A stretch of 64,000 bases of DNA from Blastocatellia bacterium (lineage in GTDB: Bacteria > Acidobacteriota > Blastocatellia > UBA7656), in assembly GCA_963765495.1 (NCBI GenBank), contig CAVXWP010000007.1, forward strand, positions 32,001 through 96,000. The letters run 5' to 3'. Below, one piece after another: positions 1 through 64,000 of the stretch. Made by a program: the position numbers and the translations under genes. The notes below the pieces were generated by a model. The model was not told the origin of the DNA. It made no database searches and was given only the letters and a program-made list of their open reading frames with translations. Position 1 is the stretch's first letter. The number at the start of each line of letters is the position of its first letter.

Positions 1-2070
1 ACGGATGCCGATGTTGACCGTGAGTTTCTGAGTGACCTTTATGTCATCCTGAGCAAAGAAGGTCGGCTCGAAGAAGCGGAAGCCCGGATCGATCGATTGC
101 ACGGTGGCAAAGGAAAATTCGGGCGCGCCTGTGATAAGACTGGCGATGGGCCAACCCTGCCGGAACCCATCGCCGTTTGATGTCTGGTTGCTGATGAAAT
201 TGAAATTGCCGCCAAGATCAAAGTGGTTGGAATCGTTCAACTGCTGCCATCTTGTCTCAGCGCCAAACTTGAACGTATGTTTCCCGCGTACCCACGTCAC
301 GAAATCGGTAAGCTGAACGGCGTTGTCGCCATCCTGATTATCGAAGAACGTAGACCCGCCCGGCTGATAAGCGCGCGGGTCGGGCGAGGTCACAGGGTCG
401 CCGACCAGGGGGAAACCTATGAGCGGAAGCGCAAGATTCTGCGTGGCGTTTGCCGGTAAACCTATCGTCGTCGGGCTTATGTTCCTTGTGAAATTTCGGT
501 TCTGTACGAAAGACCGCGTAAAGCCCGCGTTGAAGTGATTGAGCAGCGTGGGGCTGAAAGTGAAATCGTCTTGCAGGCGATAATATTGCGAGTGGAACAC
601 CTGTCTGAACGAACCTTGCTGAACCCACGGCTCAGGAAAACGCGGGAAAGCGCCCTGGATTTTTGTCTGGCTGCGGTAGGTGGAACTGAATGCGATCTGG
701 TGTCTATCCGAGATTACGAAATTGACCTTCTCGGCGTAGTAGTTGGTTCTGGTCGGTCTTCCGCTCGTCGCGAGGTAGTTGTGAAAGACGCCTTCGCTTG
801 TCGGCAGCGGAAAAAGCTGATTGATGATGTTAAACCCTACGGGGTCAATTACTGATTGACCCTGCGCGTTTTTGTAAAGGTCGAGGCGATTGCCGGGAAT
901 CGCGGGACGATTACAGCACGGCACGGTGTTGTCAAAGATTTGAACCGGCCCGCCGAAAAATCCGAGCACGTACGGATCGGTCAACAATTCAGAGAAATCA
1001 CCCGCGCGCATCTTAACCGTCGGGACGCTTACGGGTACTGTTTCGCTCTGATCGAGACGATAGCCACCGTAGTTGAAAAAGAAGAAAGCGCGGTCCTTGA
1101 AACTCTTTAGCTTCGGATGCCAACCGTCAAGGTAGGGCAGATAGATGGGACCGCCTACGCTGAATCCGTAATCGTGCTGGCGGTCAAGCGATTTCTCAAT
1201 CCCTGTCAGCCGATTGAGGTCGTTGTTGGCGTTCAATGCTTCATTGCGGAGAAACTCGTATGCTTCGCCGTGAAAATCATTGCCGCCCGATTTGATCGTA
1301 AAGTTGACCACGCCACCCGATGAGTTGCCAAATTCGGCCGAATACTGCGCGGTGCTCACGGTGAACTCCTGAAAGGCGTTCGGGCCGGGCGCAACTTCGG
1401 TAAAGAAGGTGCCGTTTTCGGCGCGCTTTGTCCCCGCGCCGTCGATCAGAATCTCGGTTCCCAGCCCCTGACCGCCGTTGACCCTGAAATTGAACCCCAG
1501 CGTGCCGTTTGCTCGCGCCGCCTCGTTTTGGGTGTCTACGCTGCCGCCGCCCGAGACTATACTGCTGTCAAGAAATATGAATGACAGAGGCGAGCGCCCG
1601 GCAGTTTCTCCGCCGATTTGCAGAGGCAGTTCTCTGATCTGCCTCTCGCTGACATTGGTCTGCTGAACGGGGCTTTCGGTTTGCAGCACCGGAACGCTGT
1701 CAGCCGAAACCGTCACCGATTCGCCGACTCCGCCTACTTCGAGCCGCGCGTCCACCGTGCGAGTAATCTGCACGGCTACCTTGACATCGTCAAAGGTCGC
1801 GGTTTTGAAACCGTCAAGCTCTATCGTCAGCCGATAAGTCGCGGCCTTTAACTGTGGAAGGGTGAAGGTTCCCTCGCTTGAAGTGACGGTTTCGCGTACA
1901 TCGTTATTCTCGACGTTTGTGGCTGTTACCTTCGCGCCCGCAACAACGGCCCCGCTCGGGTCTGTGACCCTGCCGGTGATCCCGCCCCGGTCGCTTTGCG
2001 CGTAGGCGGGAAAAGCCGACGCAAACAAAATGGCAAACACTGTGACGATACTCAGCCTGCGCAATCTCAT
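1..2070 (-). CDS. TonB-dependent receptor with N-terminal carboxypeptidase-regulatory-like domain (acidobacterial type), running off the window start
   Basis: Not in the ORF track because it is open-ended. Manual translation from ATG 2070 (GGAGG at 2076-2080) gives MRLRRLSIVTVFAILFASAFPAYAQ|SDRGGITGRVTDPSGAVVAGAKVTATNVENN...: a signal peptide plus the typical G.ITG.V.DPSGAVV.GA.V motif. Confidence 0.88.
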   Translation of the reverse strand, partial: MRLRRLSIVTVFAILFASAFPAYAQSDRGGITGRVTDPSGAVVAGAKVTATNVENNDVRETVTSSEGTFTLPQLKAATYRLTIELDGFKTATFDDVKVAVQITRTVDARLEVGGVGESVTVSADSVPVLQTESPVQQTNVSERQIRELPLQIGGETAGRSPLSFIFLDSSIVSGGGSVDTQNEAARANGTLGFNFRVNGGQGLGTEILIDGAGTKRAENGTFFTEVAPGPNAFQEFTVSTAQYSAEFGNSSGGVVNFTIKSGGNDFHGEAYEFLRNEALNANNDLNRLTGIEKSLDRQHDYGFSVGGPIYLPYLDGWHPKLKSFKDRAFFFFNYGGYRLDQSETVPVSVPTVKMRAGDFSELLTDPYVLGFFGGPVQIFDNTVPCCNRPAIPGNRLDLYKNAQGQSVIDPVGFNIINQLFPLPTSEGVFHNYLATSGRPTRTNYYAEKVNFVISDRHQIAFSSTYRSQTKIQGAFPRFPEPWVQQGSFRQVFHSQYYRLQDDFTFSPTLLNHFNAGFTRSFVQNRNFTRNISPTTIGLPANATQNLALPLIGFPLVGDPVTSPDPRAYQPGGSTFFDNQDGDNAVQLTDFVTWVRGKHTFKFGAETRWQQLNDSNHFDLGGNFNFISNQTSNGDGFRQGWPIASLITGAPEFSFATVQSIDPGFRFFEPTFFAQDDIKVTQKLTVNIGIR

Positions 2071-2203
2071 TGGTGCCTCCTGAAAGCTCAACAAACCCGC
2101 TGCCGGTCTGTTTTCATAAGAAACGCTTAATCGCCGGATGGTAAAGTCGCCCTGCGCGACAAAACCTGTAAGATCCGTCTCGACCCTGAAAAGCTCTCAA
2201 AGA

Positions 2204-2310
2204 TGCTTGGATCGTGTGATCTGCTTGAATGTCGATAGATTAATCGGTGCGGATGCTTATTTACACCACAAATGAACACGATGTCAAGACAAAAAATCAC
2301 GATTCGAGCA
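2204..2310 (-). promoter_or_regulatory. Putative sigma70 promoter of the TonB gene flanked by candidate operator repeats
   Basis: Minus-strand TTGACA (2282-2287) with GTAAAT/TAAATA 17-18 nt downstream. TGCTTGGATCGTG (2204-2216) and inverted TGCTCGAATCGTG (2298-2310) bracket it. Confidence 0.45.
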
Positions 2311-2336
2311 TCAGCCCCGTACAGAAGGGGTATATT

Positions 2337-2414
2337 TTTGACAGGATTAGCAAGATTTTTAAGGATTAGAAGTGAATCTTGTAAATTCAATCTAATCCTG
2401 TTAATCCCGTCAAA
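2337..2414. repeat. Intergenic palindrome of ACAGGATT-type 9-mer units
   Basis: TTTGACAGGATTAG...CTAATCCTGTTAATCCCGTCAAA. Related copies at 28516-28597 and 63255-63335. Confidence 0.75.
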
Positions 2415-2472
2415 GTCTTTTCCTTCGTCGCTAATCATTGAAGAGAGCCGAGAGTCGTGTTATTGATTGACG

Positions 2473-3486
2473 ATGATTCTGTCGCGTCGTGTCTGGTCTG
2501 TTTTTGCGGTTGTCGCTTTGATCGTAACGGGCAATCCGGTATACGGGCAGAGAGAGGTTTCGCCCGGGGGCGATGAACTTCAGGGGGACATCCGCTATGT
2601 CCACGATCCAAGTATCATTAAAGAGGGCAATACCTTTTATCTCTTCTCGACAAGGGGGGGCATTAGCGTACGCTGCTCAGAAGACCTGATCAGGTGGAGG
2701 TTGTGCGGGGATGTTTTCGGGCATCTCCCGCTATGGGCCGTACAGGATGTGCCGGGGCTGAGGGGGTTATGGGCACCCGATATTTCCTATTTCAACGGCA
2801 GGTATCATCTTTATTATTCGGCGTCCACATTTGGGAGCAATCGTTCGAGCATAGGTCTGGCAACAAATCAGACGCTCGACCCGCTGGGCGATAAGTACAG
2901 ATGGGAAGATCAGGGAAAGGTGATCAGTTCTTATCCTTCCGATGATTGGAACGCCATCGATCCTAACATCATTCTGGATGAGAAGGGGCAGCCGTGGTTG
3001 TCGTTTGGCAGTTTCTGGGGAGGGATAAAACTTCGCAAAATTGATCAGCCGACGGGCAAGCTCGACCTAACGGATCAGACTCTCTATTCGCTTGCCGCTC
3101 GTCCCCGAGGCCCGGACCTGCCGGGAGCGGTTGAGGCTCCGTTTATCATCCGAAAAAACGGCTATTATTACCTCTTCGTCTCTTTTGATTTTTGCTGTCG
3201 GGGCGTGATGAGCACATACAACATCCGGGTAGGGCGTTCGCGGCGCGTCACCGGCCCCTACACGGACCGCGCCGGAAAAGACATGCGCGAGGGAGGCGGG
3301 ACACTCATAGTGGAAAGTCAGGGGCGATGGCACGGACCCGGACACTGTGCGATTCTTTCGGACAAAGATGGAGAGAAGATCGTCTATCACGCCTATGATG
3401 CGGAGATGCGCGGCCTCGCGACTTTAAGGATCAGCCCGCTTGTCTGGGATGCCGAAGGATGGCCCGCGCCGGGAGAGCACAGATAA
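2473..3486 (+). CDS. GH43 arabinan endo-1,5-alpha-L-arabinosidase-like glycoside hydrolase, secreted
   Basis: Signal peptide; VHDPSIIK, LWAPDI, NAIDPNI and VEAPFII motifs carrying the GH43 catalytic D/D/E; SFGSFWGGIK. Confidence 0.92.
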   Translation: MILSRRVWSVFAVVALIVTGNPVYGQREVSPGGDELQGDIRYVHDPSIIKEGNTFYLFSTRGGISVRCSEDLIRWRLCGDVFGHLPLWAVQDVPGLRGLWAPDISYFNGRYHLYYSASTFGSNRSSIGLATNQTLDPLGDKYRWEDQGKVISSYPSDDWNAIDPNIILDEKGQPWLSFGSFWGGIKLRKIDQPTGKLDLTDQTLYSLAARPRGPDLPGAVEAPFIIRKNGYYYLFVSFDFCCRGVMSTYNIRVGRSRRVTGPYTDRAGKDMREGGGTLIVESQGRWHGPGHCAILSDKDGEKIVYHAYDAEMRGLATLRISPLVWDAEGWPAPGEHR

Positions 3487-3514
3487 AATTCGAATAGATT
3501 TTGAGGGCAGTCGG

Positions 3515-4306
3515 TTAAGCCCTGCGGACCTCGATGCCCCTGTCGATAAAAGGAGCGATGTCTTCGTCTCTGGCTCCTTTGTCTGTGATCAGGAGGTTTA
3601 TGTTTTCAATAGGCCAGATCAAAGCCGTGCCTACGGCTCCGATTTTTCTATGATCGGCCACGACGATTCTTTGCCGCGCCTGCTGCATCATGGCGCGATG
3701 GACCGAAGCCTGATCGGGATAGTTGGTCGTCAATCCGTGTTCTATGTGGATGCCGTCTACGCCGATAAAGACCTTATCAACAAACATCTCGCGGGCGCTC
3801 TGAATGGCCGAAGGACCGACAAGCGCAAACCAGTCGCCGCTCAACTGACCGCCTGTGACAAACAGTTTCAGGTCGTCGCGGTGAGAGAGTTCCATCGCTA
3901 CGTTCACGGCGTTTGTCATAACGGTGATTCCCTTGTGGAGGCATACGCTGCGGGCAACCTGCGTGGCGGTCGTGCCCGCGCCGATTGCTATGATTTCACC
4001 ATCGGCGACAAGTTCTGCGGCGAGCAGACCGATGCGGCGTTTTTCGGCGGCCTGTTTTCTGTCCTGTTCGTGATATGACGAGATATTGCGAAACGGCTCG
4101 TAGAGTAATGGCTGGATGGGAACCGCGCCGCCGTGGCTCCGCAGTAGGAGTCCGCGTTGTTCGAGTTCGATGAGGTCGCGGCGGATCGTCGCTTCCGATA
4201 CCTTCAATCGTTTTGCCAGGAAGGATACGGAAACCTTTTCGGCTCTCAAGAGTTCCTGCAAAATCAATTGTGCGCGTTGCTCTCCGGCGGAAAGTTCGTT
4301 GGCCAT
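3515..4306 (-). CDS. DeoR/GlpR (AgaR-like) transcriptional regulator
   Basis: N-terminal HTH VSEATIRRDL..LE..GLL.RSHGGA; sensor domain GAGTT, TNAVN, DHRK. Confidence 0.95.
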   Translation of the reverse strand: MANELSAGEQRAQLILQELLRAEKVSVSFLAKRLKVSEATIRRDLIELEQRGLLLRSHGGAVPIQPLLYEPFRNISSYHEQDRKQAAEKRRIGLLAAELVADGEIIAIGAGTTATQVARSVCLHKGITVMTNAVNVAMELSHRDDLKLFVTGGQLSGDWFALVGPSAIQSAREMFVDKVFIGVDGIHIEHGLTTNYPDQASVHRAMMQQARQRIVVADHRKIGAVGTALIWPIENINLLITDKGARDEDIAPFIDRGIEVRRA

Positions 4307-4362
4307 ATGATCTCTTTTCCCGCACTCCCTCCTTAACTCTGATTATCACATCAATCTGCCGC

Positions 4363-5961
4363 TCAGTTTTGAGGAGGATCAATAAGCTTAAGGATAACAC
4401 TTTCCTGATTGCGTTGTTCGCCTCGCAACTGGTCGGCGAGGTCGAACATTTTCTTTGCGGCTTCCTTGTCGCCGAACTTCGCGTAAACAAGCCCGAGTTG
4501 ATAGGCCGCGCGAAGGTCTTTTGGATTCAGTTCCAAAGCGTGCTCAAGCGTCTTGCGCGCCGCCTCGTAATCGCCCTGATCGCGGTAGGCGGCTCCGAGC
4601 GCGGAGTTCGCCGCCGCGTGTTCGGGAATCGCGTGAACGACTCGCTGTAACGTCTCTATGGCGGCTCTGCGGTCTCCCTCTTCATATAAGATCAGGCCGA
4701 GCAGATACTCGGCATCCGGGTCAGGGTTGAGTTTAAGGCTGCGCCCTACGGCGCTTCGAGCCTCGGTCATCTGTTTGAGGCCGTGCAGCGCCGCGCCCAG
4801 CAGGTAGAAACCTGCCGCGTCCTGCGGGCGCAACCCGACGTATCTTTTCATCAATCGCGCCGCTTCCTCTATATCGCCCTTTCTCAGGTGCGCCGCCGCC
4901 AACGCATAAATATAGGCGGGCTCATTTGGATACAGCCGGTCGAGTTGCTCGAAGGCGGAAACCGCGTCGATAAGCAATTCCATTTCGAGGGCGGTTCGGC
5001 CAAAGTCATAAAGCACGCCGGGAGAATCGGGCGCGAGTCGGCGCGCTTCAACCAGATGCGAGAGCGCCTTCTCAGGGTTTTTATTTGCGCGAGCCACCTG
5101 CGCAAGCGCCCGAAGTGTACCGACATCACCGGGGCGGGCCTCTAACGCGCTCGAAAGATGTCTGTCGGCCGCATCATATCGTTTTGCCGATGCTTCGATC
5201 ACCCCGAGCGCATAGAGCACGGGAAACGATGAAGAATTACCCTTCTGAGTCTCTTCAAGCAGGTCGAGCGCCTCATTGCTCAACCCTCCCCCGGCGAGCA
5301 GCATCGCAAATTCCGCCTGCTCTTTTGCACCGCGAATGTCGGATGCTTTGAAATCGCGCACGACCTCGCGCGCCTCTTCAGGCCGGTTGAGCGCAAGCAG
5401 AGATTTGAGTTTTAACTGGAAATAATCCGGGCTTGCCTCGGAGCGCGGGATGAGTCGCAGGTGTTCCAGCGCGCGTTCGTATTCATGGCGCGCCTCGTAA
5501 ATCGTGGCGAGGTCCAGATTGATGTCGGAGCGTTCGGGCGCGAGTTTGTGCGCGGCGAGCAGGATTTCCAGCGCCTGGCGCGGGCGATTTGTAGCGAGAA
5601 ACAATTCGCCGAGATTTACATGCGCTCCGATATGAGTCGGGGAAGAGGCCATCGCCCGCCTGAACAATTGCTCGGCTTCCTTTTCGCGTTGTTGCCGGGC
5701 ACGCACTACGCCGAGCAAGTTGAGCGCATTCGCATTCCGAGGCGAATCGGCAAGCACAGAGCCAAGCAGGGTTTCCGCCTCGGGCAGGTGGCCTTCGCGG
5801 ATCAATTCGACGGCCTGTTCCAGACGCGGCAGTACATCTGGAGACTGGCGCGCAGTGTGAGCCTGAACAGAGAAGGTTAAACAGAGCGTTGCGATGGTTG
5901 CTATCGCGCGCCCGGCAATTTCAAAGCGGCTTATCGTCCTGATGAGATATGGAATGCCCAT
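4363..5961 (-). CDS. Tetratricopeptide-repeat protein, probably exported
   Basis: Many 34-aa TPR units (ALNLLGVV, AHVNLGEL, AAYQLGLVY) after a hydrophobic N-terminal segment. Confidence 0.9.
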   Translation of the reverse strand: MGIPYLIRTISRFEIAGRAIATIATLCLTFSVQAHTARQSPDVLPRLEQAVELIREGHLPEAETLLGSVLADSPRNANALNLLGVVRARQQREKEAEQLFRRAMASSPTHIGAHVNLGELFLATNRPRQALEILLAAHKLAPERSDINLDLATIYEARHEYERALEHLRLIPRSEASPDYFQLKLKSLLALNRPEEAREVVRDFKASDIRGAKEQAEFAMLLAGGGLSNEALDLLEETQKGNSSSFPVLYALGVIEASAKRYDAADRHLSSALEARPGDVGTLRALAQVARANKNPEKALSHLVEARRLAPDSPGVLYDFGRTALEMELLIDAVSAFEQLDRLYPNEPAYIYALAAAHLRKGDIEEAARLMKRYVGLRPQDAAGFYLLGAALHGLKQMTEARSAVGRSLKLNPDPDAEYLLGLILYEEGDRRAAIETLQRVVHAIPEHAAANSALGAAYRDQGDYEAARKTLEHALELNPKDLRAAYQLGLVYAKFGDKEAAKKMFDLADQLRGEQRNQESVILKLIDPPQN

Positions 5962-6057
5962 CTTTCAGTCAATCGCTTCGCCACGACAGGCGGTTGCGGT
6001 AAGAATCGGCCCCGCCTTTGCCTTACCCCATTCGTGGTTTCGAGGCCCGATTCGCCC

Positions 6058-6297
6058 TCAATTCCGGGCTCTTTTTTTACTCTCCGACCAGGTGGCTTTA
6101 TAGCTGAGAAGTTCTCCGGGCTGGCAATTCAGCGCCTCACATATCTTGGCCAGAGTGTCAAAGCGAATGCTTGCCACCACTCCCCGATCCAGACGGCGCA
6201 AGGTCGAATAAGGAACCTTTGCCTCCTGTACAAGCCAGTAAAATGTCTGACCACGCCGTTCTAAAACCTCTGCCAGTTTTACCTCTATCAATCCCAT
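6058..6297 (-). CDS. Small XRE/Cro-C1 helix-turn-helix regulator
   Basis: MGLIEVKLAEVLERRGQTFYWL...IRFDTLAKICEALNCQPGELL is the typical HTH_26-like signature. Start moved to ATG 6297. Confidence 0.88.
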   Translation of the reverse strand: MGLIEVKLAEVLERRGQTFYWLVQEAKVPYSTLRRLDRGVVASIRFDTLAKICEALNCQPGELLSYKATWSESKKRARN

Positions 6298-6450
6298 AAT
6301 GCACCTTCCTGCCGGATTTCGTGTTTGAATCCGAGAGCCTGCTTCTTGATGTTGAATGTTCCGTCTGATGAATAGATGATTACAGCCCTGTGCGATCATA
6401 GCAACAGGAGACAGGAGAGAGCAACCAGTCCCCCGGTCGGATCAAATTTG

Positions 6451-6512
6451 TCTCAGAGACACAAATGCACAGAGAGTTTTTTGCAATCTCTTCTCTGTGT
6501 CTCTGTGACTCA
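6451..6512. repeat. Intergenic palindrome of CACAGAG-type units
   Basis: CAGAGACACAAATGCACAGAGAG...CTCTTCTCTGTGTCTCTGTG. Confidence 0.55.
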
Positions 6513-7000
6513 GCGGCTAATCTGATATCTTACCGCCAAGGTTAAGGCTTGCGCCGCTCACAGACCATTTGATAATATTGCAACTTGAGATTTGAAAGAG
6601 TGGGCCTGCGATTCATATTCATAAGGGCCTGCCGATCGTTATTTTGCGCCAGCTCCGGAAGACCCATGGCTGTCGTATCAGATAGACCGGGCGCTTTGCT
6701 CGAATGTCCGTCTGAGAATGCCGAGGGCGCTGACGTAAGATCCGACCAGTCGAGGAAGTTTCTAATAACAGTTGCCTACCAGTTTAAGGGTGGCACATGC
6801 TTGACGGCTCTCGTGAGCCGGGCGAGTCTATTGGCAATTACAGTCGGTATCGCAAGCGCGACCACGCCGCCAGAGTATTTGCATCGGTCTTGTGACCGAT
6901 CCGAGTCGGCTGATATTGAGAGTCGGCTGATGTTGAGACGTGGTTCCAGCTAAATTATTCATTGACGTATCCGGGTCGGGCCGGTACAGGAGGAGAAAAG

Positions 7001-7558
7001 ATTAGCAGCTATAAAGGGAGAAGGGGGTTTCGAGACAGGCGAGATCGTGGGCCATCGGTTCGAGTCAACGAGCGCATAAGAGCACGCGAGATTCGCGTGA
7101 TTGATGAGGACGGCTCGCAGCTGGGCATAATGTCGCCGCAGCAGGCGCTTGAAACAGCGCGCAGCAAGGGACTCGATCTGGTAGAAGTAGCGGCCCAGGC
7201 ACAGCCGCCCGTTTGCCGCATCATCAATTTCGGCAAATGGCAGTATGAGCAAAAAAAGAAGGCCAAGGAAGCCAAAGCCAAGCAGACCTATATCACGGTC
7301 AAAGAGATCAAATTCAGACCCGGCACAGACGAACACGATTATATGTTCAAGAAGAATCACGCCGAGCGCATCTTGCAGGAAGGCGACAAGGTCAAAGGCA
7401 CGGTCCATTTTCGCGGACGCGAGATAACACACAAAGACCTTGGAATAGCTTTGCTCAAGCGTCTGGAAGAGGATCTGGCCGAGGCAGGCACGGTCGAGGT
7501 GAGGCCAAAACTCGAAGGGATGAACATGTTTATCATCCTGGCCCCCAAGAAGAAATAA
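7001..7558 (+). CDS. infC: Translation initiation factor IF-3 (ATT start)
   Basis: [18 protein letters not shown]...KEIKFRP...GDKVK..FRGRE. AGGAGG precedes an in-frame ATT at 7001. Confidence 0.97.
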
Positions 7559-7580
7559 TCTTTTAGAAGCAGGAGGAATA

Positions 7581-7787
7581 ATGCCAAAACTGAAGACGCA
7601 CAAGGGAGCAGCAAAACGGTTTCGCATAACGGCTACAGGCAAGATCAAGCGAGGGCATTCACATGCCCGCCACATTCTGACCAAGAAAACCGCCAAGCGG
7701 AAACGTATGCTCGACATCGATGTTCTGGTGGCGGAAGCGGATGTGCCACTGGTAAAGAGAATGCTTCCCTACGGCCGCCGAGATTAA
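7581..7787 (+). CDS. rpmI: 50S ribosomal protein L35
   Basis: [24 protein letters not shown]; position in the operon. Confidence 0.98.
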
Positions 7788-7871
7788 TTCTGTAGAGATA
7801 TAGTTTATTGGGATGTCACGGCGCGCAAACATGTAGGGCCGAAAACTTTATGACATCCGTCAGGAGGAATC

Positions 7872-8255
7872 ATGCCTCGAGCTAAACGTGGAAACAAACG
7901 TCTACATAAGAGGAAAGGTATTTTAAAGCTGGCCCGTGGCTATCGCGGGACCAAGAGCAAGCTCTACCGTCATGCCAAAGAGCAGGTTGAGCGATCACTG
8001 AATTTCGCCTTTACCGGGCGCAAACTGAAGAAGCGGGATTTTCGCTCGTTGTGGATAGTTCGCATAGGCGCGGCAGCGCGCGAAAACGGAATGAGCTATA
8101 GCCAGTTCATGTACGGGTTGAAGCTTGCCGGCATCAATCTTGATCGCAAGGTCCTTGCCGACCTCGCCGTCAACGAACCGGCCACCTTCACCGAAATCAC
8201 AGGCAAAGCCAAAGAGGCTATCGAATCCAATCAATCGGCGGCTCCCGCTGCCTGA
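7872..8255 (+). CDS. rplT: 50S ribosomal protein L20
   Basis: MPRAKRG...ARGYRG...[18 protein letters not shown]...[11 protein letters not shown]. Confidence 0.98.
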
Positions 8256-8286
8256 AAGTGGCCGTAAATCGGCAAAACGGAGCAAG

Positions 8287-8318
8287 AGAGGCGTAGCCCC
8301 TGCTACGCCTCTACTTTT
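8287..8318 (+). terminator. Intrinsic terminator-like hairpin after rplT
   Basis: AGAGGCGTAGC-CCCT-GCTACGCCTCT perfect 11-bp stem followed by ACTTTT. Confidence 0.7.
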
Positions 8319-8341
8319 GCTACACCTCTATTTTTGCGCGT

Positions 8342-9367
8342 ATGGATGAGAATCTTAATAAGCTTAGAACAGAGTTTTTCGACGACCTGAGCGTGGTCTC
8401 AAACGCCGAGGGTCTCACAGCCCTTCGCGATAAGTATCTGGGTCGAAAGTCGGGGCTGATCGCCGCTGAAAAGAAGCGCATTGGGGCGCTTCCGCCCGAT
8501 GCGCGCGCCGCCTTTGGCCATCGCGTAAATGAGCTTGGCGCTGAGGTCGAAGCGGAAATCCTTCGGCTCAGTGAGCGGTTCGCCGCCGAAGCAGAAGCCG
8601 AAACCCTAGGGCGCGAGCAGATAGATGTGACACTGCCCGGAACCCGTCCGCGCCAGGGACATCTGCATCCGATCACGCTCGTTCGCCAGCGGATCGAAGA
8701 TGTCTTTGTTTCAATGGGCTATTCGGTCGAAGACGGCCCGGAAATCGAGACGAGTTTTTACAACTTTGACGCGCTCAATATTCCGCCCGGACACCCGGCG
8801 CGGGATTCCGCCGATACGTTTTACGTCTCGACCGATCTGGCCTTGAGATCACAGACCTCAAACGTCCAGATACACGCCATGCAGCAGCTAAAGCCGCCGC
8901 TTCGCGTAATAGCTCCGGGCCGCGTATTTCGCCGCGACACGCCCGACCCCACGCATAACCCTATGTTCTTTCAGGTAGAGGGGCTGAACGTGGACCGCCA
9001 TATTACGCTGGCCGATTTGAAAGGCACTATCCAGAAGTTTGTCGAGATGATGTTCGGGGCAAATCTTCGCACGCGTTTCCGGCCTTCCTACTTCCCGTTT
9101 GTAGAGCCCGGCGCGGAAGTGGATTTCAGTTGCTTTGTCTGCGGGGGGCTGGGTTGCCGCGTATGCAAGGGATCGGGCTGGATAGAGCTTGGCGGAAGCG
9201 GCATGGTGCATCCAAACGTGCTCGAAGCCGTGGGGATTGACCCGGAAGAGTTCTCAGGCTTCGCATTCGGGCTTGGCATAGACCGCATGGCCGCGCTTAT
9301 GTATAACATTGACGACATCCGGCTGCTTTATGAGAATGATGTCCGATTCCTCGAGCAGTTCGCCTGA
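8342..9367 (+). CDS. pheS: Phenylalanine-tRNA ligase alpha subunit
   Basis: [51 protein letters not shown]. Confidence 0.98.
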
Positions 9368-9471
9368 TGCGAAACGTGACGCGTGATGCGTGATGAGTGA
9401 TTTTCTGGTTGTTGAAAGTTCACCAGCCACTTGCTCGCCTCCCGGATCACGCATCACAGATCACGCATCAC
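9365..9471. repeat. (GTGATGC)n...(GCATCAC)n heptamer palindrome with conserved core
   Basis: Arms of GTGATGC and GCATCAC units around TTTTCTGGTTGTTGAA..ACCAGCCACTTGCTC. The same core recurs at 17415-17538. Confidence 0.85.
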
Positions 9472-9485
9472 TTCTGATTTAACCG

Positions 9486-11213
9486 ATGCCTGACAACGCA
9501 AATCAATCTTCAGACGAAACGGTTTTGATACTGGGAGGGGCGGGTCTGGTCGGTATGCAGGTAGCCCATCAGGTGGCTCGCGATCTGCGCCCTCAGAAAG
9601 TGGTCATCGCCTCGCTCTATCATAAAGAGGTGCGAGAGATAGTCCACGAACTGAGAAAAGAGTTCCACGCCGTCGAGTTTGTAGAGCTTTGGGGCAACCT
9701 CTTTGTCAGAACCGAATTTGCCAGGGAGGACCGGGGCGAGTTGATCGCAAGCCCTGCCAGAAGGCGCGCTATTTACGAAGATTTGCTTGGACCGCTAAAT
9801 GATGCCTACGAGAAATCGATGCTCGTTGCCGCGATACGCCAGCATCGCCCCAACATCCTGATCGACTGCGTCAACACCGCTTCCGGCATCAGCTATCAGG
9901 ATGTTTACACCAACTCAATCGAGGCGCGAAAGGGACTCGACCTTATCGAAGAGTGCGTCAAAGACCGCGACTTCAAACAGATATGGGGCAATCGCAAATC
10001 GCTCGAACGCACCTTCGAAACCCTGCTTGTTGCGCAATCAATCCCACAACTGATCCGGCACACTCAGTTGCTCTATCGCGCTATGGTCGAAGCGGGCACG
10101 CGCATCTATGTCAAAGTAGGCACTACGGGCACGGGCGGCATGGGATTGAACATCCCTTACACTCACGGCGAAGACAAGCCCTCGCCTCAATTGATGTCGA
10201 AGACGGCTGTCGCCTTCGCTCATACGGGGCTGATGTTTTTGATGGCTCGCACACCCGACGGACCTATTGTGAAAGAGGTCAAACCCGGCGCGATGATCGG
10301 TTATAAGAAAGTCACATACCAGTCGCTCAAGAATCGCCGCGACAACTCTTCGGTTCCGATGTATGCGCCACGCTCTCAATCGCTCGACGGAGAGCTTGCG
10401 CTCGCGCTGCCTAAAGAGAGCTTCAATCGTCTGGGCGAGCTTGAGATGGTAGGCGTAGACACGGGCGAGAACGGCTTTTTCGCTCGCGGGGAATTTGAAG
10501 CCGTTACTTCCATCAACCAGATGGAGTTTGTGACCCCCGAAGAGATAGCCCGCAACGTGGTGCTTGAGATCAAGGGCAGCAACACCGGGGTTGATGTGAT
10601 CGCCGCCATCGACAGCGCCATCATGACGCCGAGCTATCGCGCAGGCTACCTGAGAGGTTCGGCCATTGAAGCCATGAGGCGGCTGGAACGCGAGACGGGT
10701 TCTCATTCGATAGCCACGGGCGAGCTTGGGCCGCCGAAGCTTACAAAGCTGCTTTATGAAACCCATCTGTTAAAGCAGAAGTACCACATGCTTCAGGCGG
10801 TCGTCGAACGCGACGCCGAAGAGATTTCACTTGCGCTCTGGCGCTACCTCCAGCGCAATCAGAATCTGCGAAATACAATCATCTCGATAGGCATTCCGAT
10901 ACTCCCGCCCGATGGTGTGCGATTGATTCGCGGGCCTCACATCAGAGTGCCCGAATACGCGGGCGAGCCTAAACTTGATGTCACCGCCCCGGCTATAGAA
11001 CAATGGGCCGAGCGCGGATGGATTGACCTGAGAGCCAAAAACATCGAACGCTGGCAGGACCGTTTCCGGCGAATGCTGCGCTCGGCGCAGATGATTCATC
11101 GCCAGGGCTCGGCCGGGATCACTATGGAAGCCTACCGCAGCGAAGATATAAGAATCGGCGAAGTGGTGGGCTGGATTTTCAACAACGAAGAAGAGGGTTA
11201 CAGGATCAAATGA
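9486..11213 (+). CDS. Uncharacterised Rossmann-fold (SDR-like) NAD(P)-binding protein between pheS and pheT
   Basis: N-terminal [10 protein letters not shown] dinucleotide-binding motif; conserved-looking [20 protein letters not shown]. Overlaps the pheT start (ATGA). Confidence 0.7.
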
Positions 11214-13258
11214 AGATCAGTTATAACTGGCTGGGTGAGCTTGTCACGCTCACGCTTAATCCGAAGGAACTGGCAGAAAGACTCACGATGGTGGGGCTTG
11301 CGGTCGAATCCGTAGAAAAGTTGGGCGCGGATCATATTCTCGATTTAGACCTGACCTCCAATCGCCCTGACGCGCTTTCGCATCTCGGCATCGCGCGCGA
11401 GGCGGCGCTTGTGTGCGGCACCGATTTGAAGCCTCTCAACTCGGCGATTACGGAAAGCGACGAAGAGAGCAGTGATGTCGCTTCTGTTGAGATACTCGAT
11501 ACGGACCTCTGCCCGCGATACACGGCGCGCATTATCCGGGGAGTCAAGGTAGGGCCTTCTCCGAAGTGGCTTGTCGAGCGTCTTGAATCAATCGGCCAGC
11601 GGTCGGTAAACAATATCGCGGATATAACCAACTATGTGATGTTCGAAATGGGGCAGCCCACGCACGCGTTTGATTTTAATCTGCTGAATGGCCGCCGCAT
11701 CGTCGTGCGCCGCGCTCGCGCGGGCGAACAACTCACTACGCTTGACGGGTTCACTCGCGAGTTGCGGCCTGAGATGCTTGTCATCGCAGATGGTGATCGC
11801 GCGGTTGCGATGGCGGGCATCATGGGCGGCGAAGCGACCGAGATCAGCGCCTCGACTACGGATGTGCTGCTTGAAAGCGCCTACTTCAATCCGAGGTCGG
11901 TCAGACAGACGGCACGCGCTCTGGGGCTCGACACCGAAGCCTCTTACAGATTCGAGCGTGGAGCCGACTTTGAAGCTCAGGCGCGGGCTGCCGATCGCGT
12001 AGCTCAGTTGATAGCCGAGATTGCCGGAGGCCGGATACTAAAAAGCATCATAGACGTTTATCCGGCGAAGATCATGCGCGACCCTGTGGCTTTGCGAGAG
12101 TCGCGCATCAAGCGGCTTACGGGGCTTACGGTTGACATCGGGAAAGCCGCCCACATTTTGCGCGGGCTTGAATTTGAAGTCGAGCTTCTGGCCGACAAAA
12201 AAGAACTGCTTGCGATGCCGCCCTCATTTCGCATAGACATATTCCGCGAGGAAGATCTTGTAGAGGAGGTCGCCCGCCATGTGGGTTACGATCTGATAGA
12301 CGTGACCTTGCCCGCGTGGAGCGGGCAGGGCAGCTATCTGCCCGGGGATGCCAGCCGCCGAAAGGTTCGCCGGGCGCTTGCAGGGCTGGGTTTCGATGAG
12401 GCAATCTCTTTCAGCTTTGTAAATCCCGCGCACGACCGTATCTTCAGCGGCGAAGATAAATCGGCTCTCACGCTCGCAAATCCGATTGACGTGAGCGAAG
12501 ATGAGATGCGAGGCTCCATCATCACGGGACTGGTCGAAGCTTTGCAGGCGAATTTCAATCAGGGCCGCCGCGATGTGAGGCTGTTTGAACTGGGCCGCGT
12601 CTTTCGCGCGACGAAGGAGGGAGAGCGCCCGCTTGAGCGCGAGCGGCTGGCCCTGATTATGTCGGGCGCAATTCAGCCTGATGATTGGCGGGGCGCGCGG
12701 CAGGTCGATTTTTATGATCTGAAAGGCGCGATTGAAACCATTTTAGGAACTCTTAACATATCAGGCTTTACAATTGAGCGAGCCGGTGTAGAATACCTGC
12801 ATCCCGGACAGTCGGCGGTGCTTCAAAGGGACGGCGAGGAAGTAGCGAGGTTTGGCCGCCTGCATCCGCGAGTGGCCGCGCTTTACAAGTTCCGGCAGCC
12901 TGTCTATGTCGCAGAGATCGAGTTAGAGATGCTGCTCGAACTTTCGCCCGATCAGGTCCGCTACAGCGCGTTGCCCCGGCTTCCATCCGCCTCGCGCGAT
13001 GTCTCGGCGCTTGTGTCTGAAACAACCTCGTGGGGCGATATTGAACGGGTCATAGGCGAACTCGGCATCAGCGAAATCGTTTCGGTCAAGCTCTTCGACA
13101 TGTACAGAGGCAAGGGGATGGAAGAGGGCGTTCGCTCGCTTGCCTTCCGCGTGACCTATCGAGGAGTAGGCCGCACGCTCACGGATGAAGATGTTTCCAG
13201 CATGCACGAGCGGGTGACCGAGACGTTGCGAAATCGCTTTGGCGCTCAACTTCGCTAA
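11210..13258 (+). CDS. pheT: Phenylalanine-tRNA ligase beta subunit (short form without the B2 OB domain)
   Basis: [44 protein letters not shown]-terminal FDX-ACB domain; 682 aa. Confidence 0.97.
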
Positions 13259-13262
13259 CGCA

Positions 13263-13349
13263 TTTTTAAGTTTTGAGTTTTAAGTTTTGAGTTTTGAATT
13301 TTTGGATCGGACAACGTGAACTCAAAACTCAAAACTCAAAATTCAGAAC
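13263..13349. repeat. (TTTTGAG)n...(CTCAAAA)n heptamer palindrome
   Basis: TTTTAAG TTTTGAG TTTTAAG TTTTGAG TTTTGAA ... CTCAAAA CTCAAAA CTCAAAA. Confidence 0.9.
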
Positions 13350-13370
13350 TTGATAGAAGGGGAGGATTCG

Positions 13371-13652
13371 GTGAGCGGAATATACGGATTGGAAAAATTC
13401 TCGCACCTGGAAGATAAGATCTACCGCACGATAGAGCAGTTCAAGCGGGAGCGCCAGGAACGCGAATCCCTTGAACGCGAGGTGAACAGCCTGCGGCGCG
13501 AGGTGAGCCAGCTCAGCGACGAAAAAGAGCGACTCGAATTACAGGTCGAGCGTCTGCTGAACGAGCGCGATACGATCAAGCTCAAGGTCGAAGCGATGCT
13601 TGATGCCATCGCCGTGCTCGATCTTGAGTCTCTCGAAGCGACTAAGAAATAA
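13371..13652 (+). CDS. ZapB-like coiled-coil cell division protein
   Basis: LEDKIYRTIEQFKR... heptad coiled coil directly upstream of zapA; GTG start after GGGGAGGA. Confidence 0.72.
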   Translation: MSGIYGLEKFSHLEDKIYRTIEQFKRERQERESLEREVNSLRREVSQLSDEKERLELQVERLLNERDTIKLKVEAMLDAIAVLDLESLEATKK

Positions 13653-13709
13653 CCCCTTTATTAGTGAGTCTGAGTTCCTGAAACTCGGCTGGCCAGAGAG
13701 CGCAAGAGA

Positions 13710-14027
13710 ATGGATAACAATCCGAGCCAATCTCACAGGGTCGTGATCTACAATCAGACCTATAATCTTCGCAGCGATCACGACTCCGAATATATTCAAA
13801 AGCTGGCCGACCATGTTGACCAGCACATGAATAGAATCGCAAGCGCCACGATGACCGTAGACTCGCTGCGCGTAGCTATACTGGCCGCGCTACAGATTGC
13901 AGACGAGTTGTATCAGGCGCGCAACCAGATACAGCAAACCGAAGAAGAGATAGCCGAGCGCAGCAGCAAATACGCCGAACTGCTCGATCAGTTCCTCCGC
14001 CAGGGCGCATCCGAACCCGGCAAATAA
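13710..14027 (+). CDS. zapA: Cell division protein ZapA
   Basis: VVIYNQTYNLRS...YIQKLADHVDQHM..I...DSLRVAILAALQIADEL; follows pheT. Confidence 0.93.
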   Translation: MDNNPSQSHRVVIYNQTYNLRSDHDSEYIQKLADHVDQHMNRIASATMTVDSLRVAILAALQIADELYQARNQIQQTEEEIAERSSKYAELLDQFLRQGASEPGK

Positions 14028-14097
14028 ACTTTGTTTTATTCGGCTCTGACCCCAAATCCATTCAGATTTCCAAAATGCAGGTTGGAGAGTTGTAAAT

Positions 14098-14197
14098 AAC
14101 CAGCCGATGACGCGGATCGGGCGGATCGACGCGGATTAGATCATATAAGTTCAGATCCGCGAAAATCCGTCGCATCCGCGGCCGTCCTGGCCTATTC
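14098..14197. repeat. REP/MITE-like palindrome (GCGGAT family)
   Basis: GACGCGGATCGGGCGGATCGACGCGGATTAGA...AGATCCGCGAAAATCCGTCGCATCCGCGGCCGTCCTGGCCTATT. Relatives at 25821, 39900 and 49419. Confidence 0.8.
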
Positions 14198-14209
14198 CCA
14201 TTGCCCTGT

Positions 14210-17200
14210 TCACGTCCTTTTCATTTCAACTCCGTCTTCGCTTTGCGAGTTCACCGTGCTCGTCTTCCTGCGAAGCGTAAAGAGTGTCTCTCCCGTCGGG
14301 CGTTTGTGCCAGCCGACATCGGCTTCGATCAGACTTGCGCGCGAGCGGATGTTACTCAAACCCCGTCCGGTGAGCGTGGCATTGCTCGACGGGACGAAAC
14401 CACCCCCGTCGTCCTCAAGCTCAAGCAGGAAATCGCCTTCCGGTTCGATTGCGATCCGAAGCCGAACACGCCTCGCGCTTGAATGACGGCAGATGTTGCT
14501 CACCGCTTCCTGCACTATGCGATAGATTTGAATCTGGACAGCCGGGGTGATTTTCAATCTCTCTTCCAGATTATCTTCCGAGGTGAATTCATAATCGAAC
14601 TGTCGCTCGACCGGCAGATGAGCCACCGCGTCTGCGAGCGCCCATTCGAGCGCCGCCGCAAGCCCCACGTTTGCAAGCACGGAAGGGCTCAGGTCTTCGC
14701 ATATACGGCGAATTTCGTTGGAAATGGATTGTATCTCGCCCCGGAACTCTGCCGGGGTGATCTGTTTATGACCGTTTGTGGATTTGCCTGCGGGCAATTC
14801 GTCCGTGAGCAGGAGCAATCGGCGAAGGTCCGCAAGCGTCTGGTCGTGGAGGTCGCGGGCTATGCGGCGGCGTTCGGTTTCGGTCTCCGTAGCCAGTTGC
14901 ATGCGAGTCCGTCCAAGCTGGCTGTTTGCCACGGCGAGCGCGTCGTTTGTTCTGGCAAGCCTTCTATTCTGTCGCGACCCCCACCAGACGGCTATCAGTG
15001 CCAGGGTGAGCAACACCGAAAGCGCCATCGTGGTCCAGGGAAAGGGCGCGCTTGCTACCGTGAATTCGAGCATTAGCGGCTCGCTCGCTACAAGATCGCT
15101 GGTGTAGGCGTGGGCCATGATTTTATAGCGACCGGGGCGCAGATTTTCCACGAGCATTTGGGAGTCGCGCGCGAGCTTTTGCCTTATCAATTTCCCGCTG
15201 GCATCAAGCAGCGAAAACGAATACTGAAACTGCTCGGGAAAGGTCCGACTGCTTGTCGCCGCCACATCAATCGCAAGGCTGTTTTGCGGGTATTCCAGAC
15301 TCAGCCCCTCGCGTATCTCTTCGGGCTGATATACGCGCTTGCCCATCACGCGAGTTATCTTGAGCGGCGGAGCCGCTTGCCCGGGTTCGTATCTCACAAC
15401 GCCCCGGCTCGTGGCTATCCATAATGTCCGGCCGTGCGGCTGACGGGGCGCGGTCAGCACGGCGAACACGTTTTCGGAAGGAAGCCCCTGTTCCCCGTCC
15501 ATCTGCGCGATGACCTGGTTGCCCTGTTTATCAATCAACACGCGAAACAATCCGCCGCCCACCGAGGCGCACCAGAGCGATGCTTTATCATCATCATCAA
15601 GGGCGAGGCTTCTAATGTCGTTCGATTCGATGACGGCGCTCAACTCTCCCGCTTTCAAAGCGTAAAGCCCCCGCGATGTGCCAAGCCACAAATAATCATC
15701 GCTCTTGCCTTCGATTGCCCAGACCGTGTTGCCTTTGAGTTGATCGAAGGCGGGCGCGGGCTGCACCTGTCGGCCGTCGAATAGAAAGAGGCCCGCTTCG
15801 GCAGTGCTTATCCAGAGCCTCGCAGGTCCATCGGCGTGCAGGGCGACTACCCGACGCTCTCTCTCGTCGTCGTCGTCCGGCGGCCATACAAGGGCACGGT
15901 TCGATCCATCTATGCGCTCAAGCCCGTGCCCGAAACTCGCGATATAGGTCACGCCCTGAAAAATGCAAACGGCTCGAACGCTGTCGCCTCCAGAAGCGAC
16001 GGGTGGATTTGATTCGACACGTTCGAAGGCGCGTTTGTCTGTAGCAATGATCGAATCAGCAAGCTCTGAAAGGCGGGTGTTTCGTTTTTCATATGAATGG
16101 TTGGTAACATAGAGTCCCCACGCGGTCCCTACGAGCAGGCGGCCTTCCAGGTCTTCGCCTATCGAATGTATGACCTTATCTTGAAAGGCTTCGACAGGGT
16201 TCCACGGCGAGGAGGGATTGCTCTTAACAAACAGCCCGGAACTGGTGCCGCACCACATGGCCCCGTCTGATGATTGAAACAGGGCGCGAGCGAAATTGCT
16301 TTTCGCAGAGATGCCCGGAAGCTCCACGCGCAGGCCGTGAGGGTCGTACCGGCAGACGCCCCCGTCCGTGCCGAACCAGACTACATCTTCACGGTCAACG
16401 AAGACGGTGTAGACGTGATTCGAGCGCATCCCGCCAGCCGTGTTCTCGAATGTAAAATGTTCGAGCCTGTCGAGTGAGACCGAGTTTTGCTGTCGCCGGT
16501 CTTGCTGATAATAGAAGGCCCCGTCCTCATCCGTGCCTATCCACATACGGCCCGTGGAGTCAAACTTAATCGCCGTGATGGTGCCGGTGTCGGTGCCCAT
16601 CTTTTCAGGGCGGGCAAGGTTGCCGCTTTCAAAGAGGCCGCTGTCTCTGGCCGTCGTCTGGGCGCCAAACCACATTCGCCCGTGCGGATCGACCTCGATT
16701 GCCTCTACGAAAAAGGCGCGCGGGTGGCTCAGGATTTCTTTCACCTCGCCTCGTTCGATTGCGAGCAATCCCCGGCTGCGTGTGCCTGCAATCAGAGTCT
16801 CGCCAATCAAGGCAAGGCTCGTGAGGGGAAGCGGTCGGCCGCCGCCTGAATCAATTCTCAAAAGCGAATGATCTTTTGGCTCGATGGTCTGAACCGCGAG
16901 GGTGCCATCCGCGATTGTCGAGCAATCAAAGATCACGCCTTCGCGGCTTGCCATCACTGCGCGCCCTTCGGCGGGAGTGATGATCGAGGTCACGGCCTTG
17001 CCCGATGTTTCGGGGATCAACTCAAATCGCTCATCGATCAATCGAGCCGCGCCCGAGTCGGTTCCTATCCAGAGCACTCCATCGGGTGCGAACCGAAGCG
17101 CGAGCACGCGATTTGCGGCAGGCCCTTCTGCCGCGATTTTTTGAATGCGGCGACCATCGTAACGCGCAAGCCCGCTGTCGGTCCCAAACCACATCACCCC

Positions 17201-17398
17201 GTCGCGGTCCTCGGCTATGGCTCGCACGTGATTTGAAGGAAGCCCGTGAAAGAGCGTGATCGCGCCCCAGGCGTGCGGGTTGACAGACGGCGCGGGGAGA
17301 GAGTCGCCTTCGGGTTCAGCAAATGAAATCGCCGCCCCGGCGAGCAATAGAAAGAGAGCAAGAAGAAGATAATAACGATGGCGCATGGGTTGTAGCAT
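14210..17398 (-). CDS. Sensor histidine kinase with periplasmic two-component-regulator beta-propeller, Ig-like domain and HisKA_3/HATPase
   Basis: Repeated GLPSN.V.AI.ED..G.MWFGT..GL.RYDG blades, one TM helix, ERRRIARDLHD H-box, EAVSNICRHS, DDGGGF, GRGL. Confidence 0.92.
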   Translation of the reverse strand: MLQPMRHRYYLLLALFLLLAGAAISFAEPEGDSLPAPSVNPHAWGAITLFHGLPSNHVRAIAEDRDGVMWFGTDSGLARYDGRRIQKIAAEGPAANRVLALRFAPDGVLWIGTDSGAARLIDERFELIPETSGKAVTSIITPAEGRAVMASREGVIFDCSTIADGTLAVQTIEPKDHSLLRIDSGGGRPLPLTSLALIGETLIAGTRSRGLLAIERGEVKEILSHPRAFFVEAIEVDPHGRMWFGAQTTARDSGLFESGNLARPEKMGTDTGTITAIKFDSTGRMWIGTDEDGAFYYQQDRRQQNSVSLDRLEHFTFENTAGGMRSNHVYTVFVDREDVVWFGTDGGVCRYDPHGLRVELPGISAKSNFARALFQSSDGAMWCGTSSGLFVKSNPSSPWNPVEAFQDKVIHSIGEDLEGRLLVGTAWGLYVTNHSYEKRNTRLSELADSIIATDKRAFERVESNPPVASGGDSVRAVCIFQGVTYIASFGHGLERIDGSNRALVWPPDDDDERERRVVALHADGPARLWISTAEAGLFLFDGRQVQPAPAFDQLKGNTVWAIEGKSDDYLWLGTSRGLYALKAGELSAVIESNDIRSLALDDDDKASLWCASVGGGLFRVLIDKQGNQVIAQMDGEQGLPSENVFAVLTAPRQPHGRTLWIATSRGVVRYEPGQAAPPLKITRVMGKRVYQPEEIREGLSLEYPQNSLAIDVAATSSRTFPEQFQYSFSLLDASGKLIRQKLARDSQMLVENLRPGRYKIMAHAYTSDLVASEPLMLEFTVASAPFPWTTMALSVLLTLALIAVWWGSRQNRRLARTNDALAVANSQLGRTRMQLATETETERRRIARDLHDQTLADLRRLLLLTDELPAGKSTNGHKQITPAEFRGEIQSISNEIRRICEDLSPSVLANVGLAAALEWALADAVAHLPVERQFDYEFTSEDNLEERLKITPAVQIQIYRIVQEAVSNICRHSSARRVRLRIAIEPEGDFLLELEDDGGGFVPSSNATLTGRGLSNIRSRASLIEADVGWHKRPTGETLFTLRRKTSTVNSQSEDGVEMKRT

Positions 17399-17414
17399 TT
17401 AAATCATGCATCAA

Positions 17415-17538
17415 GTGATGCGTGATGCGTGATGCGTGATGCGTGATTTTCTGGTTGTTGAACCTTTACCAGCCACTTGCTCAACTTCCGGGTCACGTAT
17501 CACGGATCACGCATCACAAATCACAAATCACAAATCAC
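17415..17538. repeat. (GTGATGC)n...(ATCAC)n heptamer palindrome, second copy of the 9365 element
   Basis: Four to five GTGATGC units, the same core as 9365-9471, right arm TCACGTA TCACGGA TCACGCA TCACAAA TCACAAA. Confidence 0.88.
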
Positions 17539-18302
17539 CGTGTTGGCCGAGCCGTTCGTTCCTGCGTGTATCGCGCGCGGTCTCGCTCGATCCAGCTTTC
17601 AAGGTCGTGGGCGGCCTTCTCCAGTTCATCGCTGTTGAGCAGGCCGCGCCGCAATGCTTCAAAGAAGGCCCGCGTTCGCACATTGTATGCGAGCTTGTCG
17701 TATGTTTCGTGCGAGGTGCCTTCCGAGGAGGCCGCAAAGAGTTTTTCATACAGGGTCGCAAGGCGGCTCTCGACTCCACGGAGGCTCAAGCTGCATTTGC
17801 GAGCTATAGCCCAGTTCGAAAGACCGAGGGCGAGGTAATAAAGCGCCTCGGCTTCGAACTCGGTCAGCAGGGGTCGCTTGAAGGAATCCTTAAAAGCCGG
17901 GTCTATCATATCCGCGCCGTCTTCGAGTACGGCGGCGATAAAGCGCAGAAATCGCGTTTCAGGATTGTTCTTATCTATGAATCCGTATGCGGGCGGCGGC
18001 TCGACCGATTTGATGATCTTGCGAATTTCGTTGATGTAAATCTCGTGCGGGAACTGAGTCCAGAAAATAATCCTGGCTCTGGGAAATCCGCGCCAGATGG
18101 CGCGCGCGGCCTTCACCCCCGAGAGCCTGGGCATCTGAATGTCCAGCACGCAAAGCTCGGGGCGATGCTCAAGCGCAAGCTCGATAGTAGCTTCGCCGTC
18201 CGAGGCTTCGATCACCGGCAGGTGTGCGTGAAATTCTCTCTCAAGAAGCTCGCGCAGGTAAGTGCGTTGCGCCACGTTGTCTTCGGCTATCAGAATAGAC
18301 AT
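17535..18302 (-). CDS. NarL/FixJ-type response regulator (REC plus LuxR-type HTH)
   Basis: ILIAEDN, VLDIQMP, LLTEFEAEALYYLALGLSN..IA; cognate to the adjacent HisKA_3 kinase. Confidence 0.9.
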   Translation of the reverse strand: MSILIAEDNVAQRTYLRELLEREFHAHLPVIEASDGEATIELALEHRPELCVLDIQMPRLSGVKAARAIWRGFPRARIIFWTQFPHEIYINEIRKIIKSVEPPPAYGFIDKNNPETRFLRFIAAVLEDGADMIDPAFKDSFKRPLLTEFEAEALYYLALGLSNWAIARKCSLSLRGVESRLATLYEKLFAASSEGTSHETYDKLAYNVRTRAFFEALRRGLLNSDELEKAAHDLESWIERDRARYTQERTARPTR

Positions 18303-18574
18303 ATTCGCTCACTTGTAATCGGGCTTGAGCCTGCAACGATCCGATCAGGTCGATAGGCTCGAATCGGACTTCTTTGATGCTATGCCCGAACGCCGGGTTG
18401 GTCAATGTGGCTACCCACACAACGAAGAAGCGGGATAGCCCGTGCCCGCGCTGTTGCCGCCCTCCTAAACTGCGTCACCGCTTTCGATCAATAATCCGCC
18501 TGATGATTAATCGCGCCAAAATTCGATTCGCATGTACGGCAATTGTAGTGGCAGCCCGGATCGCCCGAAGGGTG

Positions 18575-19855
18575 ATGACCATCATCGCGCGTAAGCGCGA
18601 TCCGGGCAGTGACAAGCCCTGCCACTACAGAGAATCAGAATTCAGAAATATAGTAGCCCTTGCTGTGCTCGTTGCGCTCCTGGTTTTACCTCGCGCCACA
18701 TCGGCCGCCGAGTTTGCCGATGTGGCTATTGAGGCAAAAGACGGGCGCGCTATGGAGTGGTTTTATGAGTCGCTCAGGCGAACCGAAGCGAGAGAATCCA
18801 TCACTCGAATTCTGCATTACGGAGACTCGCACATAGCCGCAGATATTCTGACGGGCGCTCTTAGACAGAGATTTCAGCGAGGCTTCGGAGACGCGGGGCT
18901 CGGATTTGTGCTTGCGGGAAAGCCCTGGCAGTGGTACTGGCGCAAAGGGCTTTCGAGCTATTCGAGCAAAGGCTGGCGCGTAGACGGGCTCTCTCAGGCT
19001 TCGCTTGCCACAGACAACCGGCTGGGACTTGCGGGCGTGAGCCTGAGCGCGTACCGCGCGGGCGAATGGGTTTGCCTGGAAGCTGCGGGCGCAAGATTTG
19101 ACCTCTACCTTATGAAGCAAGCGGGCGGCGGCACGGTTGATGTGCTGCTCGACGGCGCTCTCTATCATCACGGCCTGTCGCTTTTATCAAGCAAACCGGA
19201 ACCTCTCTATCTTGAAGTGGCGGCAGGCTACGACGGCTCTCATACGATAGAGCTTCGCGTAGCCTCGACGGGGTGGGTGCGCATATTCGGAGTGGTTGCC
19301 GAGCGCGACCGGCCGGGCGTCGTCTATGATGCGTTGGGCATCAACGGCGCTCGCGCCGACCGCCCCTTGATGTGGGACCGACGTATCCTCAAAGACAACA
19401 TCGAAAGACGTGACCCCGATCTGATTGTGATCTCGTACGGCTCAAACGAGGTAGGCGATGCGGACCTCGATCTGGCCGAGTACGGCAAATCATTTTCAGC
19501 TCTGCTCACAAGACTGCACACGGCAGCCCCTCGCGCCTCGCTCCTGGTGATCAGCCCGCCCGACCGAGCCACGCGCGCAGGCGCGAGGTGGCAAACCATA
19601 AACCGAATGTCCTTGCTTGTCGAGACTCAGCGGCAGGCGGCATTCCGATCAGGCGCGGCCTTCTGGGACCTGTTTCACGCGATGGGCGGAGCCGGTTCAA
19701 TCGAGCGATGGGCGACCTTGCCAGCGCCGCTCGCCCAGACGGACCGCGTGCACCTTACTGCTACCGGGTATCGACTGGTAGCCGAAAATCTCTACAGGCA
19801 ACTGATGCTCGCTTATCTGTGGACGGTCATCGAAGAGGAGCTGGGCGAAAGATAA
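18575..19855 (+). CDS. Periplasmic SGNH/GDSL acyltransferase or esterase (PatB/Ape-like); start uncertain
   Basis: Blocks LHYGDSH, GINGA, SYGSNE and DRVH after a hydrophobic N-terminal segment. Confidence 0.85.
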   Translation: MTIIARKRDPGSDKPCHYRESEFRNIVALAVLVALLVLPRATSAAEFADVAIEAKDGRAMEWFYESLRRTEARESITRILHYGDSHIAADILTGALRQRFQRGFGDAGLGFVLAGKPWQWYWRKGLSSYSSKGWRVDGLSQASLATDNRLGLAGVSLSAYRAGEWVCLEAAGARFDLYLMKQAGGGTVDVLLDGALYHHGLSLLSSKPEPLYLEVAAGYDGSHTIELRVASTGWVRIFGVVAERDRPGVVYDALGINGARADRPLMWDRRILKDNIERRDPDLIVISYGSNEVGDADLDLAEYGKSFSALLTRLHTAAPRASLLVISPPDRATRAGARWQTINRMSLLVETQRQAAFRSGAAFWDLFHAMGGAGSIERWATLPAPLAQTDRVHLTATGYRLVAENLYRQLMLAYLWTVIEEELGER

Positions 19856-21282
19856 TGTTTTTCACAAGCGGCACATACTATGTTTTTCTGGTTGCGGTCT
19901 TTTTCGCCTACTGGACGGTGGCGAAAAAGAGTGGCTTGCGGACCCTGTTTCTGGCCGCCGCGAGTTGTTTCTTCTACGCGAATATCGGCGGGCGGGCTCT
20001 GTTGTTGCTTATAGCGGTCTCGATGGTTGACTTCACAACCACTCGAATGATGAGCCGGGATTGCTCTCGATTGAGGCGCAGGCTGCTTTTGAGCGCATCG
20101 CTTGTTGTGGACATCGGTTCGCTGTGTGTCTTTAAGTATGCCGATTTTTTCATGGAATCTGTCGCGGGCGGGCTTTCGAGTTTCGGACTGGCAATCGAGC
20201 TTCCGCACCTGAATATGCTGGCCCCGATAGGCATTTCATTCTTCATATTTCAATCGCTTTCTTCGGTGATAGACGTTTATCGGAAAGATGCGGAACCGGC
20301 TCCGACCTATCTCGATTACCTTGCCTTTGTCTCGTTCTTTCCTACGATCATCGCGGGGCCTATCCTGCGCGCAAAGCAATTGCTGCCTCAGCTTAGAAAT
20401 CATCTCGCGCTTGATGCGAGCACGGGTGGGCAGGCGCTTTTTCTGATAGCGGTCGGACTCATAAAGAAGATCGCCATGGCCGATTACCTGAGCGCGAATC
20501 TGGTAGACCGGGTCTTCGATTTTCCCGAGCGATTTTCATCTCTCGAAGTCCTGGCGGCCGTTTACGGCTACGCGCTGCAAATCTACGCCGACTTTTCCGG
20601 CTACAGCGACATCGCCATAGGCTCGGCTATGTTGCTTGGCCTCACATTGCCCGTCAATTTCAACGCGCCTTACAGGGCGAGGGACTTGCCGGATTTCTGG
20701 CGGCGCTGGCACATAACGCTTTCCACGTGGCTGCGCGATTATGTCTTTTTCAGCGTAGTAGGTCGTCGGGTTCGCTCTTCGGCAATGCTCTATTGCGGTC
20801 TTGTCGTGACTATGGTTGTCGGCGGGTTGTGGCACGGTCCTACGTGGACGTTCGTGTTGTGGGGGCTGGCGCATGGATTGGGCCTTGCGGCGGTCAGGGC
20901 AATTGCCGCCCTGCGAAAGCGGTTCTCTATACCCCGGCGCAATAACCTCTGGGCCGACTGTTTGAGCGTCATAATCACGTTTCATTTTATCTGTTTTACG
21001 TGGGTGCTGTTTCGAGCCGACAGCCTCGACGCGGCCCTCAAGCTCTTCCGGCAACTGTGTATGCTTACCACAGACACGGCGAATCTTGCCCTGCCTGTTG
21101 GCGTACTGATTGCGCTTGGATTTATTGCTCACTGGCTGCCGGACCGCATCTGGGAGAGGGCCAGCGCGGGGTTTGCGCGATTGCCTTCGCCTGCTCAGGC
21201 GGGCGCATTGTTCCTTCTGGCCATCGGGCTTTATTCGGTCGCGAGCAGCGATGTGGTTCCGTTTATCTATTCCAGGTTTTGA
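19855..21282 (+). CDS. MBOAT family O-acyltransferase (AlgI/PatA/DltB-like)
   Basis: PIGISFFIFQ, FFPTIIAGPI, QIYADFSGYSDIAIG, NF.APY, FWRRWHITLS.WLRDY, GLWHG catalytic His; C-terminal FIYSRF. Coupled start (TAATG). Confidence 0.96.
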   Translation: MFFTSGTYYVFLVAVFFAYWTVAKKSGLRTLFLAAASCFFYANIGGRALLLLIAVSMVDFTTTRMMSRDCSRLRRRLLLSASLVVDIGSLCVFKYADFFMESVAGGLSSFGLAIELPHLNMLAPIGISFFIFQSLSSVIDVYRKDAEPAPTYLDYLAFVSFFPTIIAGPILRAKQLLPQLRNHLALDASTGGQALFLIAVGLIKKIAMADYLSANLVDRVFDFPERFSSLEVLAAVYGYALQIYADFSGYSDIAIGSAMLLGLTLPVNFNAPYRARDLPDFWRRWHITLSTWLRDYVFFSVVGRRVRSSAMLYCGLVVTMVVGGLWHGPTWTFVLWGLAHGLGLAAVRAIAALRKRFSIPRRNNLWADCLSVIITFHFICFTWVLFRADSLDAALKLFRQLCMLTTDTANLALPVGVLIALGFIAHWLPDRIWERASAGFARLPSPAQAGALFLLAIGLYSVASSDVVPFIYSRF

Positions 21283-21286
21283 CATT

Positions 21287-22720
21287 ATGTTTCGATACAA
21301 GAACGACAGCGAAGCAAACGCGCTTGCGGGAAAGACCTCTCGCACGCTCGTCAGCCTTGTGGCGCTGGCGATGTTGCCCTATCTGATCCCGGCCTTGAGC
21401 GGTTATCGCCTGCTAAGCTCTTCGGGGGCGAGCGGTTTGATGACCATTCCCACAGGAGAAGCCGCGATGTCGGATGTTTCGGCGGGGCAGGGCAGGGCCG
21501 TATCATCCGAATCGGATTTGCCCGGCGGCAAGGCGGAGGCTACGCCGGGCGAGGTCGAAGATCCCTCGGGGCGGGCGCTCGATAATTATTTCGCTTCGTT
21601 GCTCAAGGTTGAGCGCGAAGGAGGCCATTCGCGTGTCTGTCATTACGGCGATTCGCCAATAACTAACGACGGCATAACCTCTACCGTGAGGCGGCGGCTG
21701 CAACTCAGATTTGGCGACGCGGGCCACGGATTTATCCTGACTGCAAGGCCCTGGGGCTGGTACGCGCATACGGGTGTCTCTCACGATGAGAGCCGGGGAT
21801 GGTCGGATGACCCTATGGCGATTTCGCGCGGCGATCACATCTACGGTCTCGGATGCGTGAGCTTCACTAATTCGGCGGCGGGCGAGTGGGCGAGCTTTTC
21901 TACTACGGAGGAAGGCGAAGTCGGCCATAGCGTCTCGGCATTCGACATTTACTATCTGGCGCAACCGGGCGGAGGCGATTTCGATGTGGAGGTTGATGGA
22001 GCGACCGAAGGGCGAGTTGCGACCGCAAGCGATGAGGTGAAATCGGGGTTCTATCGCGTAGAGGTGAAAGAGGGCGGGCACAGCCTGGTCTTGAGAGTTG
22101 TTGGCAACGGCGAGGTGCGAGTCTTTGGCGTGGTGCTTGAAAGCGGAGCGCGGGGCGTGGAGTACGATTCGCTTGGTGTCAACGGCGCTTATATCGGATT
22201 GCTCGCCAATTATCTTGATGTCAATCACTGGGCCGAGCAGTTGCGACATCGCAAGCCCGATCTTGTCATCATCGGTTACGGCACAAACGAGAGCCAGTTT
22301 GAGCGCCTGCCGATGGATCAGTATGAGCGAGACACCAGAGAGGCGATACGTCGAATCAGAGCGGCGCTGCCGGGCGTTTCGATAATGCTTGTCGGGCCTA
22401 TGGACCGGGCCATGAGAGGCGCGGGCGGAACACTTGTGACGCGGCCTATGATCCCGAAATTGATCAGTTATCAAAGACGCATCGCATCTGATACGGGTTG
22501 CGCTTTTTTCGACACATACACGGCGATGGGCGGCGAAGGCACGGCGGCCAGATGGTGTCTCGCGCGGCCACGTTTGATGGGCGGCGACTATACACATCCT
22601 ACCGCTCAGGGAGCCGAAATCGTAGGCACGCTCATCTATGACGCAATGATGAGAGCTTATGAGAAGTATAAAGACCGAGAGACAGAAACGGCGCTCAATC
22701 TGAGCCGCGCCGGGCAGTAG
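21287..22720 (+). CDS. Second membrane-anchored SGNH/GDSL acyltransferase or esterase
   Basis: N-terminal TM; HYGDSP, GVNGA, GYGTNE and GDYTHP blocks; paralogous to 18575-19855. Confidence 0.87.
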   Translation: MFRYKNDSEANALAGKTSRTLVSLVALAMLPYLIPALSGYRLLSSSGASGLMTIPTGEAAMSDVSAGQGRAVSSESDLPGGKAEATPGEVEDPSGRALDNYFASLLKVEREGGHSRVCHYGDSPITNDGITSTVRRRLQLRFGDAGHGFILTARPWGWYAHTGVSHDESRGWSDDPMAISRGDHIYGLGCVSFTNSAAGEWASFSTTEEGEVGHSVSAFDIYYLAQPGGGDFDVEVDGATEGRVATASDEVKSGFYRVEVKEGGHSLVLRVVGNGEVRVFGVVLESGARGVEYDSLGVNGAYIGLLANYLDVNHWAEQLRHRKPDLVIIGYGTNESQFERLPMDQYERDTREAIRRIRAALPGVSIMLVGPMDRAMRGAGGTLVTRPMIPKLISYQRRIASDTGCAFFDTYTAMGGEGTAARWCLARPRLMGGDYTHPTAQGAEIVGTLIYDAMMRAYEKYKDRETETALNLSRAGQ

Positions 22721-22729
22721 ACAGGTGTT

Positions 22730-22780
22730 GTTGCGAGACTTCGTTTCTCGCAAAGACGCGAAGACGCAAAGTACGCAAAG
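22730..22780. repeat. Short CGCAAAG-type repeat and hairpin
   Basis: TTGCGAGA-CTTCGTT-TCTCGCAA followed by AGACGCGAAGACGCAAAGTACGCAAAG. Confidence 0.5.
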
Positions 22781-22792
22781 GAGATTATTGAT

Positions 22793-23029
22793 ATGTTACC
22801 GGAAAACGTAATGACTTTCTTAAATCGCGCGGCAGAGGAGGCGCGAACTCAATTGCCCCCCCGCGACTCATCGCTATTTCTGGCAGGTGTGCTCGATTCA
22901 TTTGCGCTGGTAGATTTTGTGACCATGCTTGAGGGCGAGTGCGGCATCTCGATAAGTGACGCCGACCTCAGACCCGAAACCTTCGACACCATCGCAAAGA
23001 TAGAGACTTATATCGAAAGTAGGCAGTAA
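22793..23029 (+). CDS. Acyl or aminoacyl carrier protein (DltC-like)
   Basis: 78 aa, acidic, LF.AGVLDSF (phosphopantetheine Ser), ETFDTIAKI; AAGGAG RBS. Confidence 0.9.
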   Translation: MLPENVMTFLNRAAEEARTQLPPRDSSLFLAGVLDSFALVDFVTMLEGECGISISDADLRPETFDTIAKIETYIESRQ

Positions 23030-23120
23030 GCCGTAGGCAGTTGATACGGAACCGACGGCTACTGCTAAAGAGAGCATGAGGATGCATATGAACAGGTGGT
23101 ACCTAACTGCCTACTGCTTA
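23020..23120. repeat. (AGGCAGT)n...(ACTGCCT)n heptamer palindrome
   Basis: TAGGCAGTAAGCCGTAGGCAGT...ACTGCCTACTGCTTA; includes the ACP stop codon. Confidence 0.7.
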
Positions 23121-23127
23121 ATGAATT

Positions 23128-24162
23128 ATGAAAAGCTATATCACAGGTTATGGTAGCGCGCTGCCCCGGCGGGTGGTGACAAATGCCGAGCTTGCGCCAA
23201 TGCTCGGGGTTGATCCGGGCTGGATCGAAGCCGGTTCCGGGATACGCGAGCGGCGATGGGTTGAGGCCGACCAGTCATGTTCGGACCTTGCGGCCACGGC
23301 CGTAAGTGAGGCGCTCAAAGATGCCCGGGTGAGCGCCGACTGTGTTGATTATTTGATAGGTTGTACGCTCTCTCCAGATTATCAGGTGCCGGGAATCGCG
23401 CCCCTCGTTCAACGCAGGCTTGATGGGTTCGGGCAAATCCCGGCTATTGATCTGCGGGCGGGATGCGCGGGTATTCTCTACAGCCTGCAAATGGCGAGAG
23501 GGCTTATCGAGTCGCGTGCGGCAAACAGGGTTGTCTGTTTCGGCGCTGAGGCGCAATCGAAAGGGCTCGACCTGCGCCCGCAAAGCGCCGAATTGAGCAT
23601 GCTGTTTGGGGATGGCGCTGGCGCTCTTGTTGTGAGTCGAGAGGCGCAAACTGCCGCGCACTATTTCACGCTCTCGATTGATGATGTGCTTATCTTAACC
23701 GACGGGAATTTCGCCGAAGACCTTGTGGTGAAAGCGCCGGGCACGGCCAATGGAGCGCGGTGGTTTGACCCCGCGCAGGCCACATCGGATCTGTATCGGC
23801 CTTCTATGAATGGCCGCAATGTGATTTTGCATGCTGTGCGAAAACTCGCCGAAGCCGCCGCGCAGATAATTGCGCGCAATGAAATCTCGATGGATCAAAT
23901 AGACCTGATCGTTCCGCATCAGGCCAATGCCAACCTGTTGCGGTCGCTCGGCAAGAAGCTGAATTTTTCGGAAGACCGCATAGTGGTCAACGTAGACCGC
24001 TTCGGCAACACAAGCGGCGCTTCCGCCTTTCTCGCGTTGTGGCAAGCCTCGCGCGAACGGAAACTGCGCCCCGGCAACCGCGTTCTCTTACTGGCTTTCG
24101 GCGCGGGTTTCACCTGGGGCGCAGCTATTTGCACCGTCTGCGATGCGGGACGTGATGCGTGA
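23128..24162 (+). CDS. 3-oxoacyl-ACP synthase III (FabH-like)
   Basis: ITGYGSALP..VVTN, SGIRERR, DLRAGCAG (Cys), LFGDGAGA, VPHQAN (His), FGNTSGAS (Asn), AFGAGFTWG. Confidence 0.93.
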   Translation: MKSYITGYGSALPRRVVTNAELAPMLGVDPGWIEAGSGIRERRWVEADQSCSDLAATAVSEALKDARVSADCVDYLIGCTLSPDYQVPGIAPLVQRRLDGFGQIPAIDLRAGCAGILYSLQMARGLIESRAANRVVCFGAEAQSKGLDLRPQSAELSMLFGDGAGALVVSREAQTAAHYFTLSIDDVLILTDGNFAEDLVVKAPGTANGARWFDPAQATSDLYRPSMNGRNVILHAVRKLAEAAAQIIARNEISMDQIDLIVPHQANANLLRSLGKKLNFSEDRIVVNVDRFGNTSGASAFLALWQASRERKLRPGNRVLLLAFGAGFTWGAAICTVCDAGRDA

Positions 24163-24218
24163 TGCGTGATGCGTTGTTTTCACTTGCTGCTATTTCTGGT
24201 CACGCATCACGTATCACT
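24141..24218. repeat. (GTGATGC)n...(GCATCAC)n palindrome between convergent fabH-like and hpt genes
   Basis: CGTGATGCGTGATGCGTGATGCG...TCACGCATCACGTATCAC; the fabH-like stop lies inside the repeat. Confidence 0.85.
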
Positions 24219-24219
24219 C

Positions 24220-24798
24220 TTACCGAACTTTTTTGAGCAGATCATCCGGGTCTTGAGGCACGCCGATGAAGGGGAGATTGCGATACATTTCGGCCACGTC
24301 CAACCCGTAGCCTACTACGAATTCATTCGGTATGGTAAAGCCTATGTAACGGGCATCGATCTCGATCTGGTGGCGCTCGGGTTTGTCGAGCAACGCGGCG
24401 ATGGCCAGCGATTTCACATCGCGCGATTTGAAAATATTGACCATGTAATTCAGCGTCAACCCCGTGTCTATTATGTCTTCAACCACTAAAACGTCTTTGC
24501 CCGCGAGACTCAGATCGAGGTCTTTGGTTATTCTCACTTCACCCGAAGATTTCGTCGAAGCGCCGTAGCTGGATATGCCTATGAAGTCGAGCGACATCGG
24601 CAGGTCAATCTCTCTCATCAAATCCGACAAAAAGACGCACGCGCCTTTCAGCACGCCTACCAGATGAAGCGACTTGCCCGCGTAATCACTGGTGATCTGG
24701 CTGCCTATCTCACGCACTCGCGCTTCGAGCCGTTCGGCGCTAATCATGACTTTCAGATTCGGGTCGTTCATAAAAGAGGCTCGTTCGCTTGCAGTCAT
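24220..24798 (-). CDS. hpt: Hypoxanthine phosphoribosyltransferase
   Basis: VGVLKGACVFLSDL, SSYG, VLVVEDIIDTGLTL, FVVGYGLD; AAGGAG before ATG 24798. Confidence 0.96.
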   Translation of the reverse strand: MTASERASFMNDPNLKVMISAERLEARVREIGSQITSDYAGKSLHLVGVLKGACVFLSDLMREIDLPMSLDFIGISSYGASTKSSGEVRITKDLDLSLAGKDVLVVEDIIDTGLTLNYMVNIFKSRDVKSLAIAALLDKPERHQIEIDARYIGFTIPNEFVVGYGLDVAEMYRNLPFIGVPQDPDDLLKKVR

Positions 24799-24829
24799 TT
24801 TTATCTCCTTGAATGTGGATTGAGCGTGC

Positions 24830-24859
24830 AATATACGAGAAGCCGCCGCGCTCTGTCAA
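24830..24859 (-). promoter_or_regulatory. sigma70 promoter of hpt
   Basis: Minus-strand TTGACA-N18-TATATT. Confidence 0.6.
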
Positions 24860-24942
24860 CGCGCAGTTTTTAGGCTGGGTTTTGCGCGTGCCCGCTGGCG
24901 CTGCCCGCAAAATTACGATACAACTGCTGTTGGGTAATTTCT

Positions 24943-25575
24943 ATGAGCGAGATTGATGAAAGAGGCAAACAGGTAATCACAGAGCGCGAGATTCAGCTTG
25001 CCGCCGAAGGGGATACGATTCGCATAGATGAGCGAGCGATAATGACCCCGCTCGCTTCGGACCTTGCGCGCGAGCGCGGCATTACAATCGAGCGCGTGCG
25101 CCGCCGGGTGTCCGCTCGCAGCCAAAAGATCGCGCTCGGCGCGGATCACGGCGGGTTCGAAATGAAAGAAGAGATCAAAAGAGTGCTCTCCGATCTCGGC
25201 CATGACTTTCAGGACTTCGGCACTCATTCGACCGAAGCCGTAGACTACCCCGATTATGCGCATCTGGTCGCCCGCGCCGTTTCGCGCGGCACCTGCGCGC
25301 TTGGAATAATCGTTGACGGTGCTGGCATAGGGTCCTGCATGGTTGCAAACAAGGTTCCGGGCGTGCGCGCCGCGATGTGTTATGACGAGACATCGGCCCG
25401 AAACAGCCGCGAGCATAACGGCGCAAACGTCCTGACGCTTGGCGGCAAGATGATTTCAAGCGAGCGCATGAAACAGATAGTCACGGCGTGGCTTGCGACC
25501 GACCTGACCGAAGACCGTCACCGCCGCCGCGTCTCGAAGATCACCGCAATCGAAGACGAATACCTCAAGAAGTAA
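24943..25575 (+). CDS. rpiB: RpiB/LacA/LacB sugar-phosphate isomerase with a ~55-aa N-terminal extension
   Basis: IALGADHGG, DYPDYA, DGAGIGSCMVANKVPGVRAA, SREHNGANVLTLG, RH.RRV.KI. Confidence 0.9.
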   Translation: MSEIDERGKQVITEREIQLAAEGDTIRIDERAIMTPLASDLARERGITIERVRRRVSARSQKIALGADHGGFEMKEEIKRVLSDLGHDFQDFGTHSTEAVDYPDYAHLVARAVSRGTCALGIIVDGAGIGSCMVANKVPGVRAAMCYDETSARNSREHNGANVLTLGGKMISSERMKQIVTAWLATDLTEDRHRRRVSKITAIEDEYLKK

Positions 25576-25820
25576 TCCCGCGAGATCGCGGGCTGACAAT
25601 TTAATTCTGAGGCTACGTAGTAAGAAAAAGTATTTGTGATTGACGATCCTTTTTACGGCTGGGTTTGAGCAAATGCGCAGGTTGAGTCCTCTTTAACGGG
25701 CTTACCGTATCCGGCTTTAGCCATGCGAAGAGGGCTAATACAAAACCTTTTCAGATGATGAGGTTTGACAGTCGAATTCGTAGAATCATAAAGATTTTCA
25801 ACATGCAGGTTAGAATACTT

Positions 25821-25940
25821 GAAATAGGCCGGGACGGCCGCGGATGCGGCGGATTAGCGCGGATTAGACCTTATATGATCAGATCCGCATATGATCAGAT
25901 CCGCGTAGATCCGCCGCATCCGCGGCCGTCCCGGCCTATT
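25821..25940. repeat. Near-perfect ~120-nt REP/MITE-like palindrome (GCGGAT family)
   Basis: AATAGGCCGGGACGGCCGCGGATGCGGCGGAT...ATCCGCCGCATCCGCGGCCGTCCCGGCCTATT with an internal ATATGATCAGATCCGC duplication. Confidence 0.9.
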
Positions 25941-26292
25941 AAGGCAAGCCTCGCACTCAAATTATGGGGCTATATGATCTATATCGTCTCTATCTGAATA
26001 AAGCACAACCGGCACTAGAAGTGCCGGCCTATATGCCCTTCGGGAAAGCCCGATAAAACGGGCTGAATCAATCGTCAACTCAAAAAACATTTTCCTGCCG
26101 CCTGACATTAGTTGTTTTCTTTCGCTCTCGCTCATCTGAGATCTCAAATCTCAAGAGAACCGATATGGGCCTTTCGCGTTTAAGGATTGGAAGGGCTTTT
26201 TGCCGTTGCCTTTCTTTTGGAACCGAAAAAAATTCTCAACGCTTTTCACCGATCAAGAGTAGTTATAAGTGTAGAAGCTGAAAGGTAGAAAA

Positions 26293-26943
26293 ATGGCTTT
26301 TGAGGTCGCTCGGACTTTCTGGATGACAGACAATTTGAGCCTGCGTGAGGATCTGGCAGAGAGAAAGGATGTTACATTTTCTCTGCTCATCAAACTCGCG
26401 CGCGCGGGCGAAAGCGGGGCCTTCGATCAGATAATGATTCGTCATCAACGCAAAGTCGTATCGCTTGCCTGGCGCGTACTCGGCAACGAAGAGGATGCTC
26501 GCGATGCGGCGCAGGAGACTTTCCTGAGAGTCTATAAATACCTGTGCAAATACGACGAGCAACAGGATTTCGCGGGATGGCTTTACCGAATAACGATCAA
26601 TGTGTGCCGTGACATGGCCCGAAAGCGGAGCCGCAACCCTCTGCTCACTTCGTTTGAAAGCGAGCGAGAGGCCGGAAATCTCGATACGCTCAAAAGCGAT
26701 GCGGACGCGGAGGCGGCTGCCATCCATTCACAGGAACAGGCCATCATTGCGCGGGCGCTCGCCTCGCTCTCTGCGAAAGAACGTGAAGCCATTGTGCTCA
26801 GAGACCTTGAAGGATTGTCTACGGAAGAAGTGGCGCGAGTGCTGGGTTCGAGTCAAACCACTGTGAGGTCGCAGATAAGCTCGGCTCGCGCAAAGATAAA
26901 GCAGTATCGTGACCGCGTGTTGAAGCGCAGGCGACAGGGGTAA
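26293..26943 (+). CDS. ECF RNA polymerase sigma factor
   Basis: [53 protein letters not shown]. Confidence 0.95.
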
Positions 26944-26947
26944 TGTT

Positions 26948-27673
26948 ATGAATTGCAGCCGCATCGAAGAATTAATCCCGCTTTACATCGAAGACGACCT
27001 CGACCGTGAAATGAAAGAACTGGCGTGGTCGCATCTGAAAAATTGTTTGACCTGTAGTCGGATGGTTGAAGAATACCGCGAAAGCCAGAGGGCCCTGCGC
27101 CTTTACGGGCCGCCTGATTTTGACGACTCGCTCTTTGAAGATTTGAGAGGCGCGGTCTTAAACAAGATTGAAAAAGGCCGCCCGAGACCTGCGCTCTTTC
27201 AATCATTCTCACAAGTATTTGCGCGGCCACGCAGCGCGAGATTTGCCTTTGCCGCCGCAATCGCATTATTGATTATTTTCGGAGCGATAGCCGCTTACAT
27301 CCATTTTGATAAGATGGATTCTTCGACACGACGAGAGCAAAAAGAGATCGTTCGGCAACACCTCGAACAGGAAGAATCTGCTCCGCCCGCGCCTGAAATC
27401 GCAGATGAAACACCAGCAACAGAGTCTGCTCCGCCCGTTCGAAGAGTGCCGAACAGGCGGCGCAGCGTGAGGCGACCGCCGCGAGAAGAGATCATTTCAA
27501 ATGATGTAGCGACAGCGCGCGAGCCCGAAGAAGAACCAGCCAGTGATACTACGGCTGCTAAGGAACCGCTCAGGATAGAGATTCAAACAAGCGACCCAAA
27601 CATTCGGATAATCTGGTTTGCTTCGCTGGCAGGCGATACAGCCTTGCCCAGACCGATGCCCAGTACAAATTAG
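26948..27673 (+). CDS. Zinc-finger (HxxxCxxC) transmembrane anti-sigma factor
   Basis: MNC...IPLYIEDDL...HLKNCLTC, one TM, low-complexity periplasmic region; downstream of the ECF gene. Confidence 0.88.
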   Translation: MNCSRIEELIPLYIEDDLDREMKELAWSHLKNCLTCSRMVEEYRESQRALRLYGPPDFDDSLFEDLRGAVLNKIEKGRPRPALFQSFSQVFARPRSARFAFAAAIALLIIFGAIAAYIHFDKMDSSTRREQKEIVRQHLEQEESAPPAPEIADETPATESAPPVRRVPNRRRSVRRPPREEIISNDVATAREPEEEPASDTTAAKEPLRIEIQTSDPNIRIIWFASLAGDTALPRPMPSTN

Positions 27674-27681
27674 GAGGCTAT

Positions 27682-28506
27682 ATGTTTTCAGTCAGATCAA
27701 AAATTTCAGCAGCGGTAATGTTGTCCCTCATCTGCATGATGACGGCGCGTGCCCAGCAAGCTACGCAGCCGAGCACCCCGGCCCCGGAGGCAAAAGGCCC
27801 CGATTACGTTGAAGAGAAAGGGTTCAAGACCAAAGTTTTTGAAATCAGATTTCGCGATCCGGGCAGTTTTCAAAGCATGTTACAGACGCTCGGCAGCGGG
27901 TTCAAAGGATCTGCGCTGTCGGTCAATCGGGAATTAAGGACAATCACGGCGCGCGACTTCCCGGAAAACCTCGCCGTTATGGAAGATGCAATCAAGCGAC
28001 TCGATGTGCCCGAAGCGCCGCGACCCGACATTGAGTTTCACGTGCATGTGCTCATAGCTTCAAACACAGCATCGGGCACAACCACGTTTCCGCCTGAATT
28101 GGGTGATGTCATCAAACAGTTGCAAGCCACGCTCAGTTATAAGAATTATAGCCTGATGTCTTCTTCGATCCAGCGCGGCAAAGAGGGTATCTCCGGGGTC
28201 AACAATTCCGGACTCTCTGATAGTAAATTGCTTGGTCTGGACGCCAATCAAAGCACGCCCATCTTTTACGGCTATCGGCTCCGGCCTATAATGCTGGAAA
28301 ATTCTGCGAGCGGCTCAACGGTGCATATAGGAACCTTCAGCTTCAATATGAGGTTCCCCATCACGCTCGGCGCGTCGGCTCAGTATGAGAATGTCGGATT
28401 TGAGACTCCGGTCAGCGTGCGCGACGGCGAGAAGATTGTCGTAGGCACTACCACGATGGGAGATAAAGGACTGGTCGTCGTGCTGATGGCGAAAGTTATC
28501 AAGTGA
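27682..28506 (+). CDS. Secreted protein with a secretin N-terminal (NolW-like) domain
   Basis: Signal peptide; [11 protein letters not shown]...[24 protein letters not shown]; C-terminal [12 protein letters not shown]. Confidence 0.65.
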
Positions 28507-28515
28507 AGAACTGCT

Positions 28516-28623
28516 TTTAGACAGGATAAACAAGATTAGATTGGATTAACGAGATTTAAGAAGAATCTTGTCGAATCCAATCTAATCCTATCCAAGTCTT
28601 TTTCACGCATCACGCACATCACA
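28516..28623. repeat. ACAGGAT-type palindrome plus a GCATCAC arm between convergent genes
   Basis: GACAGGATAAACAAGATTAGATTGGATT...AATCTTGTCGAATCCAATCTAATCCTATC then TCACGCATCACGCACATCAC. Confidence 0.75.
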
Positions 28624-28624
28624 T

Positions 28625-29305
28625 TCACCCCAAGAACTTATACCCTACTCGATGGATGGTTATTATGAACTGTGGCTCGGTTGGGACGGGTTCGACCTTC
28701 TGACGCAGCTTGGCTATGTGATTATCAACCGTGCGCGTGAGCGGGAAGCAATCATACCCCCACACCTCGTCAAGCAATTGCTCGCGGGTGATCGCCTCGC
28801 CTTTATGCTGGATAAAATACTTCAATATGTCGAACTCGCGGGGCGAGAGTTCTATGGGTTCGCCCGCCCTCGTCGCCTGATAATTTTTGAAGTTTAGTTC
28901 AAGGTCTCCAAGCAGGTACGATTCAAGCTCGACCACCTGTTTGGTCGTGCGGCGAAGATGAGCGCGAACACGCGCAAGCAGTTCCTTTATGCTGAAGGGC
29001 TTGGTCACGTAATCGTCGGCTCCGATTTCAAGCCCTATGATTTTATCAATTTCCTGGCCTCGCGCGGTCAGCATGATTACGGGCGTTTCCACGCCCTTGC
29101 CTCTCAACTGTCGACACACATCAAGCCCGCTCATGCGCGGCAACATGATGTCGAGCAGGATAATGTCGGGTCTGTCGTTGAGCGCGCGGTTGAGCCCGTC
29201 ACGACCATCGCGAGCAACCAGGACATCATAGCCCTCGTATTCGAAATTATCCTGTAGGCCCAGAACCATTCCGGGCTCGTCTTCAATTATTAGCACTCTC
29301 TGCAA
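28625..29305 (-). CDS. OmpR/PhoB family response regulator
   Basis: [43 protein letters not shown]; TTG start after GGAGG. Confidence 0.95.
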
Positions 29306-31007
29306 TTTCGTAACCTCCGGCATCCAGCCTCAGATCGTCTGTCGCGGGCGCAGTTTGAAGAGCGGGGATCAGTATCGTAAACCGGCTTCCTTTTCCGGGC
29401 GTGCTCTCAACGAGTATCTGCCCGTCATGTGCTTCGGTAATGTGTTTGACCAGAGCGAGCCCAAGCCCCGTACCCTTGGTGTTGTGAACGAGCCCGGCGC
29501 TGACGCGATAAAACTTTTCGAATACTTTGCCCTGTTCCGAGCGCGGTATGCCTATGCCACGGTCGGCCACTTCTATGGCGACCCGGTCCCCGCGCCCGCG
29601 CACCCGAACCGTGATATGTTTGTTCTCTTCCGAATACTTGATGGAGTTGTTGAGCAGATTGAGTACGGCCTGCGATATGGCGTCGCGGTCTATCAGGGCA
29701 AGCGGCACATCGGGCTCTATATCGGTCACAAGCTCGAAGCCCGCGCTTGCGATCTGGTATTCATAACTTCTGATCACATCTTCAACAACCTCGGCCACGC
29801 TTGCCTGAACAAACTCATACTCTTTGCGGCCCGCTTCGATCTTGGCGAAATCCAGAATGTTATTTATGAGTTGAGTGAGACGGCGGCTCTCGTTGTTTAT
29901 GATTCGGTAGTACTCCTGCGCCTTTTCCGGGTTTCTCACTCGCCCAAGCTCAAGCGTTTCGGCAAACAACCGGATGAGAGCGAGCGGTGTCTTGAGTTCG
30001 TGCGAGACGTTTGAGACGAAAGTTGACTTGGCCTGAGCCAGCTTGACCTCGCGGGCCGTCGCCCTGAGCGTCAATATCATCCCTGCGAGCAACAGCAGCA
30101 ACACAGAGAACGTAAGCATCAGGCTCTTTTGAAAATTGTCTTTTGCCAGCGCCTCGATAGTCGTGTCTTTGTATCCGATTGCGAGATACCACTTTGGGAA
30201 GAGCGGGCCGAACCCCATCTTTACTTCATATTCTTTGGCCCCGTCCTTAGTCGCATAGAACTCGTGCCAGTCCTCATACATTATCCCCATTATCAGGTCG
30301 GTATCGTTGCCCTCGGTTTCGGAGTTGCGCAGCATATCGGGGATGATCTCGGGGAAGAATTGAGCCCTCAGGTATTCCTGATTCAGGATCAACCCGGCAA
30401 ATCCCACCGGCTCTTTCTTTGCGGGGTCGAAGAGAGGTGTGAAGATATAGACATCCGAGAAATGCTTTTCCACTCCCTCACAGATCGTAGGGGTCTGCCA
30501 GAATAGAAGCTCCGGTTTTGTCCCCATGGAATTGGAAGAGAGATGCGCGCTTTCATAAGCCTTCATCGCGCCCGTGACGCCGGGGTTTTCTTTGAATTGA
30601 GCGCGCTCGATTCTGCGCGTGCCTTCGGGGGTCGAAAAGATCGCAAACCCCTTCTTGCACGGGCAGTCGATTATCGCAAAGAGTTGCCCGATTTCAGGAT
30701 GAGACTTTCTGAGAGCATCGAGTCTGGTGCTGGCTTCCTCGGGGCATATCCCTTCAATCGTTCTGGGCTCGATTGAGTATAACGAGTCTTTGGCGATGAT
30801 CTTCATATTGCCCGCCACTTTGCGCACTACGCTGTACATCGTCTGGCGGAGATTTTCCTGTATGGCCACCTTGGTCTTGTCTTCGAGATCGACAAGAGAT
30901 CGGTACTGAAAGACCGAAAGTATCGTGGTAGGCAAAAGCACTGCCACGATGGCGAGCATGATGAGTTTCGCTCCCGATGAAAATCTTGGTATTCGCCGTC
31001 TACTCAT
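29283..31007 (-). CDS. Membrane sensor histidine kinase (HisKA/HATPase)
   Basis: Two TM segments, [34 protein letters not shown]. Confidence 0.95.
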
Positions 31008-31066
31008 TCAATTTACCAGTATACACCCGGATACGACCGGGTATAACAGGTAAGTCCGGCCCGTAT

Positions 31067-31081
31067 GTAAAAAGTTGTAAA
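31067..31081. promoter_or_regulatory. GTAAA-N5-GTAAA direct repeat, candidate OmpR/CpxR-type box
   Basis: GTAAA AAGTT GTAAA about 60 nt upstream of the kinase/regulator operon. Confidence 0.5.
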
Positions 31082-31088
31082 CATTAAG

Positions 31089-31194
31089 AGTGATGAGTGA
31101 AGCGTGATGCGTGATTCGCAAATTTTGCGCATGCCTGCAAACGGGGAAACGGCTTTTTTAGGTCACGCATCACGCTTCGTGCACCACGTTTCAC
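31089..31194. repeat. GTGATGC-family palindrome
   Basis: GTGATGAGTGAAGCGTGATGCGTGA...TCACGCATCACGCTTCGTGCACCACGTTTCAC. Confidence 0.78.
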
Positions 31195-31620
31195 CCTCGG
31201 ATACATCTTTTTACATCAGAGAGACAGCTATTGCGAAGACTACGTTCTCACTGCAAACACCAGTACTTTCACGCGGTTGCAGCCGCCTGTCGGGACGTTA
31301 CACATCGGCCAAGTACGGCCCCACACGGGATAACCCGGTCACAAAAATGTCACAGCGAGATCACGAAGATGCGTAGAATAAAGTCAAGGACGATATTATC
31401 GCGCGTCTGAGCAGAAAGATTTCTGTCCCTCAGAGATTCCTTGATTAGCTGTAAGCGTTCAATGTGTCGAGCACGAGGCGGGCGGCTTCAAATCGAGCCT
31501 GTTTGTCTGGGGTAGATCAATATTTCGATTCTGATCTGTGCTGTGCTAGGATTTGCCCGATGAGCACTCACGCGAAAGGCAAACAAATAATGCAATCCTC
31601 GTAAATTGGAAATGCAAATC

Positions 31621-33087
31621 ATGTCAAAATACTTTTCATTCAACATCTTGTCTTTGATTGTCTTCTTAGCCCAGGTTGCTTCAGCACAGGCTATCGCTCC
31701 CCATCAATCCGTTGTCACCGTCAAGGAAAACCGGATGATCGTGCTTACTGATATAGAGGCCGATCCAGATGACACGCAAACACTCATTCGGTGCTTACTT
31801 TATTCAAACGTTATTGAAATTCAGGGGCTGATCGCCACCACCTCGGTTCACCAAAAAACCTTCGTCGCACCAGAGTCTATTCGCAAAGTGATTCAAGCCT
31901 ACGGCAAGGTTCAAAGTAATCTCGTGAAACACGACGCAAACTATCCCCAGGCCAAAGCCTTGCTATCGCTTGTAAAACAAGGCTTGCCCATTTATGGCAT
32001 GAAAGGCGTGGGCGAAGGAAAAGACTCTGAGGGGTCAGACTGGATCATCAAAGTCCTGGAGCAGAATGATAAGCGTCCACTCTGGGTATCGGTATGGGGC
32101 GGGTCAAACGCGTTGGCTCAGGCGCTCCACAAAATCAGGGATACCCGAAGCGAAGAGGATGCGAAACGATTGTTCGCGAAGCTTAGGGTCTATACTATTT
32201 CAGACCAGGACGACAGCGGTATTTGGATCAGGAAAAACTTTCCTGATTTGTTCTATATAGTAAGTCCCGGCGGCTATGGTGCGGCAACCTGGACAGGCAT
32301 CAACCAGGTGGTGACAGGAATTGACAATTCGACCATCAGCAACAAATGGATTGCTGACAACATCCAGCAGGGGCATGGCCCCTTGGGTTCCCTGTATCCA
32401 GACGTAGCCTATGGCCTTGAAGGCGACACGCCATCTTGGCTGTCGTTGATCCCGAACGGCCTGAATGCCCCGGAACATCCAGACTGGGGTGGCTGGGGCG
32501 GACGCTATGAGCTATATCGCCCCGAGTTGTCGGCGATGGATCCGCAAGGTTTCACCGGCGGCGTGCCGGTCGAGCCGGAGCCGCGTGCGATTTGGACCAA
32601 TGCGATAGATGAATACGCTCCACCTGTGTCCGGCGAATATGGCCGCGCTACTCACAACGGCCAGAAATCCTTTAAGGACTATCGGGTGACGCTCTGGCGC
32701 TGGAGGGATGATTTTCAGAACGATTTCGCCGCGCGAATGGACTGGACCATCAAGCCCTATGAGGAGGCCAATCATCCGCCAATCGTGGTCCTCAACCATT
32801 CTGAAACCATCACGGTGAGGGCCGGTGAATATCTTCAACTGGATGCTCGTGATACAACGGATCCAGACGGCGATAGTCTCAGCTTCTACTGGTTCCAGTA
32901 TCCCGAGGCCGGGACCTATAGAGGACCGATCTCGTTTTTCGGAGCCGAGAACCTGGCTCGAATCGGTTTGGTCTTTCCTAAGGCTGAGAAAAAGGAAACA
33001 GCGCACATCATCCTAAGAGTCACAGACAAAGGAAGTCCGGCACTTTCGAGGTACAGACGGGTGATCGTTACGATACTTCCCGAATGA
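31621..33087 (+). CDS. DUF1593 nucleoside-hydrolase-like protein with C-terminal Ig/REJ-like domain, secreted
   Basis: RMIVLTDIEADPDDTQTLIR.LLYSN, VWGGSN.LAQAL, ISDQDD, EGDTPS, GGWGGRY, FQNDFAARMDW, DPDGDSL. Confidence 0.88.
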   Translation: MSKYFSFNILSLIVFLAQVASAQAIAPHQSVVTVKENRMIVLTDIEADPDDTQTLIRCLLYSNVIEIQGLIATTSVHQKTFVAPESIRKVIQAYGKVQSNLVKHDANYPQAKALLSLVKQGLPIYGMKGVGEGKDSEGSDWIIKVLEQNDKRPLWVSVWGGSNALAQALHKIRDTRSEEDAKRLFAKLRVYTISDQDDSGIWIRKNFPDLFYIVSPGGYGAATWTGINQVVTGIDNSTISNKWIADNIQQGHGPLGSLYPDVAYGLEGDTPSWLSLIPNGLNAPEHPDWGGWGGRYELYRPELSAMDPQGFTGGVPVEPEPRAIWTNAIDEYAPPVSGEYGRATHNGQKSFKDYRVTLWRWRDDFQNDFAARMDWTIKPYEEANHPPIVVLNHSETITVRAGEYLQLDARDTTDPDGDSLSFYWFQYPEAGTYRGPISFFGAENLARIGLVFPKAEKKETAHIILRVTDKGSPALSRYRRVIVTILPE

Positions 33088-33099
33088 TGAGTTAGTACC

Positions 33100-33167
33100 G
33101 TCAAACAATCTCGTGAACCGGAGCGCGCGAAGCGAGTTTCTTCTCATTTCACAAGTGCCGTTCGAGC
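33100..33167 (+). other. Truncated integron attC-like site
   Basis: GTCAAAC (one mismatch to RYYYAAC)-5 nt-CGTGAAC-CGGAGCGCGCGAAGCG...TGCCGTTCGAGC just after the stop codon; right end missing. Confidence 0.45.
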
Positions 33168-33483
33168 ATTGTAAAGATGAGAAAACAAATAGCCGGGCCG
33201 AACATGCCTCAACACATCAGGCCCGGCTCAAGTGTGCTACCACGGCACAATGTAAATTCCAGCCACGGACGCAGACCCTTGCGTGATATACATTTAGGCT
33301 CGCTCACTCTCCCAGCAATTCCTGTTATGGATAAATCCTGGGCTCACTCAATTTGGCAAGTGGTTTGCTACTGTCAATTGCTTATCAAACCGATTGTACT
33401 TAAAATCAGAACTCCTGGGGGAAGCTAATTCTGGCTCAGGTGGCTTCAGTTACCCAGACAAAAGCCTTTAGGAGAACGTAAAC

Positions 33484-34629
33484 TTGAAACCGTACCTTGC
33501 GATAATCATATTTTACCTGCTTGTCACATCTGCGTTTGCGCAGGAAGGAACTCCGCGTTTCGAGGCGGGCGTGCATTCTACGCCTGTCACATTTGATCAT
33601 TCGGACGTATCGAGTAGCTCCACAGCACCGCGCGTGATCATCTCGTCGGACTTTCCACCTCTGGACGTTATCCCTGTAAAAGCATGCAAGAAAGGCGATC
33701 CGCCCGAGAAATGCAGCGACCCGGATGATGTGCAGTCGATGGTGCGATTTCTGCTTTACACAAATGAGTTCGACGTCGAGGGTCTGCTGGCTTCGTCAGG
33801 CACCTTTGCCAACGTGGCAAATAAAAAGAACATTCTGGACATGCTGGACCTCTACGACAAGGTGGATGAGAACCTGAGGCGGCATGATGGTCGCTACCCA
33901 ACCGCTGACAGTTTGCGTTCCGTCACCTGGGAGGGGCGCTCAGGCACGTGGGGCACGCCCAGCTTTGGCGTACCCGCTAAGACGCTCGACCAGCTTCTCG
34001 GCGACGGCAAGGATAGCGAGGCTTCAAACGCGATTATCGGCATCGTGGACCGGCCAGACCCACGGCCGGTTTGGATTTGCGTCTGGGGCGGTTCGCGCGA
34101 GGTGGCGCAAGCCATCTGGAAAGTGAGAACAACGCGCAGCCCTGCCGAACTGGAACGCTTTCTTGGCAAGCTGCGCATCTACTTAATCGCAAAACAGGAC
34201 ACTACGACGCAGTGGCTACTGGATTCCTTCCCGAAACTTTTCATCATCCTCTCGGAGAAGAATTACATGGGAATGTTTTGGAGCATGCCCGGCGGCGATA
34301 CGAAGGTCGCTGACCTGGCGTGGGTCAACGTCAACATTCGCAAGGGACACGGACCTTTAGGCCAGGCTTACCCGCAAAGCGGCTGGGATCCAAAGGTTCC
34401 GGGCGTGTGGGAAGGAGACACGCCGTCGTTCTTGCACCTGGTCAGCGCGATTCGCGGGCTGAACGATCCTGAAAAGCCCGACCAGGGGGGATGGGGCGGA
34501 AAATTCGTGCGCCCCGACTCTTCCAGGAATCATTGGTTTGATGATCCGGCTGGCACGCAAACCGTTTCCCGCTTTCGCCCTCAAGTCCAAGCGGAATTCG
34601 CCCTTCGGGCGGACTGGATGCTGCCGTGA
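33484..34629 (+). CDS. Second DUF1593 nucleoside-hydrolase-like protein, secreted, without the C-terminal domain
   Basis: SDPDDVQSMVRFLLYTNEFDVEGL, VWGGSREVAQA, EGDTPSFL, GGWGGKF, RADWM; TTG start after AGGAG. Confidence 0.86.
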   Translation: MKPYLAIIIFYLLVTSAFAQEGTPRFEAGVHSTPVTFDHSDVSSSSTAPRVIISSDFPPLDVIPVKACKKGDPPEKCSDPDDVQSMVRFLLYTNEFDVEGLLASSGTFANVANKKNILDMLDLYDKVDENLRRHDGRYPTADSLRSVTWEGRSGTWGTPSFGVPAKTLDQLLGDGKDSEASNAIIGIVDRPDPRPVWICVWGGSREVAQAIWKVRTTRSPAELERFLGKLRIYLIAKQDTTTQWLLDSFPKLFIILSEKNYMGMFWSMPGGDTKVADLAWVNVNIRKGHGPLGQAYPQSGWDPKVPGVWEGDTPSFLHLVSAIRGLNDPEKPDQGGWGGKFVRPDSSRNHWFDDPAGTQTVSRFRPQVQAEFALRADWMLP

Positions 34630-34678
34630 GGAGTACCCTGGTACGAGCGGAAAATCCAATAATTACGATCATAGACAC

Positions 34679-34776
34679 AGCCTGGCTGCTCATTCCAGCG
34701 GACGCGCATTCAAGCTATTCGTTATTCCCAATGTGAAGCGGGGCGCTCGCATCGCCCCGGCTGATTCACCTGCTTG
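34679..34776 (+). other. Degenerate attC-like site
   Basis: GCCTGGC-TGCTC-ATTCCAGCGGACGCGC...CGCCCCGGCTGATT-CACCT-GCTTGC; CAGC and GCTG arms pair. Confidence 0.3.
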
Positions 34777-35227
34777 CTTTCCCTTATGTATCCTCTGTGG
34801 CAGTCTGCTCTTCACTGCCAGTCAAATGTTTCTCCATTACCTCACGCTACACGCACCCGACCGATGAGAGCAAACGGCGGGCAATCGCGGCGTTGAGCGG
34901 CCAGGCGAGGAAATCTGGTCACAAAAACGTCACAATCGATATTTCGCCCCGCACGAGCAAAGTGGGGTAATAGTGTGATTTGAACAAATAAAGGTTGGTG
35001 GGACCGAGTAGGATACATCTTTTTACATGATTTAACATTCCTGTGAGGACTCTTTACACCTAAACGATTATCATAGCCCCAGATGCACTAACTGAAGAGG
35101 AATGGAAAGAAGCTCCCGTTCTTCTAGAGTGATTCGATACTGATCGTCGCATCAGCGAGCGGTCAACCGACGCGACGATCAGTAATTTGTAAAATCCGTG
35201 CGCATCTCTCGCAAAGGAGCAGTGAAA

Positions 35228-36007
35228 ATGTTGGCAGAGACGAGTATACGGACATTGATTGTGGATCAGGAAAGCACCGCGCGCGCGCAGATTCGAAACC
35301 TTCTGAGGGGCGACCCTGAGATGGAGATCATCGGAGACTGCACGAGCGGAAACGACGCGGTAAAAGCTGTGCGCGAACATTCGCCCGATCTGGTCTTTCT
35401 GGATGTGATGATGCCGGAAAGAGATGGTTTTGAAGTGATGGAAGCCTTCGATGATGAGACAAGGCCCGCCTTCATTTTCGTGACGGCTTGCGATCAATAC
35501 GCGGTGCGGGCGTTTGAATTGAGCGCCCTCGATTATCTATTGAAACCCTTCGAGCGCCCACGCTTCGACAGGGCCGTCGAAAGGGCAAAGACACAGATAC
35601 TTTACAGGCGAACGGCCGCGCTCAACCGGCAGATATTATCTGCTCTGGAAGGAATAAAAAGCGAAGGCTCGCATCTTGAACGCCTGGTCATAAAATCGAA
35701 CGGACGAATCTTTTTCATAAAGGTGGAAGAGATTGACTGGATCGAGGCCGAAGGCAATTATGTGCGACTGCACGCGGGCAAACAGAGCTACCTGCTGCGC
35801 GACACTCTGAGCTCGCTCGAAGCCCAGCTTGACCAGAACTGTTTCGCGCGCGTTCATCGTTCGGCGATTGTCAATATAGATCGCATACAGGAATTGCAGC
35901 CGTGGTTTCACGGAGAGTATCGCGTGCTCCTTCAAGACGGCGTCGAACTCACGCTTACGCGAACCTACAGAGACAGGCTGAATGAACACCTGGGATTGAA
36001 TATGTAG
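35228..36007 (+). CDS. LytTR family response regulator
   Basis: LVFLDVMMP, FVTACDQYAVRAFELSALDYLLKPF, IDWIEAEGNYV, FARVHRSAIVN. Confidence 0.95.
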   Translation: MLAETSIRTLIVDQESTARAQIRNLLRGDPEMEIIGDCTSGNDAVKAVREHSPDLVFLDVMMPERDGFEVMEAFDDETRPAFIFVTACDQYAVRAFELSALDYLLKPFERPRFDRAVERAKTQILYRRTAALNRQILSALEGIKSEGSHLERLVIKSNGRIFFIKVEEIDWIEAEGNYVRLHAGKQSYLLRDTLSSLEAQLDQNCFARVHRSAIVNIDRIQELQPWFHGEYRVLLQDGVELTLTRTYRDRLNEHLGLNM

Positions 36008-36245
36008 CCCTTCCGAAAGGTGGACATTATGAAGAACAAACTTATGAAGCGGGTTGCTGTTTATGCGCTTGTCGCGCTGATAATCGTAGTGCTTCAGACG
36101 GTTTCGATGATTGCTCAGTGGCGGGTGGAATCAATCTGGCACCCCTCGATTCGTCAAACGGTTTATTTTGAGAGCCTGGATCGAATTACAATATGGCAGG
36201 GCTACGAATAAATGCCGATACACGGTGAGCTTGATTGATATAAGA

Positions 36246-36890
36246 CTAAAAGAAGCGGTAATGGCCTATGATCTGCCAGGAAAAAAGTTCGTCTTCCACC
36301 CTTGCGCCCGCGCCTATGTTATGAACTATTTTGTACCGCCCGTCGCCTGCGCCCGGCACGTTTGTGACGATGCCTATATGCAGGAGACCGTTTCCCAGAT
36401 TCCAGGCTACGACATCTCCGGGCCGATAATCCCGCGCTTCATCCGTGATCGCGAGCGCCTTTCCCTTTCGCTTGAAATAGGTCATGAGATTTGCAACACG
36501 GCGATGGTCTATATTCGGGTCGGGGTGGGAAAGCCCCCATCGGTTGGGATAAGAGGCGAAATCGCGCGCCATATCTTCGTGGACTTCCTTTTGTAAATCC
36601 ACGCCTGCTTTTCGAAAGGCCCGAATCACGACATCTGAGCATACGCCTCTGTCGAGCGGAACATCGCCGCCCGGATAATCGAGCTTTACATAAGAAGGGT
36701 CATAGCTGAAGGTATAGCCGGTCTGATCTATCGCGGCCTCAACCATCTTTCTGAGAACGGGCGATTCGATCCGGGTCCGCGCCTGAGCCGCTACCGATTC
36801 GGAATAGGCCCGACGCCCGCAGCCGGACGAAAGAGCGGTCAGGCTTGCGAGCAGAAGAGAGCCAATGATTGCCGCGCGTCTGGGATTCAT
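36246..36890 (-). CDS. DUF1287 (YijF-like) lipoprotein
   Basis: SSGC lipobox; YDPSYVKLDYPGGDVP..RGVCSDVVIRA, DPNIDHRRVANL, HIGIV, HNIGAG. Confidence 0.9.
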   Translation of the reverse strand: MNPRRAAIIGSLLLASLTALSSGCGRRAYSESVAAQARTRIESPVLRKMVEAAIDQTGYTFSYDPSYVKLDYPGGDVPLDRGVCSDVVIRAFRKAGVDLQKEVHEDMARDFASYPNRWGLSHPDPNIDHRRVANLMTYFKRKGKALAITDEARDYRPGDVVAWNLGNGLLHIGIVTNVPGAGDGRYKIVHNIGAGARVEDELFSWQIIGHYRFF

Positions 36891-37348
36891 TCGAGTACTC
36901 TTACGGGCTGCCCGATTGACAGATGTCCTGTTTGAATTATCCTGGCCGACAGACGCGATTCGCCCGGGTGGAGCTTTTGCGAGATGCGGTCAAAATAGCC
37001 GTCTATGAATGACTCCGCGATGGTGCCGCAAGGCGCGGCGTACCCGCTGATTTCTATCACCACCTCTTTGCCCAGGGCGAGCCGGTTGCCCGGTTCGAGC
37101 CTGCTCCAATCCAATCCCCGGATGGTTACGTTCTCGCCGGTCGAGCCCGGATAGATGGGATGTCCCGCCTCTTGCAGCCGCATTATGCACTCAAGCGAGT
37201 AGAGGCACAGCGCCCTGTCCGGCCCGCCGTGAGTCTTGCGCAGTTGCCGGTCGTCGACCAGGCCGGTTGGAGTGAGAAGGGCTTCGCGGGATGCAATCTT
37301 TGGGACCCCGCCCGGCGAGCTGTTTAGTTGAAAAATATATCCGTTCAT
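36887..37348 (-). CDS. MOSC domain protein (YiiM-like)
   Basis: GGVPK, HGGPDRALCLYS, GSTGENVT, PCGTI. Confidence 0.9.
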   Translation of the reverse strand: MNGYIFQLNSSPGGVPKIASREALLTPTGLVDDRQLRKTHGGPDRALCLYSLECIMRLQEAGHPIYPGSTGENVTIRGLDWSRLEPGNRLALGKEVVIEISGYAAPCGTIAESFIDGYFDRISQKLHPGESRLSARIIQTGHLSIGQPVRVLE

Positions 37349-37407
37349 AACAAGATCGCTGGTTCAGCCGAAAGGCGAATTGTTTATACCTCGTCGGATT
37401 GGAGAGC

Positions 37408-37437
37408 AAAAAAGAGCGGGCCATTCCCCGCTCTTCT
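37408..37437 (-). terminator. Intrinsic terminator of the 37443-38534 gene
   Basis: AAGAGCGGG...CCCGCTCTT stem followed by a T run on the minus strand. Confidence 0.65.
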
Positions 37438-37442
37438 CCTTG

Positions 37443-38534
37443 TTATCTCAGGGCAATAAGCTGGTTTATGCGGTTTCGCATGGCCGAAACATAGATAGTT
37501 GTTTCCGAGGCTGAAAATCCGCCCGCGCGAAACGCATCGCTCAGTTGCTTATCCGACAGTCGCCCAAGAAGCTGACCCATCCATCGAGCGTTTTCAACCG
37601 TGATGCCTTCGAGCACTTCCGGGCTTTTGCCCTTATAGTGAAAATGGACTACGCCGTTGCTCACCCCGTCTATGAATGCCTGATCGGCATACCCTTCGGG
37701 GTCTCCCTTTGTCCCGGCCGGAGCGCTGCCAAAGAACGGGAGCTTGTTGAAAAAAGACCCGGTAGAGCCGAGTGTCCCGCCAAGGTCTGCCACATAATAG
37801 ACGCGCTTCATACGGTCGCCGCCGCTCTCTTTGTTGGGGCGCACGATCTTGTTATTCGGCTCTTTGAGGTCCCAGTTGTTGAGCAGAACCATCAAGACCT
37901 TCAGACCCTGAAGCTCGCGTGTTTGCGTGAAGGGATTTGCCTCCCATTTCCAGAGACCGATCTCTTTGTATCCGTCATCACGCGACTCGAACCTCACGTC
38001 CCAAACGTCAAAGCCGCCACGGCCTTCGATGTGAGTCTTGCTCACAAAGTAATCCTGATCTACGTGATAGCCCACGGCCCAGGCGATGCGGGTAGCGGCG
38101 GTCTCAGGTTTTGTTTCCGGGCCGAACTTCACGGTCCAGCTTCGCCCCTTATCATCATCCACGATTATTTTTTCGGATGTGCCAGAGGTTGAGCGGCGTT
38201 TGAAAGTGAATTTGCCCGAAGGGTCGGGCGCGCCTTCGCTGCCGCCCAGCCCGTAAAAAAGATCCCGGCTTTCAAGGTCTGCAGGCTCGGTCCACAAGAC
38301 CGGGGTCCCTATATTTGGATTGTCTACATCCTTATTTTCGTCCTTGTCTTTTTTATCTTTTTTATCTTTCTTGTCTTTCTTGTCTTTCTTATCTTTCTTG
38401 TCCTTGTCTTTCTTTTTTTCGTTCTTGTCCGTATCCTGAGCGCGAGCGATTACACTCACATAGCCGAGCGATGACGGACCGGCCAGCAAGCCTAACATCA
38501 GTAACGCGCAGATAACTTTTATTCTAAATGACAT
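37443..38534 (-). CDS. Secreted protein with a (KKD)n tract and kinase-like motifs
   Basis: Signal peptide, (DKK)n, WTVKFG, PETAA, NNWDLKEPNN, VADLG. Confidence 0.7.
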   Translation of the reverse strand: MSFRIKVICALLMLGLLAGPSSLGYVSVIARAQDTDKNEKKKDKDKKDKKDKKDKKDKKDKKDKDENKDVDNPNIGTPVLWTEPADLESRDLFYGLGGSEGAPDPSGKFTFKRRSTSGTSEKIIVDDDKGRSWTVKFGPETKPETAATRIAWAVGYHVDQDYFVSKTHIEGRGGFDVWDVRFESRDDGYKEIGLWKWEANPFTQTRELQGLKVLMVLLNNWDLKEPNNKIVRPNKESGGDRMKRVYYVADLGGTLGSTGSFFNKLPFFGSAPAGTKGDPEGYADQAFIDGVSNGVVHFHYKGKSPEVLEGITVENARWMGQLLGRLSDKQLSDAFRAGGFSASETTIYVSAMRNRINQLIALR

Positions 38535-38695
38535 GGTTTTCCACCCTCCTACCTTATCTGAGCCAGCCTGCTCATTATACGCATTGTGCCGCGCGCTAGA
38601 AAAGAGCTATATCGCCGCCTTCGGCTCCGCAGGCGTATTTTTTCCGGCCAGAGAGTTCGGGTGAGGTTTTGCGTTTTTTCTTTCGAAGGAAAAGA

Positions 38696-38766
38696 AAAAG
38701 GACAGGCCCTGCGCCTGTCCTTTGAAAAGGCAGTCGAAGCGATTCTCACAGTCGAAGCGATTCTCA
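38696..38766 (-). terminator. Terminator hairpin plus an exact 18-bp tandem duplication
   Basis: AAAGGACAGGC-CCT-GCGCCTGTCCTTT; CAGTCGAAGCGATTCTCA twice at 38731-38766. Confidence 0.6.
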
Positions 38767-39687
38767 GTTCGCGCGTTCTATGTAATCGCCTATGTTGACC
38801 TCGGCAGTCGTTCTGGTTATGAGCGCGACCGAAGTGTTCTTTTCGACTTTCAGTATAATAAGCTCGCCCATGACTTTGCGCGGCAGCTTCGGGCGCGTGC
38901 GCAGCACTTCGTTTTGATGTACGCGGGATGCCTCAATAGACAGGTCTCCACCCCGATAATGCCCGCTGCCGTAATCCTTGCTGCGTTTCTTGACTATGTT
39001 ATCGGTAGGCATGGTGGCTATTCTCTCGCTGCCGCCGATCTCGCGAAAGATCGTGAAGTAATCGCCTGTGTGCACATCCTGTCTCGATCCGAGGTCGATG
39101 TAGACTACACGGTTGGCCGAAAGATATTCGCTGTAATTAGGCGACATTACGATCTGGCCTTTGACGCCTCCCGATCCTTCCCCGTATCTGGGCAGAGGCT
39201 GGGCGTCGCGCGGGTCGGGTGATTCCATCTCTTCGTATGGTTTGAGCAGATCGCCAAAAGTTACCATGTCGCACGATATTATTATCTCTGCCGTCGAGGT
39301 CTCTTCCTGCACCTCTATAACGCGGAGCATGCCCATCTCGCGCACGAGGCAACCGAGCCGTTTCTTTGTGAACGGGTGGGTTACGTCTCCGAGCGGGCGG
39401 ATTATGTAATAGACTGCGCCGGGCTGGACCCCGCCTTTTCGCCCCTTGTTCAGATAGACGACCTCGCCCTGCCAGAAGGAACTCTTAAAGTTTTCTCTTT
39501 CGCCTCCGATGATCTGCAAATCGGCGCTCGGAGCTACGTCTGCGATATATCCTGTGCAATATAAGTCGGCCCGTCTGGCTACGGGATCATTCTGGTCGGA
39601 CGATTCTTTTTGAGCTACGACCGCTTTTGTAAACGGCAACACGAACAGGGCTGCCAGCACGATGATGACGCGGGCTGATATTTTCAT
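38764..39687 (-). CDS. Secreted hypothetical protein with two FlgT-C-like beta domains
   Basis: Signal peptide; twice VVY(L/I)(N/D).G...(G/D)V..G..(Y/F).I.R...G.L.(V/I)..V.E.TS.A.I. Confidence 0.7.
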   Translation of the reverse strand: MKISARVIIVLAALFVLPFTKAVVAQKESSDQNDPVARRADLYCTGYIADVAPSADLQIIGGERENFKSSFWQGEVVYLNKGRKGGVQPGAVYYIIRPLGDVTHPFTKKRLGCLVREMGMLRVIEVQEETSTAEIIISCDMVTFGDLLKPYEEMESPDPRDAQPLPRYGEGSGGVKGQIVMSPNYSEYLSANRVVYIDLGSRQDVHTGDYFTIFREIGGSERIATMPTDNIVKKRSKDYGSGHYRGGDLSIEASRVHQNEVLRTRPKLPRKVMGELIILKVEKNTSVALITRTTAEVNIGDYIERAN

Positions 39688-40020
39688 TGCTACTCCTCAC
39701 TTGATCATTGGAAGCTGATTGAAAGAAACCTACAGGGGCAGGATTAAAAAATTACCTGCCCGCAAAGTACCAAACTCCCATACCCAAGTCAACACTTAAA
39801 TCAGGAGCCCGGTGGGCGCACTCCGGGCCATCAGGGCCATACCAGGACCATTCAGTTTTGACCTGCGCGCAGAAATCGAAGGGTGACTTGAAGCAAGGTC
39901 GGCTAAAAACAGGCCGCATCCGCGTCCGTCCCGGTCTGTTTCACTTTTCATCATCCAAATTTTGAAAACTGAATGACTCTGGGATACTAAAGGAGCAGAG
40001 CGGATTTTTCCTCAATTGGC

Positions 40021-40048
40021 TTGACAGCAAATCAAATAAGACGATAAT
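40021..40048 (+). promoter_or_regulatory. sigma70 promoter upstream of the zinc-ribbon gene
   Basis: TTGACA-N16-GATAAT. Confidence 0.55.
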
Positions 40049-40276
40049 GGCAGCAGTTATATCAGGTTGGAATTTTATTGCGAGCTGGATTTTTATTGTA
40101 AGGCACCGGGTGATGAGCAAGGGTTCAGAGAACGAAAAGCAGGTGGGTAGGTTCTTCGGGACGTTAAAAGATTGTCCTTAACACAACTCGCCACCAATAA
40201 AAGCTTGTAAGGTCAGGTTTGTCATCTCCGAATACTGCTGCTGCCGGCCCGGAAGAACAAGGTAAGGAGGCCCACA

Positions 40277-40618
40277 GTGTACGAATATTCTGACAAGGTT
40301 CTTATTTGCGTAGATTGCAGTGAGGAATTTATCTTCACCGCCGGTGAACAACTCTTTTTTGCAGACAAAGGATTAAAGAACGACCCCAAACGTTGCAAAC
40401 CCTGCAAGGTGAAAAAGAATGAAAGGATAGCGGCCAACATGCAGGCTTACGGGCAGCCCTATACCCGCGAGCGGGTCGAGGTAACGGTCAAATGCGCGCT
40501 TTGCGGCATTGAAACCACCGTTCCTTTCAAGCCTACGCAGGGGAGGCCCGTCTATTGCCGCGATTGCTTTTTGAGAATGCGCGCCTCGACGGCGCACGCT
40601 CACGCGCCGCTCCCTTAA
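40277..40618 (+). CDS. Zinc-ribbon plus CxxC-x17-CxxC domain protein
   Basis: DKVLICVDCSEEFIFTAGEQLFF..KGL.NDPKRCKPC and CALCG.ETTVPFKP.QGRPVYCRDC; AAGGAGG RBS. Confidence 0.92.
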   Translation: MYEYSDKVLICVDCSEEFIFTAGEQLFFADKGLKNDPKRCKPCKVKKNERIAANMQAYGQPYTRERVEVTVKCALCGIETTVPFKPTQGRPVYCRDCFLRMRASTAHAHAPLP

Positions 40619-40673
40619 CCGGAACGGGTCGAATCCGTCAGTACAAAGGCAATGAGGCTTTAAAGAATAGCGA

Positions 40674-41576
40674 TCAATCACTCAGGGAATTGAGGAAATC
40701 ACGCACCTTTTTCATATCCTCCCAGGCTTCGCGCTTTTTTTCAGGGACACGCAACAGATAGGCCGGGTGGAAAGTCGGCATTACCCTGATGCCGTTCCAC
40801 TCGCGCCATTCGCCTCGCGATCTGCTTATGGGCTCCTTCGTTTTGAGCAGACACTGAAAGGCGGGTGAGCCGAGCGTTACAATCAGCGCAGGCTTTATGA
40901 CGGCAAGCTGGCGAAAAAGAAACTGCTCGCAGGTTGCCACTTCGTCTCGCTCCGGTGTGCGGTTGCCCGGGGGCCTACACTTTACGATATTGGTAATATA
41001 AACCTCTTCGCGGCGCAGCCCTATGGCGTGGATGATCTTGTCGAGCAACTGTCCGGCCCTACCTACAAAGGGCCGCCCCGTCGCATCTTCATCCGCTCCG
41101 GGCCCTTCGCCCACAAAGACAATCTTTGCTTTCGGGTTTCCTTCTCCAAAGACTATATTGTTGCGATGTTCGTGAAGCTTGCACCGGATGCACTCGCCCA
41201 GATCTTCGCGTATAGCCTCAAGCGAGATGTCCTCGGCCTCGATCACACCTGCCCGAGCGGTTGTTTCAGGCCCAGCCATCAAATCCTCGAAGAGGCTGAC
41301 CTGTTCTTCGGCTTCTTTTTTACGGGGCATAATATTTTCGTCTCGTGGCGCGTCCTTTGATAACAGCGGACTGGTTTCGACCATCTGTCTATCGCTCTCG
41401 CTCACCGATTTAGTTGCGGCAATCGCCGTCTGTTCTATGGAATCGGCGCGAGCCGCCGGTTTCAGGGTAAGAGCCGAGCCGCCTATGTCGGTGACTCCAA
41501 TCTCGCGGTAAAACTTTAACTGCTCTTCTATCTGCCGGGCCAGATAGAAAAATTCTTCTGAAATCTCTTTCGACAT
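40674..41576 (-). CDS. Uracil-DNA glycosylase family 4
   Basis: CIRCKL, VFVGEGPGADED..GRPFVGRAGQLL, NIVKCRPPGNR, TFHPAYLLR. Confidence 0.95.
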   Translation of the reverse strand: MSKEISEEFFYLARQIEEQLKFYREIGVTDIGGSALTLKPAARADSIEQTAIAATKSVSESDRQMVETSPLLSKDAPRDENIMPRKKEAEEQVSLFEDLMAGPETTARAGVIEAEDISLEAIREDLGECIRCKLHEHRNNIVFGEGNPKAKIVFVGEGPGADEDATGRPFVGRAGQLLDKIIHAIGLRREEVYITNIVKCRPPGNRTPERDEVATCEQFLFRQLAVIKPALIVTLGSPAFQCLLKTKEPISRSRGEWREWNGIRVMPTFHPAYLLRVPEKKREAWEDMKKVRDFLNSLSD

Positions 41577-41717
41577 TCCCAAGGATTTTCCACTACGACT
41601 CTGTGAGGGTCAAGTCGAGTGCCGAACTTGAGTGTACGGTTCGGGCAAAGTAGAATTCTGACTTACTTGCCGGGTCCGTATTTCGCACGGACATCGAAGC
41701 AGGGGTTAAGGAGATAC

Positions 41718-43022
41718 GTGGCAGAGAGGAAAGTCAGAGCCGAACGCTTACGGGAAATCAGCCGGGCGCTTCGCCACCGCAATTACCGCATATATTTCCT
41801 TGGGATGCTGGTGTCATATTCAGGCACCTGGATGCAGAATGTCGCGCAAAGCTGGCTGGTCTATCGTCTGACGGAGTCGGCGTGGCTTTTGGGACTTGTG
41901 GGATTTGCGGGACAGGTCCCGGTCTTTCTGCTTGCCCCGCTCGGCGGAGTCCTCGCAGACCGCCACAGCCGCCATCGCATAGTCGTGCTCACACAGACGA
42001 TAGCAATGATTCAGGCATTATTGCTTGCGGCGCTCACGCTCTCGCATATGGTGACGGTGAACTGGGTGCTGGGGCTTGCGCTGATGCTGGGCACGGTCAA
42101 TGCCTTCGATATGCCTACGCGGCAATCTTTCGTGCCGGAGCTTGTTCCAAAAGAAGATTTGATGAATGCAATCGCGCTCAACTCTTCAATGATAAACGGC
42201 GCGAGGATTGTCGGCCCGGCGCTTGCCGGAATACTTGTCGCTTCGATAGGCGAGGGGCTCTGCTTTCTGCTAAACGGCGTGAGCTACATCGTCGTCATCA
42301 TCGGATTACTCTCTATCCGCACGGGGAATTCCAAGGTAGAGCGGCCCCGTGGTTCGGCCCTTTCAAACCTCAAAGAAGGGTTCGATTATGTTCGCCGCAC
42401 GCGGCCCGTTCGCGCCCTGCTCCTGCTTATTGCGCTTGTCAGCATATGCGGATTGCCCTACATCGTGTTGATGCCGATCTTTGCCGCTCAGGTGCTCGGG
42501 GCCGGGGCGCGAGGGCTCGGAATATTGATGGGCGCAGCAGGCGTGGGCGCGCTTTCCGGGGCGCTCACACTCGCGGCCCGTCGCAAAGTCGAAGGGCTTG
42601 GCCGCGTGGTTGCTCTCAGCGTAATGGTATTTGGTTCGCTCGTTTTTCTATTTTCGCTTTCGCGCAATCTTATATTGTCGGCTTTGATGCTCGTGCCAAT
42701 TGGGTTTTCAGTGATGTTGCAGATGTCGGCATCAAACACGCTTTTGCAGACCATGGTGTCGGATAGAATGCGCGGGCGAGTGATGAGCTTTTTTTCCATG
42801 AGCCTGATGGGTATGGCTCCGTTCGGGAGTCTCTTTGCGGGCGCGGTCGCCGACCGCATCGGCGCGCCTGAAACCGTGGCGGCTGGCGGAATAATTTGCC
42901 TTGTCGGCGGGCTACTGTTCGGTCAGCGATTGCCGAGCCTGAGACGCGAGGCTCGCCCCCTCCTTGTAGCGCAGGGGATTGTGGCAGGCGAATCGCCCGA
43001 AACCGATACGAAAGGGATTTGA
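41718..43022 (+). CDS. MFS transporter
   Basis: ALRHRNYRIYF.G, GGVLADR, AFDMPTRQSFV, RGRVMS, about 12 TM; GTG start after AAGGAG. Confidence 0.92.
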   Translation: MAERKVRAERLREISRALRHRNYRIYFLGMLVSYSGTWMQNVAQSWLVYRLTESAWLLGLVGFAGQVPVFLLAPLGGVLADRHSRHRIVVLTQTIAMIQALLLAALTLSHMVTVNWVLGLALMLGTVNAFDMPTRQSFVPELVPKEDLMNAIALNSSMINGARIVGPALAGILVASIGEGLCFLLNGVSYIVVIIGLLSIRTGNSKVERPRGSALSNLKEGFDYVRRTRPVRALLLLIALVSICGLPYIVLMPIFAAQVLGAGARGLGILMGAAGVGALSGALTLAARRKVEGLGRVVALSVMVFGSLVFLFSLSRNLILSALMLVPIGFSVMLQMSASNTLLQTMVSDRMRGRVMSFFSMSLMGMAPFGSLFAGAVADRIGAPETVAAGGIICLVGGLLFGQRLPSLRREARPLLVAQGIVAGESPETDTKGI

Positions 43023-43087
43023 GATTTGAGATTTGAAAGTCAGATACTACAGAGCAAAGAGTTCACTCAAACACACCTCTTTAATCT

Positions 43088-43885
43088 CTAGCGGCGCGGA
43101 CTGATTTCGACTCGCGCTATGGTCAGGACGTTCACGCTGTCAGCGCCCGCATCCATCAGCGCGCTTGCTGCCTCAGCAATCGTGCTGCCCGTGGTATAGA
43201 CATCATCTATCAGCAACACCTTGCGGCCTGCGACGCGTGCGGGACGTGTGACCGCAAAAGCCCGCCTGACTGATCTTGCCCGATCTATCGAATCCATCCC
43301 TGCGCGGTGACGCTCGGTGCGTTTTACGCGAACAAACGAGCGATCATCAAACGGCAAGCCGGATGAAACGGCTCTGGCAATGAGCGCGGCCTGATTGAAC
43401 CCGCGCTCGCGTTTGCGCGAAGCGTGCAGCGGCACAGGGATTACGACATCGCTTTCAAGAAACGCGATGTTTTCAGAAAAGGCCCGAATCAAAACCCGGC
43501 GCAATCGGCGACAGATATGCGGCTGCTCTTTTAAGGAGAGTATGCTTGCTTCGAGCGCGCCTGAGTATGCGCCGCAGGCTCGCGCATAGGCGTAAGGGTG
43601 CAAGGCGCAGGCTCCGCAAAGTCGGGTGGAAGGGGTAGCCGCGCTGGCTATGCGGCGCTCAGGCATCCCGCATTTTACGCATACGGTTTGATCGAAAAAG
43701 AGCCGGGTGCTTGTCGAATCCTCCCAGCACGCCTTGCAGGCTACGCCCTCGTCCCAGGATTCAACGGAGTTGCCGCAGATGCGGCATTGTTGGGGATAAA
43801 CAAGCGAGAGCAGCCCGTCTCTCAGGTTTGCGAGCGCGCGTCCGATCACAATCGTTCCTCCGCGCGGTTGATTGATTACCGGCAA
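43088..43885 (-). CDS. comF: ComF family amidophosphoribosyltransferase-like protein
   Basis: Zinc-finger CxxC pairs, PVPLH..R.RERGFNQA, LLIDDVYTTGST. Confidence 0.9.
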   Translation of the reverse strand: MPVINQPRGGTIVIGRALANLRDGLLSLVYPQQCRICGNSVESWDEGVACKACWEDSTSTRLFFDQTVCVKCGMPERRIASAATPSTRLCGACALHPYAYARACGAYSGALEASILSLKEQPHICRRLRRVLIRAFSENIAFLESDVVIPVPLHASRKRERGFNQAALIARAVSSGLPFDDRSFVRVKRTERHRAGMDSIDRARSVRRAFAVTRPARVAGRKVLLIDDVYTTGSTIAEAASALMDAGADSVNVLTIARVEISPRR

Positions 43886-43955
43886 ACAAGTCCGGCCCGA
43901 CCGGTCGCAGGCGGCCTTTTACGAAAGGGGAGTGTTGTATTTTGGTATGGCAAGT

Positions 43956-44324
43956 CTAAATCTCTTTTTCCACCAGTAATCCTTGTTCCTGAAGCTCCTG
44001 ACATTTTATACAATGAGGCGTCCAGGGTATGGCATCGAGCCGCTTCTGTAATATCTCTTCTCCGCAGTTGATGCACTCGCCAAAAGTCCCTTCCTCGATT
44101 CGGTCCAGAGCTTCTTCGATCAGCTTGAGCGTGTTGCGTTCGTTTGTGCTTTGCGAGAAAAGAAGCTCTTTCGTATAGGAGTTCGACGCCTTATCGGCCG
44201 GGTCCTGGCTGACATCCAGATCGGCTTCGCGTCCATAATCTTCGGTGCGCTCGACCATGCCGAGCATCATATTTCTCAATTCTCGAAGCCTGGCTTCGTA
44301 TTGTTTGAGTCTGCGTTTATCCAT
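43956..44324 (-). CDS. dksA: DksA/TraR C4 zinc-finger protein
   Basis: DPADKAS (DxxDxA), [11 protein letters not shown]...RL.AIPW...CIKC. Confidence 0.88.
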
Positions 44325-44399
44325 TAAAGGCTCCTGGTCCCGTATTCGACCTTATAATTGCCAATAACTCCGGGCATAACCGAACAGCGTCGGCCCGGC

Positions 44400-44867
44400 T
44401 CACTTTTGATAAGGCAGGTCATGCAAAATAGCGTATGCGCGATAGACCTGCTCAGCCAACAAAGCTCGCGCGAATTCATGAGTCAAAGTCATTCGTGACA
44501 GCGCAAGTGTGAAATCGGCTCGCCTCCTCACCGCATCGGAAAGCCCAGCATAACCGCCTATGACAAAGGTCATCTGTCTTGTCCCGGCTATCTGGTGCTT
44601 TTCGATGAACCGAGCGAGTTCGACCGAACTCATCTCACATCCACGCTCATCGAGCGCCACGACGAAGGGGTCGGATTCTATGCGTGACAGAATCTCTTCA
44701 CCTTCCTTTTCAATGATCGTCTCGGTCTGCTTCCCAACATCATTGCGGTCGCGAAGTTCGACCACTTCGGTTCGAGTAAATCTTTTCAGGCGACCCAGAT
44801 AATCTTCGATCAAATCCCTGATCGCGCTTGTCTTCGTCTTGCCTACCCATACGATCCGCAACTTCAT
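44400..44867 (-). CDS. rlmH: 23S rRNA pseudouridine(1915)-N3-methyltransferase
   Basis: VALDERG, FVIGGYAGL, LSRMTLTHE..R..L.EQVYRA. Confidence 0.95.
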   Translation of the reverse strand: MKLRIVWVGKTKTSAIRDLIEDYLGRLKRFTRTEVVELRDRNDVGKQTETIIEKEGEEILSRIESDPFVVALDERGCEMSSVELARFIEKHQIAGTRQMTFVIGGYAGLSDAVRRRADFTLALSRMTLTHEFARALLAEQVYRAYAILHDLPYQK

Positions 44868-44869
44868 AG

Positions 44870-44983
44870 CGATGATTCGTGATTCGTGATTCGTGATTCG
44901 TGATTCGTGATTTACCAGACCTGCAAGTTGTCTTGAACCTGCGGCCTGCCTGTAAGATCACGTATCACTCTTCACGCATCACT
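44870..44983. repeat. (GTGATTC)n...(TCAC)n heptamer palindrome
   Basis: GATTCGT five times in a row; right arm ATCACGTATCACTCTTCACGCATCAC. Confidence 0.85.
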
Positions 44984-44985
44984 GC

Positions 44986-45939
44986 TCAATTCAGCCCGGC
45001 GGTCTGCACCTTCATCGGGCCTATTTTGTATCGCCGCATCTTCTCGTAGAGGTTCTTGCGGCTTATTCCCAGAATCTCGGCCGCGCGAGTCTTATTCCCT
45101 CGCGTGTATTCGAGTATTTCGCGAATATAGACGGCCTCAAGCTCTGCAAGCGAAGGTTTGTGCTTGCGCGATTGCATCAAACGCGCCGCCGACCGCAGAT
45201 AATCGGGCAACTGCTCCGGCTCGATCACATCCTGGCTTGTTGCGAGCACCGCACGTTCTATGATGTTTCTTAGCTCGCGAATATTGCCCGGAAAATCATA
45301 ATTCATCAGCAGGGCCAGAGCCTCGTTCGAAAGGTGTACGCCGGCTCGCCCGCTGCGGGATGCAAACTGCCGGACAAATTGCTCGGCCAGCATACGTATG
45401 TCTTCGGCTCTGTCAATCAGGCGGGGCAATTGAATAGTGACTACCGCAAGCCGGTAATAGAGATCATCTCGAAATGCGTGAGTTCGCACGGCCTCTTTCA
45501 TATCGACATTGGCCAGCGCTATTATGCGAACATTGATTCTTATCAACTGCTTTCCGCCGAGCCGTTCAAAGCTTCGCTCTTCGATTACGCGCAGCAGTTT
45601 CGCCTGTGCCGCAGGCGAGAGGCTAGCTATCTCGTCCAGGACAAGCGTGCCGCCTTCGGCCGCCTCGAACCGCCCGGGTTTGGATTCGCCTGCGCCTGTG
45701 AAGGCTCCCTTTTCATAGCCGAACAACTCGGATTCCAGCAGGTCTTCCGGCAGCCCCGCGCAATCTATTTTGACAAAAGGCTTTGAAGACCTGGGGCTGC
45801 GGTCGTGAATCAGGCGAGCGAAAACATCCTTGCCCGTGCCCGATTCGCCCAGGACAAGCACATTTGCATCCGTAGCCGCGACCCTCTCAATTAGCTCCGC
45901 GACTCGCTGCATCTCTGGAGCGTTAGCTATTATCTCCAT
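44986..45939 (-). CDS. Sigma54 enhancer-binding protein (AAA+ plus Fis HTH) with no N-terminal regulatory domain
   Basis: [55 protein letters not shown]; begins directly at the AAA+ domain. Confidence 0.93.
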
Positions 45940-45948
45940 ACCATTCTC

Positions 45949-46080
45949 GAGGGATGAGGGATGAGGGATGAGGGATGAAAAAGAATCTAGCGCAACAGCC
46001 TGATAAAAGACTGCTCACTATTTCATCAGCATAATTCCCTACAGTCCTTTTCATCCCTCATCCCTCATCCCTCATCCCTT
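45949..46080. repeat. (GGGATGA)n...(TCATCCC)n heptamer palindrome
   Basis: Four perfect AGGGATG units and four TCATCCC units; the right arm encodes the last residues and stop of rsfS. Confidence 0.92.
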
Positions 46081-46454
46081 ATCTCGACTCTTCCCGCATC
46101 GCGCCATAATCTCTCAAGATCATAAAATGCCCGTGCCGTGCTGCTGAATACGTGCACTATGAAATCTCCGTAGTCTAGCAGAATCCACTCCGCACTGCTA
46201 TAGCCTTCTATGTGCAGAGGGCGCTTGCCCGTTTTTCGCAACTCCTCTTCGACCGCGTTAGAGATGGCCTGCACCTGACGGGTGCTCGTCCCTGTGCAGA
46301 TCAGGAAATATTCGGTGAAAGACGCGATCTTGCGTAAGTCGAGCAGGACTATATCGGTCGCCTTCTTTTCGCTCGCAATCCGGGCGGCGATCATAACCAG
46401 TTCATCCGGCTCTATCGCGTCGGGTTGCTGATGTTTGTTTGCTGTGCTACCCAT
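46065..46454 (-). CDS. rsfS: Ribosome silencing factor
   Basis: KKATDIVLLDL, YFLICTGTS.RQV.AI, WILLDYGDFIVHVF, FYDLERLW. Confidence 0.96.
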   Translation of the reverse strand: MGSTANKHQQPDAIEPDELVMIAARIASEKKATDIVLLDLRKIASFTEYFLICTGTSTRQVQAISNAVEEELRKTGKRPLHIEGYSSAEWILLDYGDFIVHVFSSTARAFYDLERLWRDAGRVEIRDEG

Positions 46455-46458
46455 CTAT

Positions 46459-48173
<1,715 letters not shown>

Positions 48174-48176
48174 TTA

Positions 48177-48265
48177 TTTGTCCGTTGTCCGTAGTCCTGG
48201 TCCGTTGTTAATCAATTGTCTCGATTGCAGCTAACAACGGACGACTGACGACTGACGACGGACAA

Positions 48266-48266
<1 letters not shown>
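48177..48266. repeat. (GTCCGTT)n...(AACGGAC)n heptamer palindrome
   Basis: TTGTCCGTTGTCCGTAGTCCTGGTCCGTTG...CAACGGACGACTGACGACTGACGACGGACAAC. Confidence 0.82.
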
Positions 48267-48520
<254 letters not shown>

Positions 48521-48635
48521 AACTCCTCTATATGCGATTCAAAAGATGCTCATCGCCCGACGGGCGTCCTTTATAAAGCCATATATAAGGACTTCACAAT
48601 CGAGCTTTAGAATTTGCGGCGCGCAAGAAAATCTG

Positions 48636-49268
48636 TTACTGCTCGTCTTCGGAAGCCGATTCGGTTTCAGAAGACGCTGCGGCCTCACCCGTTGAAGCCT
48701 CGGCAGTTGAAGCCTCGGCGGTTGAAGCCTCGGCAGTTGAAGCCTCGGCGGTTGAAGCCTCGACGGTTGAAGCCTCTGCCAGTTCGGCGCTCGCTTCTGC
48801 TGCCTCGGTGCTTGCTTCTGCCGCTTCGGGTTCTGTCTCTGCTGTTTCAGTAGCGGTATTCGCCGTCGCGGCTTCTGCTACCGGAGCCTCGATCTCCTCT
48901 GCCGGTGCGACAGGTGCGGCTTCGACTTCGGATTCCGGGGCTTCGGGCTTTTCAGCCGTCGCGCCAATCGCCTCTATGAGAACGGCGGTAAAGTTCTGCC
49001 TGTGCCCGTGCTTTTTCTTGTACTGCTTGCGCCGTTTCTTCTTGAATACGATTACCTTAGTCCCGCGACCGTGTTCCACGACGGTAGCCGTAACGCGCGT
49101 GCCGTCAACGATAGGCGCTCCGATGCTAATGTTGTCGCCGTCGCCCGAAGCGAGCACGTCGAACTCGACGGATGCTCCCACTTCCTGAGTGATGGACGGT
49201 ATGCGAACGATCTCGCCTTCGGCAACTCGGAACTGTTTGCCACCGGCCTGAATGATAGCGTATGCCAC
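48636..49268 (-). CDS. rplU: 50S ribosomal protein L21 with a ~105-aa acidic C-terminal extension
   Basis: [13 protein letters not shown]...FKKKRRKQY...GHRQ followed by an A/E/T/S-rich tail with (AEAST)n. Confidence 0.95.
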
Positions 49269-49310
49269 GGTTAACTCCCTCCAAAAATTTGCTATTGACG
49301 AAAGTCCAAA

Positions 49311-49340
49311 ATTATAGCTGTCTAAGGCTCAGACTGTCAA
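49311..49340 (-). promoter_or_regulatory. Consensus sigma70 promoter of the rplU-rpmA-obg operon
   Basis: Minus-strand TTGACA-N18-TATAAT. Confidence 0.8.
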
Positions 49341-49418
49341 CGGCGTCCGCTTTCGATTCGCGCGCCTGTGGTTCAAGGGCAAAGGAAACGCAGATTACCA
49401 ACTTGTAATCAGGAAAAT

Positions 49419-49520
49419 GGGAATAGACCGAGACGGGTGCGGATTTGGCGGATTTTCGCGGATTCAGGTTTATATGATCCAATCTGAAAATTCGTCGATA
49501 ATTCTGTAAATCCTATCTGA
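49419..49520. repeat. Degenerate GCGGAT-family palindrome
   Basis: GAATAGACCGAGACGGGTGCGGATTTGGCGGATTTTCGCGGATT...TATATGATCC; matches the left arm of 25821-25940. Confidence 0.7.
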
Positions 49521-50459
49521 TTATTCCGATGCCGCAGGTGCGCGCCGGGGGGCGGCTATGGATTCGGCCTCGATAAAGATGTGTCTCACATCCGGGTGCT
49601 TCTGCCGGATAGACCGTTCCAGGCGGTCTACGGCTGATTCCACTTCGCCCGCCGAAAGCTCGTTGTGAAACTTTATGTCGAGATTTACAAGCAGATCGTG
49701 CGGCCCGAAATACATGGTCAGAGGCCGCTTGACGCGCTCGACTGCCGGGTCGGCTTCCGCTACTTCGCAGATGCTTTTTACCGTCCGTTCGTCCGCGCCT
49801 TCGCCTACAAGCAAGCCTTTGCTTTCGTATGCCAGCAGTATCGCTACGACTCCGAGTATCAGCCCGATTATTACCGAAGCTACGCCGTCAAGATAAGGGT
49901 TGCCGAGCAACTGCCCCAGAAATATTCCGAAAAAGGCTACGACGAGGCCGAGCAGCGCCGCCGAGTCTTCAAAAAGAACCGTGAAGTTGGTAGGGTCTTT
50001 GCTCACGTGAATCGCCCGCCAGATGGTCCCTTTTGAATGGGTGGATCGAAACTCCCTGTAGGCGACAACAAGCGCGAATCCTTCAAAAAATGCGGCGAAG
50101 GCGAGTACGATGTAATTCCAGAATGGATTCTCAAGCCGGGACGGATGAATCAAATGCATTATGCCTTCGTAAAATGACATGCCCCCGCCCAGGGCAAAAA
50201 TCAGTATCGCTACGATGAGCGTCCAGAAATAAAGCTCCTTGCCGTAGCCGAACGGGTGGCTCGGGTCGGCAGGCTTGCGGCTCTTGTAAACACCGTACAA
50301 AATCAAGAGGCCGTTGCCTGTGTCTACGACCGAGTGGATGCCTTCGGAAAGCATCGCCGAGCTTCCGCTGAAGTGTGAGGCTACGAATTTCGTCAGGGCG
50401 ATGGCGAGGTTTCCGGCAATCGCGGCATAGACGGCTTTGTGGGAAGAGTTGACCCCCAT
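49521..50459 (-). CDS. Cation diffusion facilitator family transporter
   Basis: SSAMLSEGIHSVVD, HPFGYGKELYFW, VLFEDSAA. Confidence 0.93.
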   Translation of the reverse strand: MGVNSSHKAVYAAIAGNLAIALTKFVASHFSGSSAMLSEGIHSVVDTGNGLLILYGVYKSRKPADPSHPFGYGKELYFWTLIVAILIFALGGGMSFYEGIMHLIHPSRLENPFWNYIVLAFAAFFEGFALVVAYREFRSTHSKGTIWRAIHVSKDPTNFTVLFEDSAALLGLVVAFFGIFLGQLLGNPYLDGVASVIIGLILGVVAILLAYESKGLLVGEGADERTVKSICEVAEADPAVERVKRPLTMYFGPHDLLVNLDIKFHNELSAGEVESAVDRLERSIRQKHPDVRHIFIEAESIAAPRRAPAASE

Positions 50460-50694
50460 CGAGGCTCCTTATCATTAAAGAATCTGATCTCACAAGAAGC
50501 TCACTGTGATCCGGCATGAGCCTTACGGCGGCACGTTCTAAGATTAGCAAACGAAGCATAGCTCTCCAAATGGCCGGTCTCCTTGACGACCTGCTCAGGG
50601 TTTGTTAGTTTCACTCTTCTTCGCGAGCACGTGTATTCTCGCCTGCGCTCGCGCTCGATGCTCTATATCAAAGCGAGACGGAGGAAAGTTTTTC

Positions 50695-51087
50695 ATGACT
50701 ATGGAAGCGCTCGGTATGATCGAGACCAAGGGATTTGTCGGAGCCGTCGAAGCGGCAGACGCTATGGTCAAAGCGGCTAACGTCGTGCTCGTGGGCCGCG
50801 AATACATAGGCGCAGGTTACGTGACGGTCTTTGTTCGCGGGGATGTGGGCGCGGTCAAGGCTGCTACGGACGCGGGAGCGGCGGCGGCCCGTCGCGTAGG
50901 CGAACTCGTAAGCGTGCACGTCATTCCTCGCCCGCACGTAGAGCTTGAGCGAGTGCTGGAATCGAGCGGCCTGATCGATTCCAGCTATCAATTAGGCGCG
51001 GGCGAAGGTCGCGGCCAGTTGACCGCAGGTTCGCAGGAAGACGGCAAGCGCATCTCTCAGCCTTCAAACAAGGAAAAGTCGAAATAG
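50695..51087 (+). CDS. Bacterial microcompartment hexamer shell protein (BMC-H, EutM/PduA-like) with a C-terminal tail
   Basis: ALGMIETKG...[12 protein letters not shown]...[12 protein letters not shown]...[10 protein letters not shown]. Confidence 0.95.
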
Positions 51088-51152
51088 CCGTATAGATACC
51101 CGCTCCGGCCTTCGATGTCGATTTGCACGGCACACTGCTGCGGAGAGCAGTT

Positions 51153-52895
51153 ATGAGCAGCGATAAGAATCAACAATCCATCGAGCAGGCGCGCGAACTG
51201 GTCGAGCGCGCAGCCGAAGCGCAGAAAACGCTCGCCACATTCTCTCAGGAAAAGGTTGACGAGATAGTCGGCCGGATGGCGCGCGCGGCCCTCGAAGAGA
51301 GCTACCGCCTCGGCGAGATGGCCCACCTCGAAACCGGCTACGGTTCGGCGGCAGACAAGGCCACGAAGAATCGTTTTTCAGCCGAACAGATTTACAACTT
51401 TATAAAACCTATGCGGACGGTGGGCGTACTCCGCCAGACCGAAAGCATTATCGAAGTCGCCTCGCCTCGCGGAGTTGTTGCGGCCATCATACCTTCTACC
51501 AATCCGACCTCGACCGCCATCTTCAAAATACTGATTTCGATAAAGGCTCGCGACTCCGTAGTCCTGAGTCCTCATCCATCGGCTGCCAACTCTATAAACG
51601 AGACGGCGCAAGTGATGCGCGCGGCGGGCGAGGCCGCGGGGCTTCCGGCGACAGCCATCGGTTGCATGACGATTGCCACCATCGAAGGGACTCAAGAGTT
51701 GATGAAGCACAGGCGCACGGCTTTGATTCTGGCTACGGGCGGAATCGGGCTTGTGCGCGCCGCTTACTCTTCTGGAAAGCCCGCCTTTGGTGTGGGGCCA
51801 GGCAATGTGCCTGCTATGATCGAGCGCACTGCAAATATCACAAAAGCGGTGCGCGACATCCTGACGGGCAAATGTTTCGACAACGGAACCATATGCTCTT
51901 CCGAACAGGCCGTCGTGGTCGAGCGGCCCGTGGACGTAAATGTCCGCGAACGATTTGCCGCCGAAGGCGCTTACTTTCTGGATAAGGAAAAACAGGAGGC
52001 GCTCGCAAAGGTGGTGGCGACCGCGACCAATACGCTCAACCCGAAGATCGTAGGCAAGAGCGCACGCGCCATAGCCGAGATGGCGGGTTTCTCTATCCCC
52101 GAAGGCACCCGCGCTATGCTTTGCGAATTGAGCGGCGTGGGACGCGATTTCCCGCTCTCGATGGAGAAGCTCTCTCCGATTCTGGCCTATTACGTGGTCG
52201 ATAGTCTGGAAGAAGGCTGCGAGCGATGCGCTCAGATTCTCCGCTACGGCGGGATGGGTCACACGGCTTCGATCCACACCGGCAGCCGCGATGCCGCGCG
52301 CGAGTATGGAGTGCGGATGCCTGTTTCACGCGTAGTCGTCAACAGCCCTTCCACTCACGGCGCGATAGGATTCACAACCGATCTCGAACCTTCGATGACC
52401 CTGGGGTGCGGGTCGTGGGGCGGCAATGTGACCTCCGATAACATCTCTCCGCGCCATCTTGTAGACATCAAGCGCATAGCATTCGAGACTCGCCCGATCA
52501 ATCAGGCTACGGAACGCCCGTCCGTTCGCGCCGGGTCCGGCAAAGAGCCGGTGGACCGTGCCGCCATAGCCGCTATGGTCGATCGTTTCCTGGCCGAACG
52601 CCACGTGCAGACGGCCCCTGAATCGAAACCCCTGCCGGTCGTGTCGGCACCTGCCAGACCGGCAGAGCCTGTAACGCCGCCGCCGCCCGTAACTCCCCTT
52701 AAGCCCGCGCCTCAAGTGCCGCCGCAACCTGCGGCTGCCGCCGAGACGAATGGACACGTCTATGATTTCGTTTGTGAAGAGGATGTGAAACGCGCTATTC
52801 GCAATCGAGAGAAGATACTAGTCAACAGCAAGACCATCATCACGCCCGCCGCCCGCGACCTGGGCGAAGAGAAAGAAATATTCGCACGCGTTTAA
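51153..52895 (+). CDS. Acylating aldehyde dehydrogenase (EutE/PduP-like) with an encapsulation peptide and extra C-terminal module
   Basis: [59 protein letters not shown]. Confidence 0.93.
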
Positions 52896-52925
52896 CCTGG
52901 ATCGGGATTTCGGGTTCCACACACG

Positions 52926-52960
52926 TCTGAGATTTGAAATGTGAAATCTCAAATCTCAGA
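52926..52960. repeat. GATTTGA-type palindrome, possible bidirectional terminator
   Basis: TCTGAGATTTGAAAT-GTGAA-ATCTCAAATCTCAGA; related units at 43015-43040 and about 26135. Confidence 0.6.
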
Positions 52961-52994
52961 TGTGCGCGGTTATATTGATTTCTTATTGATTCGC

Positions 52995-54077
52995 CTATTT
53001 GTTGTTGCTTTGTGCGCCGCCCTCGGCCGTGTATCCGCTGCGGGTGCGCGCCACGACCCTCCGGTCGCCGGCATTGACCGACACCTTCACGGAGCGGAAT
53101 GTGCCGTCGCGTTTGGCGTTCGTAGGATAGTAACCTATAGAATACTGTGTGCGGAGATCGGTCGAAATCTGCTGCGCGATGGTGTGGACTTCCGAAAGCT
53201 CTTTTGGGAAGAAGGCTCGTCCGCCCGTCTCGTCCGCCAGCTTGTTTAGCAGGCTTTCGGCCTTGTCTTTATCGCTCTTCTTGAATATCCATCCGCCGTC
53301 TTTCGACAGATCATTTGTGAACCCGATAAGGTAAACCTGTACATCGGTCTCGCGGAGGTGGTCTACGACTTCATCGAACTTATAGTAACTGTCCTTATCC
53401 AATCCGTCCGTCACAAGCATCACAGCCTTGCGGCGGTTCTTGCCTTCTTTGCTGGCATAATCGGCGGCCAGATAGAGCGCATCGAGCATGGCCGTCTGGC
53501 GCGAGGCTATAAGCCCCTGAAGAGTGTCTATAACGTCATTGATATCGTTTGTGAATTCTTCGAGAAGTTCGGGCTGGTCCTTGAATTCGATTACGGCAAG
53601 CTCATCGTCCGGCTTGCTGTCTTTTACCAGATTGGTCGATGCCTTGATAACCGTGTCGAGTTTAGGGCGCATCGACCCCGACGTATCGATGGCGAAGACT
53701 ACGGAGACGGGAACCTCTTCGCGGCTGAAGAATGTCACCTCCTGCGGCACTTTGTCTTCGTAGACCTGAAACTGATTTTTCTTCAGATCCATCACGGGGC
53801 TGTTGCTTGTATCGACCACCGTGACATCGAGAAGAACGAGATCTGTGCCTAACTTGATTACGCCACCCTGTTCATCTGTCTGTTCCGTTTGTTCGGACGG
53901 GACAGCATGCCCCGGCTTTTGCAGCGAGGGTTTCTCTTTTTGCTGGTCTTTTTGACCCTGGTCGGCGCGCACAAGCCCGGAGCCGGTAATGGGATTTATC
54001 GACAGGCTGCTGGCGGAAAGGCTAAAGGCCGCCACCAGAGCCAGAACGGCTACCATTCTATTAAATCTGAATCTCAT
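52995..54077 (-). CDS. Acidobacterial VWFA-domain protein, secreted
   Basis: LVLLDVTVVD, DTSGSM MIDAS, TAMLDALY, LVTDG.D, ETGGRAFF, LRTQYSIGYYP, RTRSGY. Confidence 0.9.
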   Translation of the reverse strand: MRFRFNRMVAVLALVAAFSLSASSLSINPITGSGLVRADQGQKDQQKEKPSLQKPGHAVPSEQTEQTDEQGGVIKLGTDLVLLDVTVVDTSNSPVMDLKKNQFQVYEDKVPQEVTFFSREEVPVSVVFAIDTSGSMRPKLDTVIKASTNLVKDSKPDDELAVIEFKDQPELLEEFTNDINDVIDTLQGLIASRQTAMLDALYLAADYASKEGKNRRKAVMLVTDGLDKDSYYKFDEVVDHLRETDVQVYLIGFTNDLSKDGGWIFKKSDKDKAESLLNKLADETGGRAFFPKELSEVHTIAQQISTDLRTQYSIGYYPTNAKRDGTFRSVKVSVNAGDRRVVARTRSGYTAEGGAQSNNK

Positions 54078-54285
54078 ATTGAAATTTTACCCCGCAATGC
54101 TGGATTTGAAAACCTGCCCGCTCATTGCGAGCGGGCGTGGCGGGCAATTGACGCCGGTTCCCATTCTGGGATGCCGATTGATAGTTTGCCCGTTGCCGAA
54201 AGAACGATTGAGGGGATGTGATTTGCAGTCGTACGGCGAAGTCGGCGGCTGAGGCGGAAGTAGAAACGGCTCCTCGGAGTCGTTT

Positions 54286-55344
54286 CTACTTCTTGAAAGA
54301 TTGGTAGCCGTCTCTGTAGGTCAGCGACAATCGGCCAAGCCCTTTGGGGGGATTCACCTTGACCTGTAACTTGTGCCATCTGGCTTCGCTCGTCGTGTCC
54401 GTAGGATAAAAGGCTATGGAATATTGATGGCGAAGCTCAAGCGCGATGCGGGTGCAAATCTCGACCAGTTCAGGTTCGTTGTAGCCGCCGGGGAAGAAGG
54501 CTCGCCCGCCCGTCATGCGCGTAAGCTCTTCGAGGACCGAACGACCATAACCGGCCAGCGAGTCTGCGATGTCGGTTATTCCTATAGCGTAAATCTGAAC
54601 ATCGGCTTCCTTGATCCGGTTCCGAAGCTCTTTGTAAGTGTAGCGGCTGTTGTTGTCCTGACCGTCTGAAATTATCAGCAACGCTTTCTTGGTATGCCGT
54701 CCCTGCTGAACCTTTTCAACCGCCAGATAAGCGGCATCGTAAAGCGCGGTGGACCCTTTCGGCTGAACGAACATCAGATGCGAGACCACCTGATCGCCCG
54801 AAGTCGTGAAGTCCTGAACGAGTTTGGCTCGATCATTAAAGCCTATCAGGAAGAAGTCATCGTCATTATGCGAGGTCTCGATAAAACGGCTGAGAGCGCG
54901 AATCGACCGCGCGATTCTCTCTTTCATCGAGCCCGATACGTCATAGATGATGCCGAGCGAAACCGGCGCATCATCATCTGAGAAGTGAGCTATCTGCTGC
55001 TTCACCTTGTCGTCGAAGACATCGAAGTGGTCTTTGCCGAGACCGGTCACAAACCTGCCGTAAGGGTCGGTAACGGATATGGTCACGTTGACGATGCCTG
55101 TATCGAGGACTATCGGATTTTGATCCGAAACAGAACCAGGAGTCTTAAACCTCTCCGACCTTGTTACGCTCTTTTGCTCATCGGCGACGGTCGAGCCGGG
55201 TGTTGACGGTCCTGATCGCGCTTTGGCCGATCCACCATCAGGAGTCGTAGTCTTGTTATTCTCTTGAGAAAACGCGTTGCTTACAGGGGAGAGAGTTATA
55301 GCCAAAAGCATGGCCAGGAAGGCGTGAGCGAATTTCTGCCTCAT
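54286..55344 (-). CDS. Second acidobacterial VWFA-domain protein, secreted
   Basis: DVSGSM, TALYDA, ISDGQDNNS, TGGRAFF, LRHQYSI. Confidence 0.9.
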   Translation of the reverse strand: MRQKFAHAFLAMLLAITLSPVSNAFSQENNKTTTPDGGSAKARSGPSTPGSTVADEQKSVTRSERFKTPGSVSDQNPIVLDTGIVNVTISVTDPYGRFVTGLGKDHFDVFDDKVKQQIAHFSDDDAPVSLGIIYDVSGSMKERIARSIRALSRFIETSHNDDDFFLIGFNDRAKLVQDFTTSGDQVVSHLMFVQPKGSTALYDAAYLAVEKVQQGRHTKKALLIISDGQDNNSRYTYKELRNRIKEADVQIYAIGITDIADSLAGYGRSVLEELTRMTGGRAFFPGGYNEPELVEICTRIALELRHQYSIAFYPTDTTSEARWHKLQVKVNPPKGLGRLSLTYRDGYQSFKK

Positions 55345-55642
55345 AATGATGCCCTCGAAATTCCGGACATTCTTCTTAAGAAAGAGACCGGTGCGCCCGG
55401 CCTGAGTTTCTTCGATTTTGCAGGTTATTGGACGACAGACGTTGAAGTGCTTCTCTGTTCAAAACTGACTTTCAGATTATTTTCCGGTTGAAACGACCTG
55501 ATATTCCTGCGCGACTCCAAATCTCCTGCGCGCCCAACGCCCTCATAATAACACAAAATTGATGGTAGGCAATAGCTTTGGATCACAAGCGAGCTATATG
55601 CTATAGTCTGGCTTTGCGGCGCTGGCTGCATCGGGCTCGTGT

Positions 55643-56446
55643 ATGTCACAACTCATATCTATAATCATCCCCGCTTACAACGAAGAGAATCGTATCGGAC
55701 GGTCTCTGGACGAGATATTGCGCTTTCTTACCAACCGGCCTTTCAGGGCAGAAGTGATTGTCGTTGACGACGGATCGCGTGATTCCACCCCGCAGGTAAT
55801 CGCCGAACGAGCGGATGATTACGCGAAAGCCGGATACGATCTGCGCGTGCTTACAAACCGGCCAAATCGCGGCAAAGGCTATAGCGTGAGGCGCGGTGTG
55901 AGCGAAGCGCGCGGAGAGGTCATCCTGTTTACTGACGCCGACCTGTCATCGCCTATTACGGAAGCGCCCCGTCTCCTTGACCCGATAATCGAAAACCGCG
56001 CCGACGTGACCTTCGGATCGCGGGCGCTCGACCGCTCTTTGATAGGCGTCAAACAACCATTCATGAGAGACTTTGGCGGGCGCGTCTTTAACTTCTTTAT
56101 GAAGACGATCACGGGTCTGCCCTTCAAGGATACTCAGTGCGGGTTCAAAGCGTTTCGGCGCGAGGCGGCGCTCGCGGTCTTCTCCCGCCAGAGTATCGAG
56201 CGATTCGGTTTTGACCCGGAGGTGCTTTATATAGCGCAAAAGCTCGGCAATCGCCTGCTTGAGATTCCCGTCAAATGGAACCACGTTGAGGGGGGCGAGT
56301 TGCAAAATAAACTCAATTATCTCCGCGACTCGCTAAACATGTTCGCCGATCTGATTCGCATAAGAGCCAATGACATCAGTGGACGTTACGACAATCCGGC
56401 AAGCGACATCGCATCGGAGGAGTGCCGGACCCTTGAACGGCAATGA
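55643..56446 (+). CDS. GT2 polyprenol-phosphate glycosyltransferase (ALG5/DPM-like)
   Basis: [38 protein letters not shown]. Confidence 0.92.
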
Positions 56447-56462
56447 TTTTGAAGAACTCAAA

Positions 56463-57206
56463 ATGATCAGGTTGAATGTCAACATCGATCACATCGCCAC
56501 CATAAGACAGGCGCGAAAAACCTTTGAGCCGGATGTCGTGGCGGCGGCTGTGCTGGCCGATCTTGCGGGCGCAAGCGGCATCACTATTCATCTTCGCGGA
56601 GACCGTCGCCACATTCAGGATGATGATGCGCGGCTGCTGCGAAACGTAGTCAAGACACATCTCAACCTGGAGATGGCTGTGACCGCAGAGATGCTTGAGA
56701 TCGCGCGCCAGATCAGGCCCAGTACGGCTACGCTCGTGCCTGAACGCGCTGACGAAATCACGACCGAAGGCGGGTTGAATGTAGCGGTCGCCGAAGAAGA
56801 GATAAATCGCGCCGTCCGGGGATTGTCGCAGGCAGGCATTCCGGTCAGCATTTTTCTCGATCCTGCCGCCGATCAGATAGAGGCCGCCCATCGTGTGGGC
56901 GCGCGGCAGATAGAAATTTGCACGGCTCGCTATGCAGAGATGACCGACCCGACCCGACTGGCCGAAGCCCGCCAGGTGAATGAAGAACTCGCACGCATCG
57001 CCGAATCGGCTCGCCTCGCAGGAGACCTGGGGTTGCAGGTGGCTGCCGGGCACGGTCTCACTTACAGGAACGTGCGCGCAATCGCCTGCATTGAGCAGGT
57101 CGAAGAACTCAACATAGGTCACAACATCGTTGCGCGGGCCGTTCTGGTAGGAATGGAGCGCGCCGTGCGCGAGATGATAACGGCAATCAATGGTCAACAG
57201 ATGTAA
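56463..57206 (+). CDS. pdxJ: Pyridoxine 5'-phosphate synthase
   Basis: [50 protein letters not shown]. Confidence 0.97.
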
Positions 57207-57616
57207 AAAAAAGCCGCGCTAAATATCAGCGCGGCATAAACGATAAGGAGAAACCGATAACGAGAATCGTCAAACCAGACTCGCTGGATGGCATAGATAG
57301 ATGAACTCTTCAAAAAATTGATTCGGTCCAAGACCTCCTCTTCTTCTCTAACTCGACATAGCTAACTGGGACGCTTTTAGATATAGCAATCCCCGGACCA
57401 CTGCTAAACTCATGCTAAACTCAGGTAAAATCACACCAGTTCTATATGGTCTGGGGAAGTATGCAGCAATTGACGAACAACTCGTTGTGACTTGTTGCCA
57501 CGCAAGCAAATTGCAGCAGAGTTCAGCCACGAATTCTCACGAATTCTTTGTGGCTGCCTGCGAGAATTTGTCAGACACGTCTTTGAAGCTCAAACGATCA
57601 GTTATATCTGCCGGCA

Positions 57617-58528
57617 TCACAGGATTTTTTTGCCCAGCGCCGACAGGATCAATTCGACCGCAAGCCGCGCCGTCTGGTTGGCTTTGTCGTAAAGCGGGTT
57701 GACTTCGGTTATCTCGACCGAGAGCACGCGGCTTGAGGCGGCGAGTTTTTCCATAGCCAGATGGCTTTCGCGATACGTGGCCCCACCCGGTTCGGGCGTG
57801 CCCACCCCGGGCGCGTAAGACGGGTCTATAAAATCCATGTCCATAGTGACATGAAACCCGGCTGTGTTGCGCGAGGCGATGCTTATGGCTTCTTCGATTA
57901 TATCGGCAAGCCCTCGTTCGTCGAGTTCGGTCATCGTGAAGACGCGAATGCCCAGCGAGGCTATAAGATCGCGCTCGCCGGGGTCCACGCTGCGAGCGCC
58001 TATTATGACCGTATGCTCAGGCAGTACCTTTGGTCGGAACCCGGCTACATCCGTCAACTCTCTGGCCCCGTACCCGAGCAGCGCCGCGAGCGGCATTCCG
58101 TGGATGTTGCCCGAAGGCGAAGTTTCGGGTGTGTTTGCGTCGGTGTGGGCATCAAGCCAGATGATGCCTATCTTTTGATTGCGTTTGCGGTAGAAGGAGG
58201 CGACTCCGGCCGCGCTGCCTATGGCGATGGAATGATCGCCGCCGAGGATGACCGGGATCGCGTCGTCTTCGAGCGTGGCCTCAACCATCGAAGCGAGTTC
58301 TTCGCTTGCTTCGGCGATCTGCGGCAGATATCGCGCGTTGGTGCTCAACTGTGTGACGGCCTCCGGAGGATGGACATTAACATTGCCCGCGTCTACGACA
58401 TCGAATCCCAATCTGGCGATGGCCTGATTTACGCCCGCGATTCTTATGGCTGACGGACCCATGTCTACGCCGCGCCGCCCGGCCCCAAGGTCCATAGGTA
58501 CGCCGATGATCTTGATTTTCTTCTTCAT
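57617..58528 (-). CDS. rocF: Arginase
   Basis: [31 protein letters not shown]...[19 protein letters not shown]. Confidence 0.96.
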
Positions 58529-58603
58529 AAAATAGCCTCCTGTTTATTCTCCCATCCCGCCTCACCTACCGCAAGACTCGCGGCCCGGCTATAAAACCCG
58601 GCC

Positions 58604-58637
58604 AAAAAAAGAGAGGCTGCAACCGGGGCAGCCTCAT
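58604..58637 (-). terminator. Intrinsic terminator downstream of the lytic transglycosylase
   Basis: GAGGCTGC...GCAGCCTC stem followed by a T run on the minus strand. Confidence 0.65.
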
Positions 58638-58677
58638 AACTTCACAAGGAGGAAGGTCAATTTGGAAATATATGTCT

Positions 58678-59931
58678 TTATCGACCGGCGGCTTCCATCT
58701 CTACATCAGAGGTGGGCACGAAACCATAGCGGTCGGCGTTGCCTGCGACCTCAATTGCGGCCAGAATTTTTGGAACGTAATTGCAGGTCTCTTTCGGCAA
58801 AAGCTGTTTTTCGCTCAACTCCCAAAAATTCGCCCGTCCGTTCTTGACTATAGCCTCCATAACTCGCGGCTCTCCGCAATTATAAGCGGCCATCGCGAGC
58901 GCCCAGTCTCCGAAGATCGTGTATAGATCGTGCAGGTAATAAGCCGCCACACGAGTCTGTTTTTCCGGGTCGAGTCGCTCGTCGTTTCCCTGGCTCACGG
59001 TCAGACCGTAATCGGTCGCGGTTCTCGGGATGAATTGCCAGATGCCGCCCGCCGCCGCAGGAGAGACGGCCTTGTAGTGCCATACGCTTTCAACGTGCGC
59101 GAGCCAGATAAGGTCTTCGGGCAATCCGAGGGCGCGAAACTCGGAGCGCGCCATATCAAGGTATTCGCCGCTGCGGTCTATGCCTATCTGCATGGTCTGG
59201 CGTCCGGTCTTTGTCGCGGTGTAATAATTCACCCAGTGCTGGATCGCAGCATTATCTTCAAAAGCAATATCTCCGACGGTCAGGCGGGGCAGGGGTGCAA
59301 TTCTGGTCTCAACCGAATCCGCCGCAGAATTCTGAGCCGTCCCCCTGGCGTCAGGGCTTGCGACGGGCGGGTTTTCTGTGGCCGCCATCATCGGATCACC
59401 CGCGAATCCTTTCAGCGCAGGCATAGCGGGTTTTGACTCCTCTGCCTGAACGTTTTCTGCCTGAATATATTCTGCCTGAACGGGCGCGATTGTTTCAGAC
59501 GAGGAAAGATGGTTGACTTTCAATACGCCGCCGGATTTCTTTACTGCCTTGACCGCGCGCACGCCGGATCCGTCATCCATAGGAGCCTGCTCGCCTTTTA
59601 CGCGCTTTTCCACGCGGAGAAAATAATCGGCTATGCCGGTGTTTTCGGTTGCGGCGCTCGCGAGGATATCGAGCGCCTTGTCGAAGTCCTTTCGCTGACG
59701 AGAGAGGCCGCGTGGCGCGTCTATTGCGGGCTGCTCTAGGCTCAATTGATCCTCAATCGCTGTCGGTATTGAGAGCGGCAGCAGGCTATAACCGTGAAAG
59801 GATGAAAAGGTCAGAAAGCTCAAGCTTAGAGCAAGGCTCGTTAATACTTTTTTCTTTGAAATACCTTTGAAAAGGCCGGATGAAGTGAGTATGAGACTCG
59901 TAAAGGCACGTATTAGTTTCCCCATTGACAC
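58678..59931 (-). CDS. Lytic transglycosylase (MltD-like SLT domain, no LysM)
   Basis: LAHVES, SPAAAGGIWQFIP.TA..YGL, DER.DP, AMAAYNCGE, ETCNYVPKILA. Confidence 0.9.
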   Translation of the reverse strand: MSMGKLIRAFTSLILTSSGLFKGISKKKVLTSLALSLSFLTFSSFHGYSLLPLSIPTAIEDQLSLEQPAIDAPRGLSRQRKDFDKALDILASAATENTGIADYFLRVEKRVKGEQAPMDDGSGVRAVKAVKKSGGVLKVNHLSSSETIAPVQAEYIQAENVQAEESKPAMPALKGFAGDPMMAATENPPVASPDARGTAQNSAADSVETRIAPLPRLTVGDIAFEDNAAIQHWVNYYTATKTGRQTMQIGIDRSGEYLDMARSEFRALGLPEDLIWLAHVESVWHYKAVSPAAAGGIWQFIPRTATDYGLTVSQGNDERLDPEKQTRVAAYYLHDLYTIFGDWALAMAAYNCGEPRVMEAIVKNGRANFWELSEKQLLPKETCNYVPKILAAIEVAGNADRYGFVPTSDVEMEAAGR

Positions 59932-60156
59932 CCCTCTTGTTCGATCCCCAAACAGGTTCGTTCTTTATATCGTTAATCTTTTATGTTCTATGCCCTGGGA
60001 CTCAAGCGGTAAGCTCTTTTATGAAGCCACGATGCTTTCCCAAAACCCCGTTGCTTGCTCTTTAGTCTTCACTCGTAAGCTACGATTATCATGTTACCAA
60101 CGGGCGTTGCTCGAGTCTATAGGTGATGCCTGTTTGCAATGGAAATGCAAGAAAAG

Positions 60157-60277
60157 TGAATCGTGATGCGTGAATCGTGATGCGTGACCTTTGAACAGGC
60201 CGCCTGTCAAAGACATCTCGCAAACCTGCTAAATCACGCATCACGATTCACTTTTACTCTCACGATTCACGTCTCAC
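60157..60277. repeat. GTGATGC/GTGAATC-family palindrome
   Basis: GTGAATCGTGATGCGTGAATCGTGATGCGTGA...TCACGCATCACGATTCAC...TCACGATTCACGTCTCAC. Confidence 0.85.
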
Positions 60278-60544
60278 TCATTTCTTCTTGGGTTTGATGG
60301 CGGGTTGGCCGCGATGTTTGTCGAGGTATTTGCCCAGCAAAGATTTCTTGTAATTCTGTCGGATGTCGGCCGAGGCCGGAGCCTGTGTTTTTGACTGTGA
60401 CCGAGGTGTTGCGGGCGCGGTCTTGATCGCGGGAGATGATTCGGTTTTTGGTTTGGCGGTTGGCCTGGGCTGTGTGGCTTTGGCCGCCTTTGCGACCGCC
60501 CTTCCTTTGGTTATCTCTTTTTTCGTCTGGTTGGTTTTTGCCAT
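60278..60544 (-). CDS. Small basic K/A/P/T-rich hypothetical protein
   Basis: AAGGAG RBS, 88 aa, low complexity, in the asnS-MTase-LOG transcription direction. Confidence 0.6.
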   Translation of the reverse strand: MAKTNQTKKEITKGRAVAKAAKATQPRPTAKPKTESSPAIKTAPATPRSQSKTQAPASADIRQNYKKSLLGKYLDKHRGQPAIKPKKK

Positions 60545-60575
60545 AATCTCCTTCTCAAATTGTATTTCTAAAAGT

Positions 60576-61127
60576 TCAAATCACCTGCCTGCCGAGTAAC
60601 ACTATAGCCTCTTCGGCGGTTTCTGCGAATGACAGATAGCTCATATCCGTATCTGAAATTACCAGATGCTCGCGCAGGCACGAAATCGCGCGGGGCCAGG
60701 CGTTGCCAAGCAGGATTAACGGTCTTTGCGGCAACACACCTGTAACGAGCTTGTTCCACACCAGAGAGATTTCCGTCACCGTACCCATCCCGCCTCGCAA
60801 GGCCACATACCCCGCCGACTGGCCGATGAGCGATTGAAGCCGCTCGTAAAAATCTCTGCTAGGAACGATCTTTTTCAGAAAAGCGTTTGGCGCGGATTTG
60901 AACTGATCCATAGTCACGCCCACGACGTGGCCGCCCGCTTCGTGCGCGCCACGGCTGATCGCTTCCATCACCCCGCCGTAGCCGCCCGAGCATACGCCGA
61001 ACCCGGCTTCCACAAGCAATCGGCCCAGTTTTAGTGCCTCCCTGTATTCCGCGGCATCGGCTGCGCAGCGCGAGCCGCCGAATACGGTGATCATCCTCTC
61101 TTCTTCGATCAATTGCTCTCCTCGCAT
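60576..61127 (-). CDS. LOG family (lysine-decarboxylase-like) nucleotide-binding protein
   Basis: ITVFGGSR, SGGYGGVMEA.SRGA, RGGMGTVTE. Confidence 0.88.
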   Translation of the reverse strand: MRGEQLIEEERMITVFGGSRCAADAAEYREALKLGRLLVEAGFGVCSGGYGGVMEAISRGAHEAGGHVVGVTMDQFKSAPNAFLKKIVPSRDFYERLQSLIGQSAGYVALRGGMGTVTEISLVWNKLVTGVLPQRPLILLGNAWPRAISCLREHLVISDTDMSYLSFAETAEEAIVLLGRQVI

Positions 61128-61142
61128 TTGAACGGGTGGGAA

Positions 61143-61835
61143 TTACCTTTCACCTGTAATCAAAAGCGATCCGGCTTCAAGCGCTTTCTTTATGTGTTCG
61201 AGCGTATCAAACGATGTCGGTATCATCAGTTCTTCGTGCGGGCGCGTGTCATAGACGCGACTGACAGCTACACGCTGAAACCCGGCCTTTTCAAACAGGT
61301 CGCGATAGTCGGCTTCGCCCAGGACGTGAACCGGCACGGCGAGCTTTTCCGCCCAGTGAATGCTGCCTTCGTTTTCGCGAAAGAGATTCAGCATGAAAAA
61401 TACTCGCCCGCCTGTTCGCATCACGCGGTAGACTTCCCGGAGCGCGGCGGGTATGTCGGGGTAATAGTAAAGCGACTCTACGGACAACGCCTTGTCGAAA
61501 TACTCTTCATCGAAAGGCAGTCGAGTGGCCGAGGCATTATGAAAAGAGATGTTTCTGATTCCCTCGGAATGAGCGCGAGCGCGAGCAATCATCTCGTCGG
61601 CAACATCCACGCCCGTGGCTTCGCCCTCGGGGAGGCGAGCGGCCATCAAGCGGGTCGCCCAGCCTACGCCGCAGCCGAGATCGAGCACGCGGTCGGCGGG
61701 GCCGAGGTCCATCATCTCGATTATCTGTTCGGTCACATTGCGATGACCGTCTTCCATGCCCTCGCCGCGCCCGGTTTCGGCCCAGCGGTTGAACTCTTCG
61801 CGCAACTGCGTTTCCTTTGCCTGTGTTTCAGCCAT
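61143..61835 (-). CDS. Class I SAM-dependent methyltransferase
   Basis: VLDLGCGVGW, GVDVADEMI, LPF....FD, LREVYRVMRTGG; start MAETQAK after AAGGAG. Confidence 0.9.
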   Translation of the reverse strand: MAETQAKETQLREEFNRWAETGRGEGMEDGHRNVTEQIIEMMDLGPADRVLDLGCGVGWATRLMAARLPEGEATGVDVADEMIARARAHSEGIRNISFHNASATRLPFDEEYFDKALSVESLYYYPDIPAALREVYRVMRTGGRVFFMLNLFRENEGSIHWAEKLAVPVHVLGEADYRDLFEKAGFQRVAVSRVYDTRPHEELMIPTSFDTLEHIKKALEAGSLLITGER

Positions 61836-61852
61836 ATGAATTTCGTCTCTCC

Positions 61853-63166
61853 TTAAGGTTTCAAACGGTAGAGCATTCGCGGAAAGGGAATCGCCTCGCG
61901 AATGTGCTCGATCCCGCAAAGCCAGCCAGTGCATCGCTCGATTCCCATCCCGAATCCTCCGTGAGGGAACGTGCCGTACTTGCGCAAATCCAGATACCAG
62001 TCGAATGCCTCTTCGGGCAGGTTGTGCTCGTGTATCTGTTTGAGCAGATAATCGAGGTCTTCGGCGCGCTGGCCTCCGCCTATGACTTCGCCGTAGCCTT
62101 CGGGCGCAAGCACGTCTACGCACATGGCGAGTTCCGCCCTCTCAGGGTCGGGCTTCATATAAAACGCCTTGACCGCCGCCGGGTAGCGATGCACTATCAC
62201 GGGCCGGTCGTACTGGCTAGATATATAAGTCTCATCCGGCGCGCCGAAATCTCCGCCCCATTCAAATCGGGTCTCCAACTCGCCTTTCTCGAATCCTTCG
62301 TGAAGCAGTTTTACAGCGTCATCGTATTGAAGACGGGGGAACGGTTTTTGAATCTTTTCCAGCTTGGATATGTCCCGCTCAAGTTCATCAAGTTCCTTGC
62401 GCCGGTTCTCAAGCACGCGATGAGCGATAAAGGTGAGAAAATCTTCGGCCAGTTCCATTATGTCGTTCAGGTCGGCGTAAGCCACCTCGGGCTCGACCAT
62501 CCAGAACTCGGTCAGGTGGCGACGGGTCTTCGACTTTTCGGCGCGAAAGGTCGGGCCGAAACAGTAGACTTTGCCAAAGGCGGCGGCGGTCGCTTCGTTA
62601 TAAAGCTGACCCGACTGCGTGAGATAAGCCATGCTATCTTCGAAATAGGGAACGCCGAAAAGCGTGGTTGTGCCTTCGCAGGCAGCGGGCGTAAATATCG
62701 GCGTGTCCATCAGCAGAAACCCGTGCGAGTCGAAATAATCACGGACGGCGCGGATGACTTCGGCCCGCACCGAAAGAATGGCGTGCTGGCGGCGGCTTCG
62801 CAACCACAGGTGGCGGTGATCCATCAAAAACTCTACGCCGTGGTCTTTCAGAGTGATGGGATAGGCATCTGCCGTCTGTATGACCTCAACTCCTGTTACG
62901 TCGAGTTCGTAACCGCCCGGCGCTCTCTCGTCTGCGCGGACACTGCCTCGTACGATGAGGGAAGACTCCTGAGTCAGTTTTTCAAAATCGTCCCAGACCT
63001 GCTCGGAAACATTTTTCTTGAAGACGACTCCCTGAATTATCCCCGAGCCGTCGCGTATCTGTGGAAAGATCAGCTTGCCGCTCGACCGTTTGTTGTAGAG
63101 CCAGCCCTTTATTGTGACTTCCTGCCCGACGTGCTCCGATACGTCCTTGATGTAGGTTTGATCCAT
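61853..63166 (-). CDS. asnS: Asparagine-tRNA ligase
   Basis: [55 protein letters not shown]. Confidence 0.97.
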
Positions 63167-63254
63167 GTTCGCTCCTGGTATTCGAATTCAACTGATTATC
63201 CTACTACAGCGGTCGAGACAAAAAAAAGCAGCGAGCGTGATGCGTGAAAAAAAC

Positions 63255-63335
63255 TTTGACAGGACTAACAGGATTAACTGGATTTTTCCAGGCTATATTC
63301 AAGAAACTTGTGAACCCTGTTGATCCCTACAAAAA
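63255..63335. repeat. ACAGGATT-family palindrome
   Basis: TTTGACAGGACTAACAGGATTAACTGGATT...AACTTGTGAACCCTGTTGATCCCTAC. Confidence 0.7.
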
Positions 63336-63515
63336 AAATCGATTTCCCCGGCATCACTCGGCCGGTGTAACAAGGCCGTACAATCCAACCGCTTTTTGTG
63401 TATGCGATTCGCCGTATCGGGCCAAAATCTCGGCAATTAGAGCCAAAATCCGCCTGGCACCCGGGTTGCTCTCTAGTAGCGCAGGTATTGTAAATATTTT
63501 GTTGGAGGAACAGAC

Positions 63516-63722
63516 ATGGCAGATAGAATTATAGAAGAGCATGTAGTGCACAGCGATGGCGGGTCGGGAGGCGCGCTTACGGCGCTTGCAGTGATGTTGT
63601 TTATTCTGGTCCTGGTCGCGGTGCTTTATTTTACGGGTACCTTTGGACGCATGTTCGGCTCCAAGGACACAAAGATTGACGTTAATATCAACAAGCCGGG
63701 CGTTGTTCTTCAACTCAGGTAA
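63516..63722 (+). CDS. Small single-pass membrane protein
   Basis: GGAGG RBS; G-rich linker, TM helix, DTKIDVNINKP. Confidence 0.7.
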   Translation: MADRIIEEHVVHSDGGSGGALTALAVMLFILVLVAVLYFTGTFGRMFGSKDTKIDVNINKPGVVLQLR

Positions 63723-63829
63723 ACGGAAAACCAGACAGAGCAGAAGGGGTAGCCGTGAGATGTGCGCGAGGGGGTCGTTCCCGTATGACCATTTCCTGCG
63801 GGAACGTTTCTCTCGCTTTAGGCTTCAGC

Positions 63830-64000
63830 TTAAAGCTTCAGTCGGCTCAAAAACTCCTGGTTGTTGCGCGTTTCAGCCAGCCCCTTGAGCAGTGTCTCCA
63901 TAGCGTCTACGGAATTCTTGCCCGCAAGCGCGCGGCGCAGCAGGTAAATGCCCGGCAAATCGTCCGAGTTAAATAATTTTTCTTCTTTTCGAGTGCCCGA
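63830..64000 (-). CDS. rho: C-terminus of a transcription termination factor Rho homologue (partial)
   Basis: Manual translation SGTRKEEKLF...IYLLRRAL...AMETLLKGLAETRNNQEFL matches the Rho C-terminal SGTRKEE..L / LRR.L / T..N.EFL pattern. Confidence 0.85.
   Translation of the reverse strand, partial: SGTRKEEKLFNSDDLPGIYLLRRALAGKNSVDAMETLLKGLAETRNNQEFLSRLKL

Follow-up and report, generated by a model that had tools for sequence, protein, structure and literature searches.

A candidate carrier-protein-dependent MBOAT/SGNH cassette for envelope glycan O-acylation in Acidobacteriota

Introduction

How do an MBOAT and its SGNH partners obtain their acyl group when the genes beside them encode an acyl carrier protein and a KAS III-like enzyme, and no adenylation enzyme? 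The question is raised by a five-gene cassette of a soil acidobacterium, located in a stretch of 64,000 nucleotides (the window) of a Blastocatellia contig (CAVXWP010000007.1). PMC12148441 describes PatA/PatB and AlgI systems as carrier-free and the Dlt pathway as carrier-using, in agreement with the background given by an earlier note on this DNA, which read the locus as a hybrid. Our analysis suggests that the cassette is probably a Dlt-like, carrier-protein-dependent version of PatA/Ape-type MBOAT/SGNH O-acylation of extracytoplasmic envelope glycans.

Organisation of the cassette

All five genes that the earlier note had described as co-directional are present on the + strand and fill positions 18575–24162 of the window (Table 1), and the domains it had named, those of two SGNH proteins, an MBOAT, a DltC-like carrier with the motif GVLDSF and a FabH-like KAS III, all have Pfam matches. 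The ATG of the MBOAT gene shares 1 nt with the stop codon of SGNH1, and the gaps that follow measure 4 nt (MBOAT/SGNH2), 72 nt (SGNH2/carrier) and 98 nt (carrier/KAS); no terminator-like sites were found in the cassette's two intergenic gaps. A divergent response regulator borders the cassette on one side and a convergent hpt on the other, the upstream neighbours being rplT, pheS, pheT, zapA, the histidine kinase and the response regulator, and the downstream ones hpt, rpiB and an ECF sigma factor. A Pfam scan of the 21 ORFs in window positions 6959–31007 found no AMP-binding (adenylation) domain, which bears out the claim that the locus lacks such an enzyme. The response regulator is 83–89% identical in relatives, where it also adjoins SGNH1 divergently, and tblastn placed the histidine kinase beside it in five of the 11 cassette-bearing relatives (L087, L088, L089, L092 and L095). 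The kinase is a conserved neighbour of the cassette and may regulate it.

Table 1. Features of the cassette and its borders (window coordinates)
Feature	Position	Strand	Length and evidence
Sensor histidine kinase	14210..17398	-	Pfam Reg_prop beta-propeller repeats, HisKA_3, HATPase_c
LuxR-type response regulator, divergent from cassette	17535..18302	-	Pfam Response_reg and GerE
SGNH1, Ape1-like, extracytoplasmic (predicted)	18575..19855	+	426 aa; Pfam Lipase_GDSL_2 58 bits, cut-off 32.9
MBOAT	19855..21282	+	475 aa; PF03062 98 bits, cut-off 27
SGNH2, paralogue of SGNH1	21287..22720	+	477 aa; Pfam Lipase_GDSL_2 62.3 bits
DltC-like acyl carrier protein	22793..23029	+	78 aa; Pfam PP-binding 29.5 bits, cut-off 20.8
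Carrier/KAS spacer, REP/MITE-like repeat copy	23030..23127	.	98 nt; RNA fold and copies elsewhere
KAS III-like enzyme	23128..24162	+	344 aa; Pfam ACP_syn_III_C 104 bits, ACP_syn_III 63 bits
hpt, convergent with cassette, bounds its downstream side	24220..24831	-	

The MBOAT and its SGNH partners

The MBOAT, the only one found in a search of the genome, ends in FIYSRF, an FXYXXF acyl-shuttle motif with its tyrosine at Tyr472, and F[IV]Y..F terminates every full-length MBOAT among those listed. In PatA and in DltX this motif bears an acyl-tyrosine intermediate (PMC12148441). His286 and His327 are invariant in the alignment. The protein matches the DltB structures 8jem and 6bug across residues 121–387 only, and carries two additional hydrophobic segments at its C-terminal side.

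Both SGNH proteins have blocks I, II, III and V and, as read from their sequences, a hydrophobic N-terminal segment. The catalytic residues are Ser85, Gly258, Asn291, Asp390 and His393 in SGNH1 and Ser123, Gly300, Asn334, Asp434 and His437 in SGNH2, where block I reads GDSP; the blocks are all kept in every SGNH1 orthologue covering them and in 17 of 17 SGNH2 sequences. SGNH1, whose blocks I and II are parted by an extra domain, finds its best solved relative in Ape1 of N. meningitidis (4k3u, E 1.2e-25), and SGNH2 matches the same structure over its full length, inserted domain included (E 1.4e-17). Ape1 itself works as an esterase, and a search of the genome yielded no PatB/DUF459 homologue; a transferase role for one of the Ape1-like paralogues is therefore an assumption.

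This apparent lack of PatB/DUF459 sets the cassette apart from the O-acetylpeptidoglycan clusters (PatA/PatB/Ape1; Bacteroides ape1b-ape1c-pat, PMC1199599), with which it shares an FXYXXF-ending MBOAT and two paralogous Ape1-family SGNH genes, the nearest relatives of its MBOAT being those of carrier-free SGNH-SGNH-MBOAT cassettes. It further differs in the addition of a carrier and a KAS III-like enzyme, whereas PatA is described as using acetyl-CoA and no carrier (PMC12148441). The AlgI/AlgJ/AlgF/AlgX (alginate) and WssH/WssI (cellulose) systems also combine an MBOAT with periplasmic SGNH-like transferases acting on a secreted glycan, and one metagenome variant (L146) joins the carrier–KAS pair to an MBOAT and an AlgX-type SGNH protein; the Alg and Wss genes, however, are carrier-free and lie inside polysaccharide synthase operons, while the window cassette has no synthase nearby.

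The carrier protein

The phosphopantetheine site of the carrier is Ser36 of GVLDSF, invariant in the alignment; AAGGAG stands before the ATG of the gene, and DltC (NF003464) is the top-scoring NCBIfam model, with 32.1 bits under a cut-off of 68. The cassette resembles the Dlt pathway of teichoic acid D-alanylation (DltA, DltC, DltB, DltX, DltD) in placing a DltC-like carrier beside a DltB-related MBOAT and extracytoplasmic SGNH proteins, in its acyl-shuttle motif and, on our reading, in the logic by which a thioester on the carrier would pass through MBOAT, tyrosine and SGNH serine to the polymer (PMC12148441). Unlike Dlt, it has a thiolase-fold KAS III-like enzyme instead of the adenylating DltA, a motif that is part of the MBOAT itself, like that of PatA, with no DltX microprotein, SGNH partners that are Ape1-like rather than DltD, and a diderm host, and its MBOAT and carrier score under the DltB and DltC equivalog cut-offs.

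The structure prediction that the earlier note had proposed for carrier and MBOAT passed with a median score of 0.36, against 0.00 for the best of three controls; of 157 solved complexes 116 reach the pass mark, as do 2 of 215 mismatched pairs, and passes at 0.60 or under account for only 18 of the 157 and for both of those mismatches. The runs share at least 63% of contacts, with a partner pLDDT of at least 73. A solved DltB–DltC complex exists, so the pass may merely reflect that likeness, and the predicted complex backs MBOAT–carrier docking weakly.

The spacer downstream of the carrier folds as a long hairpin (MFE −33.4 kcal/mol, z −3.68, 0 of 200 shuffles as good) and represents a palindromic repeat dispersed in the genome, with copies of 72–77 nt and 84–88% identity on contigs C1, C4, C7, C11 and C16. 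Several relatives have, in place of the spacer, a 4-nt overlap between carrier and KAS genes. In the window, the hairpin repeat that parts the two genes tells against the carrier-fed reading.

The KAS III-like enzyme

A residue map against E. coli FabH confirms the intact triad claimed for the window KAS (Cys113/His264/Asn294), which among solved structures is most like PqsD (3h76) and FabHs. It is not the housekeeping FabH: on TIGR00747 it scores 261.2 bits, below the cut-off of 292.1, and a second FabH in the genome (G000:C9) scores 374.9. In the phylogeny called for by the earlier note, the cluster KAS (12 window-type and 3 distant sequences) form a clade separate from 21 other FabHs, housekeeping ones included (SH-aLRT 95, with a long-branch warning on the join). 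In nine of nine aligned cluster KAS the residue at E. coli FabH position 249 is Asn or His and that at position 36 is not Arg, whereas E. coli FabH and the housekeeping FabH of this genome have Arg at both; we take these positions to have roles in ACP and CoA binding.

Among 58 long KAS hits from metagenome loci, 32 have Ser-His-Asn and 26 are of the Cys type (23 full Cys-His-Asn, 3 truncated); the window KAS and its 11 orthologues all keep Cys-His-Asn. A KAS with its cysteine replaced decarboxylates malonyl-ACP to acetyl-ACP and does not condense (PMC10869286). Because Ser replaces the catalytic Cys in 32 of the 58 related enzymes, loading, or malonyl decarboxylation to an acetyl-carrier, would fit better than condensation; the window enzyme keeps the full triad, and its clade may nevertheless condense. 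The suggestion that the KAS "loads or condenses" is thus strengthened in its first half and less favoured in its second. Known KSIII-like enzymes that charge carriers or move acyl groups include ChlB3, CerJ and DpsC (PMC9573744); ChlB3 can charge a carrier, and in DpsC the nucleophile position is occupied by Ser, as in the Ser-type KAS. The cassette KAS is FabH-like in fold, as they are, but nearer in sequence to FabH and PqsD, keeps His and Asn where CerJ and ChlB3 have Cys-His-Asp, and has a DltC-like carrier and an MBOAT as partners rather than a polyketide pathway; no entry named ChlB3, CerJ or DpsC was among the matches listed for the window KAS (E up to 1e-20) or for a Ser-type KAS (E up to 1e-15).

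The acyl group might take the same path from carrier through MBOAT and SGNH protein to the glycan with the KAS III truly condensing, for instance acetyl-CoA with a malonyl-carrier to acetoacetyl, and a beta-ketoacyl carrier would then furnish a non-acetyl envelope group. The triad kept by the window-type enzymes and the condensing activity of PqsD and FabH speak for this, and a dedicated carrier would be easier to explain if the group were not available as an abundant CoA ester. We nonetheless consider it unlikely: the Ser-type enzymes of the sister clade have orthologous carrier, MBOAT and SGNH partners, replacing the cysteine is reported to block condensation in a KAS (PMC10869286), and no reductase or dehydratase was found in the flanks of this cassette or of 13 other loci.

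Conservation and linkage

Of 40 relatives, which as related genomes are non-independent samples, 11 have both a KAS orthologue (60–69% identity) and an MBOAT orthologue (58–75%) and 29 have neither; the order SGNH1-MBOAT-SGNH2-ACP-KAS is kept in 11 of the 11, and in G007 the whole cassette has been removed, leaving one deletion scar. In 80 metagenome loci retrieved by the carrier alone, the KAS follows within 400 nt in 70 of the 72 that extend at least 300 nt downstream, and an MBOAT is present in all 23 with at least 4.8 kb upstream. Sampling 401 genomes of the phylum gave 13 in which carrier and MBOAT lie no more than 5 kb apart. The linkage crosses family boundaries within the phylum, reaching distant Acidobacteriota, and turns up in metagenomes as well; it takes at least five arrangements: sMSaK and MSsaK (s, SGNH1; M, MBOAT; S, SGNH2; a, carrier; K, KAS), carrier-KAS opposite a divergent MBOAT and AlgX-type SGNH, SGNH-SGNH-MBOAT-SGNH opposite a convergent KAS-carrier pair, and MBOAT-x-carrier-KAS. 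Exceptions are a cassette with carrier and absent KAS (L152) and two loci with no KAS within 1.5 kb of the carrier (L144, downstream; L208). Carrier-linked MBOATs form one clade (47 rows, support 97; 41 linked) nested inside carrier-free ape-ape-pat peptidoglycan O-acetylation cassettes; five of its six unlinked members were checked, and all five have the carrier either elsewhere in the genome or on a broken contig.

The carrier–KAS unit also occurs away from any MBOAT (G390, G1036), and may thus also feed other acyltransferases. These unlinked units would suit a scheme in which carrier and KAS serve to acylate an intermediate in the cytoplasm, for example a nucleotide sugar or lipid-linked precursor, and the KAS moves the acyl group from ACP to acceptor in the manner of CerJ or ChlB6, while MBOAT and SGNH proteins perform ordinary acetyl-CoA-dependent O-acetylation of the same polymer. 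KSIII-like CerJ does transfer acyl groups to sugars (PMC9573744), and the fused FXYXXF is of the type found in PatA, an acetyl-CoA user (PMC12148441). Against it, the carrier is DltC-like, no other candidate carrier loader was found in the flanks of this cassette or of 13 other loci, and the linked MBOATs stand in a clade apart from the carrier-free ones, the pattern expected of a change of donor; we give this scheme little credence. That the adjacency is meaningless, with carrier and KAS serving an unrelated lipid or secondary-metabolite pathway, seems very improbable, for although natural-product clusters commonly hold FabH paralogues with their own ACPs and the tie between the two gene groups is a comparative-genomic one, the linkage survives so many orders and orientations, relatives have both orthologues or neither, and no further biosynthetic genes accompany carrier and KAS in the flanks of 13 loci.

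The carrier-fed MBOAT–SGNH interpretation put forward in the earlier note is therefore supported by comparative evidence on two of the points at which it could have failed: the pair is conserved beside the MBOAT–SGNH genes, and the genome has another fabH.

Proposed route and significance

The gene content, motifs and conserved linkage described above can be joined into a route of which we infer every chemical step from comparative genomics. In the cytoplasm, the KAS III-like enzyme would place a short acyl group on the phosphopantetheine of the carrier, using Cys113 for an acyl-CoA:ACP transacylation or else His264 and Asn294 for a decarboxylation that turns malonyl-carrier into acetyl-carrier. 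The acyl-carrier would dock with the MBOAT from the cytoplasmic side, in the manner of DltC and DltB, and a histidine of the MBOAT would transfer the acyl group to its own Tyr472. From FIYSRF the group would pass to the catalytic serine of a periplasmic Ape1-like SGNH protein, which would esterify the acceptor, the second paralogue acting as co-transferase or removing esterase.

The acyl group is most likely acetyl, a different short acyl being possible, and the acceptor is probably peptidoglycan. For the latter we count the SGNH-SGNH-MBOAT layout of the carrier-free sister cassettes, an arrangement described as the O-acetylpeptidoglycan cluster ape1b-ape1c-pat in bacteria with measured O-acetylated peptidoglycan (Weadge et al. 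2005, PMC1199599). Nor do the flanks of the 13 loci have any polysaccharide-synthesis genes in common. We found no published description of an MBOAT–SGNH cassette equipped with a carrier and a KAS, and the cassette points to an undescribed acyl supply route for decorating the bacterial surface.

A five-gene cassette and its surroundings

The earlier note had placed five co-directional genes on the + strand, encoding two SGNH proteins, an MBOAT, a carrier protein and a KAS III-like enzyme, and ORF listing, start-codon inspection, Pfam and NCBIfam searches confirm the block at that location. A divergent LuxR-type response regulator and histidine kinase lie on one side of the cassette and a convergent hpt gene on the other.

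Features of the cassette and its neighbourhood (window positions; starts of the cassette genes are inferred)
Feature	Position	Strand	Remarks
SGNH1	18575-19855	+	ORF listing, Pfam/NCBIfam
MBOAT	19855-21282	+	ATG shares one base with the SGNH1 stop codon
SGNH2	21287-22720	+	4-nt gap after MBOAT
Carrier, 78 aa	22793-23029	+	72-nt gap after SGNH2; AAGGAG 5' of the ATG
Carrier-KAS spacer	23030-23127		copy of a dispersed repeat
KAS III-like, 344 aa	23128-24162	+	98-nt gap after carrier
Two-component pair	14210-18302		divergent from the cassette
575-aa ORF	9486-11213		between pheS and pheT

Neither of the two longer intergenic gaps (72 and 98 nt) contains a terminator-like site. The carrier-KAS spacer is one member of a dispersed, REP/MITE-like family of palindromic repeats of about 77 nt and folds as a long hairpin (z -3.68); further copies with 84-88% identity occur on contigs C1, C4, C7, C11 and C16, besides many half-copies. 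A separate KAS promoter in this gap was considered and rejected, since the gap is the dispersed hairpin repeat and is missing in several relatives. The absence of an adenylation enzyme from the locus, also claimed previously, holds for the 21 ORFs between window positions 6959 and 31007, in which Pfam detects no AMP-binding domain, and the same searches found no DltA-type adenylating enzyme in the flanks of 13 other loci.

The cassette is less conserved than the divergent two-component pair, whose regulator is 83-89% identical among relatives and whose histidine kinase contains Reg_prop beta-propeller repeats, which are typical of glycan-sensing regulators; the pair may act as a sensor of envelope or glycan signals that controls the cassette. 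Further away, the ORF between pheS and pheT matches no Pfam family at E values up to 1e-5.

Conservation among relatives

Full-length KAS orthologues with 60-69% identity are present in 11 of 40 relatives, the others encoding only FabH paralogues of 27-36% identity, and MBOAT orthologues (58-75%) occur in exactly those 11. The order SGNH1-MBOAT-SGNH2-carrier-KAS is kept in all 11 cassette-bearing relatives, which as related genomes are non-independent samples, so that the carrier and KAS genes stay beside the MBOAT-SGNH genes as the earlier note had supposed; in one relative (G020) the cassette is divided between two short contigs. In 5/11 the genes for the response regulator and its kinase are found upstream, in divergent orientation. 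In several relatives the carrier gene runs 4 nt into the KAS gene, and in G014 SGNH2 and the carrier gene overlap as well. Close homologues of the carrier and of the KAS carry the source label Blastocatellia, and a protein-homologue search with the carrier returned 33 proteins from close relatives only, one of them labelled Blastocatellia.

One relative, G007, retains a scar (L098, contig C104, 3168-3778) in which residues 127-255 of the regulator run directly up against residues 264-338 of the KAS, beside hpt. With the 3' half of the regulator and the last 75 KAS codons as the leftovers, the whole cassette was deleted from this genome in one event.

An MBOAT of PatA/AlgI build in a carrier-linked clade

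The MBOAT scores 98 bits against PF03062 (gathering cut-off 27), and its His286 (RRWH) and His327 (LWHG), which align with DltB, are invariant across the 40 sequences of alignment A2. It matches solved DltB structures at residues 121-387 only and has two more hydrophobic segments C-terminal of residue 387; against the DltB equivalog TIGR04091 it reaches 203.8 bits, below the cut-off of 375. The protein ends in FIYSRF, of which F470, Y472 and F475 are nearly invariant in the same alignment. The available text of one source describes FXYXXF as an acyl-shuttle motif: in DltX and PatA its Tyr receives the acyl group from the MBOAT and delivers it to the SGNH partner, and MBOATs other than those of the Dlt pathway carry the motif as part of their own chain, on a pair of additional transmembrane helices (PMC12148441). 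DltB lacks these helices. Because FIYSRF is fused C-terminally after two extra hydrophobic segments, the window MBOAT is of the PatA/AlgI build.

Phylogeny places this MBOAT in a family that is tied to the carrier. In a FastTree of 114 rows, from which matches covering fewer than 400 residues were left out, a single clade of 47 rows (support 97) takes in 41 carrier-linked MBOATs out of 42; the one left outside it, from L172, is a long branch. Six rows of the clade are unlinked, namely L011 and L014, where no carrier lies in the long flanks, and four loci whose contigs are short. Five of the six genomes were examined (all but that of L023) and every one encodes a 90-93-bit carrier elsewhere; in four of these the carrier is followed directly by a KAS of the Ser type described below, and in two of those four the carrier-KAS pair continues a broken contig with SGNH genes. 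At L014 the SGNH1 homologue (10951-12377) occupies two overlapping reading frames, probably through a frameshift, its genome having a carrier-KAS pair elsewhere. With a carrier gene linked in 41/47 rows, the carrier-free, direct use of acyl-CoA of PatA/AlgI-type systems would not fit this clade.

The nearest outgroups of the carrier-linked clade are SGNH-SGNH-MBOAT cassettes without a carrier. Four of five genomes with the nearest such cassettes gave no carrier match at E values up to 1e-8, and in the fifth a weak match lies well away from the MBOAT. The simplest history is that the carrier-KAS unit was recruited once, by a carrier-free cassette inside the Acidobacteriota.

The carrier protein

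The best family model for the carrier is DltC, yet the scores stay below the cut-offs (NF003464, 32.1 bits against 68; TIGR01688, 17.6 against 52.35), which points to a DltC-like protein that is no DltC equivalog. Its Ser36, within an LDS motif, is invariant in alignment A1, and among solved structures the protein is closest to stand-alone peptidyl and D-alanyl carrier proteins.

Prediction of a carrier-MBOAT complex gave a median score of 0.36 (best of three controls, 0.00), with contacts agreeing by at least 63% between runs and a partner pLDDT of at least 73. Among solved complexes 116 of 157 reach the pass mark, compared with 2 of 215 mismatched pairs, and the passes at 0.60 or below comprise just 18 of the 157 solved complexes plus both passing mismatches; this calibration is only approximate here because we supplied our own alignments. 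Since a solved DltB-DltC complex exists, the pass may also mirror that likeness, and the predicted docking of the carrier on the MBOAT is thus a weak support and a small addition.

A KAS III-like enzyme distinct from the housekeeping FabH

The KAS has a Cys113-His264-Asn294 triad and is not the only FabH of its genome, a point on which the earlier note had made its proposal depend: another FabH is encoded on contig C9. Against the broader subfamily model NF006829 (cut-off 249) the C9 FabH scores 419 bits and the window KAS 276.5; against TIGR00747 (cut-off 292.1) the scores are 374.9 and 261.2 bits. The C9 protein has every mark of a housekeeping KAS III (TIGR00747, Cys-His-Asn, Arg249 and Arg36). 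All nine aligned cluster KAS proteins have Asn or His at E. coli FabH position 249 and lack Arg at position 36; in the window KAS these residues are Asn and Gly, and both E. coli FabH and the C9 FabH have Arg at both. Positions 249 and 36 we take to be ACP and CoA contacts, and the loss of the two arginines is consistent with a changed carrier partner.

A quick IQ-TREE (LG+G4) of 36 rows, made up of 12 window-type KAS, three from the loci L006, L015 and L044, and 21 FabHs, housekeeping or other, drawn from 19 loci, likewise separates the cassette enzyme from the housekeeping copy: the two cluster types unite apart from all other FabHs with an SH-aLRT of 95, subject to a long-branch warning. 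Two loci of genus g7 (L108, G006:C16, and L116, G023:C33) carry tandem FabH-like paralogues with an NLGCSGY motif about 2.5 kb apart; these form a separate deep clade of the tree and are unrelated to the cassette.

The two cluster types differ in their nucleophile position. The window-type clade has Cys-His-Asn and its sister clade Ser-His-Asn (motif ASAGS); among 70 carrier-adjacent KAS matches, 58 span more than 250 residues, of which 32 are Ser-His-Asn, 23 Cys-His-Asn and three truncated with Cys. The Asn is kept in 55/55 long matches that reach its column. The partners of both clades (carrier, MBOAT and SGNH proteins) are orthologous, and a common KAS function should therefore suit Cys and Ser enzymes alike.

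Two candidate reactions may be envisaged. In the first, the KAS would transacylate an acyl group from acyl-CoA to the carrier via an acyl-enzyme; the accessible part of PMC9573744 provides KSIII-like precedents in ChlB3, which loads a carrier, CerJ, which transfers malonyl, and DpsC, with Ser at the nucleophile position. In the second, the His and Asn would decarboxylate a malonyl-carrier to an acetyl-carrier, as suggested by the FabB variants C161A and C163A, for which the portion of PMC10869286 consulted reports strong malonyl-ACP decarboxylation with condensation impossible. Strict retention of Asn agrees with decarboxylation and contrasts with the CerJ/ChlB3-type acyltransferases, whose triad is given as Cys-His-Asp in the part of PMC9573744 available. 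Transacylation remains compatible with this retention because Asn became Asp in CerJ and ChlB3. The rival account, that the KAS is a true condensing enzyme making a beta-ketoacyl carrier, is possible for the window's own Cys-type clade. By sequence the nearest relatives of both KAS clades are true FabHs and PqsD, and no entry named DpsC, CerJ or ChlB3 is found among the solved-structure matches listed for either clade.

Distribution and arrangement of the carrier-KAS unit

A scan of species-representative genomes started from the MBOAT yielded 80 loci, three of which (L006, L015 and L044, all Acidobacteriota) have the order MBOAT-SGNH2-SGNH1-carrier-KAS; many others have SGNH-SGNH-MBOAT without carrier or KAS and belong to Bacteroidota, Pseudomonadota, Myxococcota and Cloacimonadota. 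A metagenome scan started from the carrier (alignment A1) gave at least 518 confirmed stretches, of which 80 loci were analysed. Of the 72 loci whose sequence extends 300 nt or more beyond the carrier, 70 (all but L144 and L152) have a KAS gene on the same strand within 400 nt after it; in 56/70 an SGNH gene terminates no more than 500 nt before the carrier, and all 23 loci with 4.8 kb or more of upstream sequence include an MBOAT. Where the flanks are long (19 loci), the order is MBOAT-SGNH2-SGNH1-carrier-KAS in 13, SGNH1-MBOAT-SGNH2-carrier-KAS in four, SGNH1-MBOAT-SGNH2-carrier in one and carrier-KAS with a divergent MBOAT in one, the labels SGNH1 and SGNH2 at distant loci denoting the best tblastn paralogue match only. 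The metagenome matches suggest that Acidobacteriota are common in environmental samples.

Other arrangements also occur. G216 (L197) and G274 (L198) have SGNH-SGNH-MBOAT-SGNH, with three Ape1-like paralogues, facing a convergent KAS(Ser)-carrier pair; at L146 carrier-KAS adjoins an MBOAT and an AlgX-type SGNH, and L172 reads MBOAT-x-carrier-KAS followed by a UDP-GlcNAc 2-epimerase. G390 (L200, L201) and G1036 (L205) carry carrier-KAS and MBOAT-SGNH-SGNH far apart in one genome, and the carrier-KAS unit is therefore separable.

Among 401 evenly sampled genomes of the window's phylum, carrier-like matches occur in 70 at E values up to 1e-10 and in 17 at 1e-14, and an MBOAT match in 156, a tally that includes the unpublished G063 and G087, which are used for no other result. 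Coordinate comparison finds 13 genomes in which no more than 5 kb separates carrier and MBOAT, namely nine of the ten best carrier matches plus G216, G274, G294 and G409. Outside the phylum, two samples of 301 genomes each, from the phyla of G434 and of G433, gave no carrier match at E values up to 1e-14; these searches had no known positive and show little.

SGNH proteins and the acceptor

SGNH1 and SGNH2 are paralogues that both keep blocks I (GDS), II (G), III (GxN) and V (DxxH), as does every orthologue covering them. SGNH1 matches Ape1 of N. meningitidis (4k3u, 4k40) at an E value of 1.2e-25 and SGNH2 matches 4k3u at 1.4e-17 over its whole length, including the domain inserted after block I; the available parts of two sources identify 4K40 as Ape1 with a beta-sandwich domain inserted there (10.1101/788067, PMC9487903). 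By this sequence criterion both proteins would be members of the Ape1 family (CE3-like), and their hydrophobic N-termini, judged by eye, suggest a periplasmic location. In genus g7 (L089 10211-11086 and L095 4197-5045) SGNH1 measures only 282-291 aa, and its tblastn matches leave out approximately residues 113-237, the inserted domain, with all catalytic blocks kept. The genome of the window (97.9% complete) yields no match to PatB/DUF459 (PF04311), and one of the Ape1-like paralogues would therefore have to be the transferase.

The layout of the carrier-free sister cassettes of the window MBOAT is identical to that of the O-acetylpeptidoglycan (OAP) clusters, in which, according to the part of PMC1199599 available, ape1b and ape1c are followed by pat, and that text also reports O-acetylated peptidoglycan as measured in OAP-cluster bacteria, two Bacteroides species among them. 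Pfam searches of the flanks (57 ORFs at 13 loci and 13 window ORFs) returned unrelated housekeeping genes that vary by locus, with exceptions at L172 (UDP-GlcNAc 2-epimerase and an ABC transporter) and L146 (the AlgX-type SGNH); polysaccharide synthases are absent from the flanks of the carrier-linked cassettes at these 13 loci and in the window. Such synthase-free, varying flanks are consistent with a universal acceptor, for example peptidoglycan. Ape-like CE3 proteins include xylan esterases, and given these and the other partners at L146 and L172 the flanks fit peptidoglycan as the acceptor and are not proof of it.

A possible third route of donor supply

The account as a whole is based on comparative genomics. 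A literature search found no published account that joins a KAS III and ACP module to an MBOAT/SGNH system, though supplementary surveys might list some. The accessible text of PMC12148441 distinguishes two kinds of envelope acylation so far, the direct use of acetyl-CoA (PatAB, AlgIJX) and the Dlt pathway, in which an adenylating enzyme loads a carrier, and describes the non-Dlt MBOAT/SGNH pathways as being without a carrier protein. Unlike the Dlt pathway, the cassette and its flanks have no DltA-type adenylating enzyme and include a KAS III-like gene; compared with the PatA/AlgI pathways the MBOAT is of the same PatA type, but is accompanied by a DltC-like carrier and a FabH-like enzyme. 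We propose that the cassette is an MBOAT/SGNH envelope acylation system with a new donor-supply module, in which carrier and KAS would form a portable two-gene unit supplying acyl-carrier.

If so, it would represent a third solution, in which a PatA-type MBOAT and Ape-type SGNH proteins are fed by a DltC-like carrier charged by a FabH-like enzyme. The cassette would then be a natural intermediate between both known systems and offer a direct test of MBOAT donor choice. It may also be a pointer to an as yet undescribed modification of the wall or surface in Acidobacteriota. A bolder version, which we regard as rather improbable, is a programmable acidobacterial O-acylation of peptidoglycan or another envelope glycan, whereby a carrier charged by a thiolase-fold enzyme writes a non-acetyl ester on the wall and the Ser-type clade a different group; for the Cys-type Blastocatellia clade that group could be acetoacetyl/3-oxoacyl, propionyl or another short acyl. 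Were this true, cell-wall modifications would gain a new chemical class, and this MBOAT would be the first one outside Dlt systems to receive its acyl group from a carrier protein.
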